Made by a program: the position numbers and the translations under genes. Of a stretch of 64,000 bases of DNA, positions 1-64,000 are shown piece by piece. The notes beneath the pieces were generated by a model. The model saw only the letters and a program-made list of their open reading frames with translations. It did not search any database and was not told the DNA's origin. The DNA comes from Pelagomonas calceolata (Eukaryota), in NCBI GenBank assembly GCA_918797485.1, contig CAKKNE010000003.1, positions 930,001 through 994,000 on the forward strand. The letters are read 5' to 3'. Position 1 is the first letter of the stretch. Each line of letters starts with the position of its first letter.

Positions 1-375
1 GTCATCTAGAAAGCGCCTAGCGACCCGTGTCGGCAAGTTCGTGACGGGGCAGACGAGATTGACGTTCGAGTAGTGAATCGACCGGGGCGCTTTCGTGGGT
101 GTTTTTACCTTATCTTCATCACCCTTCGAGTAGAGCATGCGATCGCCCACATTGACATCTTCGACGATCAACCTATTGGTCGATCGCAGCACTTTCTGTA
201 CGATACCCGACTGGCCCCGGTGCCTCCCGTTCACGACCACCACTTTGTCTCCCCGCAAGATGTTCCACCGGTTGATTTGTGGCGGCTGCTTGCTCTTCTT
301 GGGCCGGGCCCAGGGGTAGCTCCGCAGGGGCTTCTGTTCGAGGAAGGAAGCGAGTCTGCTCGCGCGCGACGCCAT
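1..375 (-). CDS. MRPL24: Mitochondrial ribosomal protein uL24 (3' end runs off the window)
   Basis: Not in the ORF track. Manual translation from ATG 375 gives MASRASRLASF...RWNILRGDKVVVVNGRHRGQSGIVQKVLRSTNRLIVEDVN...RSIHYSNVNLVCPVTNLPTRV, which carries the KOW motif and the IHYSNV signature of L24. Confidence 0.9.
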   Translation of the reverse strand, partial: MASRASRLASFLEQKPLRSYPWARPKKSKQPPQINRWNILRGDKVVVVNGRHRGQSGIVQKVLRSTNRLIVEDVNVGDRMLYSKGDEDKVKTPTKAPRSIHYSNVNLVCPVTNLPTRVARRFLDD

Positions 376-553
376 CGCTGCGACTGCGTGCGGTGGCAGC
401 ACAGGCTGCAAACAGGGCTAGCGGTGCGACGCGCGCCTTTTTCGAGCGCGGGGCCGAATCTGGTCGACTGTGGCCTTTTTCTGTTTAATTTACAGAGCAA
501 TGCAGTACACAGCGGCTTCACAAATTGCCCGTCCAAAGTAGGCTTGCCGCTTG

Positions 554-574
554 CTAGTGTCTTACAGCCGCTAG
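554..574 (+). promoter_or_regulatory. CTAG-bounded intergenic motif, copy 1
   Basis: CTAGTGTCTTACAGCCGCTAG between the divergent uL24 and GBP genes. Confidence 0.6.
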
Positions 575-896
575 CTAAACGGCAACGGAGGGCTCTCCAA
601 ACGCAAAACGACGTCTCTTTTCTTAGTCCGCTGTGACCAAGACCTCCGACGCGTCGCTCGCGGGTCCCTCACATTTCGAGCAAGCTTTGCGCGGCGCCGC
701 ATCACAGCTCGACCTCCTGCTGCCGAACCAGTGCGCAGAACTGCTCGGCGCACCACATTTATTCGTGAGTCATCAGCAATTGGTCGAAACGCAGCCGCAG
801 AGAGCCGCCTGTAGAGTTGTGGAGGCACCCCAGTTGGGAGCAGCTTAAAATCCCTTGGTGCGCGCGCGCATCACGAGCACTGCGGGGGCCGAAACG

Positions 897-3449
897 ATGA
901 CGACGATGCGCGACCAGCAGAACGGCAAGACGAACAAGGCCATTCCCTTGATCCTAGAAAACGAGGGCCGCTACGAGGTGAGCGAAGAGGCCACGAAGCT
1001 CCTAGATGATTTACCGGCGCCCCTCGCCGTCGTCTCCATCGCGGGGCTGTGGCGCACGGGCAAGAGTTACTTACTGAATCAACTGAGCGGCGCCACCTGT
1101 GATAATGACAAAACCGGCTTCCAGGTCGGCGCGTCGGTAAATGCCTGTACCAAAGGTTTGTGGCTCTGGGGCGAGCCCGTGCGGCTGCCGGACGGGCTGA
1201 CGGTGCTGTTCATCGACACGGAGGGTCTGGGATCGACCTCGAGAACACAGACGGAGGACTCGCAGATCTTTTCCCTAGCTTTACTATTATCCTCATTATT
1301 CGTCTGGAACAGCCGAGGCGTCATCGACGGCAACGCCCTCGAAGATTTTGCGCTAGTAGTCAACTTAACGAAGCACATCCACGTGAGATCAGAAGCGGCG
1401 AAGAAAGCCCTCGAGGCTCATGATGCTAAAGGTGCCGAGAAGCACTTCGTGCATAGTGGCGGCGGCTTGAGCGCGGGCGCGTCGGCGGGCGCGGGGTCCG
1501 CGGGCCACGAGCTCGACGAGCTGGCGCAGCACTTTCCCGGCTTCCTCTGGGTCGTCCGCGACTTCACTTTGAAACTCGAAGACAACGGGCGGAGGATCAA
1601 CGACCGGCAGTACCTAGAAAACGCGCTAAAGCCCCAGCGGTCCTTCACGAGCGAGGCGGCGAGTCGGAATCAGATCCGGACGTTGCTCGGGTCATTTTTC
1701 AGAGAGCGCGACTGTGTGACGCTCGTGCGGCCGGCCGAGGACGAAGCTACCTTAAAAAAGTTGTCTCAAGTACCCGTCAGTTCATTACGGCCGGAGTTTC
1801 AAAGAGGATTGGCCAACCTCAAGGACAAGGTGTATGCTCAAACTAGAGCGAAGTCTGTCAATGGAAGAGCTCTCAGTGGCGCGATGCTCGCGACGCTGGC
1901 GAAAACTTATGCTGATGCGTTAAATGCCGGAGGTGTCCCTACGATCTCGACGGCCTGGGACCGCGTCCTCCAATCCCAAGCGGCGGAAGCGGTCGGTAAG
2001 TGCCTCGAGGACTACGATAAGAGTGCCTGTTCGACGCATGAGCTGCCTGATGCTTCCGTGCTGTCCGCGAAGTCGTACGATGAGGACGCCATTTCTACCA
2101 TAGTGTCGCAGTCCAAACTCCCGCTGTCGAACGATGAAGTCAGAAAAGCCCATCAGGACCGCGTGCTGAAGAGCGAAAAAAAGTATGCGAAGGCGGTCTG
2201 GGCCGACTCCTCTCAAAACCCCGAGCAGGACCAATTATCCGCTCTCGATGATGCTCTTGACTCTCGCTTGAAGCGTGTGCTGGATCTCAACCGAGCGGCG
2301 TCGCAGCAACAGTGCGATGAACTCGCTGATTCGATATCAAAACAATTTGAGTCTGATATGAGTAAATTGATCCAGACGCCTGGTCGTTCAGCAAAAGGCG
2401 CGTCCTACGGTGAAGTGGTAAGGGAGGAGACCCTGCAAGATCGAAATGCGTTCATGAAGGACCTGGACGCGAGGAAAGCGTTCCTGCGGACGTGGCGTCC
2501 TAGTGCCGAGAAAGCGTCAAAACAATATTTCAAGGAAGCGAGAGGGCCCTGTTCCGGCGACGTCTATTGTAGTATCGTGGCTCCACGATTGTTAGCTACT
2601 ATTTCTACTTGGGCGACGACCCTCGGTGTCGAGCATCGCGCCGTACAAAAATTAGCAAGAGCGGACGCGTCGAAGGCCGAGGAGCAGGCCCAGGCGGCGC
2701 GTGGGAGGTTAGCGGCGTCCAAGACCGCCGCTGTGCGCGAGCGAGACGCTTTAGATCGAGCCGCGGATGCTGCTGAGCTTGAAGGCAAAGGGGCACTTAC
2801 TGCTTTGGAACGATTAGCTGACTCTCGAAGAAGTGAACTAGCACGCCACGAAGCCGCTTCCAAGAGATTGGAGGAGGCCTATCAATATGCATCATCGTGC
2901 CTCGACGGTCAAGCGGACGCCGTGAACAGTATTGGAGAACAGGCGAAGGAGGGCCTGACGACCGTAAGAACCAAAAGTAGGGCGGCCATCGAGGACTCGG
3001 CGAATGCGGCCTCGGAGAACGACGCCGCGGAGGCCTGGGACGCCCACGACCTCGGGTTCGAGCGTGACGAGCTCGCGGAGTTCGCGCCGTTGCGCTTAGA
3101 TGCGTTGCGGGACAGGATAGCCGAGGACGAGAAGGAGTTGGAGTTGATGCACGAGCACGCCGCGTTGACCATCGAACATGCGAAAGTGAAGAAGATGCTG
3201 CTCGCGGATAAAGATCATGAGCTAAGGGAGTATGAGTACCAGTGGGGCGTGGCCAAGGCGAACGTCGCGGCCTCGGAAGGCGAATTGATGGTCGTCGAGG
3301 AGGAGGTGGCTGTTCTGCGCGGTTTAGTGTTGCAGATGCACAAGCACCTGGCCGACGCTTCACGAAGTGGTCGCTTCCCGGCGGACGTCGCGCGGGGCCT
3401 GCCGCGGGACCAGAAGGCGCTGTTGGAGCAGCTGCTGGACGGGCGCTAG
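897..3449 (+). CDS. Guanylate-binding protein / atlastin-like large GTPase with coiled-coil C-terminus
   Basis: VVSIAGLWRTGKSYLLN (G1), CTKGLWLW, DTEG (G3), WVVRDF (G4); helical C-terminal half. Confidence 0.9.
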   Translation: MTTMRDQQNGKTNKAIPLILENEGRYEVSEEATKLLDDLPAPLAVVSIAGLWRTGKSYLLNQLSGATCDNDKTGFQVGASVNACTKGLWLWGEPVRLPDGLTVLFIDTEGLGSTSRTQTEDSQIFSLALLLSSLFVWNSRGVIDGNALEDFALVVNLTKHIHVRSEAAKKALEAHDAKGAEKHFVHSGGGLSAGASAGAGSAGHELDELAQHFPGFLWVVRDFTLKLEDNGRRINDRQYLENALKPQRSFTSEAASRNQIRTLLGSFFRERDCVTLVRPAEDEATLKKLSQVPVSSLRPEFQRGLANLKDKVYAQTRAKSVNGRALSGAMLATLAKTYADALNAGGVPTISTAWDRVLQSQAAEAVGKCLEDYDKSACSTHELPDASVLSAKSYDEDAISTIVSQSKLPLSNDEVRKAHQDRVLKSEKKYAKAVWADSSQNPEQDQLSALDDALDSRLKRVLDLNRAASQQQCDELADSISKQFESDMSKLIQTPGRSAKGASYGEVVREETLQDRNAFMKDLDARKAFLRTWRPSAEKASKQYFKEARGPCSGDVYCSIVAPRLLATISTWATTLGVEHRAVQKLARADASKAEEQAQAARGRLAASKTAAVRERDALDRAADAAELEGKGALTALERLADSRRSELARHEAASKRLEEAYQYASSCLDGQADAVNSIGEQAKEGLTTVRTKSRAAIEDSANAASENDAAEAWDAHDLGFERDELAEFAPLRLDALRDRIAEDEKELELMHEHAALTIEHAKVKKMLLADKDHELREYEYQWGVAKANVAASEGELMVVEEEVAVLRGLVLQMHKHLADASRSGRFPADVARGLPRDQKALLEQLLDGR

Positions 3450-3484
3450 TTTTTTGGGGATAACTTTTCTTACACATACAGCAT

Positions 3485-3643
3485 CTGGTGGTTCTTGCGT
3501 CGCGGCGATGGCGTTCGCCCGCCACGACGCCATCGCGGCCAGTGGGTAGAGCTCCCGCCACGAGCGCCATCGCCGCGATATAAGGGTGGGGCAGAACCAC
3601 TCCCGCCGTCAACACGCCATCGCCGCGACATGGACGCACGCAC
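3485..3643 (-). other. Probable 3'-UTR intron of the ZnF-UBP gene
   Basis: GTGCGT donor 7 nt after the TGA, ...ACCACCAG acceptor, and several CGCCATCGCCGCG motifs typical of the other introns in this window. Confidence 0.4.
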
Positions 3644-3650
3644 GTCCTAC

Positions 3651-4211
3651 TCATGTCTTTGATTCGAGTATCGCCATCAGAAGCTCGCGGGCAGCCGGGA
3701 AGCGCGTATCGTCACCCCAAAGCTCCTTGTACGCCTTCACCGCGGTCGTTACCGCGTCGGTGGCTTTCAGGAAATCATTTTCTGCCGTCGGCGCGGTGCC
3801 GAGCTCGAGCACCGGCGCGCCCGGGAAACTTGGGGGCTCGCCGAACTTCGCGAGGTGTAATGACGCGTAGGGCGCGCGCAGTTTGGGGATCGCGTAGACG
3901 TCGAGGTAGCAGTCCTGCCCAAAATCCCACACCGACAGGTCGGAGAGCGAAACCGCGATGTGATGATTGCTCTCCTCTGCGTGCTTTTTCGCACAACCGT
4001 TCTTGTAGCGCGAGCAGAGGGGCGCGTGGCACTGGAGGCAGATCCAGACCTCGTCCTCGCCACAACGGGCGCAGACTGCCGACAATGCCTTGGCGCCGTC
4101 GAGCGGATCCGTGCTGATGCAGTCGAGGTGCGGCGTGCTCTTCTTGGGATACACTTGGAACCCACCGCCGTCCGAGGCCAAGGCGAGTTCTTCTTCGTAG
4201 AGAGAGGTCAT
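3651..4211 (-). CDS. UBP-type (BUZ) zinc finger protein, similar to the HDAC6 C-terminal domain
   Basis: PHL...CARC...VWICLQCHAPLCSRYKNGCAKKHAEESNHHIAVSLSDLSVW...YASLHLAKFGE; ATG at 4211. Confidence 0.8.
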   Translation of the reverse strand: MTSLYEEELALASDGGGFQVYPKKSTPHLDCISTDPLDGAKALSAVCARCGEDEVWICLQCHAPLCSRYKNGCAKKHAEESNHHIAVSLSDLSVWDFGQDCYLDVYAIPKLRAPYASLHLAKFGEPPSFPGAPVLELGTAPTAENDFLKATDAVTTAVKAYKELWGDDTRFPAARELLMAILESKT

Positions 4212-4463
4212 TGCTTCACGGAGACTTTCCTTGGAGCTGCGTCTGCTCGATGGCGTGGAGGCCGACGAGTCGTACTTCTTGTCCGCGCGGATCACAAGCA
4301 CTGCACTGCTTTCAGAGCTGTGTGTGCGCCCGAACCAGGTGCCGCGAGCAACTTTTCGTTGCAGCGCCCAATAGTTGACGACAAATAACAGTCTCGGGGC
4401 GATGCTTGATGCACCCGAAGGCCACAGCACGCCCTGAATCTCAGGAAGCTTCCGGTGAGTTAG

Positions 4464-4484
4464 CTAGCGGCAGTAAGGCACTAG
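4464..4484 (-). promoter_or_regulatory. CTAG-bounded motif, copy 2
   Basis: Reverse complement CTAGTGCCTTACTGCCGCTAG, between the divergent ZnF-UBP and MYG1 genes. Confidence 0.6.
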
Positions 4485-4673
4485 CAAGCACCAAGGCATG
4501 CTACAAAAGCTAGGAAGCCAAAGCGCTGCTCACGCAGTGCACCGGAGGTTTGCAAATTGCCGCACGACTGCTCTGGAAGCCGTCGCCGCACTGCGAGTCG
4601 CTTGAATCCACGGCTGTGCATCGCTGAGACAGCTGCACGCCATCATCGCCATCGTCGCTTCGTCGCTGCGTGC

Positions 4674-5765
4674 ATGCGACGCGTCGCCAGAGCAGCCCTG
4701 CCAGCGCTCGCAAGCGCTTTCGTTGCACCAACGGCGCAGCTAAAAAGAAAGATGAGCGCCCTCACAGTAACGATAGGCACGCACTCGGGCACCTTCCAGG
4801 CCGACGAGGCGTTAGGTGTGTGGCTCCTACGCCAGCTGCCGCAGTACGCGACCGCACCGTTAACGAGAAGCAGGGACCAATCAACGCTCGACGCCTTGAC
4901 GATTGTCATCGACGTGGGAGGTTCATATGATCACGCGAAGCTAAGATATGACCACCACCAGCGGGGCTTCTTCGAGACCATCGACGGGAAAGTTGGCGAG
5001 GCCCAGGGGCCCTCGGAAGCGACGGGGCGCTTCAAGACGAAGCTGTCGGCTTCTGGTCTCGTCTACAAGCACTACGGCCGGGACATCATCAAGGTCTTGC
5101 ATCCTAGTATTGAGCAAAATGCGTTAGAGTGGTGCTACGGCCAGCACTACAAGACCTTCATGGAGGCGCTGGATGCGATCGACAACGGCATTGAAATCGC
5201 ACCCGAGACGTTGTATAGCGACGGCTCCTCCCTACCAGCGCGCGTCCACCGTTTAAATAGACCGTGGAACGCGCCGCCCGACGTGGAACAAAATGATGAA
5301 AACGCGCGGTTCGAAGGAGCGGTCATGCTGTGCGGCATCGAGTTCGGCGACGCCCTCGCTCATACCATCACGGTCGAGTGGCCGGCGAGAGCGTTAGTAC
5401 AGAAGGCGCTGAGCGATTGTGGTCAGGTCGACGCATCGATGAAGATCATCGCCCTCGAGAGTGGCGGCTGCCCCTGGCGCACGCACTTGTACGAGCTCGA
5501 GAAAGAGGCAGGTATTGGTGATCGCACGAAGTTCGTACTGTATCCGGACGGCAAGGGCCTGTGGCGCGTCCAGGCGGTGACGGTCGAAGGGACCTTGTTC
5601 CAGAATAGACTGTCTTTGCCGGAGCCGTGGCGCGGGTTGCGAGGTTCCGACTTGGATGCGGTCGCGGGCATCGAAGGTTGTGGTTTTTGCCACGCCACGG
5701 GCTTTATTGGGGGGCACAAGACGAGGGAAGGCGCATTAGCGATGGCGCGCAAGGCTCTACTGTAA
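4674..5765 (+). CDS. MYG1: MYG1 family (UPF0160) exonuclease with an N-terminal presequence
   Basis: IGTHSGTFQADEALG, VIDVGG, YDHHQRGF, KLSASGLVYKHYG, DAIDNG, PEPWRGLR, FCHATGFIGG. Confidence 0.92.
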   Translation: MRRVARAALPALASAFVAPTAQLKRKMSALTVTIGTHSGTFQADEALGVWLLRQLPQYATAPLTRSRDQSTLDALTIVIDVGGSYDHAKLRYDHHQRGFFETIDGKVGEAQGPSEATGRFKTKLSASGLVYKHYGRDIIKVLHPSIEQNALEWCYGQHYKTFMEALDAIDNGIEIAPETLYSDGSSLPARVHRLNRPWNAPPDVEQNDENARFEGAVMLCGIEFGDALAHTITVEWPARALVQKALSDCGQVDASMKIIALESGGCPWRTHLYELEKEAGIGDRTKFVLYPDGKGLWRVQAVTVEGTLFQNRLSLPEPWRGLRGSDLDAVAGIEGCGFCHATGFIGGHKTREGALAMARKALL

Positions 5766-5781
5766 AAAAGTTAGGCACTCA

Positions 5782-6519
5782 CTAGGCGTCCTCGGCCAGG
5801 CCCGTGTAGTCGTCGTCCGAAAAGTCGTCGCCCTCGTTCATCGCCTCGTCAAAAAAGCCCTCCCGGATTTTAGCCGCACGGTACTCCTCAACCGAACCAT
5901 AAGTAGGCTGGCCGTCGTCGTACTCGTGCTTGGCCGCCTCGCCTTCGATGAGGCCGTGAATTTGTAAAACGGCGGCCATGATCTCGCAGTTGCACTGTTC
6001 GCCGCCTAATTCCGCGAGACCGCGGATGTGGTACGTGACTTTCCCTTCCTTGACCAAGAGTAGTGTCGGAATGACGACGTTGCCCTCGGGGTCGGCGAGG
6101 ATCTTATCACATAGATACGGACTCTTCTCAGCATCAAACGTACAAAATCTCGTTTCCCGATGCAAGGAAGCCATTTTAGCTAAATGACCGTTCAGCGCGA
6201 CGCAATGGTGAGAGGTAGGCCGCATGAAGTGGCAGACTAATCTTTTTGAGTTCTTCGACGCAGCGAAGAACTCCTTCGTCTCCGTGAGCTGCGTGAGATG
6301 CCCATGCCCATGGCGCGACCACTCGGCCTCCTCGAGTTTCCGTTCTTTGAGCTGCTTGACCCGCTCTTCCCGAATCTTCGCGAGGTCCTTTCCATCAAGG
6401 TTATCTAATTTGTGGATTTCCGCGTCGAGCATGTTCTCCTGCATCTCGGCGATCATGCCGACCGCCTCCAGGGCCTGGTTGCCCATCTGCTGGTTTTGTT
6501 GTCCAAAACCGAGGTCCAT
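5782..6519 (-). CDS. Phosducin-like / thioredoxin domain protein (TXNDC9/PLP3-like)
   Basis: GHGHLTQL...EFFAASKNSKRLVCHF...HRETRFCTFDAEKSPYL...IPTLLLVKEG...GLAELGG. Confidence 0.85.
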   Translation of the reverse strand: MDLGFGQQNQQMGNQALEAVGMIAEMQENMLDAEIHKLDNLDGKDLAKIREERVKQLKERKLEEAEWSRHGHGHLTQLTETKEFFAASKNSKRLVCHFMRPTSHHCVALNGHLAKMASLHRETRFCTFDAEKSPYLCDKILADPEGNVVIPTLLLVKEGKVTYHIRGLAELGGEQCNCEIMAAVLQIHGLIEGEAAKHEYDDGQPTYGSVEEYRAAKIREGFFDEAMNEGDDFSDDDYTGLAEDA

Positions 6520-6818
6520 CTTTGCGGGTTATCTGTCTAGGCGCGCGGCGGCGGCGTAAGTACTGCTAAACGCGCGGCGGCGGCGTATGGGCTGCAGCTT
6601 GCTTAGGCTGAGCAGCTATGGGGGTGCTGGTCTAGCTGCTGTCGATTCGGCCTCGATACGAGCTAGGCTGTTTTTTTGCACGCTTGCGCTAGCTTATTGC
6701 ACTGCTTGTTGCTGCGGAGGCTACGAGCGCGCGATAACGATCGCCCTGCGCAAGCAACGGGTGCTGGCTATTGCGGGGACTGCCCTAGATTTTGTAAAAC
6801 GCCGCGAACCGGTCGGAG

Positions 6819-6840
6819 CTAGCGGCCAGTAAGACACTAG
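6819..6840 (-). promoter_or_regulatory. CTAG-bounded motif, copy 3
   Basis: Reverse complement CTAGTGTCTTACTGGCCGCTAG, 300 bp upstream of the phosducin-like ATG. Confidence 0.6.
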
Positions 6841-6924
6841 CAAGTTTTACAGGCGCGGTCTGCACCCACTATTCCTAGCCAAGAGCACCTAACAACAGAA
6901 AAGAAGAGAACGCCGCACACAGCA

Positions 6925-7626
6925 CTAGCTCTTAGGCCGCCACAGCGCGTGGAGCGGGTCCCGGACCGCGAACTTCGCCCCACTCCTTCGCTCCTCGGCA
7001 TAGCCGACGGCGTGCGCGAAGCACGACAACACGCACGCCGTCGCCGCGTTCACGTTTAGGGACGCCGTGGCGGCCGCATACTGCGGGACGTAAACGAGAG
7101 CATCGCACAACTCAATCTGCGCTTGACTGAGGCCGTCGCCCTCGTTTCCTGGCAATAGGCAGGTCGGTCGCACCGGCCAGGCTTCGGGGGAGAAGCAGCT
7201 CACCGCACTATCATCAATCTCGACGCCCACGACGCGACAACCTTGGGATTTAACCCACGCTATCAACTGAGCTAATGAAGCGAAGGCCCGCATGGGCACG
7301 CGCTTGTCCGAGCCGTGGGCGCCGAAGGTTCTGAGATTTTTCCGCATGCGTCTCGCGGTTCGTTCCGCAGAGACGACAAGGACTTCTTTCGCGCCGAACG
7401 CGCCGGCTGTCCGTATTAATTGTCCAACATTATCGGAGCTCTTGATGTTGTGGATGACCACATATAATGAAGGTGCCTGTCCCGTTTCCATCACTATAGA
7501 CTCGCCGGCGGGGCCCGTGCCGCCGCGCTGCAGCAGGACGCCGTCCGCCGGGATGGAATCGTCGTCATATTCTGCTGCGGCGTCGTCGTCGCAGGGTGGC
7601 AGCGCGTCGCTCGCCCAGGTGGCCAT
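6925..7626 (-). CDS. SpoU/TrmH family RNA methyltransferase (SPOUT)
   Basis: NVGQLIRTAGAFG, GNEGDGL, VYVPQY...SLNVNAA motifs. Confidence 0.88.
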   Translation of the reverse strand: MATWASDALPPCDDDAAAEYDDDSIPADGVLLQRGGTGPAGESIVMETGQAPSLYVVIHNIKSSDNVGQLIRTAGAFGAKEVLVVSAERTARRMRKNLRTFGAHGSDKRVPMRAFASLAQLIAWVKSQGCRVVGVEIDDSAVSCFSPEAWPVRPTCLLPGNEGDGLSQAQIELCDALVYVPQYAAATASLNVNAATACVLSCFAHAVGYAEERRSGAKFAVRDPLHALWRPKS

Positions 7627-7920
7627 CGCTCGCCTTCAGCGCATGCAGTACAACAGAGCTGTGTGGCAGACTCTGCAGCGGCGTGACAAATGCCAATCAC
7701 AGCTCGTGCAGGAGCGTATTTAGCTGCGAAACGATTGCTGCAGGTTTCCTTTCTGATAGTTGTGGGCTAACGCGCGTATTTAGGCAATCAACTTGGAGGC
7801 TGCAGGCTGCATTCGCCGCTGTTTGAAGGCGACGCGCCGACAGCGCGCTAAACCCAGAGATTGTTACATCATAGAGAGCAATTGATTTCGAAGGTCGCAG
7901 AGCAACGCGGACCTTCAAGC

Positions 7921-10428
7921 ATGCCGCGTCGGCTGCTGCTCCTCACAGTTCAAACCACTGCTCTGCTCCACTCCCGAACGCCGGCGCTGCGGCGTACGAT
8001 ACGTCACGCCAGCGAAGAAGAACCTTCGCTCGCGCGGGAGCTGTCCCAGTCCGCCGTCGCCCTCGCCGCCGGCATCGACGGTCCTTTGAAGAAATACGAC
8101 CCGATCCGGAACGCGGCTTTGAAGAAGATACGCACGCGCTTCACTCCAAATGAATTGGCGGACGTCGTGAATGCCTACGCCGAGGCGGGCGTCAAGGCGC
8201 CCGATCTGTTCGAGACCGTCGCAAGCGCTCTACGGGAGCGTCTGTCGTCCTTTACTGCGGACGACGCCTGCGACGTGGCCTTCGCGTTAAGTAGAGCGAG
8301 GTGCGTCTCCGACGAGTTGTTAAATGACGTCTCTGCTCATGCGAACACGACAGCAACGTCGGCGGAGGCATTGGCGCGGCTGTGCTACGCGTTCGCGCGG
8401 AAAGGTATCAAAAGAGGTGAAGGCGCCTCAACAGCTGCGCGTAATGCGAGACAAGCCGTCATCAATGGTGGCACTCTATCACTGGATGCCTTGTCGCGGT
8501 GCTGCTGGGCTTCTGCCGCTCTCGAGGGCGAGGACGCCTCAGTACTATTTAATGAATGTACGAAGCGCGTCGCCCAACGCGCGAACGACTTCACGGGCAA
8601 GCAACTCGTGACCATCGCCTTCGCGGCCTCCAAGAAACGCACCGTCGACTCTGTACTTTTTGATGCGATAGCAGATGGCATCGCGGCCAAGACGGACGAA
8701 CTGAACCCGCAGGGGCTGTCGAACGCGGCCTTCGCCTACGCCACCGTGCGAAGAAGGGACCCCATCCTGTTTGCGGCCGTGGCGCGAGAAGCGCCTTCGA
8801 AATTGAAGAGCTTTGAACCTAGACATTCCGCGTCGCTGGCGTGGTCTTTTTCTAAAGCTGGTTTCAGGGCGCCGCAGCTGTACGACGCCCTTGCGCTGTC
8901 TTGCGCTTCTAGATTAAACGACTTCGACGCGAAGCAGATCAGTACGTTAGCGTGGGCCTACGCGCGGGCCGGCCGCTTGGACAGGGAGCCCCTACGGACA
9001 GCTCTCGTACAACAAGTCAACGAGCGGTGTATCTCACGCAGTTTCTCGGCGCAGTCTTTATCAAATATAGCGTGGTCGTTCGCGAAGCCGGAGCACAACG
9101 CGGCGCGCTGCGAGGACGTCCTTGATTCAGTAGCGGCGGCTGCTATGGAGCTTGGGCTTTCCGAGTTCACGGACCAGGGTCTGGCGAACCTGGCGTGGTC
9201 CTGCGCGCGGACGCCGCGGCGGGGCCCCGAGGCTGAACGGTTAGTTTCAAAAGTGACGCAAGCCTCATCTACGAGGTTGCACGAGTTCGGGCCCCAGGCT
9301 TGTGCCAATTTACTGTGGGCCGCGGCGACCTGCGATGCGGCCCAAGACTTGGATGTCTCTGCCGTCTCCTCATCTCTGGAAAGAAACGTCCCAAAGATGA
9401 CGGCCCAGCAGATCTCGATGGTCTGCTGGGCGGGGGCTGTCGCGGGCATCCAGCCTGATCCTCCTGCCTTAAGTGCGTTGTGGAGGACGGCGCGCTCTAG
9501 ACTAGATGAGTTCGGGCCGCGGGCGTTTTCTAACGTGGCCTGGTCGCTCGCGAAATCAACAGAGACGGATGACGAAGAGCGGAATGCTCTGTTGGACGCT
9601 TTGGCCGACGCTCTTGCGGATCGGAAACGGGTTGGGGCTCTCAGTGCACAAGCATTGGCCAATATAGCTTGGTCCTACAAGGGTCGGTACCAACCTGCCT
9701 TATATGAGTCTCTGGTCCGAGCTGGCTTGCGACGCATCCCGGACCAGGCGCCGCAAGAACTCGCCTCGACGGCCTATTCCTACGCTTCGGCCGGTGTCGA
9801 TGCTCCCTTGTTGTATGAGGCTGTGGCGCGTGCGGCAGCAAGGAAGATCGGTTCCTTTGGTTCAGTAGATTTACATATCATCGCGTGGTCTTTTTGTGTT
9901 GCTGGCGCTTTAGATGCGAGATTATTCGGCGCCATTGCCGGTGTTCTACCTTCTTATTTAGATGATCTATCCATGGAAGGCCGGGCGCAGCTCTACCAGG
10001 TCTACCTCTACCTGTCTCGAGAATTACCTGATTCGTTGCTGGTGCCCGTGCTCGGGGAGCACTCTCAACAGTTGAAGGAGGCCTTCGTTTCCCAAGATGT
10101 CGAGCCGTCGCAGACGCAAAACGAAGTTTCTCGCGTGTTGACAGGTTTAGGCTGGAATCACGACGAGGAGCACCGCACCGACGAAGGTTTGTCCTTGGAC
10201 ATGGCTAGACCATCGATGAAGGTCGCGGTCGAGTTCGACGGCCCCACCCACTACTTACTGGGCGGCGCCACTGGTTCTATACAATGCAACGGCGCGACGG
10301 CGTTCAAAAGAAGGCTTCTGAAGATACTAGGCTGGGAGGTCATCAGTATCCCCTACTTCGAGTGGAACGAGGTCCGCTCCTCCAAAGAGACGCGGGAGGC
10401 CTACCTCAAGACGAAATTAGCACTGTAA
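7921..10428 (+). CDS. RAP-domain protein with helical (OPR/FAST-like) repeats, probably organellar RNA binding
   Basis: Repeats of the form F.PQ.LSNIAWAFA; C-terminal SLDMA...VAVEFDGPTHY...KRRLLKILGWEVISIPYFEW. Confidence 0.85.
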   Translation: MPRRLLLLTVQTTALLHSRTPALRRTIRHASEEEPSLARELSQSAVALAAGIDGPLKKYDPIRNAALKKIRTRFTPNELADVVNAYAEAGVKAPDLFETVASALRERLSSFTADDACDVAFALSRARCVSDELLNDVSAHANTTATSAEALARLCYAFARKGIKRGEGASTAARNARQAVINGGTLSLDALSRCCWASAALEGEDASVLFNECTKRVAQRANDFTGKQLVTIAFAASKKRTVDSVLFDAIADGIAAKTDELNPQGLSNAAFAYATVRRRDPILFAAVAREAPSKLKSFEPRHSASLAWSFSKAGFRAPQLYDALALSCASRLNDFDAKQISTLAWAYARAGRLDREPLRTALVQQVNERCISRSFSAQSLSNIAWSFAKPEHNAARCEDVLDSVAAAAMELGLSEFTDQGLANLAWSCARTPRRGPEAERLVSKVTQASSTRLHEFGPQACANLLWAAATCDAAQDLDVSAVSSSLERNVPKMTAQQISMVCWAGAVAGIQPDPPALSALWRTARSRLDEFGPRAFSNVAWSLAKSTETDDEERNALLDALADALADRKRVGALSAQALANIAWSYKGRYQPALYESLVRAGLRRIPDQAPQELASTAYSYASAGVDAPLLYEAVARAAARKIGSFGSVDLHIIAWSFCVAGALDARLFGAIAGVLPSYLDDLSMEGRAQLYQVYLYLSRELPDSLLVPVLGEHSQQLKEAFVSQDVEPSQTQNEVSRVLTGLGWNHDEEHRTDEGLSLDMARPSMKVAVEFDGPTHYLLGGATGSIQCNGATAFKRRLLKILGWEVISIPYFEWNEVRSSKETREAYLKTKLAL

Positions 10429-10444
10429 TATATTGTTGTCATTA

Positions 10445-13400
10445 CTACATAAACTCGCGCCAGTTCTCTTCGTTACGTAAGAAGCCGTTCTCCTCTCTGA
10501 ACGCGTGCCATTTCCCCCCGGCTTCTGCTACGCGCTGGCGCATGAGTTCACGATCAACGCGCGCTTGTTCTGCCTTCGCCTTGGCCTCGGCGCGCTGGCG
10601 CTCGAGCTCGGCCTTCTGCTCGGCGATTCGCTCCGCGCGGCTCTTGCCGCTCCGGCGACTGCCCAGGCTCCCTCGCGAGCCCAGGCTCCCTCGGCTGCCC
10701 ATGGTCTGTCGGCTGCCCACGGTTTCTCCGCCCACGGTTCCTCCGCCCTCGACCCACATCTCATCCTCCTCGTAGTCACTGTAAATATCGTCGGGAAAGT
10801 CGTACGAGAAGCCGCGCGTGCTGTTGTGTTGTTTCAACAAGGTCCTCGGCGTGAGTTCATCGTCGTAGGCCCCGGTCGCCGCGAAGAGCCGGTCCCACGA
10901 TGTTTTACCGGGCGGCGGCGGCGGCGCTTCGGCCGCGGGCGCCGGCGCCGGCGCCGGTGGTTCGGCTTCCGACGCAGTCTTCGCTTGGGACAGGCGCCAC
11001 ACCAGCCCTTTCTTCGCCAGCTGCGCGTTATGTTTCTTCAATAGTGATCGAGGGGACTCATCTCTCACAGTTTGACCGGCCGCCGCGAAGAAGTCGGCCC
11101 CGAAGCCCTTCCGTCCTGACATCGCCGCGAGGCGCTCGCCCGGTTTACGTGAAGGCGCCGGCGCCGGCGCCGGCGCCAACGCTTCAATGTCGTCGGGCAC
11201 GGCCTCTTCGAGCAGAGGTAGCGTCGGAATCGACGACCCCGGGCCAGATACAGGCAGCTCCCTTTGAAACAACCGGTCGATGGCCTGGACGCCATTTAAC
11301 GCTTGGAAATCATAGCCATCCACGTGGGCGTCTACTAACTGTTTATCGGAAGCATGTGGCGACGTCGACGCCAACGCGACGTTGGCCGCCTCCGTGTCGT
11401 CATCTAACGCTCGTAGCAGCAACCCGCCCGGCGAATCCTTCGAGCTTTCGTACCAAGGTCTAACACCATGGATACTCTCTTGCAGTCTCGTCCAGAACTC
11501 CAGGAACTGGTCCCCATCGAGACATCTTGATAAAATAATCTCAGAATCGCGATACCGGGCCCGTTCGCCCCACCTACTGACAGCATCAATCCGTTCCTCG
11601 ATCTCGACCTCACGAGCCATCTCGCAGAAATTCTCGGCGATGGCGCCTCTTCTCGTAAACCAGAACTGGGACCCGTACGCCTCGGCCACGGCGCAGAACG
11701 TGCCTCGTGAAAAGTCCACATACCCTATCTTCGTATCCGTATCGTCGTCATCCGACAGGTCGCCCTCGAATGCTCTAGCCTTCCATTGCTTTCGTTGTAA
11801 CATATCTAGTGAATCCAGATCGCCGCCTCGCTCGAGGAAATTCTTTCTTTTCTCTTCTATTTCTCGTAAAGCGTACGACGTGTTCTGGTTCAGCTCCAGT
11901 GATTTCTGCAAGCGCTTCACCTCGATGACGCCGGGCGGGAGCCACGGTTCTACTCGCGTCGAGACCGCTAGTTTCCCGTCTTTACGACGAGCATATTTCG
12001 CGAACAGTCTTTTACATTTTTTGAGCTCTGTAGAAGTGAGTGGTTCCAATTTCCAGTCGTTCCGCAACTCCTGCGCGGCGTTGCGCAAGGCCCAGTTGCA
12101 CAAGGATACGGAGCCCATCGCATCTATTAACCCTTGGTATTCTATGGCTTTGTATAGGATCTCCTGGGGCAATCGAGCTAAGGCACCAGCTCTTCGAATA
12201 ATACACCCTTGCAAGGCCCCGCAAGGCCCCCACTTCGTACTGCCTCGGCAGACCACACCTAGTCGCGGCGGCCTTGCGAGTCCAGTCACGTCCTCGCCCT
12301 CACCCCAAAACGTCACGATGGGGGCGGCTCCACCGATCGCACCCGCAACACAAACGTCGTTGTCCTTCGCGAGACGAGGGTCAAACGAGTCATCACACCC
12401 CTTTAAGGGCGGTGGCGGCAGGGGCGGCACCGGTTCCGCCCGTAATATGATCACGCAAGTAACTTTGTACGACGGCGCTCCCAGTACGACAGCTCGCCCG
12501 GGAATCTTCTTCCTTTGTTCTATTGCTGCCCTTACATCACCACCTACCGCCTCGGTCCAGTCGACATCATCCTTGACGTCCCCTACTACTAAATCTCCGT
12601 CGCGCGAGAACGCCACGGATCCGGGCTCCTTCAGTACGATCCCGTTCGACGCCTTGACTTCCTGGGCGTAGCGGTAGTTCGCTCTCCATAGAGCGAAGCG
12701 CTTGCAGGCGTACTGGAAGAGGGCTATTCGGTTATTCCCGGTGTCAGCGACGGCGATGGTCCTGTAAGGCCTAGCCCCCCAGGGATCGCCCCGCAACGGA
12801 TAGGACAGGTTGTGTTGTCTGCACAGCACTTCGAGGATCTCATCCAAGTCCACGACTTCCAACAGATAATCACCGTTGGCATCAATATTAGGAGGTCTTT
12901 CACCTGGTTGTGCCCTAGCTTTGTAGTATAACAAAGCTAGTTTGCCGTTGACCATGGACCGGAACGGTCCATCGACCCATTTGTGGGGGTTTACCGGTAA
13001 TATCGAATGCTGTAAGATCGTGTCGCCTTCCGGGCTCTTGTGACACAACACCAATTCCACTGTACGACGTTCTTCTACCCTAATACGCCACGCGCCCGGT
13101 TTCAAACTCATCAAGATGTCATTCGCCTCCTTCCTAGACATACTTCCAAGGTACCAGAACGGCGCGTCGCGCTCCCAGGCCCTTTTACACCGGCCCCGCT
13201 CCGAGAGACCCATCTTCCTCAACCCAACAGGCTGGTGGCGGACAGCGACGTCGTTCGGCTTGTTGAGGAGCCAGGGGCCCGTGACCTGTGTGTGTGTCAA
13301 ATCGTTGCGTCGCCCTCCACGCCATCGACGCTCGCGTCGACCTCCACGCCATCGACGCGATTGATTCCCACACGGCCAGCCACGGGCTTCTCCGGCGACG

Positions 13401-14385
13401 CCTTGGATTTCGTGGGCGACCCCGCCGTCGTCTCGTCGTCAGAATCTTCTTCCGAATCTTCTTCCGAAGAACCTGGTTCCCCATAATCCGCGATCTCCTG
13501 CAGGCGCGCGAGCTCCTTCCGTTCTTGTTCCGCTTCTGCCGCCGCCGCCGCCTTTTTCCTCTCAGCTTCCTCGGCCGCGTCTTGAGCTTTCTGCTCGTCG
13601 CTCCGGTCGTCGTGCTTCACGACGTAGCCTCGCTGGTACGGTTCTTGTGTGTTGAGAGTGAAGGCCTCGTTGTATGATGGTGCTGATAGTATGTCCACAA
13701 ATTCTTGCTTCTCTACACATCCCGTAAAGTCGCGACTAGAGAGACGGGCGGCCCGTTTGAGCTGCGCCAGGGACATGGTCGAGTAGTCCTCGGCTTCCTT
13801 TGTGGACATGCTAGGTAGATCAAAAACTTGGATGCGGTTGTTGCCCCAATCGGAAACATAGACCTGATCATCACTATCCCAGGCGCAGCCTCGCGGTAGA
13901 CAGAGCTCGTAGGGCTCGTGGCCGCTCTCCATCCTTCCTAATGTGTCTTTGTAAATCCAGTTATCGTTTTTACGTTCAAATAGGAAACAGGCGTGATGGC
14001 CCGCGTCCGAGACGCAGCACCTCTCGGGCATCTTCGCGGTTAAATGGGCTCGTGAACCGTACTTGCCCTTGGCCTTGGCGAACAGATCCAGTTCTTGCAC
14101 TTCTTCTTTGGGTTCTTTGTTTGGATCTTCTCTTAGTTGTCTGAGGCAGACAGCTGAAGGTTCATGGAAGGTATGTTCTTCGGGCAAGTCGTGGCCGAAG
14201 GTCTCGTCTAACTCATCGTTCAGGCCGCTCAAATCGACTAATCGGCCTATCTTATCTTTACCGACGACCGCGACGACGCCGCTGCCGTCGTCGGCGGCGC
14301 CCGCGGCGTTCGAGACGCATCTGACGGGGTCGGCTACGACATTTGCGGGCGCCGAGGCCACGCCGCGCCAGTCCCGCGCGAACAT
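10445..14385 (-). CDS. Large multidomain protein: NHL repeats, SH2-like domain, F-box-like segment; intron 13286-13383
   Basis: NHL motifs LPRGCAWDSDDQVYVSDWGNNRIQVF and IAVADTGNNRI; SH2-like FWYLGSMSRKEANDILMSLKPGAWRIR. Removing the introner joins the two ORFs in frame (PEKP|VTGPW). The start codon is uncertain. Confidence 0.7.
13286..13375. mobile_element. Introner family 1, degenerate copy (intron 13286-13383, GT-AG)
   Basis: Decayed TIRs CTGTGTGTGTGTCAA / TTGATTCCCACACGG; the donor lies 8 nt outside the TIR, as in the other copies. Confidence 0.7.
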
Positions 14386-14570
14386 GGTCTCTCCTTGCTG
14401 CCGCGTCGATCGCGTCTGAGGCTGCCCTTTGTGGAACTAGCCTATGTGTCGATGGCGTCACGTGCTGGGCATCGCTCTATGGGCTGCCTCGGGGGGACTG
14501 CAGGCTGCCCGAGAACACGCCTAGCCTAGCCTAGCCTCGCTTAACCAAAACGCCGAGCACAGCGCTCTTG

Positions 14571-14592
14571 CTAGTGTGTTACAGGCCGCTAG
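14571..14592 (+). promoter_or_regulatory. CTAG-bounded motif, copy 4
   Basis: CTAGTGTGTTACAGGCCGCTAG in a divergent intergenic region; (CTAGC)3 nearby at 14521. Confidence 0.6.
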
Positions 14593-14764
14593 CTACGCGC
14601 AGCGCTTCTCCTTTTGGCAGGCCTGTCGCAGCGCATAGCTCATATCAGTAGCCCAGAAGATTTGCTACAGCCATTTTGACAGCATGCCTAAGCGCTCCTG
14701 GCTTCCTCGGACCAGCACTGCGCCGGCGCCTCGCATACAGGACACTGCTCTGAAGGCATAAAAG

Positions 14765-15259
14765 ATGACAGCGCGACGCAAAGCGCTGGAGCTGGGCCGC
14801 AACATCGCCGTGGGAGGTACGCTGTGCACGGTTGGTGACGGCGCCGCACAGTACGCCTTCACCGACACGTTTGATGGGAGGCGCCTCGGGGCGATGATGA
14901 GCTACGGCAGCTGGTCGGCGATTATTTATCACTACTGGTACGCGTTTCTCGCGCGGCGGCTCCCGCCGAGCGCCTACGTGCAGAAGGCGGCGCTCGACTG
15001 TTTCGTGGTGACGCCGGGCTTCGAGATCCCGGCGCTCATGACCTGGACCGGTATCTTAGGGCGGCGACAGACGCTCGACGAGGCCCTATCCCAACTCCGG
15101 CGGGACTTCCCGACGGCGCTCGCGGTCGACGTCGCCATGTGGGGGCCCGCGTCGCTCGTCATGTTCCGCTACGTGCCCCTGCGCTTCCAGGTGCCGTACA
15201 TGTACGGCTTCGGCGCGTGCTGGGACTTTATCATGTCCTGGATCGCGTTCGATAAGTAA
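14765..15259 (+). CDS. Mpv17/PMP22 family membrane protein
   Basis: GDGAAQ, DGRRLG, HYWYAFL, WGPASLVMFRYVPLRFQV. Confidence 0.85.
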   Translation: MTARRKALELGRNIAVGGTLCTVGDGAAQYAFTDTFDGRRLGAMMSYGSWSAIIYHYWYAFLARRLPPSAYVQKAALDCFVVTPGFEIPALMTWTGILGRRQTLDEALSQLRRDFPTALAVDVAMWGPASLVMFRYVPLRFQVPYMYGFGACWDFIMSWIAFDK

Positions 15260-15271
15260 CTTGTTGTGAAC

Positions 15272-16602
15272 TTAGAACGCGCTAGGCTTCATATCAATGG
15301 GCGTGCAAGACGCGTCGTCCTGATAAATGAGGTCGAAGGGCGCACCATTGGCATCCAGGGACCTCCTCCCCGCTTCCAAAATAGCCGTCGCGCCGGCCGT
15401 CGACGCCATCGTCGGCAGGTCCCGGTCGCACCTGTCGAGAGTTAACTCACCAGAATTCACCGACGTAGCCGCATCCACGAAAGCCTCAAACGAGACATAA
15501 CCGTAGCAGGCCTGGCCGACGAATTTGCCGTCGGACGGCGTCGGCTTCCAGAAGAGCGGGTTCACGCTCCCATATCCACCGGAATCGGTACATACCGTAT
15601 ATCCCCTATGGGCCTGGTCGACGGTCACTTCCCCAGACTGGCCCATGTAGAACCACCGCTGTTGGCTGTGGACGTCGGCCTTGGGCGCGACCCAGCTCGA
15701 CGTGTACAACGCGTGGCCGAGGGCGTTCGTGGCTAGCGTGCGCCACTGGACGCTCAAGGTGATCGTGTCCTCGCAGGGCCGGCCTAATTTTGCTTGGGCG
15801 ACACCTGTTGACGATAGGGCTACCACTCGTTCCGGTCGCGCGTTCCCGGAACAGCACCACTCGTGGAAGTCGACGTGGTGCGAGTTTAGATAATAAGAAA
15901 TGTCCGAAGACTTGCCGGCCCAGGCCTGCGTCGTTTTTTTGTCTCGCGCGCGCCCCGACGCCGTCGACGCGACGCGCGGAACCGGACGCCGCATCATACC
16001 TTGAACGTCTCGAGCTGGTGCTTCGGCTGCGACATATAAGCCTGGAAGAAGCTAAACGCGCCGAGCTGCTGGATCCGGTCGCGCGCGTCCCGATATATCG
16101 GATCGTACCTTTTATGGACCTCGATGCAGCATAACACCCCCTGCTCTTTCGCCAATGCTGCGAGTTTATTATGTTCCTCTAAAGTTTTGACGGGAGGCTT
16201 CGTTATCATGACATGAATGCCGTTTTTGATGCAGTGCTCCGCAATCTGGAAGTGGGTGTCGTCGGGCGTGAAGATGATGGCGCAGTCGCCCTTCTTTAGC
16301 GTACTGATGGCTCCTTTGTAGGCCTCGCGGTCTACCACGTCGTCGGCGGGGAACGTCTTTACTACACCGGGATCGATGCCTTCATACGCTCCAAGCATCT
16401 TCCGCATGTGTTCTCGAATCTGCGGGAGCTTCGGGCCGCTCGTGCCGCACATCGCTAGGTTATTTATTTTGTTGCGGCGTTTCAGATCCAACATGACCAA
16501 CGCGACGACGCCCGTCGACTTGTCACTATCGGAAGCTTTGCCGACCCAGCCCGTCGTGTACTCACCCGTGCCGAGCATCAGTACGTTTGGTTTTTGTGCC
16601 AT
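15272..16602 (-). CDS. Gfo/Idh/MocA family NAD(P)-dependent oxidoreductase; intron 15926-15999
   Basis: [46 protein letters not shown]; a GTATGA...ACGCAG intron joins ETFK|AWAGK in frame. Confidence 0.88.
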
Positions 16603-16885
16603 TTTCTTTTTTTTTGTAGTGCTTGCGGTGCGAAATGCGCTCGCTCGATCGATGCGCAGCAGCTGGCGGCCTTTTGTGTACGATTGGAGCAACGGTGCGC
16701 GCGTGTGCGCACGCTGTCAGCGCGTATTCAACTTGGTGCTCTCAGTATTTTACGCGCTCTGTGCTCGTTTGCGGTGCAAACTGAGCAGTGCGACGAGCGA
16801 TGACAGTGTTTGAGGAGCTTACGCCGTGCTCAGAGCAACCCAGCGTAACTTTTACGCCCGTGGTCTCGTGCTGCTTTGCATGCTT

Positions 16886-16907
16886 CTAGTGTGTTACAGG
16901 CCGCTAG
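16886..16907 (+). promoter_or_regulatory. CTAG-bounded motif, copy 5
   Basis: CTAGTGTGTTACAGGCCGCTAG, identical to copies 4 and 10; divergent intergenic region. Confidence 0.6.
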
Positions 16908-17066
16908 GGCGGATTATCCGGGAGCTCTGGAAGCTTTCGTCGTTTTCCGGAGTTAAGGACTTTGTTTGACGTACATCAAAAGCGGAATAAGGCCGTGAGA
17001 AGAATTAGCGCGCTTGCGCGTTTTCGGAGAGCCCAAATTGATTGGTGCAGCAGGGAGACCGAGCAA

Positions 17067-17608
17067 TGGCAGACGGCCTGTGTCATAGATGGGAAACGGT
17101 GCCGATGGACGTCGAGGGCGGCGCGTTCGTCGTGGTCGAGGGCGTGCAACGCGAATACAAATTGCGGGAGACGTTTTGGCGGCCGTCAGTGCTGTTAGGC
17201 TTAGCGTTGGCCACAGGCGTCATCATCGCGCTGCTGGTCTACCTGCTCCGCACGTACTGGCCCCTCATTTTCATCTGGGCTCCCTTCGTACTCATAGGAA
17301 TTGCGTCCGCCACCGTGACGCGTGTCGAGCGCACCGCGAAGGCGTTCATGATTTCGTCCGGCTTAAATGATGCCTGGCAGCTCGCCATCGCGGACGTCGT
17401 GCGCGCCGGCATCGTGACGGCGGGCCCGGGTCGGAGGTTTCGCATGGAGACGAGCGCCCGGGACAATTGTTATGGTACCAAAAATTACGAGTTCGACCTC
17501 GAGGATGTCGACGCCTTCGTGCAGGAAAACTTCCAGCCGTACGCGATGGCCGTCCCGCTGCCCGGACCCGTCGCCGCCGCGGCGCAGGCCGCGGAGCCCG
17601 TCGTGTAA
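17067..17608 (+). CDS. Hypothetical membrane protein (2 TM)
   Basis: ORF with two hydrophobic segments and coding-like codon usage. Confidence 0.55.
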
Positions 17609-17900
17609 GCTGTTTCTTGTCCGTCGTTTTCGATCGCTCGGGGAGGACTCCTGCGTGGCGTATTCGCTCGGTTGCATGCGCGCTTCAATTTAAGCTCCCG
17701 ATCGGCTCGCTTGCGAGAGGCAGCTCTTGTCCTTTGCAGCGCGCGCCCGTGCTGCCCGCGGAGCCTCCTCCACAGCACCTCTGGGCTGCGTACGACCACA
17801 GGAAATTCACGCCGTCGCCGCGAGGCTGCCTCCCAACCACGCCGTCGCCGCGAGGCTGCCTCCCCATCACCACCAGTAAAAGGCTGCAGCAATCAAAGCC

Positions 17901-18989
17901 ATGTCCAATGAAATCCCCCCGGGCATGCCCCCTCATCCATTGAGAGGGCAGATCACGAACGTCCACGACCTCGCCTACGTGTCGAGCCTGGGAAACATCG
18001 ACCCGGTCGCCGATAGAGCACAGAACGCCGGGCGACGAGCCGCGAAACAAAAGCGACCGGAGGGCATGCAACCTACCAACATAAAAAAACTCGCCGCGGG
18101 CATCAAAGGAGAAGATGGGGAAAAGATCGACGAGGCCCAGAAGGCCGCGATCGTGAAGGCCATGGAGCAGATCGAGGCGCAGCAGATGGCCGCGTTCTTC
18201 CGGAGGGACGCTTGTTCTTTGAGGATCGCGAAGATCAGCGAAAAATTGAAGGACAAGAACACGGAACTAAGTGCCATCGAGCGCGACATGAGTCAGATGG
18301 AGGCTCGAGTCAATGCTATTAAAAAAGAAGTGAAAAAATCAGTACAGGCTCGGGAGAAGGAGGCCGAGGAGCTGGAGGTCATGCGCAGCGAGAACGAGAA
18401 CATCAAGAATGTAGCTTTAACTGATCTGGAGTTGAAGGCGAAGAACCTCAGGCAAGATGTGAAAGATATTGATCGAGCCATAAAAGCCGCGATCTGGAGT
18501 GCTGGTTCGAGTGATGGGTTTACTCAGATAGGTGTGGGTGCAGATACTCCACTACCAGAAATAGAACCGGTGGAGCCCATCATCATCCGGCCGAAGAAGG
18601 TTGTGGAAGATACTGGTAGTCTTGTTGGTTCCATCAGGGGAAGGCCTACCTCGCGAGCGCCTACGGCCGAGTCCTTCAGTGTCAAGAAGTACGAGATGAA
18701 CGCGTCCATGGGGTTGAAGGATCCTTCCGAGTTGTCTTATAAACAAGCGGCGCCGCTGGATATCCTGCGGGCGCATTCCACTGGAAGTACGAGAGGTACG
18801 GACGTGTTCGGCTCGCTCATAGCTAGGGAGTCGGATCTCATCGCGGCGGGCCAGCGGTCCGTGCTGGGCGAGGCGCTGCCGCCGGAGACGCTGCGGTCGT
18901 TGGTGCGGTCGCCGATTCCGCGGCGGCGGACGGCTTCTTCCGCGGGTACGACGCGGCCACGTTCGAGATTGGCGTCGCAGCGGCTCTAA
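17901..18989 (+). CDS. Hypothetical coiled-coil protein
   Basis: 362-aa ORF with a K/E-rich heptad region. Confidence 0.7.
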   Translation: MSNEIPPGMPPHPLRGQITNVHDLAYVSSLGNIDPVADRAQNAGRRAAKQKRPEGMQPTNIKKLAAGIKGEDGEKIDEAQKAAIVKAMEQIEAQQMAAFFRRDACSLRIAKISEKLKDKNTELSAIERDMSQMEARVNAIKKEVKKSVQAREKEAEELEVMRSENENIKNVALTDLELKAKNLRQDVKDIDRAIKAAIWSAGSSDGFTQIGVGADTPLPEIEPVEPIIIRPKKVVEDTGSLVGSIRGRPTSRAPTAESFSVKKYEMNASMGLKDPSELSYKQAAPLDILRAHSTGSTRGTDVFGSLIARESDLIAAGQRSVLGEALPPETLRSLVRSPIPRRRTASSAGTTRPRSRLASQRL

Positions 18990-19275
18990 GTTTTTTCTTC
19001 TTGCTTGTGTGGTGTCGCGGCGATGGCGTCCGCCGGGTTTGGGTCCCGTGCTGCTGCCCCACCAGCATTGATCGACAGGGCGAACATTGCCCACTGGCAC
19101 TGTTCGGGAGGCTCTGCTTAGAGACGTGAGTGCCCATGAAAGACAGGGTCCGCGGATGAATCGGCGACGCGCCCCCGCGTCCCGGGCTCCGCCCACTAGT
19201 CCTAGCACCGAACAGAACGCAACCACCGGCACGCCGCCGCCGCGCCCCCCCACAAAGAGAAAGTACAGTAAAAAC

Positions 19276-19728
19276 TTAGGCGCTCCGCATGATCGTCAGG
19301 AACTCCTCCTGGCTGATCTCGCCGTCCTGATCCCTATCAAATTCTTCGATCATCGCCTGCAGCTCCTCGTCCGCGAGGTCCTCCCCGAGCTCCGCGGCGA
19401 CGTGGCGCATGTTTTTGAGGGAAATTTTCCCGGAGCCGTCGTGGTCGAACAACTGGAACGCCTTCAGGATCTCCTCTTCCGGGTCCCTTAAGGCATACTT
19501 CTCGGCCATGATCTGCGCGTACAGCGAGAAGTCGACGTGGCCCTCGTTCTGCGGCTCAATGTCGTGGATGCACTTGACCACGTCGCGCTTTTTTACTTGG
19601 AATCCCAATGCGCGCATCAACACTTTTAATTCATGAATGTTTAATTTACCGGACTTCTCGTGGTCGAACAAGTCAAAGGCCTCCTTGAGCTCGGCCTGTT
19701 CCCGCTCGTTTAAAGTTTTGCCGGGCAT
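19276..19728 (-). CDS. Centrin (EF-hand protein, centrin-3-like)
   Basis: ELKEAFDLFD, ELKVLMRALGF, RDPEEEILKAFQLFD, ELQAMIEEFDRDQDGEISQEEF. Confidence 0.92.
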   Translation of the reverse strand: MPGKTLNEREQAELKEAFDLFDHEKSGKLNIHELKVLMRALGFQVKKRDVVKCIHDIEPQNEGHVDFSLYAQIMAEKYALRDPEEEILKAFQLFDHDGSGKISLKNMRHVAAELGEDLADEELQAMIEEFDRDQDGEISQEEFLTIMRSA

Positions 19729-19915
19729 CGTCTTTGTGCGGCGCTGCCTGGTGGTTTAAAGGGCCAGCGCGCTGCAGCGTCGAAAGCGCGTGGCCTCAGC
19801 CTTCGAACCGATCTATTCGTCGGCAGACGTACTGCTTGCGCCGATATTTGGCTGCCGTTGTGGCGTTTAGGCCGATGTACGGACGGCGTTGTGAATTTGG
19901 GCTATACCGGCCAGG

Positions 19916-19937
19916 CTAGCGGCATGTAAGACACTAG
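19916..19937 (-). promoter_or_regulatory. CTAG-bounded motif, copy 6
   Basis: Reverse complement CTAGTGTCTTACATGCCGCTAG; divergent intergenic region. Confidence 0.6.
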
Positions 19938-20043
19938 GAATGCTAAGCATTATCTCCGATCGTGCTGAGCCGTTATCAACGGTAGTAATTGCACTTATTG
20001 ACACGCATTCGTCGACTCGCGACGCTCGGCGCCCACGAAACCG

Positions 20044-20733
20044 ATGGCTCTCATCAAAATTGCAAGTCTGGTCCTCCTAGGAGTCCTAGCTACAGGGTCG
20101 ACGACGGACGCGTTCGCGACGCCTCGAAGGGCGCGAGGACTCGTCGTGACACGCGGCGGCTCTGTCGACCTCCCGCCGACGAAGCCTAAACCGCTCGCGG
20201 TCGAGCTCGCCGTCGACGTCGGCGTCGTCGCCGCGACGCTGGGATTGTTCCGCCGCGTCGGGTGCATCCGCGCGCGGGACTGCGGCCTTCGCGTGGTCCT
20301 CGCCGCCCGGCTCTTCTTCGCCGTCGCAAATTCAATTCTGATCGCGCTGTACGCGTCCGCGCTCCGGTACGCCCGAAGGCTGCCGACGTCGCCCGTCGTG
20401 GTGCAGGACATCAGCTTCATGGAGGATAGAATGCGAAAGTCGCTCTTCAAGATCGCGGTCGTGCTGGGCCTGCACGTCACGTTTGGCCTGATGCCGCCGC
20501 TGATCGTCTTCAGCCTTGTTCATTGGGTCGCCCAGCCCCTGTGGTGGGACAAGGAGACGTCGTACTACCGGAAATACGGCCTCGGGCGAAACGGGGGGCC
20601 TCGGGCGTTCGGAGTGGCACGGAATATATGGATTTACACCAAGGAGTTTATGATGCCCAAGAAGTTGCCGCGAAGCGGGGGGCGGAGCGTTGGCCCAGAT
20701 GACACGACTTACATGTACGGACTTGAGAATTGA
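20044..20733 (+). CDS. Hypothetical membrane protein with signal peptide (possibly plastid-targeted)
   Basis: Hydrophobic N-terminus followed by DAF; several TM segments. Confidence 0.6.
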   Translation: MALIKIASLVLLGVLATGSTTDAFATPRRARGLVVTRGGSVDLPPTKPKPLAVELAVDVGVVAATLGLFRRVGCIRARDCGLRVVLAARLFFAVANSILIALYASALRYARRLPTSPVVVQDISFMEDRMRKSLFKIAVVLGLHVTFGLMPPLIVFSLVHWVAQPLWWDKETSYYRKYGLGRNGGPRAFGVARNIWIYTKEFMMPKKLPRSGGRSVGPDDTTYMYGLEN

Positions 20734-20781
20734 TCGTCTCGTCGGCGAACTAGCACACTAACTGCTTAAAATCCTATATTC

Positions 20782-22552
20782 CTAGTCGCCGCCACACCCA
20801 CCCCCGCACGACGAGCACGACGAGTCCGACGAGTCCGACGAGCCCCAGCCCCACGAGCTGCCCGAGCCGCCGGTGTCCGACGAACTGTACCAGTAGTCCT
20901 CCGAGTCCGTCGCGGAGGCCGGCGCCGCCCACGGGTCCTCCGCGGCGTCGGCGGCCGGCGCGTCCGTCGCCCACAGCTCGGGCTCGGCCAGCCCGCCGTC
21001 GGCGTCGGACACTAGCCCGCCGTCGGCGTCGGAGTGTCCGTAGATGGCCTCGACCTGCGTCGCTTCGACCTCGCGGTGCCCGAGATTGCTATGAAAAAGT
21101 TCCTCGCCCCAGCCGCACCTGTGTGGAAATCAAAATTTTACGTCGCGTTCGTGCCGAATCGTCGCGTCGTCCTCCACGCCATCGACGCGACGTCTGCTCG
21201 ATGGCGTGGCGATGCCGGTTCCTCGCCGCTCGACCGTGCACCCGACGCACTGGTTGATTTCCACACAGAGCCGCACGAGCCGCAGAACGCGTAGTAGCGA
21301 TGGTCCACGTGGTTGGCGCGCCACACGTAGGGCGTGGCGTGCATCTCGGCCCACTTCCCCGACGTCGCCTCGAAGGCGCCGGCGAGCTCCTTATCACTTT
21401 TTTGATCGTCGTGCGTCAGCAGCCGCCCCAGCATCTGCTCACAATCGTCGCGGTAGTCGCGCGGCGAGAGCATGTGCACGTGCCAGATTAAATCAATGTC
21501 GAGCGTCGGCACGAGCGTCGCGCCGGGGTCCTTGCGCGCGAGCTCGAGGAACTGTCCGTAGCGCGTGATGGCCCGGTCGATCCAGGCGTCCGTAATGATG
21601 CGCGGGCCGAGGGCGAGGACGCGCCCGACGAAGCTCGCCTGCGACGCCACCGCGTCCGCCAGCTTCGCCGCCTTCGCCGGGCGGTCGGCGGTCTGCTTTT
21701 GCGGCGGCGTGATGCCGACCCGGGCTTGCAGGTCGGCCCACCAGGTCGCCCACGAGTGGAGCCGCTCGGGTTCGGTGGGCAACGTACCCGGCGGATGTCT
21801 GTACCTCGTGCCCGTGCTTCGTTCAAATGCGCGCGCCGTCGCGTCGTAGTCCGCCTGCCAGCTGGACAGCGCGAGGTCGCGCTCGCCCGCCGTCACGATG
21901 CCCGAGCCGTCGGCGTCGAAGCGGCGGAGGGCCGTCGTCGCCCGCGCGCCCTGCTCCGGCGTCCGCAGCCAGCCTCGCGCCTTCGTCGCCTGCTCGAACC
22001 GCGCGCCGCTCTGCAGTAGCCGGTGCTGCTGGTGGTCGTACCACGCCGTGCCTGCGTTTTTTGTGGCGTTCTTGGCCTGGCGTTGTTGCGGTTTCTTTCT
22101 CTCTACCCCACCACGCCGTCGCCGCGAAGGCAGAAAGGACGCTGGTCAAGAGTGCTGGGGGAGTAGGGCGCGCCGCGATGGTGCAAGCTGGGGTCCTCCA
22201 GGCGGCCGGCGATCGAACCCTGCGGCCGCAGCAGGTCCGCGCACCACACGACGGAGGTGTCGCGCGTCGGCACCGCCCGCGGCACGTCGCGGCGCAGCGC
22301 CCCCTTCCCCGAAAACAGGTCGGCGAACGTGAGGTGCCGCTCGGCGGCCGTCAGCAGCGCGCGGCGCGCTTGGTCGGCTTTGATCGGGTCGCGCGCGGCC
22401 TGCTTCGAGATGTGGCCCTGGAGCCAGCCCGAGCGCCGCGTGAGGCTCATGAAGTTGATGTAGATCTGCGCGCCGACGCGCAGCGCCTTGCGGCTGTCGG
22501 ACGTGCCGACGAGGCGGGCCAGGTGGCGCGCGGCGGGCAGCGACGTCGCCAT
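20782..22552 (-). CDS. Glycine-rich domain-containing protein (GRDP/DUF1399); introns 22052-22140 and 21119-21276
   Basis: AITRYGQFL...LVPTLDIDLIWHVHMLSPRDY...HDD signature and an SCSSCGGGCGG tail; both splices restore the frame (LDQR-TAWYDH; FCGS-CGWGEE). Confidence 0.8.
21119..21268. mobile_element. Introner family 1, young copy with perfect 8-bp TSD
   Basis: 15-bp TIR CTGTGTGGAAATCAA...TTGATTTCCACACAG; TSD AGCCGCAC at 21111-21118 and 21269-21276. Confidence 0.95.
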
Positions 22553-23691
22553 GGCTACTTTGTCTCACGCAACGCTTCTTTTATTCGCACGGTTTTTTGT
22601 GAGTATACGTTATATTTCTTCTGTTGTTTCTTTTGCGATTTTTTGCTATTCCTGTTAATGGTATCACCTTTCTTCGGCATCGTAGTGCCCGTTCACCGTC
22701 TTTTGGCTGGGAGGCAGCGAGCGCCGGAGCTTGGAAGCCGATTGCACGCCGCAGAAGAATTTTTGGCGCTTGGCGTGCGATTGTATGGCAGCCCCTCTCC
22801 CAGCAGCAGCTCGCAGGGATCATTTTGGCGTGCGGGGTTGGAGAATGTTCTGCGCATGTCGCCGACGCGCAGCCTTGAATATCCTAGGACGGGGTGCCGG
22901 AGCGGTGATCCGCCGTGTTTGGACCCCGACCTGCGATCGCGAGACGCGCCGGCCCCGGCCGCGCCGCGATGGCGCAAAACTCACTGGGGCCTGGTCTCCG
23001 CGCAATTAACGGTCCAGAGTTTGAGTCTCGCGCGGGAAAAGTGGCGGCGGCAGGCTCGATGTCCGTGCCCCAAAACAGGTTTCACAGGCAGAATTGAGTT
23101 GCGCCTGTGCTTATCTCAAATTCTGCACTTAACCTGCGTCTGAGAGTCTATCAAGAGATATAATGAGGCGAGCGCACAAGAGAATTGCACGCGAGCGGCC
23201 TAGACCTGAAAAACTTGAGTGCCTGGTACAGAATCGCGGATTTAATCGCGGATCCCGGGCCACGCGCGGCGGCGCCCTCACTCCTCGGGCGCCGCTTTCC
23301 ATCATAAATCGACGGGCACAACCTCGCGCAACGACGCGACGTACTCACGCCAGAGCCGCCTCGCAGGTCCGCCATGGGTTTGGGCTTTAACCTCGGCTGG
23401 GAACGCCAAAAGCTGCGCGACGACGCGAGGGCGGATGCGGAGATTGATGCCAAGCCCGTGCCGGCCTTCCGATCCCGCGCGCCGTCGTTCCGCCGCGAGG
23501 AGCTCCGGCGCGAGCGCGCGACCGAAGCGGAGCCCGCTCCCTTGCTGCTGGAACGCTTCTTCATGGTGACGCCGGTCGCGGCGGCCCCTAAGGAGTAGAC
23601 GCGGCCGCGGGACGATAACCTCCCGCCTCGCGCGGGAATCGCTCCACTCGGCCCGTGTGGCCTCGCAGTACACACGAGCTAGTAACACATC

Positions 23692-25718
23692 CTACGTTAG
23701 TTCCGTGATGGGCTGGTGCCGCTGGAGCGCGTCCTGCAGAAAGGAGAACAGCTCCGCGGACACCGACGTCTTGTACGGCGTCGGGTTCAGCGGCCGGAGC
23801 ACGTCCTCGCGGACCTCGCCGAGCTGGCGCTGGCAGTAGGCCCGCAGCTCCCGTAAATTTTCCGACGCGCCGACGCGGCGCCCGCCCTCGAAGACGGGCG
23901 CGTGGAGCTCGAGGACGCGGCTCGGCGTCACGTACGCGCGCTTCGACGAGTCGAAGGGGTGGCGGCAGAGCACGCGCTCGCCGACTTCCGGAGCTGCGTG
24001 GGCCGCCGGCACGAGCAAGTCGAGGAGCATCTGGCCCCGCGCGCCGACGAGGCGGTAGCAGGCCTTAGCGCCGGGGATCGTCGTCTTGCCGGGCTCCTGG
24101 CTGAGCTTGAGGCATGGCTCGCCCGAGATCTCCACGAGCTTGTAGACGCAGCCCAAGGCGGGCTGCGCCTGGCACGTCACGAGGTGGGTGCCGATGCCGT
24201 ACGCGTCGACCTTCGCGCCCTGGTCCCGCAACGATAACAAGACGCGTTCGTTGATGTCGTTCGACGCGACCACATAGCACTTCCGCAGGCTTTCGGCTAA
24301 TGAGCCGCGGCCGGCGCCGTACGTCCCCGCGTCGAGGTCGTCGGCGGTCCGGTCAAAAAGTTGTCGAGCCTCCTTCGAGAGGTAGGCGAGGTCGCCCGAG
24401 TCTATTCTGACACCCTTGGCCTCGAAGCCCGCCTCCTGTGTGTTTTTTTGTGAGTTTTGCATCCGTGCGTTTATCTCTCGGGTGCTCGCGTCGGTTCGAT
24501 GGCGTGTCCCCGAGGTTCGTCGCGCGCAATTTCACGCCGAGTCCGCACCGCCAGGGCCAGTGCCACGGTCACGAAGTTCCTGAGACCGGTATCGAGCACG
24601 CTATACGTATCGACCAACGCGACAAACGTTGTGGGGTTCGCGAGCGCGTAGGACACGAAGGCCGCGAACTCGCCCTCGTGCAGAGCCGCGCCCTCCTCGT
24701 AGCCGAGCTCGCCGCGCCACTGGAGCGCCGCTTCCGCGATGTCGACGCCATTTAAGATACAGTCGGCCTGTGTGGACATCAAATTTTACGACGCGTTCGT
24801 GCTGAATCGTCGCGTCGTCCTCCACGCCATCGACGCGACGCCTGCTCGATGACGTGGTGGTCCTCGTTCCTCACCGCTCGACGGAGCCAGCGCGGCCACG
24901 TCATCGCCGAGAAATGACTTAGTGAAGAATTGTCGGGTGCACCCGTCGCACTGGTTGATTTCCACACAGCAATTGCGGGGAGGTCCTCGCGCGATCGGTG
25001 CGCCTGGACGTAGCTGTGGCCGTGCGTGCCCGAGACCGGGAGATCCCTAAAAATCTTGCCCGCGAGGACGTTGGAGGTCCCGTCGAAGCCGCCCACAAAT
25101 GCATATCTCGAGGCCTGCGCGCGCGTCGCGTCATGACGCCATCGCCGCGATTCCACTATGACACGGAAGCCGCACGGACACGCCGCCGTCCGGCCCCTGG
25201 GCCCGTCGTAAACCGAACTCCAGCAGTCTGCAGTCGGGCCCCGCGGCCAATCTCATTCTAGCAGCGTTCGTCGTCACCAAGGAAGCGAAGTTCACGAGAT
25301 TTAGTAGGGAAGTCTCGAGCAGCTGCGCAAGACCAATAGGCCCGTGCACGCGCAGCAAGGGGCACTTCGGGAAGACGACGGTGCCCTCGCGGACCGCGTG
25401 CACGGTCACGTCCGACGCATCTAACGCGCGGAGCCAGTCGAAGAAGCCGGGCTCCGCTCTCGGTAATAGTGTTCGGAGGTACGCGATATCAGTGTCTGTT
25501 ACTCTGAACGACTCTAGATAACGAATGCACTCGTCGAGGCCAGCAAAAACCGTGAACTCGCCCCCAAACGGGTTCTGCCGGAAGTAGAGCTCGAAGACAC
25601 CTTCCACTTCATGTCTCTTATGCCGCCAGTACGAATAGGCCATACTGATCTGGTAAAAGTCCGTCAGGAGCGGGCCGACCAGAGGGTTGGTCGGCTGGCT
25701 CGTTGTCATGGCTGCCAT
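23692..25718 (-). CDS. NAPRT: Nicotinate phosphoribosyltransferase; introns 25115-25175, 24768-24976 (GC-AG), 24436-24548
   Basis: [84 protein letters not shown]. Confidence 0.95.
24768..24969. mobile_element. Introner family 1, longest (202-bp) copy
   Basis: TIR CTGTGTGGACATCAA / TTGATTTCCACACAG; internal sequence colinear with the 21119 copy plus ~52 extra bp; splicing gives REDLP|ADCIL. Confidence 0.92.
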
Positions 25719-25916
25719 ATTTGGTTTCTTTGGTCGCTGTGGCTTTGCGCCGCCTGTGGCTCTCCGGTGGCTACTGGTGCCAGACGCTGAGCTACTGGTG
25801 CAGACGGCTGCGCGCTGTCAACGAGCACACGGCTTCACGATCATACAGTTGCGCGAGGACCAGTGGTGTCGACGGGAGCGGGCTGCAGCCGAGCTTTTTG
25901 CGTCTATTATGCTGCG

Positions 25917-25938
25917 CTACCGTGGCGTAAGACACTAG
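25917..25938 (-). promoter_or_regulatory. CTAG-bounded motif, copy 7 (one arm degenerate)
   Basis: Reverse complement CTAGTGTCTTACGCCACGGTAG, 200 bp upstream of NAPRT. Confidence 0.5.
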
Positions 25939-26664
25939 CAATGCTTGAGTTCGGGGCTGAGAGCATTATTGTGCCTGTGCGCGCCGACGAAGAGAAGTTG
26001 TCGCCTGAGCCTTGGCGGCTGAGCTTCCTGTGCACCCTAGCGCCTGCAGCCGCGGATTTGGACAAATGTGATGCGGTGCAGCAGAGCGAGGTCTTGCGGA
26101 ACGACTGGCTGCCACGGTGGTCTTTGGCTGCGACCGACAAGGCGCGTTTCACGAATTTAGACGATCATCACAACGCTTGTCACGTACTGAAACCCTATTA
26201 ACTTGTCGCATCGGCGCCAATCCGGATCTCGCGGGCGACCGTCGACCGCTCTCGCGACGCCGGGCGGTCTACGTGTACTGATGAACTTGTACGAGGCACG
26301 AGGAAGGCTTGAGATATGCGAGAAACACGGTCCAACGATCACGACGTCGCCTCGGCCCGATCGGCGCGACCCGAGGTCCGCCGGTCGGCATCGGTGGGTG
26401 GTCCAAGTGTTCCGATAAACATGTTTGAGTAGTGCAGAAGGATCTAGGCATGCCGCACAACCTGTTGCGGGGTCGTAAGTCCCACCGCATCGTCACGTCA
26501 GCACCGTCGCGGCGGCGTTCGCCGGACGGCGCCCGCGCGCGATCGGAAGGCACCAATGAATCCGTTTGGCCGCCGACGAAGGATCAGGATATGCTGCACT
26601 ATTAGTAGCGGTGCTGTAGGTGACGAAACGATGTCACGTTGGCACTGTCGCAGCTGCGTTCGCC

Positions 26665-27482
26665 TTGGCCCCGTTCAGTGCGCGACGTCGAGACGACCCG
26701 CTGCGTCGTGATATAGTACGCGTTGGACTCGTGACCTCGCCTGAGGCGTCCTTCGGGCCTCCCTGGAAAGCGGAATAGAGCAGGGAACCGCGTCGATGCG
26801 AAACGGCCTTGACGTTGGCCCCGTTCAGTGCGCGACGTAGTGACGACCGCTTTGTTTCATGGAACAGTACTCGTTGGTGGCGTAACTTCGCCCTAGGCTG
26901 CTCCCGCATGCAGTGAGCAACTATAAGGAGCGGGAACGCGAAACGAAGTCAACGTGGCCTGTTATCGACGACGCCGTCGAGGCGAGCGCGCCGGCGGCGA
27001 TTATGGCGCCGTACGGCCAAACCGATCAGCGCCGAAGGGCAGGAGGGTCGCCCGCACTAGCGAGGCTCTGACGCACCGAGTGGCACACCTGGAAGGGTCT
27101 GTTTCCGCTCTCGAAGGCGCAGCGCGTGGCACCGAGCGCGCAGGCGGCGATTATGGCACGTAAGGTGCAGCTCGCGTACGTGCCGTCGTGCTCGCGAGCG
27201 CCTGGTTCTCGCTGCCATTGACGTGCAGCCGACAGCCGGTGCTGCTCCGTTTGCTCGACGGCACTTCAGTCGACGCTCCAGAGGCCGCGCTGCAGTCTCG
27301 ACGTCGCGTCGAGTACGGAACCACGGGCCAACGTCAAGGCAGTTTCGCCTCGACGCGGTGCGCCGCTTTACGCCGCTTTCCAGGGAGGCCCGAAGTACGC
27401 CTCTGGCGAGGTTACGCGGCCAACGCGTACTAGGTCGCGACGCCGCGGGGTCGTCTCGACGTCGCGTACGGAACCGGGCCAA
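26665..27482. repeat. Foldback inverted repeat (~180-bp arms) built from ~150-bp subrepeats
   Basis: 26665-26844 is the reverse complement of 27295-27482 (for example CCGCTTTCCAGGGAGGCCCGAAG); direct subrepeats at 26665/26815, ~26983/27133 and ~27438/27588. Confidence 0.8.
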
Positions 27483-28458
27483 CGTTGGAGGCGTTTCGAG
27501 TTCTCTCCTTATTCCGCTTTGAGGCACCTTTGATCGGGACCTGGACTACTACTAGGCAAGATGACGCTGCCAAGGCGTACCGTTTAACGACGCCGGGCGG
27601 TCGTCTCGACTGCGCCGGCGAATAGGGACGACGCTGGGCGGCGCCGCGTCGATGGTGCGCGGGGAGGGCCGCCGCTCATAGCCCGCACACCTCGGCAGCA
27701 TCGGCGCGCATCACGTGTCCGTACGGCGGACGACGTTGGAGTCGGCGGGCTCGGGTCGGCCGCTCGGCGGAATCGAAAGCAAAGCCAGGCTTCTCCGGGC
27801 GCTCGAAGCCAACAACCAAGCGCCACCTCTCCGCCTTGACCGTCCCCAGCCTCCCAGCACCTCGGCGTGGCCGCACAGGTACGATTCTGCCCGATTAAGA
27901 TCGAATTTTACTACTAATCTTACTTCTTTACATTATTTTTTGTAGGAAGCTGCGGCCGACTTTTTGTCCTGCCGAAAAAGCAACGTACCGCAGGCTACTC
28001 AAAGTGGCAGGCCCGTCGTGCTGCCCGAAAAGCAGCGTCAGGTGATCTGCCGTGTCTGGCTGCCCTGCTCTTTTGCTGCTCTGCTGCTGCTGAGCCTGGG
28101 CTGCAGGCTGCCCGTCGTCGTCGCGCGACGTTGCCTGCTCGATGGTGTGATGATGGAGCTGCACGGTGGCGTCGAAGACCGCAGCTGACTTTAGCGACGC
28201 GCAAGAGGCGACGTTGCGCGCGGGCCGTGTCTTGAGCGACGGCGCGAGAAGCGCAAGAGGGCGGACAAGGACGTGAGGCGCCTCGTGGCGTTGGATATCG
28301 ATGCTTGCCAGTTGGGTGCTCGTAGATAGCCGAGGCACGCTCGAACACTGTGCTCGTGCCGGTTTCGAGGCCACCGCGTACGCGACCCTGTCCCGTGCCC
28401 CCCAAAACCCCCTGTCGTTAGCAAATGGCGACGAGGCCCAAAAAAACAGCAAAAAAAA

Positions 28459-28612
28459 TTCCGAAGCGGGGACTCGAACCCCGGTCTAGTGCGTGAAGAG
28501 CCGAATTTTTTAAAATTCTGAGGCACCAATGCTAACAGCAGTAAAATCGGGTTTTCACGATTTTACACCTATTATGGACGGCAAGTAAGACTTTACCGTT
28601 CACCACATCGGA
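28459..28612 (-). tRNA. tRNA-Glu (probably CTC) with three non-canonical intervening hairpins
   Basis: Acceptor stem TCCGATG/CTTCGGA+A, T arm CGGGG-TTCGAGT-CCCCG, anticodon stem GGTGC/GCACT, D-arm halves GTG..TTAGCAT, and a T8 Pol III terminator immediately downstream. Confidence 0.85.
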
Positions 28613-28808
28613 ATTTTATCGATAGACATCGATGGGACGAGATCGGTGATTTGTTGCAGAAGTACACTCTAGAGGAAAAACCCGCTTTCGCGAATTGACC
28701 CAGCCGAAGTGACCCGCTGTCGGCCCATGACCTAACACCTCCACAAAAAAAGCGCAAAGCAGCATAATTTCAAAAACTAACCAGACCTGAACCCTCCACC
28801 GCATCCAA

Positions 28809-29453
28809 ATGGAGCCCTACTACCTCGACCGCCAGCCCATGCAAAGGCGCTCCCGCAGCCGCTCGCGCTCGCGCGAGCGCAGCGCGGCATCACCGCGCGG
28901 CGCCGCCCGCAGCCGCCACGAACAGCCGCCGCAGCCGCGCGGCCCGCGCATGCAGCACAATGAAAGAGAGACGGACCCGCGCCGCCTCTCCCAGCGGCGA
29001 AAAGAAATAGCCTACGGAAAAAACACGCTAGGCTACGAGCGCTACCTACGACTGGTGCCGAAAGAGAAGCGGCGCCACCCCCGCGACCACCCGCCGACGC
29101 CCGACCCGACGCGCAAGTACTCGAAGCGCCAATTTGACGGGATCGTCCGCGCGTGGCGCCGCAAGCTCCACGACTGGGACCCTCCGAAATCAGAGCAGGA
29201 CCTGGGCCCCGCCGTCGCGCCGATGATCCCCACGCTCGCCGCGACGCCCGCGCCGGCGCCGCCCGCCGCGCCCGCGCCCGCGCCCGCGCCGCCCAAACCC
29301 GTCGACGACGACTTCGGACCGGACGTGTTCGCCGTCGACGTCGCCGCGCCGTCGTCGGAACCGCCGGTCGCTGCGGCCGAGCCGGTGCCGGCGGCTGATA
29401 CAACGCGGACCGCGCCGGCCCACGACGACGTGTCCGACGACGACCTACTCTAG
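28809..29453 (+). CDS. SLBP: Histone RNA stem-loop binding protein
   Basis: ETDPRRLSQRRKEIAYGKNTLGYERY...VPK...HPPTPDP...SKRQFDGIVRAWRRKLHDWD. Confidence 0.93.
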   Translation: MEPYYLDRQPMQRRSRSRSRSRERSAASPRGAARSRHEQPPQPRGPRMQHNERETDPRRLSQRRKEIAYGKNTLGYERYLRLVPKEKRRHPRDHPPTPDPTRKYSKRQFDGIVRAWRRKLHDWDPPKSEQDLGPAVAPMIPTLAATPAPAPPAAPAPAPAPPKPVDDDFGPDVFAVDVAAPSSEPPVAAAEPVPAADTTRTAPAHDDVSDDDLL

Positions 29454-29728
29454 CTTGTGTTGTTAAGTGAGCCGAAATAGGACGCGTCCACAGGTCCCAC
29501 GGCATTCCGCATTTCCTGGCTGAGCGAAGCCCGGCGAGAGGCTCTCTGCCAGGGCTGGGCTGGGGCTGGCAGGCAGGCATCCAGGCTGGGGAGCGGTGAG
29601 CGGAGCCTGTAACAATCTCTGCGGCATTTCTGGACGTCGCAGCAGTCGTCACGACGACACGTCACAGCGCCGTGAGCAGACTGCTGCGTCGCGGGCTTTG
29701 GACAAGGTCATTTGAGCCCAATCCACTC

Positions 29729-30667
29729 ATGAAGCACACAACCCTAGCAAGCACCCACCACGCGCTCGAACACGCCGGCGCTTTTTTGACGCCCGGGGAC
29801 TACCCTTCACTGAAGGCGGTCGGTCGAACCTTCGTGCAGAAGGCGGGCGTGACGGTCGGCTTGCTGCGGAGCATCCCGAAATATAACAAGAAGGGCAAGC
29901 GACGACTCGCGGCGTTGGAGCTGCAGGCGCGATTGCTCGGCAGCGCCGCGGAGCCCTACCTGTTGCTCGCTCTACGCGAGGACTCGTCGCAAGGCGTCCG
30001 AGGAACGGCGGCGCGGTGGCTCGCTCGCATCGCGCTGCACAGCGAAGAAGACGTGCGGACGCGGCTCTACGGCGTCCTCGTGGAGCGCTACGACGCCGAG
30101 GCACGTATGATGGACGTGCGCGCGGCCCTGACGGAAAGCTTATCTCACGACGCGCTCGAGCTCCAACGGCTATTCCCGGGTCGCGCCCTCACAACCGCAG
30201 CACTGGAGTCATCTGCCAAGCGTGCCCGCGATGCCCAGCTTGCGCCAGCGCGCCGCGCGCGGAGCGAGGCGGCGCGCGCTGCGGCTGATGCCCGGAGCGA
30301 GGCGGCGCGCGCTGCGGCTGATGCCGAACTGCAGGAGAAACAGGCGCGAGACAAGCGGGGCCAATTATTAGACTTCCTCTATTGCTCGATGGAGCGACAT
30401 CGACAGCGGCGTCGGGACCCCGGCACCACGCTGGACGATCTCTACGAGGCTACCTTATGTATCGAGGGTTCGTTACTAGAGACACGGCGCGTTTTCGGTT
30501 GTTCGCACCGAATCACAATGAAGATTGAGGACGAATTGCGAGACGCGCGAGCGGCGTTCCGCGCCGGAGCGAGGCGGCGCGCGCTGCGGCTTATGCCGGC
30601 GCCGGCGGCTGATACAACGCGGACCGCGCCGGCCGACGACGACGTGTCCGACGACGACCTGCTCTAG
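29729..30667 (+). CDS. Chimeric hypothetical protein: TPR-like family tail plus a duplicated SLBP C-terminus
   Basis: RDPGTTLDDLYEA..LETRRVFGCSH..IEDELRDARAA resembles the 43260 ORF; the last ~23 codons copy the SLBP end. Confidence 0.55.
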   Translation: MKHTTLASTHHALEHAGAFLTPGDYPSLKAVGRTFVQKAGVTVGLLRSIPKYNKKGKRRLAALELQARLLGSAAEPYLLLALREDSSQGVRGTAARWLARIALHSEEDVRTRLYGVLVERYDAEARMMDVRAALTESLSHDALELQRLFPGRALTTAALESSAKRARDAQLAPARRARSEAARAAADARSEAARAAADAELQEKQARDKRGQLLDFLYCSMERHRQRRRDPGTTLDDLYEATLCIEGSLLETRRVFGCSHRITMKIEDELRDARAAFRAGARRRALRLMPAPAADTTRTAPADDDVSDDDLL

Positions 30668-30695
30668 CTTGTGTTAAGTGAACGTGAACAAAAAT

Positions 30696-31718
30696 TTACT
30701 CCTCGTCACTGGTGACGTCCATACCCAGCTCCACGCGCAGGGCTTTCGCCTGGGAAACGTAGCCCGAGTACCCCTCGCCAATTTTCTCCTCCATCTCCGC
30801 AAGGTCCGCCGCCAGCCTCTGCAAATCGCCCCAGCCCATTTCCCGCTCGGCCTCCACGAGCAAGCTCTCGATTCTCGCCAAGACAAATGCGCGCGCGGTG
30901 GGGTTGTGAATCCCGGCGAGATAGGTGAGCAAGTATTGAAATAGAGACTCATCGCAGGGGCCGATGTCGTCGGCCTCCATCGCTCCGTGCGTGTCAACAT
31001 GATGCTCTGGTCTGAGCTCGAGTCCATTCACATATCCGTCTTGTGTGACAGAGAGAAGCGCATCCAATTGCAAGTTAGACCGTGCGGATGCAGCCAACCC
31101 CCTTATTACACCGAAAACACTGAAACCGTATATTCTTTCTCGACCGTGGGCAGCATAGCATATGTTCAAGTGGCTGAGTGAGACCATCGCCTGGTCGTGG
31201 TCTCGAACCGCGACCAGGGCAATTTTGACATGCTCTTGCTGCAGCTCATCAGCCCTGCCCATCCATTTCAAGTTCGCGTGGCGCGGAGAAAGATGCAACA
31301 CTAGTCCCTCTTCATCAGATTGGTGGCTCACGTGGCTCACACCGAAGTCACCCTCGAAAATCAAACGCTCGCCGTCCGTGAAGCGCAGGAAGAACGTGAA
31401 ATCAGATAGTTCATTTGGAGTATACGCGACGGGCGCCGGCGCCGGCCGCGATAGAGCTTCCAGCAGCGTCACGCCCTCGAGGACGCGTCGCGTCGACGGC
31501 TCAGCCTTCGCGAGCAAGCGCCGGCGGGCGTGCGACCGGACGCGCGCGAGCGCGTCAGCCTCGTCGCGCGGTTTCGGCGGCTGCAGCTGTGCTCGCGCGA
31601 GCAGCCCCCACGGCTTGGCGTCCCGCACGTCGCTGCGCAGGGTCTTGCAGGTGCAGCTCAATCGGCACACCGATTGGGGCTCCGCAAACTCGAATAGCTC
31701 TGGGCGTAGCGGGATCAT
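30696..31718 (-). CDS. Hypothetical protein with an N-terminal F-box-like motif
   Basis: LRPELFEFAEPQSVCRLSCTCKTLR...W. Confidence 0.6.
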   Translation of the reverse strand: MIPLRPELFEFAEPQSVCRLSCTCKTLRSDVRDAKPWGLLARAQLQPPKPRDEADALARVRSHARRRLLAKAEPSTRRVLEGVTLLEALSRPAPAPVAYTPNELSDFTFFLRFTDGERLIFEGDFGVSHVSHQSDEEGLVLHLSPRHANLKWMGRADELQQEHVKIALVAVRDHDQAMVSLSHLNICYAAHGRERIYGFSVFGVIRGLAASARSNLQLDALLSVTQDGYVNGLELRPEHHVDTHGAMEADDIGPCDESLFQYLLTYLAGIHNPTARAFVLARIESLLVEAEREMGWGDLQRLAADLAEMEEKIGEGYSGYVSQAKALRVELGMDVTSDEE

Positions 31719-31986
31719 CGCGATACAAAATGACGCGGCCGCGGCACGCGTGTGGTCTTTACGGCTGTGCGCTCAGCTGCTTTAGCCTGAGCACTGTGAG
31801 TGCAGACACCCGACGGGTTCGCGCTATTAGAGTCCAGCGGGCCAAACCGATCATTTAACAACCGCAGCGCTCGATATAATCTCCAAACAGATCGCACGCA
31901 TCGAGCTACAGCAGCAGTTCGCCGCCAAAGCCCAGCCCACACAAAGGCACTGCCACACTGCCATCAAAGATCGCATTACGCCTGGA

Positions 31987-33040
31987 ATGATTCGCCACGT
32001 CTGCATCATCATCGCAGCAGTCTTGCAGCGCTGCGCCAGCCTCGCCCCAAAAACCGTCGAGCGGAGGAGCGCCCTCGCCGCGCTCGCGTCGCTCGCCGCG
32101 CCGGCCAATGCCAAGTCCTACCAGAGCGGTCTGGTCTTCGAGGGCGGCGCCGGCGGCCTTACGAAAACGAAGCCAAACACGGGCGTCAAAACCGCGGCCG
32201 GCGCCGTCGACGACGAGCGACCGAAGACGACGCCCGCGGGCCCCGTCGCGGCGCGCCTCGCGGGGCGCAAGGGCCTGCCCGTCGACGTGGCCTTCGACGC
32301 GCCCTTTCCCACGACGCCCGGTCTGGTGTCGCGCCGTGTCTGTCGCGGCGATGGCGTTCAGCTTGCGTGGCGGCGATGGCGTCCGCGGGGAGAGTTGGGA
32401 CAGCCCAGGCGGCGATGGCGTAGGGGGTTGGATCGTCTCGTCCGCACGCCGTCGACGCGGCGATGACGCAGGTCTCGCGCGACTACCAAACCGGCGACGG
32501 CGCCTACGTCCTCGTCGCTGCCGCGAAGGGTCCGCTCAAGAAGGTCGTCTCGGACAAAATCTTCGCCGCCGACGGCAAGTACGGCTCCTACGGGGCGCCG
32601 GCCGACGTGCGCCTCGCGAAGTCCGAAAACCGCGGCGACGGCGACGAGGTCTTCGAGTACACCTTCGTGGCGCTGACGCCGGCGCGGCGCGGCGTCCGCA
32701 CTTGAACGCGACGCGGCCGTCGCGTCGACGGCGTCGAGGCGGTGCCGCATCGCGTCGATGGCGTCGAGGCGGGGCCGCGTCGCGTCGACGGCGTCGAGAC
32801 GAGAAACGCGAGAAGACCGCGAATACGACGCAGGCGATGCGCGAGGTCGCACGACGGGTACGCGCGCGCGCGATCCAGGTCGGCGGCGACGACGTCTTCA
32901 TCTTGGTCGCCGGGAGCACGGCCGCGCGGTGGCGGGTGGCCGAGCCCGCTCTCTGCAAAGCCGTCGACTCGTTTTCGGCACGGCCGGCGCCGGAGTTCTC
33001 CGCGGAGATGGTTGCTTTTCGGAAAAAGGGGGGTAAGTAA
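31987..33040 (+). CDS. PsbP-domain-like thylakoid lumen protein; introns 32326-32471 and 32682-32833 (GC-AG)
   Basis: Signal peptide + RR + hydrophobic segment + ANA; spliced FEYTFVALTP|AMREVARR...FILVAGSTAARW...VDSF matches the PsbP C-terminal pattern. Confidence 0.7.
32334..32471. mobile_element. Putative introner family 2
   Basis: Flanking 8-mers GTGTCGCG / GTCTCGCG (7 of 8 identical); imperfect TIRs CCGTGTCTGTCGCGGCGATGGCGT / ACGCCGTCGACGCGGCGATGACGCAG. Confidence 0.55.
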
Positions 33041-33317
33041 TGTACGCGTACATAGAGCTAGCTTCGATACAACTACACAAACTAGGGATCGCGGTCCGTG
33101 CGCCAGAGCTCGAGGATCTTCCAGAACAGGACGTCCGGGAGGTTCGACCGCCAGGGTTCCAATCCTGGCCGGCGCGGACGTCCCGCGGCGCCTTGTCTTG
33201 TGAGCGTTTATAAATCTGTAGTAGTATGTCAATTCGGGGTTTCGGGCGGGAAACTAGAGAAGTTCAGAGGAACCATTACGAGACGAGCGCCGGAGGGTCA
33301 AGGGCGTATAGAGGTTG

Positions 33318-33338
33318 CTAGTGTCGTAAGGCCACTAG
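33318..33338 (+). promoter_or_regulatory. CTAG-bounded motif, copy 8
   Basis: CTAGTGTCGTAAGGCCACTAG. Confidence 0.5.
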
Positions 33339-33755
33339 CAAAGTTTTTGGAAAAACCAAACGCGCGCTCGACTACACGCGACCAACGAGCCAAGCCAAGC
33401 GGAGGTCAAGATGCGCGCAGGCCGCGTCCGTATCCAAACTACTCGAGAGCGCTCATCAAAATAGCGGCTCGCCACAAAACAAATGAGAGCGCCGCCCCAG
33501 CGCGGTGCCAGACCGGCCCCCAGCGGCCGGCGAGGCCACGCGCACAGCGCGCAAGCCTCCGCCGCGCCAACAGACCAAGCTCGTCAACCGCTTACGCGCG
33601 CGCCCTAGCCACGGCTCTGATCTCCTTGCTACTGCAGGTCTGCCCAGCCTCAGCAGCACCACGCGAACGGCGTCGCCGCGGCGCCCGCCGCGCCGCCGGC
33701 GCCCGCCGCGCCGCCGGCGTCGGCAGCCAACGAGGCCTGCTCGGCGCGCCCGCGC

Positions 33756-34712
33756 GTGTTAAGCGACGACAATCGGTGGGCGGAGGGCGTCTACGAGCTC
33801 CTCCATCCGTACAGCGTCCAAGCCGCGATGTTCCCGCCGAAGTCGATCCGCCGCACTGGGCCCAAGTTCCTTTTCTGCCTCGTCTTGCTGCGGTGGCTTG
33901 CTGGCTCGTTCATGGCTGCCGGAGTGGCGTCTCTTCTGGGTGTTGCGGGGCTTCGCGTTTTAAATAAGGTCAATCCTGCGCCGAGGCTCGATCTGACTTA
34001 CACGCAGCTTATGGAGGTACTCGAAAGGTCACTGTTGCTGCATGAAGCCATGCCCGATATTGTATCGGGGGATAGCGTGTTCAAGCGTGATAGGAATAAA
34101 GTGGCCCAGCGTATGGACCATGGTATCTTTGGACGGAGTTTGCGAACTATTTACGACATCGGCGGCGGCGGCAAACCCAGGCCGGGCCTCGGAAGACGGC
34201 AGTGCTGTTGGGAAGCGGTCCAGGAGCTCGCCAAAACAGATGGTAATGCTCAGAAGCTCGTCGCTTTTGTCGAAGAGCTCCGGGCTTACATCTCGCGGCG
34301 CTGCGGCCGCGAGGTCGAGGTCAGTGGCGCGACTGCGATCAGCACGCTCAACGACGGCGATACCGCCCTGCACGGCGACGGGGCGCGCTTCGATTTGCGG
34401 ACGATCACATGTCTCATGTTGGCATACGGGACGCCCGCATACGTGCCGAAGTGCGTCTCTTTTGGGCTGGTCCGTGACAGGGAGTGGGAAACGCGGGGCT
34501 TGGGCCGCGGCTCTTTCCATGGTTTGGAGGGGATGAAGGCTGCCTGGGATTACCTGGGCGACATCGTGGTGCACCATGGCGAGACGTACGGCGGCGACGT
34601 CTATGCCATGGGCGGCTGGGCCATCGGCCGCTTCCTCGCCGTGGCGCACCGGGTCAACCCGACCGTCGGGTGCCATTGGTCCATCGTGATCGACTGGAAG
34701 TTTGTCGAGTAA
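33756..34712 (+). CDS. Hypothetical protein, possible 2OG-Fe(II) dioxygenase-like fold; 5' end uncertain (acceptor-like site near 33637)
   Basis: 318-aa ORF; TALHGDG (HxD) and a distal AVAHRVNP...WSIV. Confidence 0.45.
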   Translation: MLSDDNRWAEGVYELLHPYSVQAAMFPPKSIRRTGPKFLFCLVLLRWLAGSFMAAGVASLLGVAGLRVLNKVNPAPRLDLTYTQLMEVLERSLLLHEAMPDIVSGDSVFKRDRNKVAQRMDHGIFGRSLRTIYDIGGGGKPRPGLGRRQCCWEAVQELAKTDGNAQKLVAFVEELRAYISRRCGREVEVSGATAISTLNDGDTALHGDGARFDLRTITCLMLAYGTPAYVPKCVSFGLVRDREWETRGLGRGSFHGLEGMKAAWDYLGDIVVHHGETYGGDVYAMGGWAIGRFLAVAHRVNPTVGCHWSIVIDWKFVE

Positions 34713-35214
34713 GTTAGGTGTTTTGTTTTAAGTGTGGAGTTGGAGAGTGGAGTTTAGAATGATGCTCACACCTCACTAGCCTGCTTGTCGAAACCCGCGC
34801 ACAACGTTGGAAACCCGCCATATAGAGCTCGGTTTCCGACGACGACCCTTCGCTCGGGCCGGCCACGCGCTGGTGGACCTCAGCCTGTGCCTAGCGGAGT
34901 GGGAGAAACCAAAATGAGCAACGCCGCATTTTGGTTTTTGAGAGCTTAAAACGGGCCGTGTGCGCAACGCCAGGCTGTAATAATTGATCAGTGCTCTAGC
35001 ACGACTGTGAACTCACTCTGGAAACAACGACGCCGTCTCTCGGCAGCGCTACTGCGCCATCTCACTGCCGCACTGTCTAGGCTGCTTTGCCCAGGCGTGC
35101 TGTTGAAAGCCTCCGCGGAGCAACAGCGCTGCCGCCGTAGTAGCGGCACCACACGTAGACGCTAAGTCGCACGCGTCGCCGTCGTCGCGAGCTCCCGACG
35201 CCTTGCACGCGCCC

Positions 35215-36831
35215 ATGGCCACGGCCGCGCCCGCGCCGATCCAGGCGGAGTCGACCGAAGATAGGCTGACGGAGCGGGTCACGCAGCTCCACGACAGCGA
35301 CAGCGACGAGGACGCCGAGGCCGTCATTGACGAGGCAGTTGCCGAGGAAGACGACTCGGACGATGACTTCTCGGTAGAAGACAGCGACGAGGACGACGAG
35401 GCCGATGATGCCGCCGACGAGGCCGACGACGAGGACGACGCACCGACGGCCATCGACACGGGCGGCTACGACGCCGACGACGAGGACGACGTGCCGAAGG
35501 CCATCGCACCGATGGCCATCAACGCGGGCTACGACGCCGACGACGAGGACGATGCGCCGAGGGCCATCGACGTGGGCAAGCGGAAGAAAAGGTCGCTCCT
35601 AGTGCAGGACCCCGTGTCTATGTTGTACAATCTAGGCGAAGCTTTGGTTGCTGTGGTCCAAGGGGCTCCTTTCGATGCGGACACGCACAAAATACTCAAC
35701 TACTTAGCATTTGACCTCGAAAAACGCAACGTCGATACAACCGTTTCCGACCTCCTGAGCCGCGACTGCATAGAGCCGGAAAAACCACCGGATGGTTTGG
35801 TGATCAACTTCAGCCCTCACGTGCTGGACGCAGCCACATTAGCGTGGCGGGAAGTGCATTTTGGGGAGCAGCCGACGAGCTTTGAGGGCTGGAGCGCTCT
35901 GGAGTGGATTCTTTATAGTAGATCTAAAACGATACCCTGGTATCCGCGCGGGATGCACCGGTTCAAATGTAGAGGTTCGGGCGGCGGCCGCAGACGTCGA
36001 AGGCGCCGAAGCCGGGCTGCCAAGGACTCGGTATATAAGACGCGCCAGTTCTGGACGGCCGACGAGGAGCAGGCCGTCAAGCGCGGCGTCCGGCGCTACG
36101 GCCGCGAGTGGGCCGTGATCCGCGACAACTGTCCCACGCTCAAGGAGAGCGGGCGCTCGGACGGCGACATCCGCGACAAGTGGCGCAACATGGTGGAGAA
36201 GGACCCGACGCTCGTCGAGTCGGTCCGCGCGCCGGTCCCCGCAGCGCCGCCGGCGCCGGCGCCCGCCACACCGGCGGAGGAGGAGGAGGATGACGAGGTG
36301 GCGCCGCCCGTGCCGAAGCGCAGCCGCATCGCCTCCCAGTACGGGAGCCCTCTTGTCCGAGGCGCGGCGCGGCGCGGCCGGACCTTCCCCGTCCATTCCT
36401 TAGCGGAGTGCCTCGCCTCGGACAAATTCAGTATACTAGAAAAGTGGACCTTGGAACATGCGTCAAAACCGTATCCGACGTCGCAAGAAAAGCAGAACCT
36501 CGCGGAACAGTGCGGCCTCGAGCGCGGTTCCGTGGACCACTGGTTTAGGAATATGCGCAAGCGCAAGTTCTTCCACCTCGAGAGAGGGTCAAGACCCCCA
36601 GAAGACGCCTTCGAGACGCAGCTCCTCGCGTTCATGAGGGCCGAGGGTATGAAGCCGCCGGCCGTCCCCGTCGTCGCCGCGGCGCCGGAGCGCGCGCGGC
36701 GCGTGGTCACGCCGGAGCCCGTCGCGCCGCCGGCGCCCGCGGCGGCGCCGTCGTCCGAGCCGGCGTCAGACGAGGAGGTGCCCGAGATCTGCATCCCGTA
36801 CAGTGTCGGGGGGAAAAGGGTACGGAGATAA
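35215..36831 (+). CDS. Acidic N-terminus + TRF/telobox-type Myb + TALE homeodomain protein
   Basis: FWTADEEQAVKRGVRRYGREWAVI...RSDGDIRDKWRNM; LEKWTLEHASKPYPTSQEKQNLAEQCGL...VDHWFRNMRKR. Confidence 0.85.
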   Translation: MATAAPAPIQAESTEDRLTERVTQLHDSDSDEDAEAVIDEAVAEEDDSDDDFSVEDSDEDDEADDAADEADDEDDAPTAIDTGGYDADDEDDVPKAIAPMAINAGYDADDEDDAPRAIDVGKRKKRSLLVQDPVSMLYNLGEALVAVVQGAPFDADTHKILNYLAFDLEKRNVDTTVSDLLSRDCIEPEKPPDGLVINFSPHVLDAATLAWREVHFGEQPTSFEGWSALEWILYSRSKTIPWYPRGMHRFKCRGSGGGRRRRRRRSRAAKDSVYKTRQFWTADEEQAVKRGVRRYGREWAVIRDNCPTLKESGRSDGDIRDKWRNMVEKDPTLVESVRAPVPAAPPAPAPATPAEEEEDDEVAPPVPKRSRIASQYGSPLVRGAARRGRTFPVHSLAECLASDKFSILEKWTLEHASKPYPTSQEKQNLAEQCGLERGSVDHWFRNMRKRKFFHLERGSRPPEDAFETQLLAFMRAEGMKPPAVPVVAAAPERARRVVTPEPVAPPAPAAAPSSEPASDEEVPEICIPYSVGGKRVRR

Positions 36832-36926
36832 GTGTAAACATGTTTGTCACAATGTCATATATATATCACTCTTAGTACCCCCACCAACACGGAAGGCGAA
36901 GGGAAGGCCAAACGGCGCGCTAGAAA

Positions 36927-39499
36927 TCAGGAGAAGTCCAGCTCCGCCCACGGCTCCTTCGAGTAGCAGTACAGGAACGCCGCCTCCTTGAGCGCGTCCA
37001 GCGACGAGAACTTCTCGAGGTCGTGGACGCAGGCCGACTTGTTTTCGATCTCGCGGTCGTAAGCTTTGGAAGCGGCCGGGAAGTCCGCCTCCTCCAATAG
37101 CGAGGCCGGGTGTCCGGCCGGGACGAAGACGGGCGCGCCGGTGCCGTTGTCCCTATAGAGACCCACCAAGTTCTTGGCGCCGTCGTAGGCCGGATAACCG
37201 AGTGACGTCGTGCCGCGCGCCGGCCGGAAGCGCTTCGCGAGGATGACGCGGACTTTTGGCTCCTCGGCGAGTGACTCGGGCGTCGCCGAAAAGGGCGGCA
37301 GCACGCCGGAGTCCTCGAAACCAGAACCGTCGCCCGTGGGCCCGCCCGTGTAGAGCGACGAGACGCCTCGCTGGACGACGGGCGGTTGTAAGCCGGCGCT
37401 CAACCTGCGTCGAACGACGCCGTCGCGTTACGAGACTCTCTGGCCGCCACGTCGATGGCGTCGAGGCGACGTCTGACAGTCACGTCGACGGCGTGGGGGC
37501 GACGTCTGACAGCCACGTCGACGGCGTCGAGGCGGCGTGGTCTCATGAAGACGCCATCGACGCGACCACGTCACGTTCAAGTTCATCTTCTGCTCCGAGC
37601 CACCGACCCGAGCTCGTCCGCGCCCGGGAACGGCGCGACCACACCTCTCTCGGCAGCATCTAAGGCATCCAGCGTCAAACCGGCCGACGTGCCTGCGCGC
37701 GGCGACGGCGTCGACGTCGTGCCGATGGCGGCGTGGCCTTCGTCCGGTAGCGCCACGAGCAGCGAGCGCCGCGACGGGATCGCGCGCGCGAGCGGCTGCT
37801 TCGCTTCGGCAGCGCGGCGCGGACACGGGCGCTGCGGGCGCCATGAACCAAGACGCGGGACGCGCACGCGCGCGCGACATGGGCGGCTTCGCGACGTGGC
37901 CGGCCGGCGCCTGGAGCGAGACCTTGCGCTTCTTGCGCCCGGCGGCGCCGGGGCCGAGGTGCGGGGCCTGCGCGCGTTGTTGGCGTCGCGTCGACAGCAT
38001 CGCGTGGACTCACGCCATCGACGCGAAGGAAACGCGGGCCACCTCGACGCCACCAACGCGGCAAGCATCCACTCGGACAGGAACGAAGAAAAAAAGAAGG
38101 ACGCCGAAACACGAACCACGTCGCTCTCGTAGCGCCGCTCGAGCTTCGCGATCAAAGCGTTTGGATTAATAAGCTGCTGCATGTCCGGCGCCCACTTCAT
38201 CTGGTCCAGACCCTCCATGACCTGTGTGGAAATCAACCAGTGCGTCGAGTGCGGAACGCGCCGTAAAATTTTGATTTCCACACAGACAAATGACGCTCTC
38301 GATCCAGCCCGCGACGCCGGGAGCATGTGCAAATGAATTGGTAGTCGTCACGGGCGGAGGAGTGCGAGACCGAGCCGGCGAGGTAGGCTGCCTTCTTCTC
38401 TTATTTCTTTTGGATCGCACGTTCACTGCCCTACTAAACACGGGCGCGACATCACAATCGGTCGGCGACTCGTCAATATCAGCCATCACCTCGATCTTGA
38501 ACGACTGGCCCTGGTGGTTCTTCGACACGTCCTCCACTCGAGCTTTTATAGCCAGAGACCCTTTGTAGAGCTTGATGGACGGTTTTTTATCATGAGAATC
38601 CGTCCAGATGCGCAACACGTTTTGATTGGTGACGGGCATGCCGCTCTCGGCATATCTCAACAAACACTTCAGTTGCACGGGCCGGTCCTTGATCTTGGAG
38701 CCCGACCCGTCCTCCAACGACACGTTCAACAGGATGCACTTCTCGCGGCCGCCCTCGTCCTTGTACCAGACCTGCGTTTGTATGAAGCGTCGATGGCGTC
38801 GATGGCGTCTCTCGGTGTCGTCGCGGCGCCGCGTCGATGGCGTCGCGGCGGCGCGTTGACGGTGCCGTCGCGTCGACTGGCGTGCCGCGGCCGCGCCACA
38901 AGGGCGAACGACACGCAACGGCGCCGTTCCCGGGAGACGCTCCAGTGCTCCGCGACGCCATCGACGCGGTCCGAACGGCCCCGAATTCGAAAGAAAAACC
39001 ACCCACGCCATCCTGAGACGGAGCCGAGTCGTTTCAATGAAGTGAAAGACGCCGGAAGACGCGCCGCCGCCGCGTCCTTCATCTTCTTCGTCTCGGCCTC
39101 GTCGTGCTCTAAGATACCTCCTTCGTCTATCACGAGGCGGTAGCGCATCACCCTCAAAGGCTCGGACCAGACTTCGAGCTTACTGCCGTTCTTCATCTTC
39201 GCACTGGCTTTCAGCACGAATCTCCGATTATCCAACTCCATGCTCGACTTCGTGATATGGAGCTTACAAGTGCACATGCCGTTCTTCGTGATCTTTGGAC
39301 TCTTGGAACCTTCCACTTCAAACACGCCCTTGCTGACCTGTTTATCCTTTTCCTCGTAGTACAATTCTAGCGACAGGGGCAGCTCGATGCCTCCGTGGAT
39401 TTCGTGGTCGCCGTCGATGAGCGTGAGTTGCACGGGGAAGAACTCTCCCACAAAAGGGTGGTCCGGCGGCGCCTGGCTGAAGGCGAGGGAGAAGGCCAT
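36927..39499 (-). CDS. Multi-exon hypothetical protein with two beta-rich repeats (WYKDEGGREKCI motif); at least 4 introns
   Basis: Approximate exons 39499-~39060, 38771-38295, 38221-38120, 37967-~37610 (possibly split further), 37404-36927; several junctions are approximate. Confidence 0.6.
37446..37535. repeat. 33-bp tandem repeat (~2.7 copies) inside an intron
   Basis: CACGTCGAYGGCGTSGRGGCGACGTCTGACAG units. Confidence 0.8.
38222..38285. mobile_element. Introner family 1, minimal 64-bp deletion derivative (intron 38222-38294)
   Basis: Perfect 15-bp TIRs; residual TSD ATGAC; splicing gives WIES|VMEGL. Confidence 0.9.
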
Positions 39500-39688
39500 C
39501 TTATCGGCGGCGCGTGCTGCTCTGATAGCCTTCTAAGGATGTTTAGTTTTTTTGCGTTACGTCGGCGGCGTAATGCAACGCGGCAGCGCGTGTGGTTTCG
39601 GTGCGCTGCGGCGACGCTCTGACAATTCGCTGGTGCTTGCGCAGCGCGTGGCGGAGCAAAATAAGGCAGCGTCGGAGGTCGAGACTTG

Positions 39689-39711
39689 CTAGCGAGGCAT
39701 AGAGACACTAG
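39689..39711 (-). promoter_or_regulatory. CTAG-bounded motif, copy 9
   Basis: Reverse complement CTAGTGTCTCTATGCCTCGCTAG, 190 bp upstream of ATG 39499. Confidence 0.5.
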
Positions 39712-39948
39712 CCAGCAGGTTGAGAGTACAAAGTCGAAACGGCGACTAGACGGGCTTCATCTACCCGCACCGATGGCAAAATACCCGCCCGCGCGCCCGT
39801 TGCCGATGACTTGGCTGCTTCGGGCAGCCCGCGGCGCGGGAATCTGGAATCAAGTTGGAGAATTAAGTCAGTTCCGAGAAGCCGTCCCCTTGACGCCGTC
39901 GACGACGACACGACGACGACGGGAGAAAACGGACACAGGGGGACAGAA

Positions 39949-40350
39949 TCAGGCCGTGAAGTCGTCGGCCGTGAACTTGGCCACCTTCTGCGAGACCACG
40001 CCGCCGCCGGCCTTGAAGTCCGCCCACGCTTTATAATGGGGCAGCGTCTTGTGCACGGCCATGGCGTCGTTATCTTTGTAGATCTCGTAGAAGTGCCACG
40101 TGTTCGCCTGTTCCGAGTCCTTGAGGAGATCGAACCTCAAACAGCCCTCCTCCTCCCTGCTACCGGCCGCGTCCACTTTTAAAGCTTCGAGGAAGGCGGG
40201 CACCCTACTCTCTTCGATCTCGACGGTGACCATGACACCGATCGGCGCGGCGCTCATTTTGGTGAAGGCTCTTCGCTGGACGGCGAGCGGGGCGAAGGCT
40301 CGGGCGCCGGCGAGCAGCGTGCCGGTCCGCACCAGGTTCTTGAGGAGCAT
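39949..40350 (-). CDS. ABM (antibiotic biosynthesis monooxygenase)/LsrG-like protein, probably plastid-targeted
   Basis: ARAFAP presequence; SREEEGCLRFDLL...FYEIY...AVHKTLPHYKAW. Confidence 0.85.
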   Translation of the reverse strand: MLLKNLVRTGTLLAGARAFAPLAVQRRAFTKMSAAPIGVMVTVEIEESRVPAFLEALKVDAAGSREEEGCLRFDLLKDSEQANTWHFYEIYKDNDAMAVHKTLPHYKAWADFKAGGGVVSQKVAKFTADDFTA

Positions 40351-40819
40351 CGGGGCCTGCGTTGTTGTGCGAGTTGTGATGCATCGAACGGCGTTGGTTT
40401 TTGATACCGATGTTTGACGGTCGCGGCGATGGCGTGCCGGTGGCATCTGTCTCCGCCTCCACGCCCCGAGGGCGCTTTACTGTGCATCCACAGCTGCGAG
40501 GAGGCTGAGAGCCTGATGCGCGTCCTCGAGCTACGCTTCACGGACGAGGACTTGGCCAAGGCCAAAGAACACGTGGACATGCAGACGACGCGAAGGCCAA
40601 GGGGCAAGCCGTCGCCGCGGCGCGACGCGCTTTTTCCGCGGATGAGAGCTGGCTGGCTGAGAGAGGCTCTCTGAGGGGTTTGCTCAAATGACTGCAGGAC
40701 TCGCCCAGTTGCTCGCGCTGTCGCCTCGGCAGCGCGCGCGAGGGCAAATTGACAACTCGGACGCTGGAGACGTGCAGCGTGGACAACGCTGCGGCTGTGC
40801 TTGACCGAGGCTGCGATTG

Positions 40820-40841
40820 CTAGTGTGTTACAGGCCGCTAG
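40820..40841 (+). promoter_or_regulatory. CTAG-bounded motif, copy 10
   Basis: CTAGTGTGTTACAGGCCGCTAG. Confidence 0.6.
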
Positions 40842-40859
40842 CTAGCTTGTGCGCGGGCT

Positions 40860-41978
40860 CTAGTACCTCACGGGGTTTTCATGGTCTCTCCCGGGGTTTT
40901 GGGGTTTTACGCAGCCCCTATGGTGCGCACCGCCACAAAAGCTGTTGGGATGACCTCTCGCATGGTCCGGCCTGCCGCTGCAGCAATTTTTTCGTTGGCA
41001 ATTTCGTCGCGGCGCCGGACATAGCCCCAAAATCCAGCAGCCCCCGCACGATCGCGTTTCGCACGATACCCGGCGCTGCGTACGCCCGCGGCGCTTCGGC
41101 GGCGTCCACGCCATGCCCGTCGACGCTTCCGAGCCGCCCACCTTGTTGTGGTGACCGTTTATGCACATGCGCCCGCGCCGCGACGGACGCGAACTAAAGT
41201 TGCCGGGAGAAAGACGGCGGACGGCGCACGAAATTTGGGCGAGAAGGAGCGGGCACTTTTCAATGCCCGCGACCGCTTTACATAGGTCGGAATCTTACCT
41301 ATCCCGTCCCGTGGCACCTTTCAATGCCGCGGGCCGGGCCCTGGAAAGGCCCCACGGCACGGTCCCTCGTGCCGCATGACCGGGTTAGGGACGCGTCAAC
41401 AGGGTTAGACCGGGGGTAGGGTGGGGGTTTGGGTAAACAGCCCGTAGACAGCTCCTTCCTGCTAAAGCCACTAAACGGGTTTTACGTAAAACCCGTTTAG
41501 TAGAATTGATTAATTGGCCATAATTGGCCATAACTTACGTTTTCGCAGCCTAGGAAGCGCTTCGACGGTCGATCCTCGTCCACGACATACCCGTCGCCCA
41601 CGCGGACGGCGGTGGCTACGTCGGGCAGCCGGTTGTCACATTTTCGACATGGTCGCGTCGACGGCGTCGTCGTCCAAGGGATGAAGTCCCGATGTACTTT
41701 CCACCACGGCTTGTCAGGAAGTCGGTAGGGACCCGCGGTACCCGTGGTAGCTCGGCGCGCGCCGGCGGCCGCCGTAGCGGCGCGTAATCTAGTCGACGAG
41801 CATGGTGGCCAGTATTTTAAGGCTGCGGATGCGGCGCGGATCAAAAATAATGTCGTCCGCGGGCTCGGGGCAGCCTGTGGACGTCGTGCGGACCTCCTGC
41901 GGGCAATACCTAGCGAGGACGACCACGTATTCTCCAAAACCCCGGGAGAGACCACGAAAACCCCGGGAGACACTCTAG
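40860..41978. mobile_element. Putative non-autonomous TIR element with G4T4-containing termini
   Basis: 40871-40902 and 41934-41965 are 31/32 reverse complements; CTAG at both outer ends; no convincing ORF; central perfect palindrome at 41470-41501. Confidence 0.65.
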
Positions 41979-42225
41979 CCTTGTGCCGCGGCGCCGCGAG
42001 CTCGCGCGACGCTGCTGCCTACGCATTTATCCGACAGCGAGCGATTCGTTATCTGCTCTGCGCTGCGCCAAGGCTAAAGGGCCAGCTCAAAGCGCGCCGC
42101 TAGTGCACCTGACAAAAGAGCTCCCTTGAGCGCACGCGCCTCGCCACCCGAACGCGCCGTCGAGGCGCCGCGGCTACCAAGTGCTCGCCGAGCAGCAACG
42201 CACGTCGCTCGACGACACAACCACC

Positions 42226-43224
42226 ATGATCGCCTTCGAGGACACCGTCGTCGATAGGGAATCGGAGCTCGACTGGGAGACGTTGGTGACGTCGACGACA
42301 GCCGTTGCGAACGAGCCCGCGCCCGTCCCGGGGGCCGTCTCGAGCGGCGTGCCCATCGTCAACGCTATTGGGAGGGGCACGGCGGCCGTCGGCGGCGCGG
42401 CGTGGCAGTCGCAAGTGACGTTCGGCACGCAACAAAGGCCCGTAGATCCAAGAGCTCCAGTCGTGCAAGACGGGCGCGAAGGCAAGTTGTTCCTGGGGGG
42501 CATCACGTGGGCTACCGATGAAGATGCTATTAGGGAGTACTTTGGTAGATTTGGCGAAGTCACTGATGCCGCGGTCATGCGCAATAAAACTACGGGAGTG
42601 TCGCGGGGTTTCGGCTTCGTTACTTTTAGGGATGCGGCGACGGCCGACAGTGTGGTCGCGGGCATCCACACGATTGATGGCAGAAGGGTAGATATCAAAC
42701 CAGCAGTGCCCCAGGGCAACGCGCCGCCGCCCTTGGTAAATACGGCGGACGGCGCGATTGATGGGAGAGGCCCACCAACACTACCGAACCAGCCCCTGCC
42801 TCTACCCGTCGGTGGAGCACCCAAGGCGCCGGGCGCCGAGTATGGTGGGGGAGGTAGGGTCTCGCGGAAGTTCTTCGTCGGCGGCCTGCCCTCGTCTTTG
42901 GGGGATGCGGACTTCCGCGCGCATTTTGAAAGATTCGGTCCTGTCAGTGACGCGGTCGTCATGGTCGACCGGTCGACCCAACGATCTAGAGGTTTTGGCT
43001 TCGTGACGTTCGTGGAGGAATCGAGCGCCAGGGCGTGCGCGGCCACGAGGCATGAATTACATGGCAAGTTCGTCGACTGCAAACAAGCGCAGCCGGGCCC
43101 GAACGAGGGCGGCGCGCAGCCGCCTCCTCTCCCATCCGTGCCGCCCGCCGGTGGTGGATTAGGTGGCCACTACGGGCCGCCCGCGGGCGGCGGGTTCGGG
43201 GCGCCGGCATTCCGGCCGTTCTAG
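42226..43224 (+). CDS. Two-RRM RNA-binding protein (hnRNP A1/Musashi/DAZAP1-like)
   Basis: KLFLGGI / SRGFGFVTF and KFFVGGL / SRGFGFVTF. Confidence 0.9.
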   Translation: MIAFEDTVVDRESELDWETLVTSTTAVANEPAPVPGAVSSGVPIVNAIGRGTAAVGGAAWQSQVTFGTQQRPVDPRAPVVQDGREGKLFLGGITWATDEDAIREYFGRFGEVTDAAVMRNKTTGVSRGFGFVTFRDAATADSVVAGIHTIDGRRVDIKPAVPQGNAPPPLVNTADGAIDGRGPPTLPNQPLPLPVGGAPKAPGAEYGGGGRVSRKFFVGGLPSSLGDADFRAHFERFGPVSDAVVMVDRSTQRSRGFGFVTFVEESSARACAATRHELHGKFVDCKQAQPGPNEGGAQPPPLPSVPPAGGGLGGHYGPPAGGGFGAPAFRPF

Positions 43225-43259
43225 TCTTTTGAGAGCGCGTTTAAGATAGTCTTTAGGAC

Positions 43260-43890
43260 TTAGACGCTCCCCGGCGGCGTTTCTTTGGAGTCGCGCGCTG
43301 CTCGCGCTTTTTGCAGTGCGTCCTCAATTCTCGCGGTGAGCGGGTGCGCGCCACCGAGCACGCGCCGTGCGGTCCGTGCCGTCTCTTCGAGCGTCATCAC
43401 GGCCTCGTGGAGGTCATCGAGGGTGGCGGCGGGGTCTCTGTAGAGCGCGGTCGCGTAAAGCCTCCTCATACCGAGCGCGGACCCATGCGAGTCTCCGAGA
43501 ACGCGCCGCACCGCGGGAATCGTTTTGCGCATAATTACCTTGACTTCTTCGAAGCGCTGTAGACCAATAAGGGACGCAGCGTAGTTGTTGGCCGCCACGA
43601 GGGTATGTTCATGTTCTTCGCCGTTGAGCTTCACCCGCCCGGAGTATACGTCTCGATTCAATCGCAGGGCCTCTTCCTTCCGCCCGAGCATATCATACGT
43701 ATTCGCAATATTGCCCTGCACGACGAGCAAATCTCCTCTTGATGCGCCAACGCGCCGCTTCACAGACAACTCGGCCTCTTTTACGGACAACGCTTCCTCG
43801 TGGTGGTCTACAACGGTTAAACCGTTCCCTAGTACGGTCATTGACTCTCTCCGAATCCAGTCAGTCTCCGGCCTCCCCAAGTACGTCTTC
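43260..43890 (-). pseudogene. 5'-truncated TPR-like family fragment, out of frame with the upstream ankyrin ORF
   Basis: CWKTYLGRPETDW...EEALSVKEAELS...GNIANTY...AANNYAASL...RRVLG...ATLDDLHEAV; no ATG at the start of the homology. Confidence 0.5.
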
Positions 43891-44512
43891 CAGCAGCGCG
43901 CACGCCATCAATGACTTCCACAATTGACTTCCACAATTTGGCCAGTTTCGCCCATTTCGCCCATCGTAGCTCGTACTCTCTATACCTCTCGGCACAGTCC
44001 CGCGCCCTGACCTCGAAAGTTTCACCCCGAACTTCTTTAGCCGCGAGGTCGACGCCGGCGATATAGAACATGCGAAGGATGCGATGATCAGTTAAGGGAC
44101 CCGTGCTCTGAGATGGCGTCATCCATTGGAATGTATTCTTGTCGGCGCCGAGATCGAGTAATAATTGAGCCGTTTCTGGGCGGCCGTGTGTCAAAGACAA
44201 CGATAGAGCGCTTTGAGTCTCGCCGACACTTTCGTGTAAATCAGAGTCTAATACTGGGGGCCGAGTGATGTTGACATCGGCACCCGCCTGGACTAGCATC
44301 CGGATCACGTCTAATCTTCCCGCCATCGCTGCGACCATGAGTGGCGTCTCGCCTTCGTGGTAGTCAGCACCCGACGGAGTCCTCACGGTCCCTCTGCATG
44401 CTGAATTCGGGTCGCCGCCGCCGTCGATCCAGCGTTGGACGCAATCGACGTCTCCATCGTCAATAGCGCTCAGGACCTCGCTCAGGGTCGTGTTTGTCGT
44501 CGTTGTGGCCAT
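43838..44512 (-). CDS. Ankyrin repeat protein
   Basis: GETPLMVAAMAGRLDVIRMLVQAGADVN; SALSLSLTHGRPETAQLLLDLGAD. Confidence 0.75.
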   Translation of the reverse strand: MATTTTNTTLSEVLSAIDDGDVDCVQRWIDGGGDPNSACRGTVRTPSGADYHEGETPLMVAAMAGRLDVIRMLVQAGADVNITRPPVLDSDLHESVGETQSALSLSLTHGRPETAQLLLDLGADKNTFQWMTPSQSTGPLTDHRILRMFYIAGVDLAAKEVRGETFEVRARDCAERYREYELRWAKWAKLAKLWKSIVEVIDGVRAAGRRTWGGRRLTGFGESQ

Positions 44513-44680
44513 GATCAACTCCCACTGCGAGTCAAGATTAGTCAACCCGTTCTATGCTTCATTGGTCGCGCCGTGCCGCGTCGCCGCCGAGTGTCTCTCG
44601 CGGCCACAAACGTGGCCAAAACGGGTTTTCCCAGGATCAATCGCGTCGTCCTGTACTAGTACGCAGTACAAAAACAACAC

Positions 44681-46588
44681 TTACAAATCAAACGCCACGA
44701 CAACCCCCTCCGCGTCCCCGACGACGAGCACGTCACTAGAAAGCGCGACGGATGCGACGCCAGCTTCGGACGCCTCGACGCTTCGGAGCGGCGCGAGCGT
44801 CGCCGCGTCCAGGAGCCACACCTCGCCGTTGGTCAACCCGACGGCGACCGTTGCTTCGAAGGAGGCGAAGGCCGCTATTTTGGCCGGCGCGCGCCACTCG
44901 GCCGCGTCTGACGTCCAAAAGCGCTTGACGGCTGCCGCGTCGCAGGCCACGACCGCACCGTCCTCGAACACGGCGACGCCGACGGCCCTATTTACTAGAG
45001 CATTTGGTAATACGTCCATCGCCCAGTCTTCGGTCGACCAGCGCCTCAGACTGCCGTCAACCAAACCAGCGACCACATAAGTGGAGGAAGAACCCAGCGC
45101 GCAGATGTCGTGCCGTCTCCACTCTTCCTCGTCGCTCGTCGTCGGACCCGCGTCGAGCGTTCTGACGACGACGCCGTCTTTTACGAGCACGGCGGCCTCG
45201 CACGCTACCTGAACTAAAGCACCATTCAGCACGGTCAGGGCGCGCGCCCAGCCCGACAGCGGCGGCCCCGTCCAGTCCTCACAGCGCACCCGCCGGTCGA
45301 AGCAACCCGCGTAGACATGAACGTCATCCGCCGCGAGCGCCAGCACCGGCGACGCACAATCCCACGGCAGGCGCGTGGGCCGCCCGTCTTTCACGGAAAA
45401 GGCCTCTACGCTTGACTCGAAGGAGGCGCAGACGTCATCACCTAAAATGGAGACGGCGCGTACGCTTCTCGACTGCTCGTCGACGACACGCCACCTACAC
45501 ACCTCATCGACAAAGGCCACGAGGTCCGCCCTTGATGAATAGTCGCCGTCTTCCCGGTTCGCCGCGCCGGCCCACCGATTGGAGCGCCAGAAGACCTGGG
45601 ACCACGCGCCCGGCTTCTTCACTGGTTCCGAAACGGGCTGCCATGTCAAACCGGGCAGGTACTTTTCTGTACGTTTCGTGATGAGGCCGTGGACCGCGTC
45701 GCGCAGGTGGGGGCCGTGCTCGAGGGCGTACGTGCCTTTCGTCAAAATTGACGCCCCGCCGCGCGACGCCGGCCTGTGTGGAAATCAACAAGTGTGTCGG
45801 GTGCAACCGATAATTCTGTCGAGCAATGAGCAACCGGCACCGCCACGCCATCGAGCAGGAGTCGATGGCAAGGCGCCGTGAACTTTTGATTTCCACACAG
45901 CAACAGGCGCCGGATGCAACACGTGCTCCATGCATGTGCCCCCTTCTGGTAGGTGGGGGAACACGGACTCGTCGTACCATCTTCTTGTACTAAAGTGCGT
46001 CTGGTCGGCGTAGCCCCCGTCGAGAGACACGGCGGCCGCGAGGCCCCGTTGCAAACGCTGCGCCCCGTCAAACTCTCGTGGAGAGGCATAGAACCAGTCC
46101 ACGAAGCGCGGCGCGCCGTCGGCGTCTCTGGAAAGAAGCACGTAGTCCACATCCTTTTGTTTGAGTAGCTCGCAGACGTCCTCGACGGGCGGCGCCCTCG
46201 ACAGCGCCAGGTCGTGCTGCGTTATTAACACAACGTCGTCCGCATCGCATTTTAGATTGTCGAAGCCCGCGCGCACGGAGCCCACGAGGTGCCCGAACGT
46301 CGCCTGACGGAGCAATCTGGTAGCGGGCCGCGCGTCGCACAGTGTTTGCAGGTCGTGTAAATAAGTATCGTAGGCCTCCGCCTTCTCTTCATATAGTTGG
46401 CGCCACTTGTCTCCATCTAGCGGCGACAGCGCCTCCGCTTCCCGTTCTGATGGCAACGCGTCGGCAACGACGAGCGTCTCCGCGGCGTCGAGGCACTCCA
46501 GCGACTGGAGCGTCGCGCGGATGGGGTCGAGCGACGGCGTCCAGTCCGCAATAGACGTCGTGACGAGGACCGCGCGGAGCAGCTGCAT
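44681..46588 (-). CDS. GT-A-like N-terminal domain fused to a WD40-like beta-propeller; GC-AG intron 45774-45908
   Basis: VLVTTS...LVVAD...VLITQHD; VYAGCFDRRVR, VVAGLVDGSLRRW, VGLTNGEVWLLD; removing the introner joins the ORFs in frame (HPA-PASRGG). Confidence 0.65.
45774..45900. mobile_element. Introner family 1 copy (127 bp)
   Basis: Perfect 15-bp TIRs; GC donor 8 nt outside the TIR. Confidence 0.9.
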
Positions 46589-46813
46589 CGCTGTGATGCT
46601 GCGGCAGGGCTTTGGGGCCAATGTGCAGCAGTGGTTTGCTGCGACGCGCGTCAGGCTGCACGCAAATGCTTCTTCGATCTATAAAGGAGCTCTTGCGTGC
46701 AACTCGCAGGCGTTTTTAAGAAATCACGCTCCGTGCGCCCGCGCCAGCCATCGAGAGCAGTTTGATGTTGTGCGAGAGGCTTGCGTTGCAAACAGTGTAG
46801 CACTGCTCACACC

Positions 46814-47569
46814 ATGCGGTTTCACGCTATACTGCTCCTCGCCGCTGCACACACTGCAGAAAGTCTCCTGCGCGCCGCGCTGGTGTCGCCGGGCAAGGCT
46901 GTGTCGGTATCAATTGAGTACAGCGGTGCTGCGGACGCCATCGACGAGCTGTCGCAGGAGCTGCGAAAAGCAAAAGCCGCGGCCATCTGGTGCGACGACG
47001 TTGATGCGGTGAAATGCTTCGCCAATGAGCAGGCGACGGCCAAGGGTGATTTCCCGGGCCCGCTGCCAGTCGTGTACACCGGCGCGGACCGACAAGCCGC
47101 CACGGATGCCGGCGCCGCGGCGGTGGTCGCCGACGCGGGCGAGGACGTGAGCGTCGCTCCGGTGATCTGGCGCGTCACCGCCGATAATGCTGCCGGCGCG
47201 GCCGCCGCCGCGGGTGAGGGAGACGCGTTCCTGTTCGACGCCGACGCGACGGCCGCCGTCGTCGCCGCGCTGCCGGCCAAGGCCGTCGCCGTCGCGTCAC
47301 TGAATGCGATGCAGGAGGACGAGGCCGAGGTCGAGGCGGGCCGAGCGTGCCGCGACGCCGGCGCCGCCGGCGTGCTGTTACGGCGGGCGTGCGTCGGCGA
47401 CGACGAGGACATAAAATACGCGCGGCACGCCGTGGGCCTCCTCCGGTCGAAGCGGTCGTCGAGCTTCGCCATGGACGGCTTCACGGGCTCGACGAACGGC
47501 CACTTCGGGACTTCCTACGGCGGTGCCGACAAGCCGAAGGCCTGGAAGCGGCAACAGGTCGCTGCCTAA
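46814..47569 (+). CDS. Signal-peptide-bearing alpha/beta protein, possibly an IGPS-like TIM barrel
   Basis: MRFHAILLLAAA presequence; AVSVSIEY...ELSQELRKAKAAAIW...GAAGVLL. Confidence 0.6.
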   Translation: MRFHAILLLAAAHTAESLLRAALVSPGKAVSVSIEYSGAADAIDELSQELRKAKAAAIWCDDVDAVKCFANEQATAKGDFPGPLPVVYTGADRQAATDAGAAAVVADAGEDVSVAPVIWRVTADNAAGAAAAAGEGDAFLFDADATAAVVAALPAKAVAVASLNAMQEDEAEVEAGRACRDAGAAGVLLRRACVGDDEDIKYARHAVGLLRSKRSSSFAMDGFTGSTNGHFGTSYGGADKPKAWKRQQVAA

Positions 47570-47584
47570 GCATATATGTTAAGT

Positions 47585-49410
47585 TTAAGCGTCGTAGCCG
47601 CCGCGGTCCTGGATGGCGCCCTCCTCGTCCTCGTCGTCGTAGTCGCGAGCCGGTCGCCGGTCGTAGTCGCGGGGCCGCTCGTACGACCGCTCGCGCGACC
47701 GTGAGCGCCGCCGCCGCTCGCGCCGCGCGTCGTAGGCGTCGTCGTCGCGGCGGCGCCGGCCGCCCCCGCGCCGCCGCTCCCGCGAGCGCGAGCGGTCCCG
47801 CCGGTCGCGCCGGCTACGATCGTAGTCGTCGCGCCGGCTCCGCTCGTAGCGCGCGTCGTCATCGCGCCGGCTCCGCGGCCTAGAATCGTCGTCGTCGCGG
47901 CGCCCCTCGCGGGTATACCTAGCCCGCGATGGCTTCTCCTCGCCGTGCCGCGCGCGCTCGCGCTCCAATCTATCAGACGCGTGGTCCATCTTCAACGCTA
48001 AAGTTTCTTTGTATCCTTTCGGCCTAGAATAAGTGAACTTGTCCGGCGCCGCCTGCGACTGCTGCGACTGGGCCACTTTCAGTTTTTTGCCCTTTAGGAG
48101 CGACTCGCCGTTCGAATCATTATTTCGAGTGTCGAGGTCGCCGAGCCGCACCAGGGCCCCATGCCCGTAGTCCGGAAATTGGACCTGGAACCGCACCCTT
48201 TCTTTCCCCGCATCGTCCGTGTCCTTCTCGATGGACTCGACGACCGCGTCGTACCAGGCCGGCTCGTTTTTACTGTCGCCGTAGATCGCTCTGACTTGAC
48301 ACCCCGGCTCGAAGCGGTCCAAGTACCTCGCGTTGTCCGAGGCCCGCTCTCGACTTTCGTCGACCAGAGCGACGCGCGCTCGTATGTCTCGATCGATCTT
48401 CGTCGGGATGCGCGGTAGTTGCGTCCCGTGGTACTGCTGCGACGTGAGGACGCCTCGTAACCATTCTCCTAATGTTTCTTTTCGCCCTTCTTCTAGAATT
48501 GCCCTTCCGTCATCGATGAAGACGTCCTCGCAGTACCTCCATAGCAATTCCGGTTTCAAAACGTATCGTAAGTACAAGAATCCTACCGCCCTGACGAGGG
48601 GCCGGTCCTTCTGCGCGAGGAGTTTGGTCATGTGCGCTTCGGTCAGGCCGAGCTGAAATAATCTAACGAGGATACAGAACGCGGTCGACGGCGTACGCTG
48701 CGTGCCGCGCTGCCACGGCTCGACATGTTTTATCTTCTCTCTAGCCTCCTGCAGCAAGGGCCCAAAGGCCTCGCCCATCTCCCACAATATCCTGGAGTAC
48801 TCGTGGTTCAGGACGCAGTTCGCCTATGCGTTGCGTGTTATCAAGACGCAGTATAGACGCTGAAAACGCGCCAGCAGCGGGTTGAGGTTGAACGTCTCCG
48901 AGCCGTGCGTCGGGAGCTTGGGCGAGAGCGAGTAGTCCTCCGCCGATCTTTGTGTAGACGCGGCGGCGCCCTCGGCCAGCGCGCGCGCGTAGTTCTCGCG
49001 CGCGCCGGGGACCTACATGATACAAAATGTCACGAAGAGTACGAGAAAGAAGGCCGGTACCTGGACTCCGTCCAAAGAACAGCTGCCAAACCCGGCGGCA
49101 GGTTTAAATGAGGCGACTGGTGGAGCGGCGCGAGCACGGGCGCGCCCGAGGCCGCCGCCGCCTGCGCCGCCATGGCGGCGAGGACGCGCGGGTCCGGCAG
49201 CGGCAGCGCGGGGAAGCCCGGCGGCGGCGCGAAGCCCGGCGGCGGCGCGAGCGGGAACGCCGGCGGCGGCAGGCGCGCGGCGGCTGCGGCAAAAGCGAGA
49301 TTCGGCGTCGGCACCGGCGGCGGCGGGGGCCGGCTGCGCGTCGCGGCGTCGAGGGCCGCGGCGCGCTGGGCCGCGCGCAGCTCCGCCAAGTGTTCGGAGG
49401 CGCGGCTCAT
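47585..49410 (-). CDS. Pre-mRNA splicing factor PRP38B-like with Tudor-like and RS/RD-rich domains; introns 48824-48871 (GC-AG) and ~49014-49080
   Basis: Spliced LPTHGSETFNLNPLL|ANCVL; HVEPW, PSTAFCILVRLF, RAVGFLYLRY, TQLPRIP; WYDAVV..FQVQFPDYG. Confidence 0.8.
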
Positions 49411-49579
49411 GTCTACGGCTTGCTCGTGCGGCAGTGTGATGCTATCGAGAGGCGCAGATGTTGCGGTGACAGCGATGATGGCAGCAGCGGTCGCAGCGAT
49501 GAATAATTATATGTGCGATGGCGCGGCGCCGCGATCAATGCGGCCAAAATCGTGTCGCGCCTGCTTGCTTTTTTTGCCT

Positions 49580-49599
49580 CTAGTGTCTTACAGCGCTAG
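49580..49599 (+). promoter_or_regulatory. CTAG-bounded motif, copy 11
   Basis: CTAGTGTCTTACAGCGCTAG, 170 bp upstream of the PRP38B-like ATG. Confidence 0.6.
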
Positions 49600-49709
49600 C
49601 TCATGACCATGCGTCCGCGGTCCCCCCGCGACGCCGTCGACGCGACCGGGAGGAATCTCCAAAAAGGTCATGCGCTTACCGCGTAAGACGTGTAAGAAGA
49701 AATTGAAGC

Positions 49710-50807
49710 TTAGGATTCAGGCGACGAGGCCGCGTCCGCAACAGCGCAGAGCGCCTCCGCCGCGTCCCACGACCGGCGCGCGGCCTCTTGATTCATGTCG
49801 TTCGCGTCGACGTCGAGGCGCGACTTCCGCGAGCCGCGCCGCACGAGGGACCCGCTCGGTAGTTTCGTGGTCGGCTGGCGCGCCGCGAGGACGATGAGCT
49901 CCGCGGCCCGCTCCTCTGCAGACTCCGGCGGCGGCCCGCGGCAGAGGCCCCAACCCTTTTTTGAGCGCGTCTCGAGCGACACGACGACGGCCACGGCCGA
50001 CGCGTGCTCCAAGGCAAAGTCCGCAAGCCCCCGCGCGTCAAGCGGCTGGAGGACCGACGCGCGGACGTCGTCCTTTGACGCGCGGTCGTCGACGCACGCG
50101 TGGACGCACCGGCCCGCGGTCCGCTCGAGCAAAGGCGCGAGCTCCCTCGCGAGCAAGTGCGGCGCGAGGTGCGCGACAACCAGCCGCCGGTCGAGCCCCT
50201 CGCCCGTCGTCTCCGTCGCGAGCCGCTCGCAGGCCCCGCAGTTCACCAAGACGTCCAACCGCCCGAAGCGGCTCCGGATGTCCTTCGCGAGGCGGCGCAT
50301 CTCCGCGAGCAGCCCGAGATCGAACCCTTGAACGCCGATGACCTCGGACGCGTCCAACACACTCTCGCCCCCCGACGTCGTGAGCACGACCGCCGTGTCC
50401 GGCTCCCTCGCCAAGAGTTCCACAACGCGCCGCGCCACGGCATTGCCGCCGACGACCAAGCACACGCGCCCCTCCGGGAGCCGCGCAACACTAGAAGACC
50501 GGATGGAGTTGCCTCGCTTCAAAGCGGGCGGCGCCGGGCAGTCGGGCGACGGCGTGACGTTCTTCGCCTTGACGCGCGGCGGCGTCTTGACGTCGAGGTG
50601 TGAAAGGGCTTGCTCGGTGGGCTTCGGCGGCGTCGGGCCGAGCGGCGTCTCGGGCACTTTGCGGTGCGCGGGCGTGGCGAAGGCCTTGTTCGCGGGCTCG
50701 CCGCGCGTCGGCGGCGTCGCCGGCGCTTCATCTTCAAAGCTTACGCTCGACATCGTTTGCGTCCGGCTGGCGATTAATGAAGGCGGGTTGGGAAGGGTGG
50801 TTGACAT
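49710..50807 (-). CDS. Degenerate short-chain dehydrogenase/reductase-like protein
   Basis: GRVCLVVGG, FGRLDVLVNCG, EGLDRRLVVAHLAPHLL; no clear YxxxK. Confidence 0.65.
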   Translation of the reverse strand: MSTTLPNPPSLIASRTQTMSSVSFEDEAPATPPTRGEPANKAFATPAHRKVPETPLGPTPPKPTEQALSHLDVKTPPRVKAKNVTPSPDCPAPPALKRGNSIRSSSVARLPEGRVCLVVGGNAVARRVVELLAREPDTAVVLTTSGGESVLDASEVIGVQGFDLGLLAEMRRLAKDIRSRFGRLDVLVNCGACERLATETTGEGLDRRLVVAHLAPHLLARELAPLLERTAGRCVHACVDDRASKDDVRASVLQPLDARGLADFALEHASAVAVVVSLETRSKKGWGLCRGPPPESAEERAAELIVLAARQPTTKLPSGSLVRRGSRKSRLDVDANDMNQEAARRSWDAAEALCAVADAASSPES

Positions 50808-50993
50808 CGCGGCGCGCGGTCTTGCCAGCTCTGATACAAAATATTTCCAAATGCCAAAATCTAAGCCTCCGCGCGCGAGTCGGGAGCTCGGCGCTCTGTC
50901 GGGTGGTTCCGACGAGTCAGGTACGAGTCGAGAATGAGCGGAGACTAGCGAGATACGAGAGCTTTGCCGATATAAAATGCGAGCTCTGGCATG

Positions 50994-51015
50994 CTAGTGT
51001 CTTACGGCCCGCTAG
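50994..51015 (+). promoter_or_regulatory. CTAG-bounded motif, copy 12
   Basis: CTAGTGTCTTACGGCCCGCTAG; divergent intergenic region. Confidence 0.6.
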
Positions 51016-51029
51016 CTAAAGCCGCACCG

Positions 51030-51240
51030 GAGCCGAGAACAAAACGGCGCTGCGTGAGCCATTTGATAACAAGAAACAGCCTCGAGCGACGCTGGCACGC
51101 CATACAACGCTGGCACGCCGCCGAGCCAGTAACGCAAGCCATCTCTGGGGCACAAATTAAAAATCAGCCTAAGCCGAAGAACAAAACGCAGCGCTACGTG
51201 AGCCATTAGATAACAAGAGACACAGTCGAGACGACACTGG
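51030..51240. repeat. Diverged direct repeat of ~65 bp in the 5' region
   Basis: AGAACAAAACG..GCGCTRCGTGAGCCATTWGATAACAAGA at ~51036 and ~51178. Confidence 0.7.
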
Positions 51241-51262
51241 TTCGGCAGACGACGCTGGCACA

Positions 51263-54163
51263 ATGGCGTCCGAGCTGGCCCTGGAGGCGCAGAACGAAGA
51301 GGTCGACGTCAAGGCCAAACCGATGACCGCGCAAGAGATGGCCCAGCACGCCCACGAGTCGTTAAGGACCATGGCGCAGCGGTTACAAACAACGGCCGCC
51401 GCGGCCGCGCGGTCGCCGGCCGGCCGGTTCCTCGGAGGCGCCGCGGCCGAGGCGGCGCGGCACTGCGGGGATAGGGCAAGGACGGCCCTCGTTAAGCTTT
51501 CTAGAGGAGACGACGAAGATAGGTGGCGCCACGCCGACGCTATTACAAGAGGCGAGCGGTGGCTCACGCTGACCTGGTACGAAAAAGCATTGGTCGAGGA
51601 GGACAAAAAAAATGATAATGTATTAAATGGCGACGAGGCCGCCTATGCTGCCGCTAGGCTGGCCGCCAAGGCGCCGCAGCCGTGGCAACTTTCAGATTCC
51701 TGCGCATTGTGTGACGAGAAGTTCCACGCGGCCCTACGACGTCACCACTGTAGACTTTGCGGTAGATCTATATGCCGCCACCACGGCTCTAAAAAAAGAC
51801 CATTACCGGCGCTCGCCGCTCACTTAGGAGGAGATCCTTTGCGGGTCTGCGACGCGTGTGACGCGGAGCTCGACGAACTCGAGAGGAGAGAACGTTCGGA
51901 GTGGCGCACGTACCGCGCGCAGCGATTCTTGGGCGATGAGCGAGTCGTGGCGTACTTCGATCTCCCGAAAGGGCTCAGTGCAACGTCAAAAGCGCGACGG
52001 TGTTTGACCGCAGCCCAGACTCTAGCGAGGAGTTGCCCACTGGTGGCACCGGCGACGTTATACGTGGCCGTCGAGGTCCTCGAGATACTGTGCAGGTACG
52101 GCCCCGCCGGTTTAGCTACGTTGGTCCTGAGGCGCGAGTTTGTGGAAGCGGCAGAATTGCTAAGGAAGGTCGCGGGCGTCGACGAGGGCTGGCCGCGGTC
52201 GGCCCACGAATTGACGGCGGCCATTTATTATCTACTGGCTCTCAACAGGGGTGAGCGGGGCAACGACCCCGATTCTGTATTAAGGGAGTTCCGCGACGAA
52301 CCGTCAGTCGATGATGCCGATTTGAAAAAGCTCGTAGCGGCGGCTAGATGCGCTTTGTGGTGCTACGAAGCGTCGCCGACGTGCGTGCAACTCGTCGCGA
52401 AGCAGCAGGGCCTCACACTGTTGTTCGCGAGGGGCTTCCCGGAAGGCCCGGATGCCAGAGAACCAGTTGTAGACGAGCCGGCCTTCTTTTGTGCTGCGTC
52501 ATCCGTTCAGAAGGAGGTCGTCCTAGCTGTCAGAGGCACGTCGACGGTCCAGGACGTCGCCACGGACGTTCGAGCGGCGCCGGCCCCGTTTCCGCCCTCG
52601 TCCGATGAGGAGTGGGTCCTCGACGGCGACGCCTTCGCGTTTGCGGGCATGGCTCGAGCTGCGGAGTATGTGTATCGGGAGTCGTACGACGCTCTCAAAG
52701 CGCTGCACGATGCTGGATTCTCGATAGTGCTCACGGGCCACTCGCTTGGTGCCGGCGTCGCTTCGTTAACGGCAGTACTCTTGAAAAGGAGTCTGGAGAG
52801 AATACATTGCGTCGCGTTCGCGGCGCCGGCTTGTGTGGATGGGCGTTTGGCGGCGGCGATGAGGCCCTTTGTCACTTCCGTAGTCTTGGGTGACGACGTC
52901 GTGCCTCGTTTGACAGCTAGAGCGCTGCGGCGTTTAGTTCAAAAGTTGTTACACGAGCGCCAGTCGTGCATGACGCACTGGCGCGCGGATTTGGACGCGG
53001 CCTGGGGGCGGCTGCGCGACGGCCTCTGGGCGCCGCGCGTCCGCGACTCGCTCGTGCGCGCGGCCGGCGCGCCGCCGGCCCTGACGGCGCCGCCGGCGCC
53101 CGTCGTGGCGCCGGCACCGGCGCCGGAACCCGTCGTGGCGCCGCCGCCCGCGCCTGAGCCGCCCGTGGCCGACTCCGATGACGACTCCGACGTCGATAGC
53201 GACGACGACTCCGAGAGCGATGAGAACGACGACGACGACGACGCGGCCGCGCGCGCCGAGGCCGAGGCCCGCGCCGCGCGGCGCGTCCGCCGCGCCGCGC
53301 TCTCCGCCGCGCGGCTGGCGGGCGTCGCCGTCACTGCTTCTGAGGCCGCCGCCTCCGAGGCGAGCACCGATAGCGACGACGACGCCGCGTCGACGTCGTC
53401 GGCGTCGTTCTACGACTGCCTCAACGGCGCTGACGGCGACGCGGGCGACGCGACCGCGACCGCGTCCTCGTCTGGCAATGATGAAGACGACGACGACGCG
53501 TCGTCCGGCGCCAACGAGGGAGACGGCTGGGGCGGCGAGTCGAGCATCCTCCTCTCGTCGGCGTCCGAGGCCGAGGAGCCGCCGCCGAAAGTCGTCGTCG
53601 TCGTCGCCGAGCCGCGCGAGCCCGCGCCGCCGCCGCCGCCTCCCCAGCAACAAAGCTCGCCCGAGGAGTCCTACGACCTCACTGATAGTATAGATCTGCC
53701 CGAGTTGTTCGTGCCTGGGGCGGTGGTGCACCTGTACCGGTGGCGCGGCACGCACCGAGCGGCGCGCATCGACCGGAAGCACGCCGTTTTAAGTGACGTC
53801 GTCGTGAGCGCGGCGATGCTGTCGGACCACGGCATGCGGCCGTACTTCGAGGCCCTGGGCGAGGTGCGCGCCGTCAACGCATCAACGGAGGACCCGCCGC
53901 CGTGGCAGCCCTTCGGCGCGTCGGAGACGTGCGCCTGCTGCCACTCGCGTTTTACGTGGCACTGCACGTCGCGGAGCGAGACGACGGCGTACCGCGAGAA
54001 GCATCATTGTAGAGCGTGCGGCGCGCTCGTCTGCGACCCGTGCTCGCGGCACCGCCTGGCGCTGCCGCAGATAGGCCTGCTGTCGCCGCGGCGCGTCTGC
54101 GACCGGTGCTTCTACGCGGGCGGCGTCTCGTCCTCCTCTCAGGCTGGGGGTATGTGTTTTTAA
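51263..54163 (+). CDS. FYVE - class 3 lipase - FYVE protein
   Basis: WQLSDSCALC...RRHHCRLCG...RVCDAC; VRGT, TGHSLGAG, DDVVPR, DH; W..SETCACC..KHHCRACG..RVCDRC. Confidence 0.9.
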   Translation: MASELALEAQNEEVDVKAKPMTAQEMAQHAHESLRTMAQRLQTTAAAAARSPAGRFLGGAAAEAARHCGDRARTALVKLSRGDDEDRWRHADAITRGERWLTLTWYEKALVEEDKKNDNVLNGDEAAYAAARLAAKAPQPWQLSDSCALCDEKFHAALRRHHCRLCGRSICRHHGSKKRPLPALAAHLGGDPLRVCDACDAELDELERRERSEWRTYRAQRFLGDERVVAYFDLPKGLSATSKARRCLTAAQTLARSCPLVAPATLYVAVEVLEILCRYGPAGLATLVLRREFVEAAELLRKVAGVDEGWPRSAHELTAAIYYLLALNRGERGNDPDSVLREFRDEPSVDDADLKKLVAAARCALWCYEASPTCVQLVAKQQGLTLLFARGFPEGPDAREPVVDEPAFFCAASSVQKEVVLAVRGTSTVQDVATDVRAAPAPFPPSSDEEWVLDGDAFAFAGMARAAEYVYRESYDALKALHDAGFSIVLTGHSLGAGVASLTAVLLKRSLERIHCVAFAAPACVDGRLAAAMRPFVTSVVLGDDVVPRLTARALRRLVQKLLHERQSCMTHWRADLDAAWGRLRDGLWAPRVRDSLVRAAGAPPALTAPPAPVVAPAPAPEPVVAPPPAPEPPVADSDDDSDVDSDDDSESDENDDDDDAAARAEAEARAARRVRRAALSAARLAGVAVTASEAAASEASTDSDDDAASTSSASFYDCLNGADGDAGDATATASSSGNDEDDDDASSGANEGDGWGGESSILLSSASEAEEPPPKVVVVVAEPREPAPPPPPPQQQSSPEESYDLTDSIDLPELFVPGAVVHLYRWRGTHRAARIDRKHAVLSDVVVSAAMLSDHGMRPYFEALGEVRAVNASTEDPPPWQPFGASETCACCHSRFTWHCTSRSETTAYREKHHCRACGALVCDPCSRHRLALPQIGLLSPRRVCDRCFYAGGVSSSSQAGGMCF

Positions 54164-54199
54164 GAAGTGTTCATATTACATAGCACATACTTACATAGT

Positions 54200-55504
54200 T
54201 CATTCACTCGCCGCGATGCGACGTGCTGCCTCCGCGGCGGCCGCGTGCGCGACGGCTTCCTCGGCTTCCTCGGCGCGGAGGACCTGCTGGTCCTCGATGA
54301 ACTGCTTCGCAGCCGCCGCCGCCGTCGCGGCCGCGGCGGCTTGCGCCCGGAGGCCCACAGGGTGCTCGTCGTAGGGCATGACATCGATCACCCCACCGTC
54401 TTTGAGACCTATATCGTCGCACGACTGATCACCCTCGATCAGTACCTCTGGAGAACCGGGCAGACTGAACGCCCACTGGGTGATGTAGGGGCGCTGAGAA
54501 CCTCCTCTGTGTTTCGCGTAGTTCCTAAATACCTTCATGAGAATCGTTGTGGAGAGAACCTTGTAATATAATGCATTGGTGCCGTCTTCCGCCCGTCGAA
54601 CGCAAATGTTGAGTGGTGTGCCGCGCGGCGGCACAGGAGGCGGCGGCAGGTACGACATGACGCGTCGGAACAGGCCGCGTTCACCAGTACGGGCGAGGAA
54701 ATTTAAGACGCCGTCGCGCGTCGTCGCGCGGTCGTGAATCGCCAGATGTCGCACCAACGCGCACGTGCGGCGCTGCTCGATCACGTAGCTGCGGTAGCTG
54801 CCGGCCGCGCGGACCTGGCGCACGAGGGCCTTGAACGCTAGGTAGTTCGCGTTGTTGGCCAGCGAAGGCTCCAGCCGTTCTTTCTCGCCCAGGACCCATT
54901 CGATCGGCTCGGATCGACCAGTTGATTGCGCGTCTCCCTGCGCATCTCTGACCACTGACGAGTAGGCCGAGTCCAGACTCTCTCCATTGCGCAACAGTGC
55001 ATGGGCGACCTCCAGGTGTTGTTTTGTGAAGATGTGGGGCCCACACTCGGCATTGAGAATCATATAAGCAAGATGAGAGTAGCACTGAATTTTCTTTCGG
55101 CCGTCTGATAGCGATTGAGTCACTAGAGATTGACGTCGTATTGGGGTTGCCCCTGCGCCCCATCTTATCAGCAGGTCGATTACGCGGGGGGCTGAATAGG
55201 GAGCTTCCAACGAGACCGCGGACAGTACGCCGCTTGACATAGTGTTCGCCGGGATCTGTGGGTCATGCCCCACATGGAACAACTGATCTGGGTTCGCGCC
55301 GCTAGCCAGGGCCAGGCGGAGAAAGCGAAGCATTGACTCGGCATTGGATGGGCGAATGCATGTCGCAGCGTACCACATCACCACAATCAAGCTCTTTTGA
55401 GAGTGATGCTTGGACGCGAGCCACTGGCGGGCTTCCTCGACATGCTCAGGGCCCCCATATTTCAAGTAATCCACAACATTTGAGGGAACGTCAGGCTGCG
55501 ACAT
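54200..55504 (-). CDS. Ankyrin-like family protein with a C-terminal SUMO/ubiquitin-like domain
   Basis: LRLALASGANPD, LLIRWGA, VRAAGSYRSY; LNICVR...YYKV...LMKVFRNY...IEGDQSCDDIGLKDGGVIDVM. Confidence 0.7.
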   Translation of the reverse strand: MSQPDVPSNVVDYLKYGGPEHVEEARQWLASKHHSQKSLIVVMWYAATCIRPSNAESMLRFLRLALASGANPDQLFHVGHDPQIPANTMSSGVLSAVSLEAPYSAPRVIDLLIRWGAGATPIRRQSLVTQSLSDGRKKIQCYSHLAYMILNAECGPHIFTKQHLEVAHALLRNGESLDSAYSSVVRDAQGDAQSTGRSEPIEWVLGEKERLEPSLANNANYLAFKALVRQVRAAGSYRSYVIEQRRTCALVRHLAIHDRATTRDGVLNFLARTGERGLFRRVMSYLPPPPVPPRGTPLNICVRRAEDGTNALYYKVLSTTILMKVFRNYAKHRGGSQRPYITQWAFSLPGSPEVLIEGDQSCDDIGLKDGGVIDVMPYDEHPVGLRAQAAAAATAAAAAKQFIEDQQVLRAEEAEEAVAHAAAAEAARRIAASE

Positions 55505-55652
55505 AGTCCAGATCGGCAGTGAGCTTGACACAGCGGTAAAAAGCAGCTTTGCTTGCTCGATTGTCCAGGCCGGCAGCAGTGAGCTTGACACAGCGGCAAA
55601 AAAATAGCTTTGCTTGCTCGCCGCACCGGTGCAAAGACGCGCAAAAACGGGG

Positions 55653-55674
55653 CTAGCGTCCTGTAACACACTAG
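55653..55674 (-). promoter_or_regulatory. CTAG-bounded motif, copy 13
   Basis: Reverse complement CTAGTGTGTTACAGGACGCTAG; divergent intergenic region. Confidence 0.6.
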
Positions 55675-55889
55675 CAAGCGCCTCACTATTAATCGGCTTG
55701 CAAGCAAGCAAGCTGGACCCACGGCCGTCTAGGGGCACCTTGGATCGCCCACAAGCGCTGCGTTCAAGACCTAAAGGAGTGGCAGCAGTGGAGCGCCACG
55801 CGTGCGGCACTGCCACACTCTAGAGCTCTCTAACACAGCCACTGCTCCTGTCGCGCCGGCGGCCGCAGCAGGGATACGCAACCGCAGCG

Positions 55890-56255
55890 ATGGCGTCGCC
55901 GCCGCGAAGCTACGGCGCGACATCAACCGACACGCGACCAGTGAATACAGCCGAGTACGAACGACTCCTGGGCGACGCCGTCTCGGGCATTGAGCGAACG
56001 GAGGCGTTGGGACATACGACGCTGGGGAAGATCCGGCGGCAGCACGAGACAATTGGTTATGCCGCGCGACGCTCCGACGACACGCGGCGCATCACGCAAG
56101 ACGCAAAAAAGAGTTTGCGAGCGTTGTATTGCAGACTGCTTCGCGAGAAGCTGTGCTTGTCGACGACGATCGCGATACTGTTTACGGTCGACGTGTTCCT
56201 GTTCTACCTGCTCCTGCGGCACGGCGGCAAGTTCCGGAGCGACGACGACTCGTAG
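55890..56255 (+). CDS. Small Q-SNARE-like protein (SNARE motif + C-terminal TM)
   Basis: TEALGHTTLGKIRRQHETI...AKKSLRAL...TM segment. Confidence 0.7.
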   Translation: MASPPRSYGATSTDTRPVNTAEYERLLGDAVSGIERTEALGHTTLGKIRRQHETIGYAARRSDDTRRITQDAKKSLRALYCRLLREKLCLSTTIAILFTVDVFLFYLLLRHGGKFRSDDDS

Positions 56256-56545
56256 AGCACGCCATCGCTGCGATCGTTGCTTTGCTTAGAGCTAGGCCGC
56301 CTAGCCGCGGAGCCGACGCCTCCCCTGCGTGACCGCACGCCCGCCCCGCCCCCGCCCCTCATACGCCGTCGCCCCGAGTGTTAGCTCGGAGGCGACGACG
56401 GCGAGGGGGGAGCAGGCAGGACGCCGAAAATCACCCCAAGGCCGCGCCGGTGGCGCATCGGGGGCCGCCTCGGGAAAGCTAAATGTAGTGTGCTTGTATT
56501 TACAATAAATTTAGGTCACTAGGGAGGAGGGAGAAGTATGCAAAG

Positions 56546-58162
56546 TCAGGAGTTCTCGGAGAGCCGCCGCCGGAAGCGCGCCGCGGACGTCGCCGGCAGC
56601 GTGAGCGTCGCCGCCGTCTCGCGCAGGCCCTCTAATTTAACCACGTCGCACTCGACGTAGTCCTCGAAAGGGTTGGAGGGGACGAGGTTGATGGGCAGCG
56701 GGTCGACCTCGGCCAGGTCGAAGCGTCTTATGGATGCGAGGTTCTGGCGAAAAACAATGCACCCGCGTCCCACGAGCGAGCCGGCCCAGCGCACGCGCCG
56801 CGCGGGTGGTCTCAGCCACGACATCAACCGTCCCGACGAGCACTTTACGATGTTCGACAGACCCCGTAAATAAAGAGCGTAGACCTCAACAAATAAACGG
56901 AGCACGCACCCCACGAAAAGAGCCAGCAGCAACAGTATATAGGAAGGCCTTCTCCCATCGTCGCACGAGACGGTCTCGACGAGCTCGGAAATCGTCGCAC
57001 CCTGTCTTTCAGCGTCGAGAGCTGCCCTCCTAACTCGCTCGGGGTCGCGCCGCAGCGGCTCCAATGCTCTGACCGCCGTCTGAACTAACGCCGCAGCATC
57101 ATTGGAGGCGTAATCCAATAACGCGCCCCGGTCCGAACAGTACAACGCTGGACTATCTTCCTCCTTCGAATCTTCTCCAGATAAAGAAGACCAGCGCGGG
57201 CTCGCCGAGACCTGATCGACGAAGCCCGGCCCGCGCTGGACCAGGGCCGGCGTGCCGACGGCCGCCGCCTCGGCGCAGGTGTTCCCGAACGTTTCAAAAT
57301 CAGAAGCCGAGGCCAGGAAATCTGCCGCGGCATACGAGCACGCTAATTCCCTTCCCCGTCTTCTCATGCCCCGCACCACATGCACACCTTTATGGGGGTC
57401 GTGCCACTGTTGTATTTCCCTCGCTATGGACTCGTCGGCGGCGTCTCCTATCAATGATAACGACACGTCGGGCAGTTGTCTCACGCATCGTACGAGCAAC
57501 CCAATGCGCTTCTCGGCGGACCAGCGGCCCGCGTACAATAACAACACTGTGGCACCGTGACCGTCCGTGAGGCGCCGCCTTTCAGCCGCGATCTCGTCCT
57601 CCGTTAAATCGATGCGCAGGTCGGAAGTATGAGGAGGCCGGTACGTCCACACGTTCTTGGCGGCTCTAATAACGCCGCGATCAGCTAGAATTCGAGCGAA
57701 GGACGGCGACGTCGTCGCGCAGGCCGCCGATAAATAGGCCGTGCACGCCTGGGACGCGGAAGCTAAGGAAGGCACCCCTCCTGGTAATTTGGAACCGTCC
57801 GTATGAATCGAATACAGTAAAGGCACGCGCGCCGCCCGGCATAGCAGCGCAATATTAACATCGTTAAATAAATCCGTCACGACGACGCAGCGCGGCCTCT
57901 TCTCCGACCGCAGCCGCCGCCAGAGCCGCATCGTCCACAGCGATGACGGCGCGTCGGTAAGTGTCCGCGGGAAGAAGGGGTGGACGACGCGCGGGATGCG
58001 CTGGCCTTCGTCTTGCGCGTCGACGGTCCACACGTCGACGAGCCAGCCGCTCCTTCGCAATTCGTTGACGTAGTTCGCCCAGCGCGGCGCGACGCCGCCG
58101 GCGCCGACGACGTCGGTCGTCGAGGGGACGGCCACTAAGACGCGGCGTTGCGTTGCGTCCAT
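56546..58162 (-). CDS. Glycosyltransferase family 4 (SQD2-like)
   Basis: GGV, YSIHT, LYAGRWSAEKRI, YAAAD...ETFGNTCAEAAAVGTP. Confidence 0.82.
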   Translation of the reverse strand: MDATQRRVLVAVPSTTDVVGAGGVAPRWANYVNELRRSGWLVDVWTVDAQDEGQRIPRVVHPFFPRTLTDAPSSLWTMRLWRRLRSEKRPRCVVVTDLFNDVNIALLCRAARVPLLYSIHTDGSKLPGGVPSLASASQACTAYLSAACATTSPSFARILADRGVIRAAKNVWTYRPPHTSDLRIDLTEDEIAAERRRLTDGHGATVLLLYAGRWSAEKRIGLLVRCVRQLPDVSLSLIGDAADESIAREIQQWHDPHKGVHVVRGMRRRGRELACSYAAADFLASASDFETFGNTCAEAAAVGTPALVQRGPGFVDQVSASPRWSSLSGEDSKEEDSPALYCSDRGALLDYASNDAAALVQTAVRALEPLRRDPERVRRAALDAERQGATISELVETVSCDDGRRPSYILLLLALFVGCVLRLFVEVYALYLRGLSNIVKCSSGRLMSWLRPPARRVRWAGSLVGRGCIVFRQNLASIRRFDLAEVDPLPINLVPSNPFEDYVECDVVKLEGLRETAATLTLPATSAARFRRRLSENS

Positions 58163-58471
58163 GGCGTTGCGCTCGACGACTCACACTGAGTGTGGTCACT
58201 CTCAGAGTTGGAGCGGTTATGCGCTATCGCTGCGAACTTTCGGGCTGCCGCAGCGAGCGAGACGGCTGTCGAAGTCAGACGAGCAGCCGAAACCGAGCGC
58301 TGGCGCAACACGCGCGTATTGCGAGATGCAAATGTGGTTCCGCCCGAGCTCGTGATGCTAGTACCTTTACATTCAAGGAATCGAACCGGATCTCAGGGCT
58401 GAAGTGAGCTATTGAGCTCCCGCCCTCCGAGCTAGGCCATACAAGAGCTAGGGTGATGTATAAACACATAC

Positions 58472-60553
58472 TTAGAGCGCCGCCAGCGCCTCCACCACCT
58501 CGCCCGGCGCCGCCGGCCGCCCGCTGAAGTGGACGACCCTATCACCAACTCCGAAGGCGACGGGCACCGCGGGGCAGGGTTCTAGAATAGGACTCGTCGC
58601 CGTCGCGGCCCCGCCACACGTATATAAACGAATATCGGTGAAGACGTCTCGCTCCTCGAGCGCCCACTGTCGGACGACGGGCTCGACGCCGGCGATGAGG
58701 GGCGCGACGTGTGCCGCGGCGGCGTGGTCCGACCCGAGGAACAGCTCTAAATACGTCGTGACGCGGCTCGGCACCTTCAGTAGAGACGCCATTTTCGCGA
58801 GCACATCTCCCACCCAGTTGCGCGACTTGAAGGTCGGCAGGTTGACGTAGCACTCGCAGCCGCCGTGGCCGCCGTGGCCGTGGCCGTGGCCGTGGTCGTG
58901 CGCATGGGCCTCACTCGCGCCATGGTCGTGCGCGTGTGCCTCGCCGTGCTCGTGGTGCGAGTGGCAGTCGCCGTCGTGGCAGTGCTCGCCTGAACCTTTC
59001 TCGACCGCGACGCCGCACAAATCCCGCGGGAACTGGCCCGGCCCGTCGCCCAGGACGACGTCGCACGTGAACGGCGACGCGAACACCATCGTGGCGAAGG
59101 GCATGTACTCCAAAGGTAGATCGGCCTCGAGCGCCGGCAGCCAGCTCTTTCCTACCTGAGGTAACAGGTCGGAGGCCGTCGCGTTCTTCCGCACCGTGTC
59201 TAATACGGCGTTCCTCGCCGTGAGACGCGTCGCGTTCACCTCCAGTGTAGTGAGCGTCCCTCCGTCGATGGCCTCCAATACCTCGACATAGGCTCTATCA
59301 TCATACCTATTGTAGCCGGCCATCTGGAAGAAAGCTAAAAATAACTGCAGCTGGTACTTCATAGGTAACTTTTCTAAGTGAGAATAGGTATGGCTCTCGA
59401 CGATCGTATACTTGATGTAGGTCCAGAAGCCCGTGTTCGGGAACTGCGCGCGCCATTTTCGGGATAAGTAGTCTCTAGTACCATGACAAGTCGCCTCCGA
59501 TCTTTTATACATGAAGTAGGGCACGTCGCGCCACGAGAACTCGGCTATTCTGAACTCGAGGCGCGCCGTCGGCACGAAGACGACCCTTCTATTTTGAGCT
59601 TTCAGCGATAGGATCATGTCCAGGTACTCCAAGGTATAAGCAGCGTGGGGATCGACCAGATCGCCGATCGCGGCCGTTCGCACCACAAAGCCGTGGTCTT
59701 CCAGGAAATCAGTTTGATCGCCTTCCGGGAAGTCTCGTCCTCTGTTTAGTGCTCTCGCAATAGAATGGTCGTGCCGCACGTACCCGTCCTGCCACCTGAG
59801 TTTCGTTTGCGTGGCGTGTGCTGCTAGGGAGCCGTCTGATTTAGATTCGTAGAGCATCGGCGCGGCGACGACGTACGTAGAATCTCGCGCTTGGAGCGCT
59901 CCCACGAGTTCACAAGCGAAGTGCGGGTCGAGGGCGTAGCCGTCGTTGTCTGCGCGGGAGTACTATTATTGCGGGAACGCGTCGATGGCGTCAGAGGCGC
60001 TCTCGCCGCGACGCGGTGACGAGTTCGTGCCCCCCCACGCCATCGCCGCGACGCAGAAATCGGACGCCGACAAGCGACGCAAAAGCAACGCGAACTCCGT
60101 CTTGATGAGACCGACCGAATCGGACCAGCCGCGCATCGGTGATGACGAAGGCGGTAAGGGTACCGTCGTGACGTCGCGCCACGGCGCCAAATCCACCTGC
60201 AAACCAGAAGGATCGCAGGCCGTCAGGTTTGGATAAGTCAGTATTAATGATGTACTAGTACCGACGACGGGCTCCAATGCTTTCACGAAGCCCGGCATCT
60301 GGCTACACGCGTCCTTGACGGTCACTACTACTGTTAGTTTTTCTGCTAAATCGTCGCAGGCGTACTTCGGCGGCAGCGGGGCCGGCGTGCTTGAGGAAAA
60401 GAGGTTGCGGCCTACTTTAAGTAGGGGCAGGTCCAGCGACGTGAGCAAAAGTTGAAACGCGACGGCGGCCAGGACTGCGAGGACGACTTTGGCGCGCGAG
60501 ATTTGGCTCTTTTGGCTAGCAGTTGCGCGCCGCGCGCTGCGGGTGGCAACCAT
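58472..60553 (-). CDS. Type II membrane GT2-like protein with a His-rich insertion; intron 59950-60078
   Basis: N-terminal TM, LTVVVTVKD, spliced FALLLH-NDG; HSHHEHGEAHAHDHG... tract. Confidence 0.65.
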
Positions 60554-60833
60554 TGCAGCGATGGCGTGAGCGCGGCGCTTTTTGCTGCTGCAAAACAAGC
60601 TCAGCTGTAAAATTCAAAATACGTCGCGGATTCGCAGAGTTAGCGGCTCTGGCTGAGCACGGGCAAAGATTGGTGTACTGCCGAACTTCTGACCGTAGCT
60701 GACGATCAATGCGTACGCGCGCGCAGCTTAATGCTGCGCTGAATCTGCAGGGGCGGGTGCGGGTTTTAGTCGTCCGTGCGCGCGACTTTTGAATTCCGAT
60801 TTTTTTGGTGCTGTTTCAGTACTTACATACATA

Positions 60834-61844
60834 TCACACAACCTCCCCGCCCTCCGCGCCGACGGGAACGTGAGGCCTCCGCGTCGTCGTCTCGCGCGAG
60901 GCGACGACGACCGCCGCTCCGACGAGCACGGTGGCGCCGGCTTCCCGCCAGCCGAACCCGCCCAGCCCGAAGCAAACGGCGATCAGCGCGGTGAGGGGCG
61001 GCTGGACGGCGTTGTATAGCACCAGCGTCGCCGAGTCGACGAAGCGGTTCGCATACGCGCGCAGTGAGTAGCCCACCGTCGAGCTGAGTATAGTAGCGTA
61101 CGCCAACGCAGCTAGCGCGTCCGGCCGCGACAGGCGCCGCCGCTGCGCCGCCCCGAACGGCTTTTCGACGCCAAGTAATGTGTCGACCACCGCCGCGACT
61201 GCGAGGACGCTCGCGGCGACGGGAAGCGCGTGTGCGGTGACCGTGATCGGGCCCCACGGTTCGTCTCGGGAACGTCGTTCGTCGAGGAACGGCGGTTCGT
61301 CCGAGGCGTCGCCGCCGCGCACGAGCGTCCGCTGCAGGAGGCAGTAAGCGGCGATGCCGACGCCCTGGCAGAAAAGGAGCGCGCAGCCCAGCAGATTTGG
61401 CCGCACGCCACCGCTCGCTTCGAGAAGCAGAACGCCGGCGCCCGCGAGGAGCGCGGCGGCGGCGCGGCGCCGCGTCATGGGCTCGAGGCCCAGCGCGGCA
61501 CCCATAATCGCTGCGGTGGTCGGCTCGACGGCCTGGAAGATGCCAGCCGTCGTCGCCGAGGTGAGCGCCACGCCCGTCGCGAAACAGAGCTGATACGCGC
61601 CGAGGACCAACCCGAGCGCGACCAATCGAGCCCGCTCGTGTTTTGTCGAGGGCAGCCGAATCCCACCTTCGAGGTGAGCAGCCCACGCGTACGTCAGCGG
61701 GATCGCCGCCAGCTCTCGACACAGACTGAACGCGACGGGGCTTAGCGACGCGAGCGCTCGGGCCAAGAGCACATTGTAGCCGCTGTAAATCAGTGCAGCG
61801 GCGAGGAGGGCCGCGTGCGCGCGCCGACGCGATGTCGTGAGCAT
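60834..61844 (-). CDS. EamA/DMT family transporter (WAT1-like)
   Basis: Multiple TMs; GVALTSATTAGIFQAVEP...LGLE; LYNAVQP. Confidence 0.85.
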   Translation of the reverse strand: MLTTSRRRAHAALLAAALIYSGYNVLLARALASLSPVAFSLCRELAAIPLTYAWAAHLEGGIRLPSTKHERARLVALGLVLGAYQLCFATGVALTSATTAGIFQAVEPTTAAIMGAALGLEPMTRRRAAAALLAGAGVLLLEASGGVRPNLLGCALLFCQGVGIAAYCLLQRTLVRGGDASDEPPFLDERRSRDEPWGPITVTAHALPVAASVLAVAAVVDTLLGVEKPFGAAQRRRLSRPDALAALAYATILSSTVGYSLRAYANRFVDSATLVLYNAVQPPLTALIAVCFGLGGFGWREAGATVLVGAAVVVASRETTTRRPHVPVGAEGGEVV

Positions 61845-62021
61845 TTATGCGACGACGCGGCAGCGTCGAGCGCTCCAATCTGTGGATCAGTTTCTAAACT
61901 GGCAGCAACGCAAGGACCAACGCTGCGCAGCGGTGAGCTGCTGTCTAGAGATGTGTTTCACGTCCGAGGACGCTACGTGTTCAGCCGGCAGCTCAAACCC
62001 CCAAAGTTGGGAAGAGCAGAG

Positions 62022-62043
62022 CTAGCGTCGTGTAAGGCACTAG
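62022..62043 (-). promoter_or_regulatory. CTAG-bounded motif, copy 14
   Basis: Reverse complement CTAGTGCCTTACACGACGCTAG; divergent intergenic region. Confidence 0.55.
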
Positions 62044-62093
62044 CAAGCTCTGCGCGATTGGGAGGCTGCCCAACAGACGCCATCGACGCGAGA

Positions 62094-62900
62094 ATGGAGC
62101 CCTCGAAATCATTAAGAGAAGCCGTCGCCGCCATGGCCGGGCCGGGAGCCGAATTGAGGTACGAGGAGGCGCCGCGCCAGGCCATGCAGCGCCCGATGCC
62201 CAAGGACTGCTGGGCCGTCAACGCGTGCGCGCGGCCGGCGGGCCACTGGGGCGATAGCGAGTGGTACGATTTGCAACTCGAAAGGAGGCTGCCTCTCGTC
62301 GGACCCATGTTGAATGAAGTGGTCTGCGCGCTGCCTCCTCTCGGAAATGGCCGGGTCTGTGATGTGGGATGCGGCACTGGACGGTGCGCCGTTGAGATCA
62401 GGAAGGCCTATCTCCGCTGTACCTTGTGTTTATTGGATGCGGATAAGGACAGGGTCGAGACAGCCAAAAACAGAGTGGCAGAACCGGTAGAGGTGATAGT
62501 GGAGCCGTTCGTGGTCGGAGCACCATCCTTACCGGGGGCGCCCTACGACTGCGTCACTTTAGTGTTAGCGCTGAGGCATTCGACAAGACCGGCGCCGCAC
62601 TACGCCGAAAGGCTAGGATTGCCATTACATACGGGCACCGTCGAGGAGAGCTATCGCGCCGCTCTGACGACAATCTTCTGCTCGCTGCGGCCGGGCGGCA
62701 CGTTGTTGATTGGAGACCAGGTCGCGGCGGGCCACCCGTCGGTGTACAACCAATGTAAATTACTGGAGGACTGCGGCTTCGAGCACGTTGATATTGCCTG
62801 GCGCGACCGCGACTTTTTCGTGATTGGGGCCGCGGCGCCGGCGGACGACCCGGAGCCGAGTTGGTTTCGCGGGGAGGGCGGGCCGCGGTTGCCGGCGTAA
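62094..62900 (+). CDS. Class I SAM-dependent methyltransferase
   Basis: VCDVGCGTG, YDCV, LRPGGTLLIGD. Confidence 0.85.
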   Translation: MEPSKSLREAVAAMAGPGAELRYEEAPRQAMQRPMPKDCWAVNACARPAGHWGDSEWYDLQLERRLPLVGPMLNEVVCALPPLGNGRVCDVGCGTGRCAVEIRKAYLRCTLCLLDADKDRVETAKNRVAEPVEVIVEPFVVGAPSLPGAPYDCVTLVLALRHSTRPAPHYAERLGLPLHTGTVEESYRAALTTIFCSLRPGGTLLIGDQVAAGHPSVYNQCKLLEDCGFEHVDIAWRDRDFFVIGAAAPADDPEPSWFRGEGGPRLPA

Positions 62901-63139
62901 GTTGTTTTCGTCATTTGCGGTTTAAGAGAAGCGATTCTCTACAGCGATTCGAGCCGTAAGGACTGGATCCCTTATTTCTAGTGTGTCACGCTAGATCATT
63001 ATGATAGCAGATTTGCAGAGCAACGAGGTGAAAAGAAGTGCACGTTGAACGAGCAGATCTTGGATAATAGTCAAGAGAAAGATTGTTCTCACTGCTGCTT
63101 GCTGCTGCGAGCCCGACGCCATCGATGCGACCCTCAGCC

Positions 63140-64000
63140 ATGCAGCTCGCGCTGCTCTGCCTCGGCGCCTCGGCGCTGGTCCCGCCGACGCAACGGAGAC
63201 CACCGACCGCGCTACGAGCGAAGGCCGAGGCCTTTGTCACAGAAAACGCCCCGGACCTCCTCAAGGAGATCGTCATGAAAAGAACAAGTTTGGGCGAGGA
63301 CGCGCGGCGGAACAACGCGCGCACGGGCGGATCTGTAAAACTAGAGCACGTGACGCTCGACAAGATCGATGGAAATGGCCTCGCGTTCACGTGCTCCGTG
63401 AAAAGAAGAGCGGGCGGCTTCGGCGGGGGGTTTAGTACAGAAGACGAAACGACCACCGCGAATTGGGGCGACTTACTAGAATGCGGCTGGGAGGCGGACC
63501 AGTGCGAGGTCGATCCCGACGGCGCGACGGCGCAAAGGAGATTGATGCAGGTCGCCTGTTCTCTGGGGTTGAATGGGGATGCCGCTAGGTTGCTCTCGAC
63601 GGAATTTCCGGGCGGGTTGGGCGACGCGGGCGCGCTCCCGGACAACCTGTGGTTGAACAACATTCCCGCGTCGAAGGAAGCACGAAGTCACTTGGGAGAT
63701 GCGGTCTGCGACGCTGTCGTACAAGCGATCCTCGAGGACGCGCCGACGCTCCAAGTCACGGTGAAGCCGCCCGAGCGCGGCCCTGCGTGGCAATCAACCT
63801 GTGAGTCGGGAGCTTTTCGCGTCGATGGCGTGAGCGCCGCGAAATTTGATTTCCACGCAGGCTCGACCCGGAGATGGACACTTATAGAATAGGCACGTTA
63901 CTGGAGCTCGCCCGCCACCTGGCTTTTAGGGTTATCGAGGGCACGGGCCGAAAAGTGAGGATATGCGTGCAGGCGCCGATGGGCGAGGGCATCTTCAGCG
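63140..64000 (+). CDS. Probably plastid-targeted DUF1995-domain protein (3' truncated); GC-AG intron 63775-63860
   Basis: After splicing: PPELDPEMDTYRIGTLLELAR...KVRICVQAPMGEG, recalled as similar to the C-terminal domain of plant plastid adenylate kinase 5; signal peptide MQLALLCLGASAL. Confidence 0.75.
63783..63860. mobile_element. Introner family 1 variant (78 bp)
   Basis: TIR CTGCGTGGCAATCAA / TTGATTTCCACGCAG; TSD GCGCGGCC / GCTCGACC (6 of 8). Confidence 0.88.

Follow-up and report, generated by a model that had tools for sequence, protein, structure and literature searches.

The locus at 28612–28459 on the minus strand of the analysed window (the whole stretch of 64,000 nt) raises the question of whether a tRNA gene interrupted by three hairpins can yield a working molecule and, if so, where and by what rule its precursor would be cut. 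With a probability of about 0.85, we consider it to be a nuclear tRNA-Glu(CUC) gene with three non-canonical introns, likely matured by cutting that follows the bulge–helix–bulge (BHB) shape rather than the 37/38 ruler.

The gene spans 154 nt and consists of four exons (12, 6, 17, and 38 nt) separated by three AT-rich hairpin introns, all given here as minus-strand features. Exon 1 (28601..28612) covers tRNA positions 1–12, that is, the acceptor 5′ strand, the start of the D-stem, and the 5′ part of the A box. Intron 1 (28572..28600, 29 nt) lies in the D-stem at 12/13 and has a 7-bp inner stem, 3-nt bulges, and a central helix with four out of four pairs, tRNA positions 7–10 with 28577–28574. 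Exon 2 (28566..28571) is a 6-nt micro-exon (positions 13–18) containing A14, G15, and G18, and is followed at 18/19, between the invariant D-loop guanines, by intron 2 (28537..28565, 29 nt), which has a 7-bp inner stem, a central helix with three pairs out of four, and the weakest motif of the three. Exon 3 (28520..28536, 17 nt, positions 19–34) ends with the wobble base C34. Intron 3 (28497..28519, 23 nt) at 34/35 is thus inside the anticodon; its inner stem has 6 bp, and three out of four central pairs form between tRNA positions 29–32 and 28502–28499. Exon 4 (28459..28496, 38 nt, positions 35–73) carries the rest of the anticodon arm, the variable loop, the intact T arm with the B box, the acceptor 3′ strand, and the discriminator A73; it is uninterrupted from 35 to 73, and hence the canonical single 37/38 intron is absent. 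A T8 run (28451..28458), which we take to be the likely RNA polymerase III (Pol III) terminator, directly follows the gene. A permuted or split tRNA gene is ruled out by the order of the exons, all four of which lie colinear in a stretch of 154 nt.

A sequence-only reading had located the gene with its strand and length, its three self-complementary inserts, and the T8 run behind it where we find them, apart from the borders of two inserts. It had put the first insert after position 12, with a helix and 3-nt bulges, at ~28600–28575, and the second in the D-loop at ~28566–28536; both sites and the start of the first insert hold, whereas the end of the first insert moves to 28572 and the borders of the second to 28565–28537. 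Its limits for the 23-nt third insert were exact.

The joined exons are called tRNA-Glu(ctc) by ARAGORN and retain all invariant bases checked (T8, A14, G15:C48, G18, G19, A21, U33, A37, and the T loop). The cloverleaf has 20 out of 21 stem pairs, the exception being 6:67, a U–U mismatch where an intronless homolog has U–A. The 171-nt region encompassing the unspliced gene folds at −52.1 kcal/mol (z −4.19), and none of 200 shuffles equals it.

Two lines of evidence place the junctions. The positions 12/13, 18/19, and 34/35 were derived from the bulge spacing and the tRNA consensus before any homolog was known, and excision against the homolog agrees with them. A scan of metagenome contigs with the 3′-exon motif yielded four loci, all of them uninterrupted tRNA-Glu(CUC) genes (RF00005, 54–60 bits; 59.7 for the L002 locus); as they are near-identical, we count them as one lineage, a marine eukaryote of 45–48% GC, marked as such by the GPI2 gene on the L002 contig. 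Among all possible removals of three segments of at least 8 nt that reach the homolog length, 210 leave at most nine mismatches, and exactly one has the minimum, six out of 72, with introns of 29, 29, and 23 nt. The exons so joined are identical to the L002 gene at 66 of the 72 positions, differing at positions 9, 22, 25, 26, 67, and 69 (standard numbering). The next-best excisions, seven sets obtained by slides of 1–2 nt, cost one extra mismatch each. Homology alone thus leaves a thin margin for the junctions, to which the geometry adds support.

The three introns share one register. The inner stem begins at the second intron base and stops 7 bases short of the 3′ end; the 4-nt intron strand of the central helix terminates 2 nt ahead of the 3′ cut, as does its partner exon strand 2 nt ahead of the 5′ cut. 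The BHB spacing proposed earlier is therefore seen at three junctions out of three, with intron 2 a weak BHB only, and as the outer helices comprise only one, three, and one pairs in introns 1, 2, and 3, respectively, these are relaxed BHB forms. When cuts are slid by up to ±4 nt at constant intron length, offset 0 alone gives a central helix of at least three pairs and an inner stem of at least 6 bp in all three introns. Among 81 cut pairs per intron, the homology-defined one ranks best for introns 1 and 3 and third for intron 2. Geometry of this kind is common in the GC-rich window, where roughly 2 sites occur in every 154 nt; for a given start/end pair its frequency is 5e-4, and all three of the homology-defined pairs show it. 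Shuffled introns score as well in 8, 26, and 53 cases of 200000 for introns 1, 2, and 3 (p from 4e-5 to 3e-4), in a test that scores the hairpin and the helix together and so does not separate a BHB from any hairpin; for the central helix taken separately, the shuffle p is 0.07, 0.25, and 0.07, respectively. The register common to three unrelated inserts is a stronger argument than the shuffle test.

The same register bears on the rival explanation that survives best, although we regard it as quite improbable, namely, that the locus is a pseudogene, a dead tRNA-Glu copy with three AT-rich hairpin insertions, the working gene being elsewhere. Such a reading fits the U6–U67 mismatch and the view, given in the available part of Yoshihisa (2014; PMC4090602), that eukaryotic tRNA genes with insertions in the D- and T-arms are mostly regarded as pseudogenes. 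It accounts poorly for three inserts that all pair to the upstream exon in the same asymmetric manner, for exons that differ from a distant homolog at six positions only with the invariant bases intact, and for inserts with no target duplication, the direct repeat being 0 nt at all three. We found no similarity among the three inserts, and the longest word that any of them shares with the rest of the window is 9–11 nt. A MITE or transposon footprint in a tRNA pseudogene was rejected, with neither target duplication nor repeated insert copies within the window.

In the contigs of one whole DNA run, possibly the source DNA itself, a single contig spans the gene, and no second piece matches it at 80% likeness (one out of 194781 records), which suggests, but does not prove, that the Glu(CUC) gene is single-copy and argues against the pseudogene; matches as short as 38 nt may have escaped this comparison, and with them an intact paralog. 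An uninterrupted Glu-CTC gene, which the sequence-only reading had proposed to look for, is found in the metagenome loci of the other lineage, and none was seen among these contigs. An intron-bearing ortholog with changes was not found: one contig set is identical over the gene, and another covers it partially with no changes listed there.

No spliced joint, as the pseudogene would have it, was found in four poly(A) runs made from a single sample (6–12% of reads per run), nor in one contig set presumed to be RNA, in which the gene is covered unspliced. Mature tRNA is poorly captured by poly(A) libraries, and hence the missing joints weigh little either way. Three of the four poly(A) runs contain one or two sense-strand fragments (orientation taken from the 5′ region of the neighbouring gene for the histone stem-loop binding protein, SLBP), whose ends computed from binned depth are 28506/28571, 28520/28585, and 28468/28613. 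Two of these six ends fall on exon borders, 28571 opening exon 2 and 28520 closing exon 3 (p about 0.005, computed post hoc); a read from which intron 1 or intron 3 had already been excised would cease to align at just these bases. These are single molecules and provide a weak hint. Both informative fragments retain intron 2.

The plus strand at 28250–28500 carries a transcript of its own, poly(A)-selected, with a depth of about 30–70 over 28250–28438 and a 3′ end near 28448, in the A-run whose complement is the likely tRNA terminator; most of the reads come from this transcript, and some of them continue antisense into the tRNA. No ATG-started open reading frame (ORF) of at least 90 aa accounts for this transcript at 28250–28500.

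Marginally less probable than the pseudogene is a real spliced gene in which intron 2, or introns 1 and 2, are cut elsewhere or removed by a BHB-free route, yielding a slightly different D-loop. The motif energies are −6.5, −1.0, and −1.9 kcal/mol for introns 1, 2, and 3, and the pair probabilities of the central helix (ViennaRNA) are 0.10–0.35 in intron 1, 0.72–0.97 in intron 3, and about 0 for intron 2 in all four modelled forms that retain it. This unpopulated helix and the third rank of the intron 2 cut speak for other cuts, as do the introns lacking a central helix (“no H”) reported for Cyanidioschyzon merolae in the available part of Soma et al. (2013; PMC3728597). Once intron 1 is gone, a wider cut register of intron 2 has −8.5 kcal/mol as compared to +1.5 for the required one; this wider register, adopted alone, would delete G18 and G19, and formation of the D-stem might mask it. 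By eye, a 26-nt intron 1 combined with a 33-nt intron 2 also yields a plausible D-loop of 8 nt, but then the 3′ cut of intron 1, again by eye, lacks the BHB spacing, and positions 10–21 no longer agree exactly with the homolog. Since C. merolae splices introns without a central helix, a weak one in intron 2 is tolerated in a known case. The D-loop junctions, previously called ambiguous, are settled as 18/19 by the intronless homolog and the BHB spacing.

By far the least probable is a cut of intron 3 one base upstream, at 33/34, giving tRNA-Glu(UUC), or both anticodons by alternative cutting: ARAGORN accepts the product as a valid tRNA-Glu(ttc) with only one more mismatch, but the motif falls to two out of four central pairs and a 2-bp inner stem, the homolog has CUC, and one of the computed fragment ends, 28520, coincides with the border expected for CUC. 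Of the two anticodons that the sequence-only reading had entertained, CTC with a relaxed BHB intron at 34/35 is thus the one picked by both the homolog and the spacing, and the 1-nt shift to TTC is very improbable.

For the tRNA-Glu(CUC) gene with BHB-type introns, maturation most likely proceeds as follows. As the A box is split twice by introns and there is no TATA in the 100 nt upstream (CAA is found at −85, −44, and −41), Pol III would use the intact B box to transcribe the 154-nt precursor up to T8. In each hairpin, the 4-nt helix between two 3-nt bulges would then be recognized and cut by the tRNA splicing endonuclease, just 3′ of the second bulge base in both strands. Intron 2, with the weakest motif, would probably be removed last, given the motif energies and the rule that introns are removed in the order of stability (the available part of Soma et al., 2013; PMC3728597); the two sense fragments agree with this order. 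We also considered that intron 2 is removed first, since its 3-bp outer helix exists only while intron 1 is present, and dropped this option because both informative fragments retain intron 2. The exons would be joined by an RtcB-type ligase, followed by CCA addition. As the CUC anticodon exists only after the removal of intron 3, splicing would be required for a GAG-reading tRNA.

To our knowledge, the pairing of a PF01974 domain with a SAP domain in one protein is unusual. A pelagophyte protein with a PF01974 catalytic domain and a SAP domain is given in the available part of a published genome annotation, possibly of another species (PMC9481584 supplement 4, row 5080), and the idea that its SAP domain is a substrate-recognition add-on is worth checking. 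This annotation names at least two PF01974 proteins, the SAP-bearing one included, at least one Sen54-N protein, and RtcB, in support of the proposed cutting and joining; among the 14,639 rows listed, no entry is named Sen15 or TFIIIC, although a missing name does not mean a missing gene.

Several features lie at the 5′ end of the gene. By eye, exon 1 together with the initial bases of intron 1 (28612–28595, minus strand) resembles an A box lacking a single base, and thus intron 1 might partly rebuild the A box that it interrupts. At 28618–28633, 6–21 nt upstream of the tRNA, a perfect 6-bp palindrome occurs twice with a 4-nt spacer. The contigs presumed to be RNA branch at 28621, where a loose end of 31 nt includes 12 letters that are absent from the window; this may be a chimera or a real fork.

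The suspicion that standard scans may miss such genes proved justified. ARAGORN reports zero tRNA genes in the whole window, and Rfam gives zero matches at the gathering score; an E-value scan of 2 kb with Rfam catches the T-arm hairpin alone and no tRNA, and ARAGORN with introns allowed and relaxed scoring miscalls the gene as tRNA-Lys. When the window was scanned for a T arm with a T run, the sole match was the tRNA-Glu locus, in a search that genes permuted or interrupted in the T arm would escape. A second candidate, 58377–58387 (minus strand), was rejected, as it has the exact T-loop consensus, but no T stem, no Rfam match, and a fold z of 0.32. The 3′-exon pattern has zero loci in the viral and zero in the prokaryote genomes searched, and all 13 viral matches to the 17-nt 5′ pattern were discarded as chance, having an exact run of 17–20 nt and no T arm.

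The host is indicated by the neighbouring gene. SLBP (PF15247) is encoded at 28791–29453 on the plus strand, head-to-head with the tRNA and about 200 nt apart, and the top-ranking named relative of this protein, which itself lies on a 5.39-Mb contig, comes from Chrysophaeum taylorii, a pelagophyte. Aureococcus, also a pelagophyte according to the available part of PMC7936722, is another of the 34 matches, which are mostly unnamed marine sequences. This one protein points to a pelagophyte host, in line with the stramenopile suggested earlier. Searches for the syntenic locus with SLBP as the query returned 88 and 12 candidate stretches, none of them confirmed. The last ~22 residues of SLBP recur nearly unchanged as the final residues of the next ORF (29600–30667, plus strand), which has no Pfam match, and this suggests a partial duplication.

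The closest known case is the multi-intron tRNA genes of Cyanidioschyzon, and by sequence criteria the pelagophyte gene would belong with these BHB-type genes. According to the available part of Soma et al. (2013; PMC3728597), C. merolae likewise has nuclear tRNA genes with three introns, D-stem and D-loop sites, relaxed BHB types (HBh′, hBH, no H), a split A box, and a T-run terminator. The pelagophyte annotation resembles it in naming, among the rows listed in the available part of PMC9481584 supplement 4, two catalytic subunits and Sen54, and no Sen15. The differences are the lineage (a red alga as opposed to a stramenopile), the absence of a 37/38 intron, the 6-nt exon, and the anticodon-splitting intron: the 42 C. 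merolae introns listed in the available part of PMC3728597 are at 37/38 and in the D-stem, D-loop, variable arm, and T arm, whereas the third pelagophyte intron is inside the anticodon. The same source describes TATA-like elements upstream of C. merolae genes, where the pelagophyte gene has no TATA within 100 nt, and splicing demonstrated by RT-PCR, where we infer it from the sequence.

Other systems share individual features. In Chondrus crispus, D-loop introns are also found, on account of which tRNAscan-SE called essential genes pseudogenes; the introns there are fixed at 20/21 or 58/59, with at most two per gene, as opposed to 12/13, 18/19, and 34/35 (PlantRNA 2.0, 10.1101/2021.12.21.473619). 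The nucleomorph of Guillardia theta, the remnant nucleus of a red-algal endosymbiont, has up to three introns at non-canonical sites including the anticodon stem-loop, so that 34/35 is not claimed as unprecedented; its introns are 3–24 nt long, many of them without a defined BHB (available parts of PMC4090602 and PMC3978253). Archaeal genes of Thermoproteales and Asgard have BHB-defined cuts at transplantable positions, at most three per gene, introns of about 22–23 nt, and D-arm inserts often missed by annotators (available parts of PMC4090602, PMC8450103, and 10.64898/2026.10.13.758758). Unlike them, the pelagophyte gene has eukaryotic-type exons and a Pol III T-run and lies on a eukaryotic chromosome; its introns have no mutual similarity, unlike the transposed introns of Thermoproteales described in the same sources.

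In titles and abstracts, we found no report of such genes in a stramenopile nucleus; supplements or databases may hold annotations. The available parts of PMC3728597, PMC13578239, PMC10485636, PMC4090602, and PMC3978253 give eukaryotic non-canonical tRNA introns for red algae and nucleomorphs only, PMC13578239 treating atypical introns as a trait of these groups and their origin as unresolved. PlantRNA 2.0 curated two heterokonts and reports no atypical introns for them in its main text (10.1101/2021.12.21.473619), and the word “tRNA” does not occur in the available main text of the pelagophyte genome paper (PMC9481584). PMC10485636, in its available part, leaves open whether non-canonical introns are spliced by the endonucleases of eukaryotes other than animals and fungi, and cautions that tRNAscan in its eukaryotic settings recognizes canonical introns only. 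A three-intron tRNA gene in a stramenopile host nucleus would extend the trait to a new supergroup, offer a substrate from an alga in culture on which cutting by structure alone could be tested, and help to judge between convergence and acquisition from the red-algal endosymbiont; for pelagophyte algae, the number of tRNAs may have been undercounted and codon analyses may be incomplete.

As a wider and tentative proposal, to which we give slightly less than even odds, much of the nuclear tRNA set of pelagophytes, which are abundant in the open ocean, would be concealed by multiple BHB introns that arose independently of those in red algae; the pelagophyte endonuclease would be structure-only and archaeal-like, cutting even inside the anticodon, and the anticodon that reads the preferred glutamate codon would thus be created by splicing. 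GAG outnumbers GAA by 29 to 11 in three Pfam-confirmed genes and by 496 to 225 in 22 long ORFs, some of which are surely spurious. The window also encodes a nicotinate phosphoribosyltransferase (PF17767, PF17956) with at least two exons at 23692–25817 on the minus strand.
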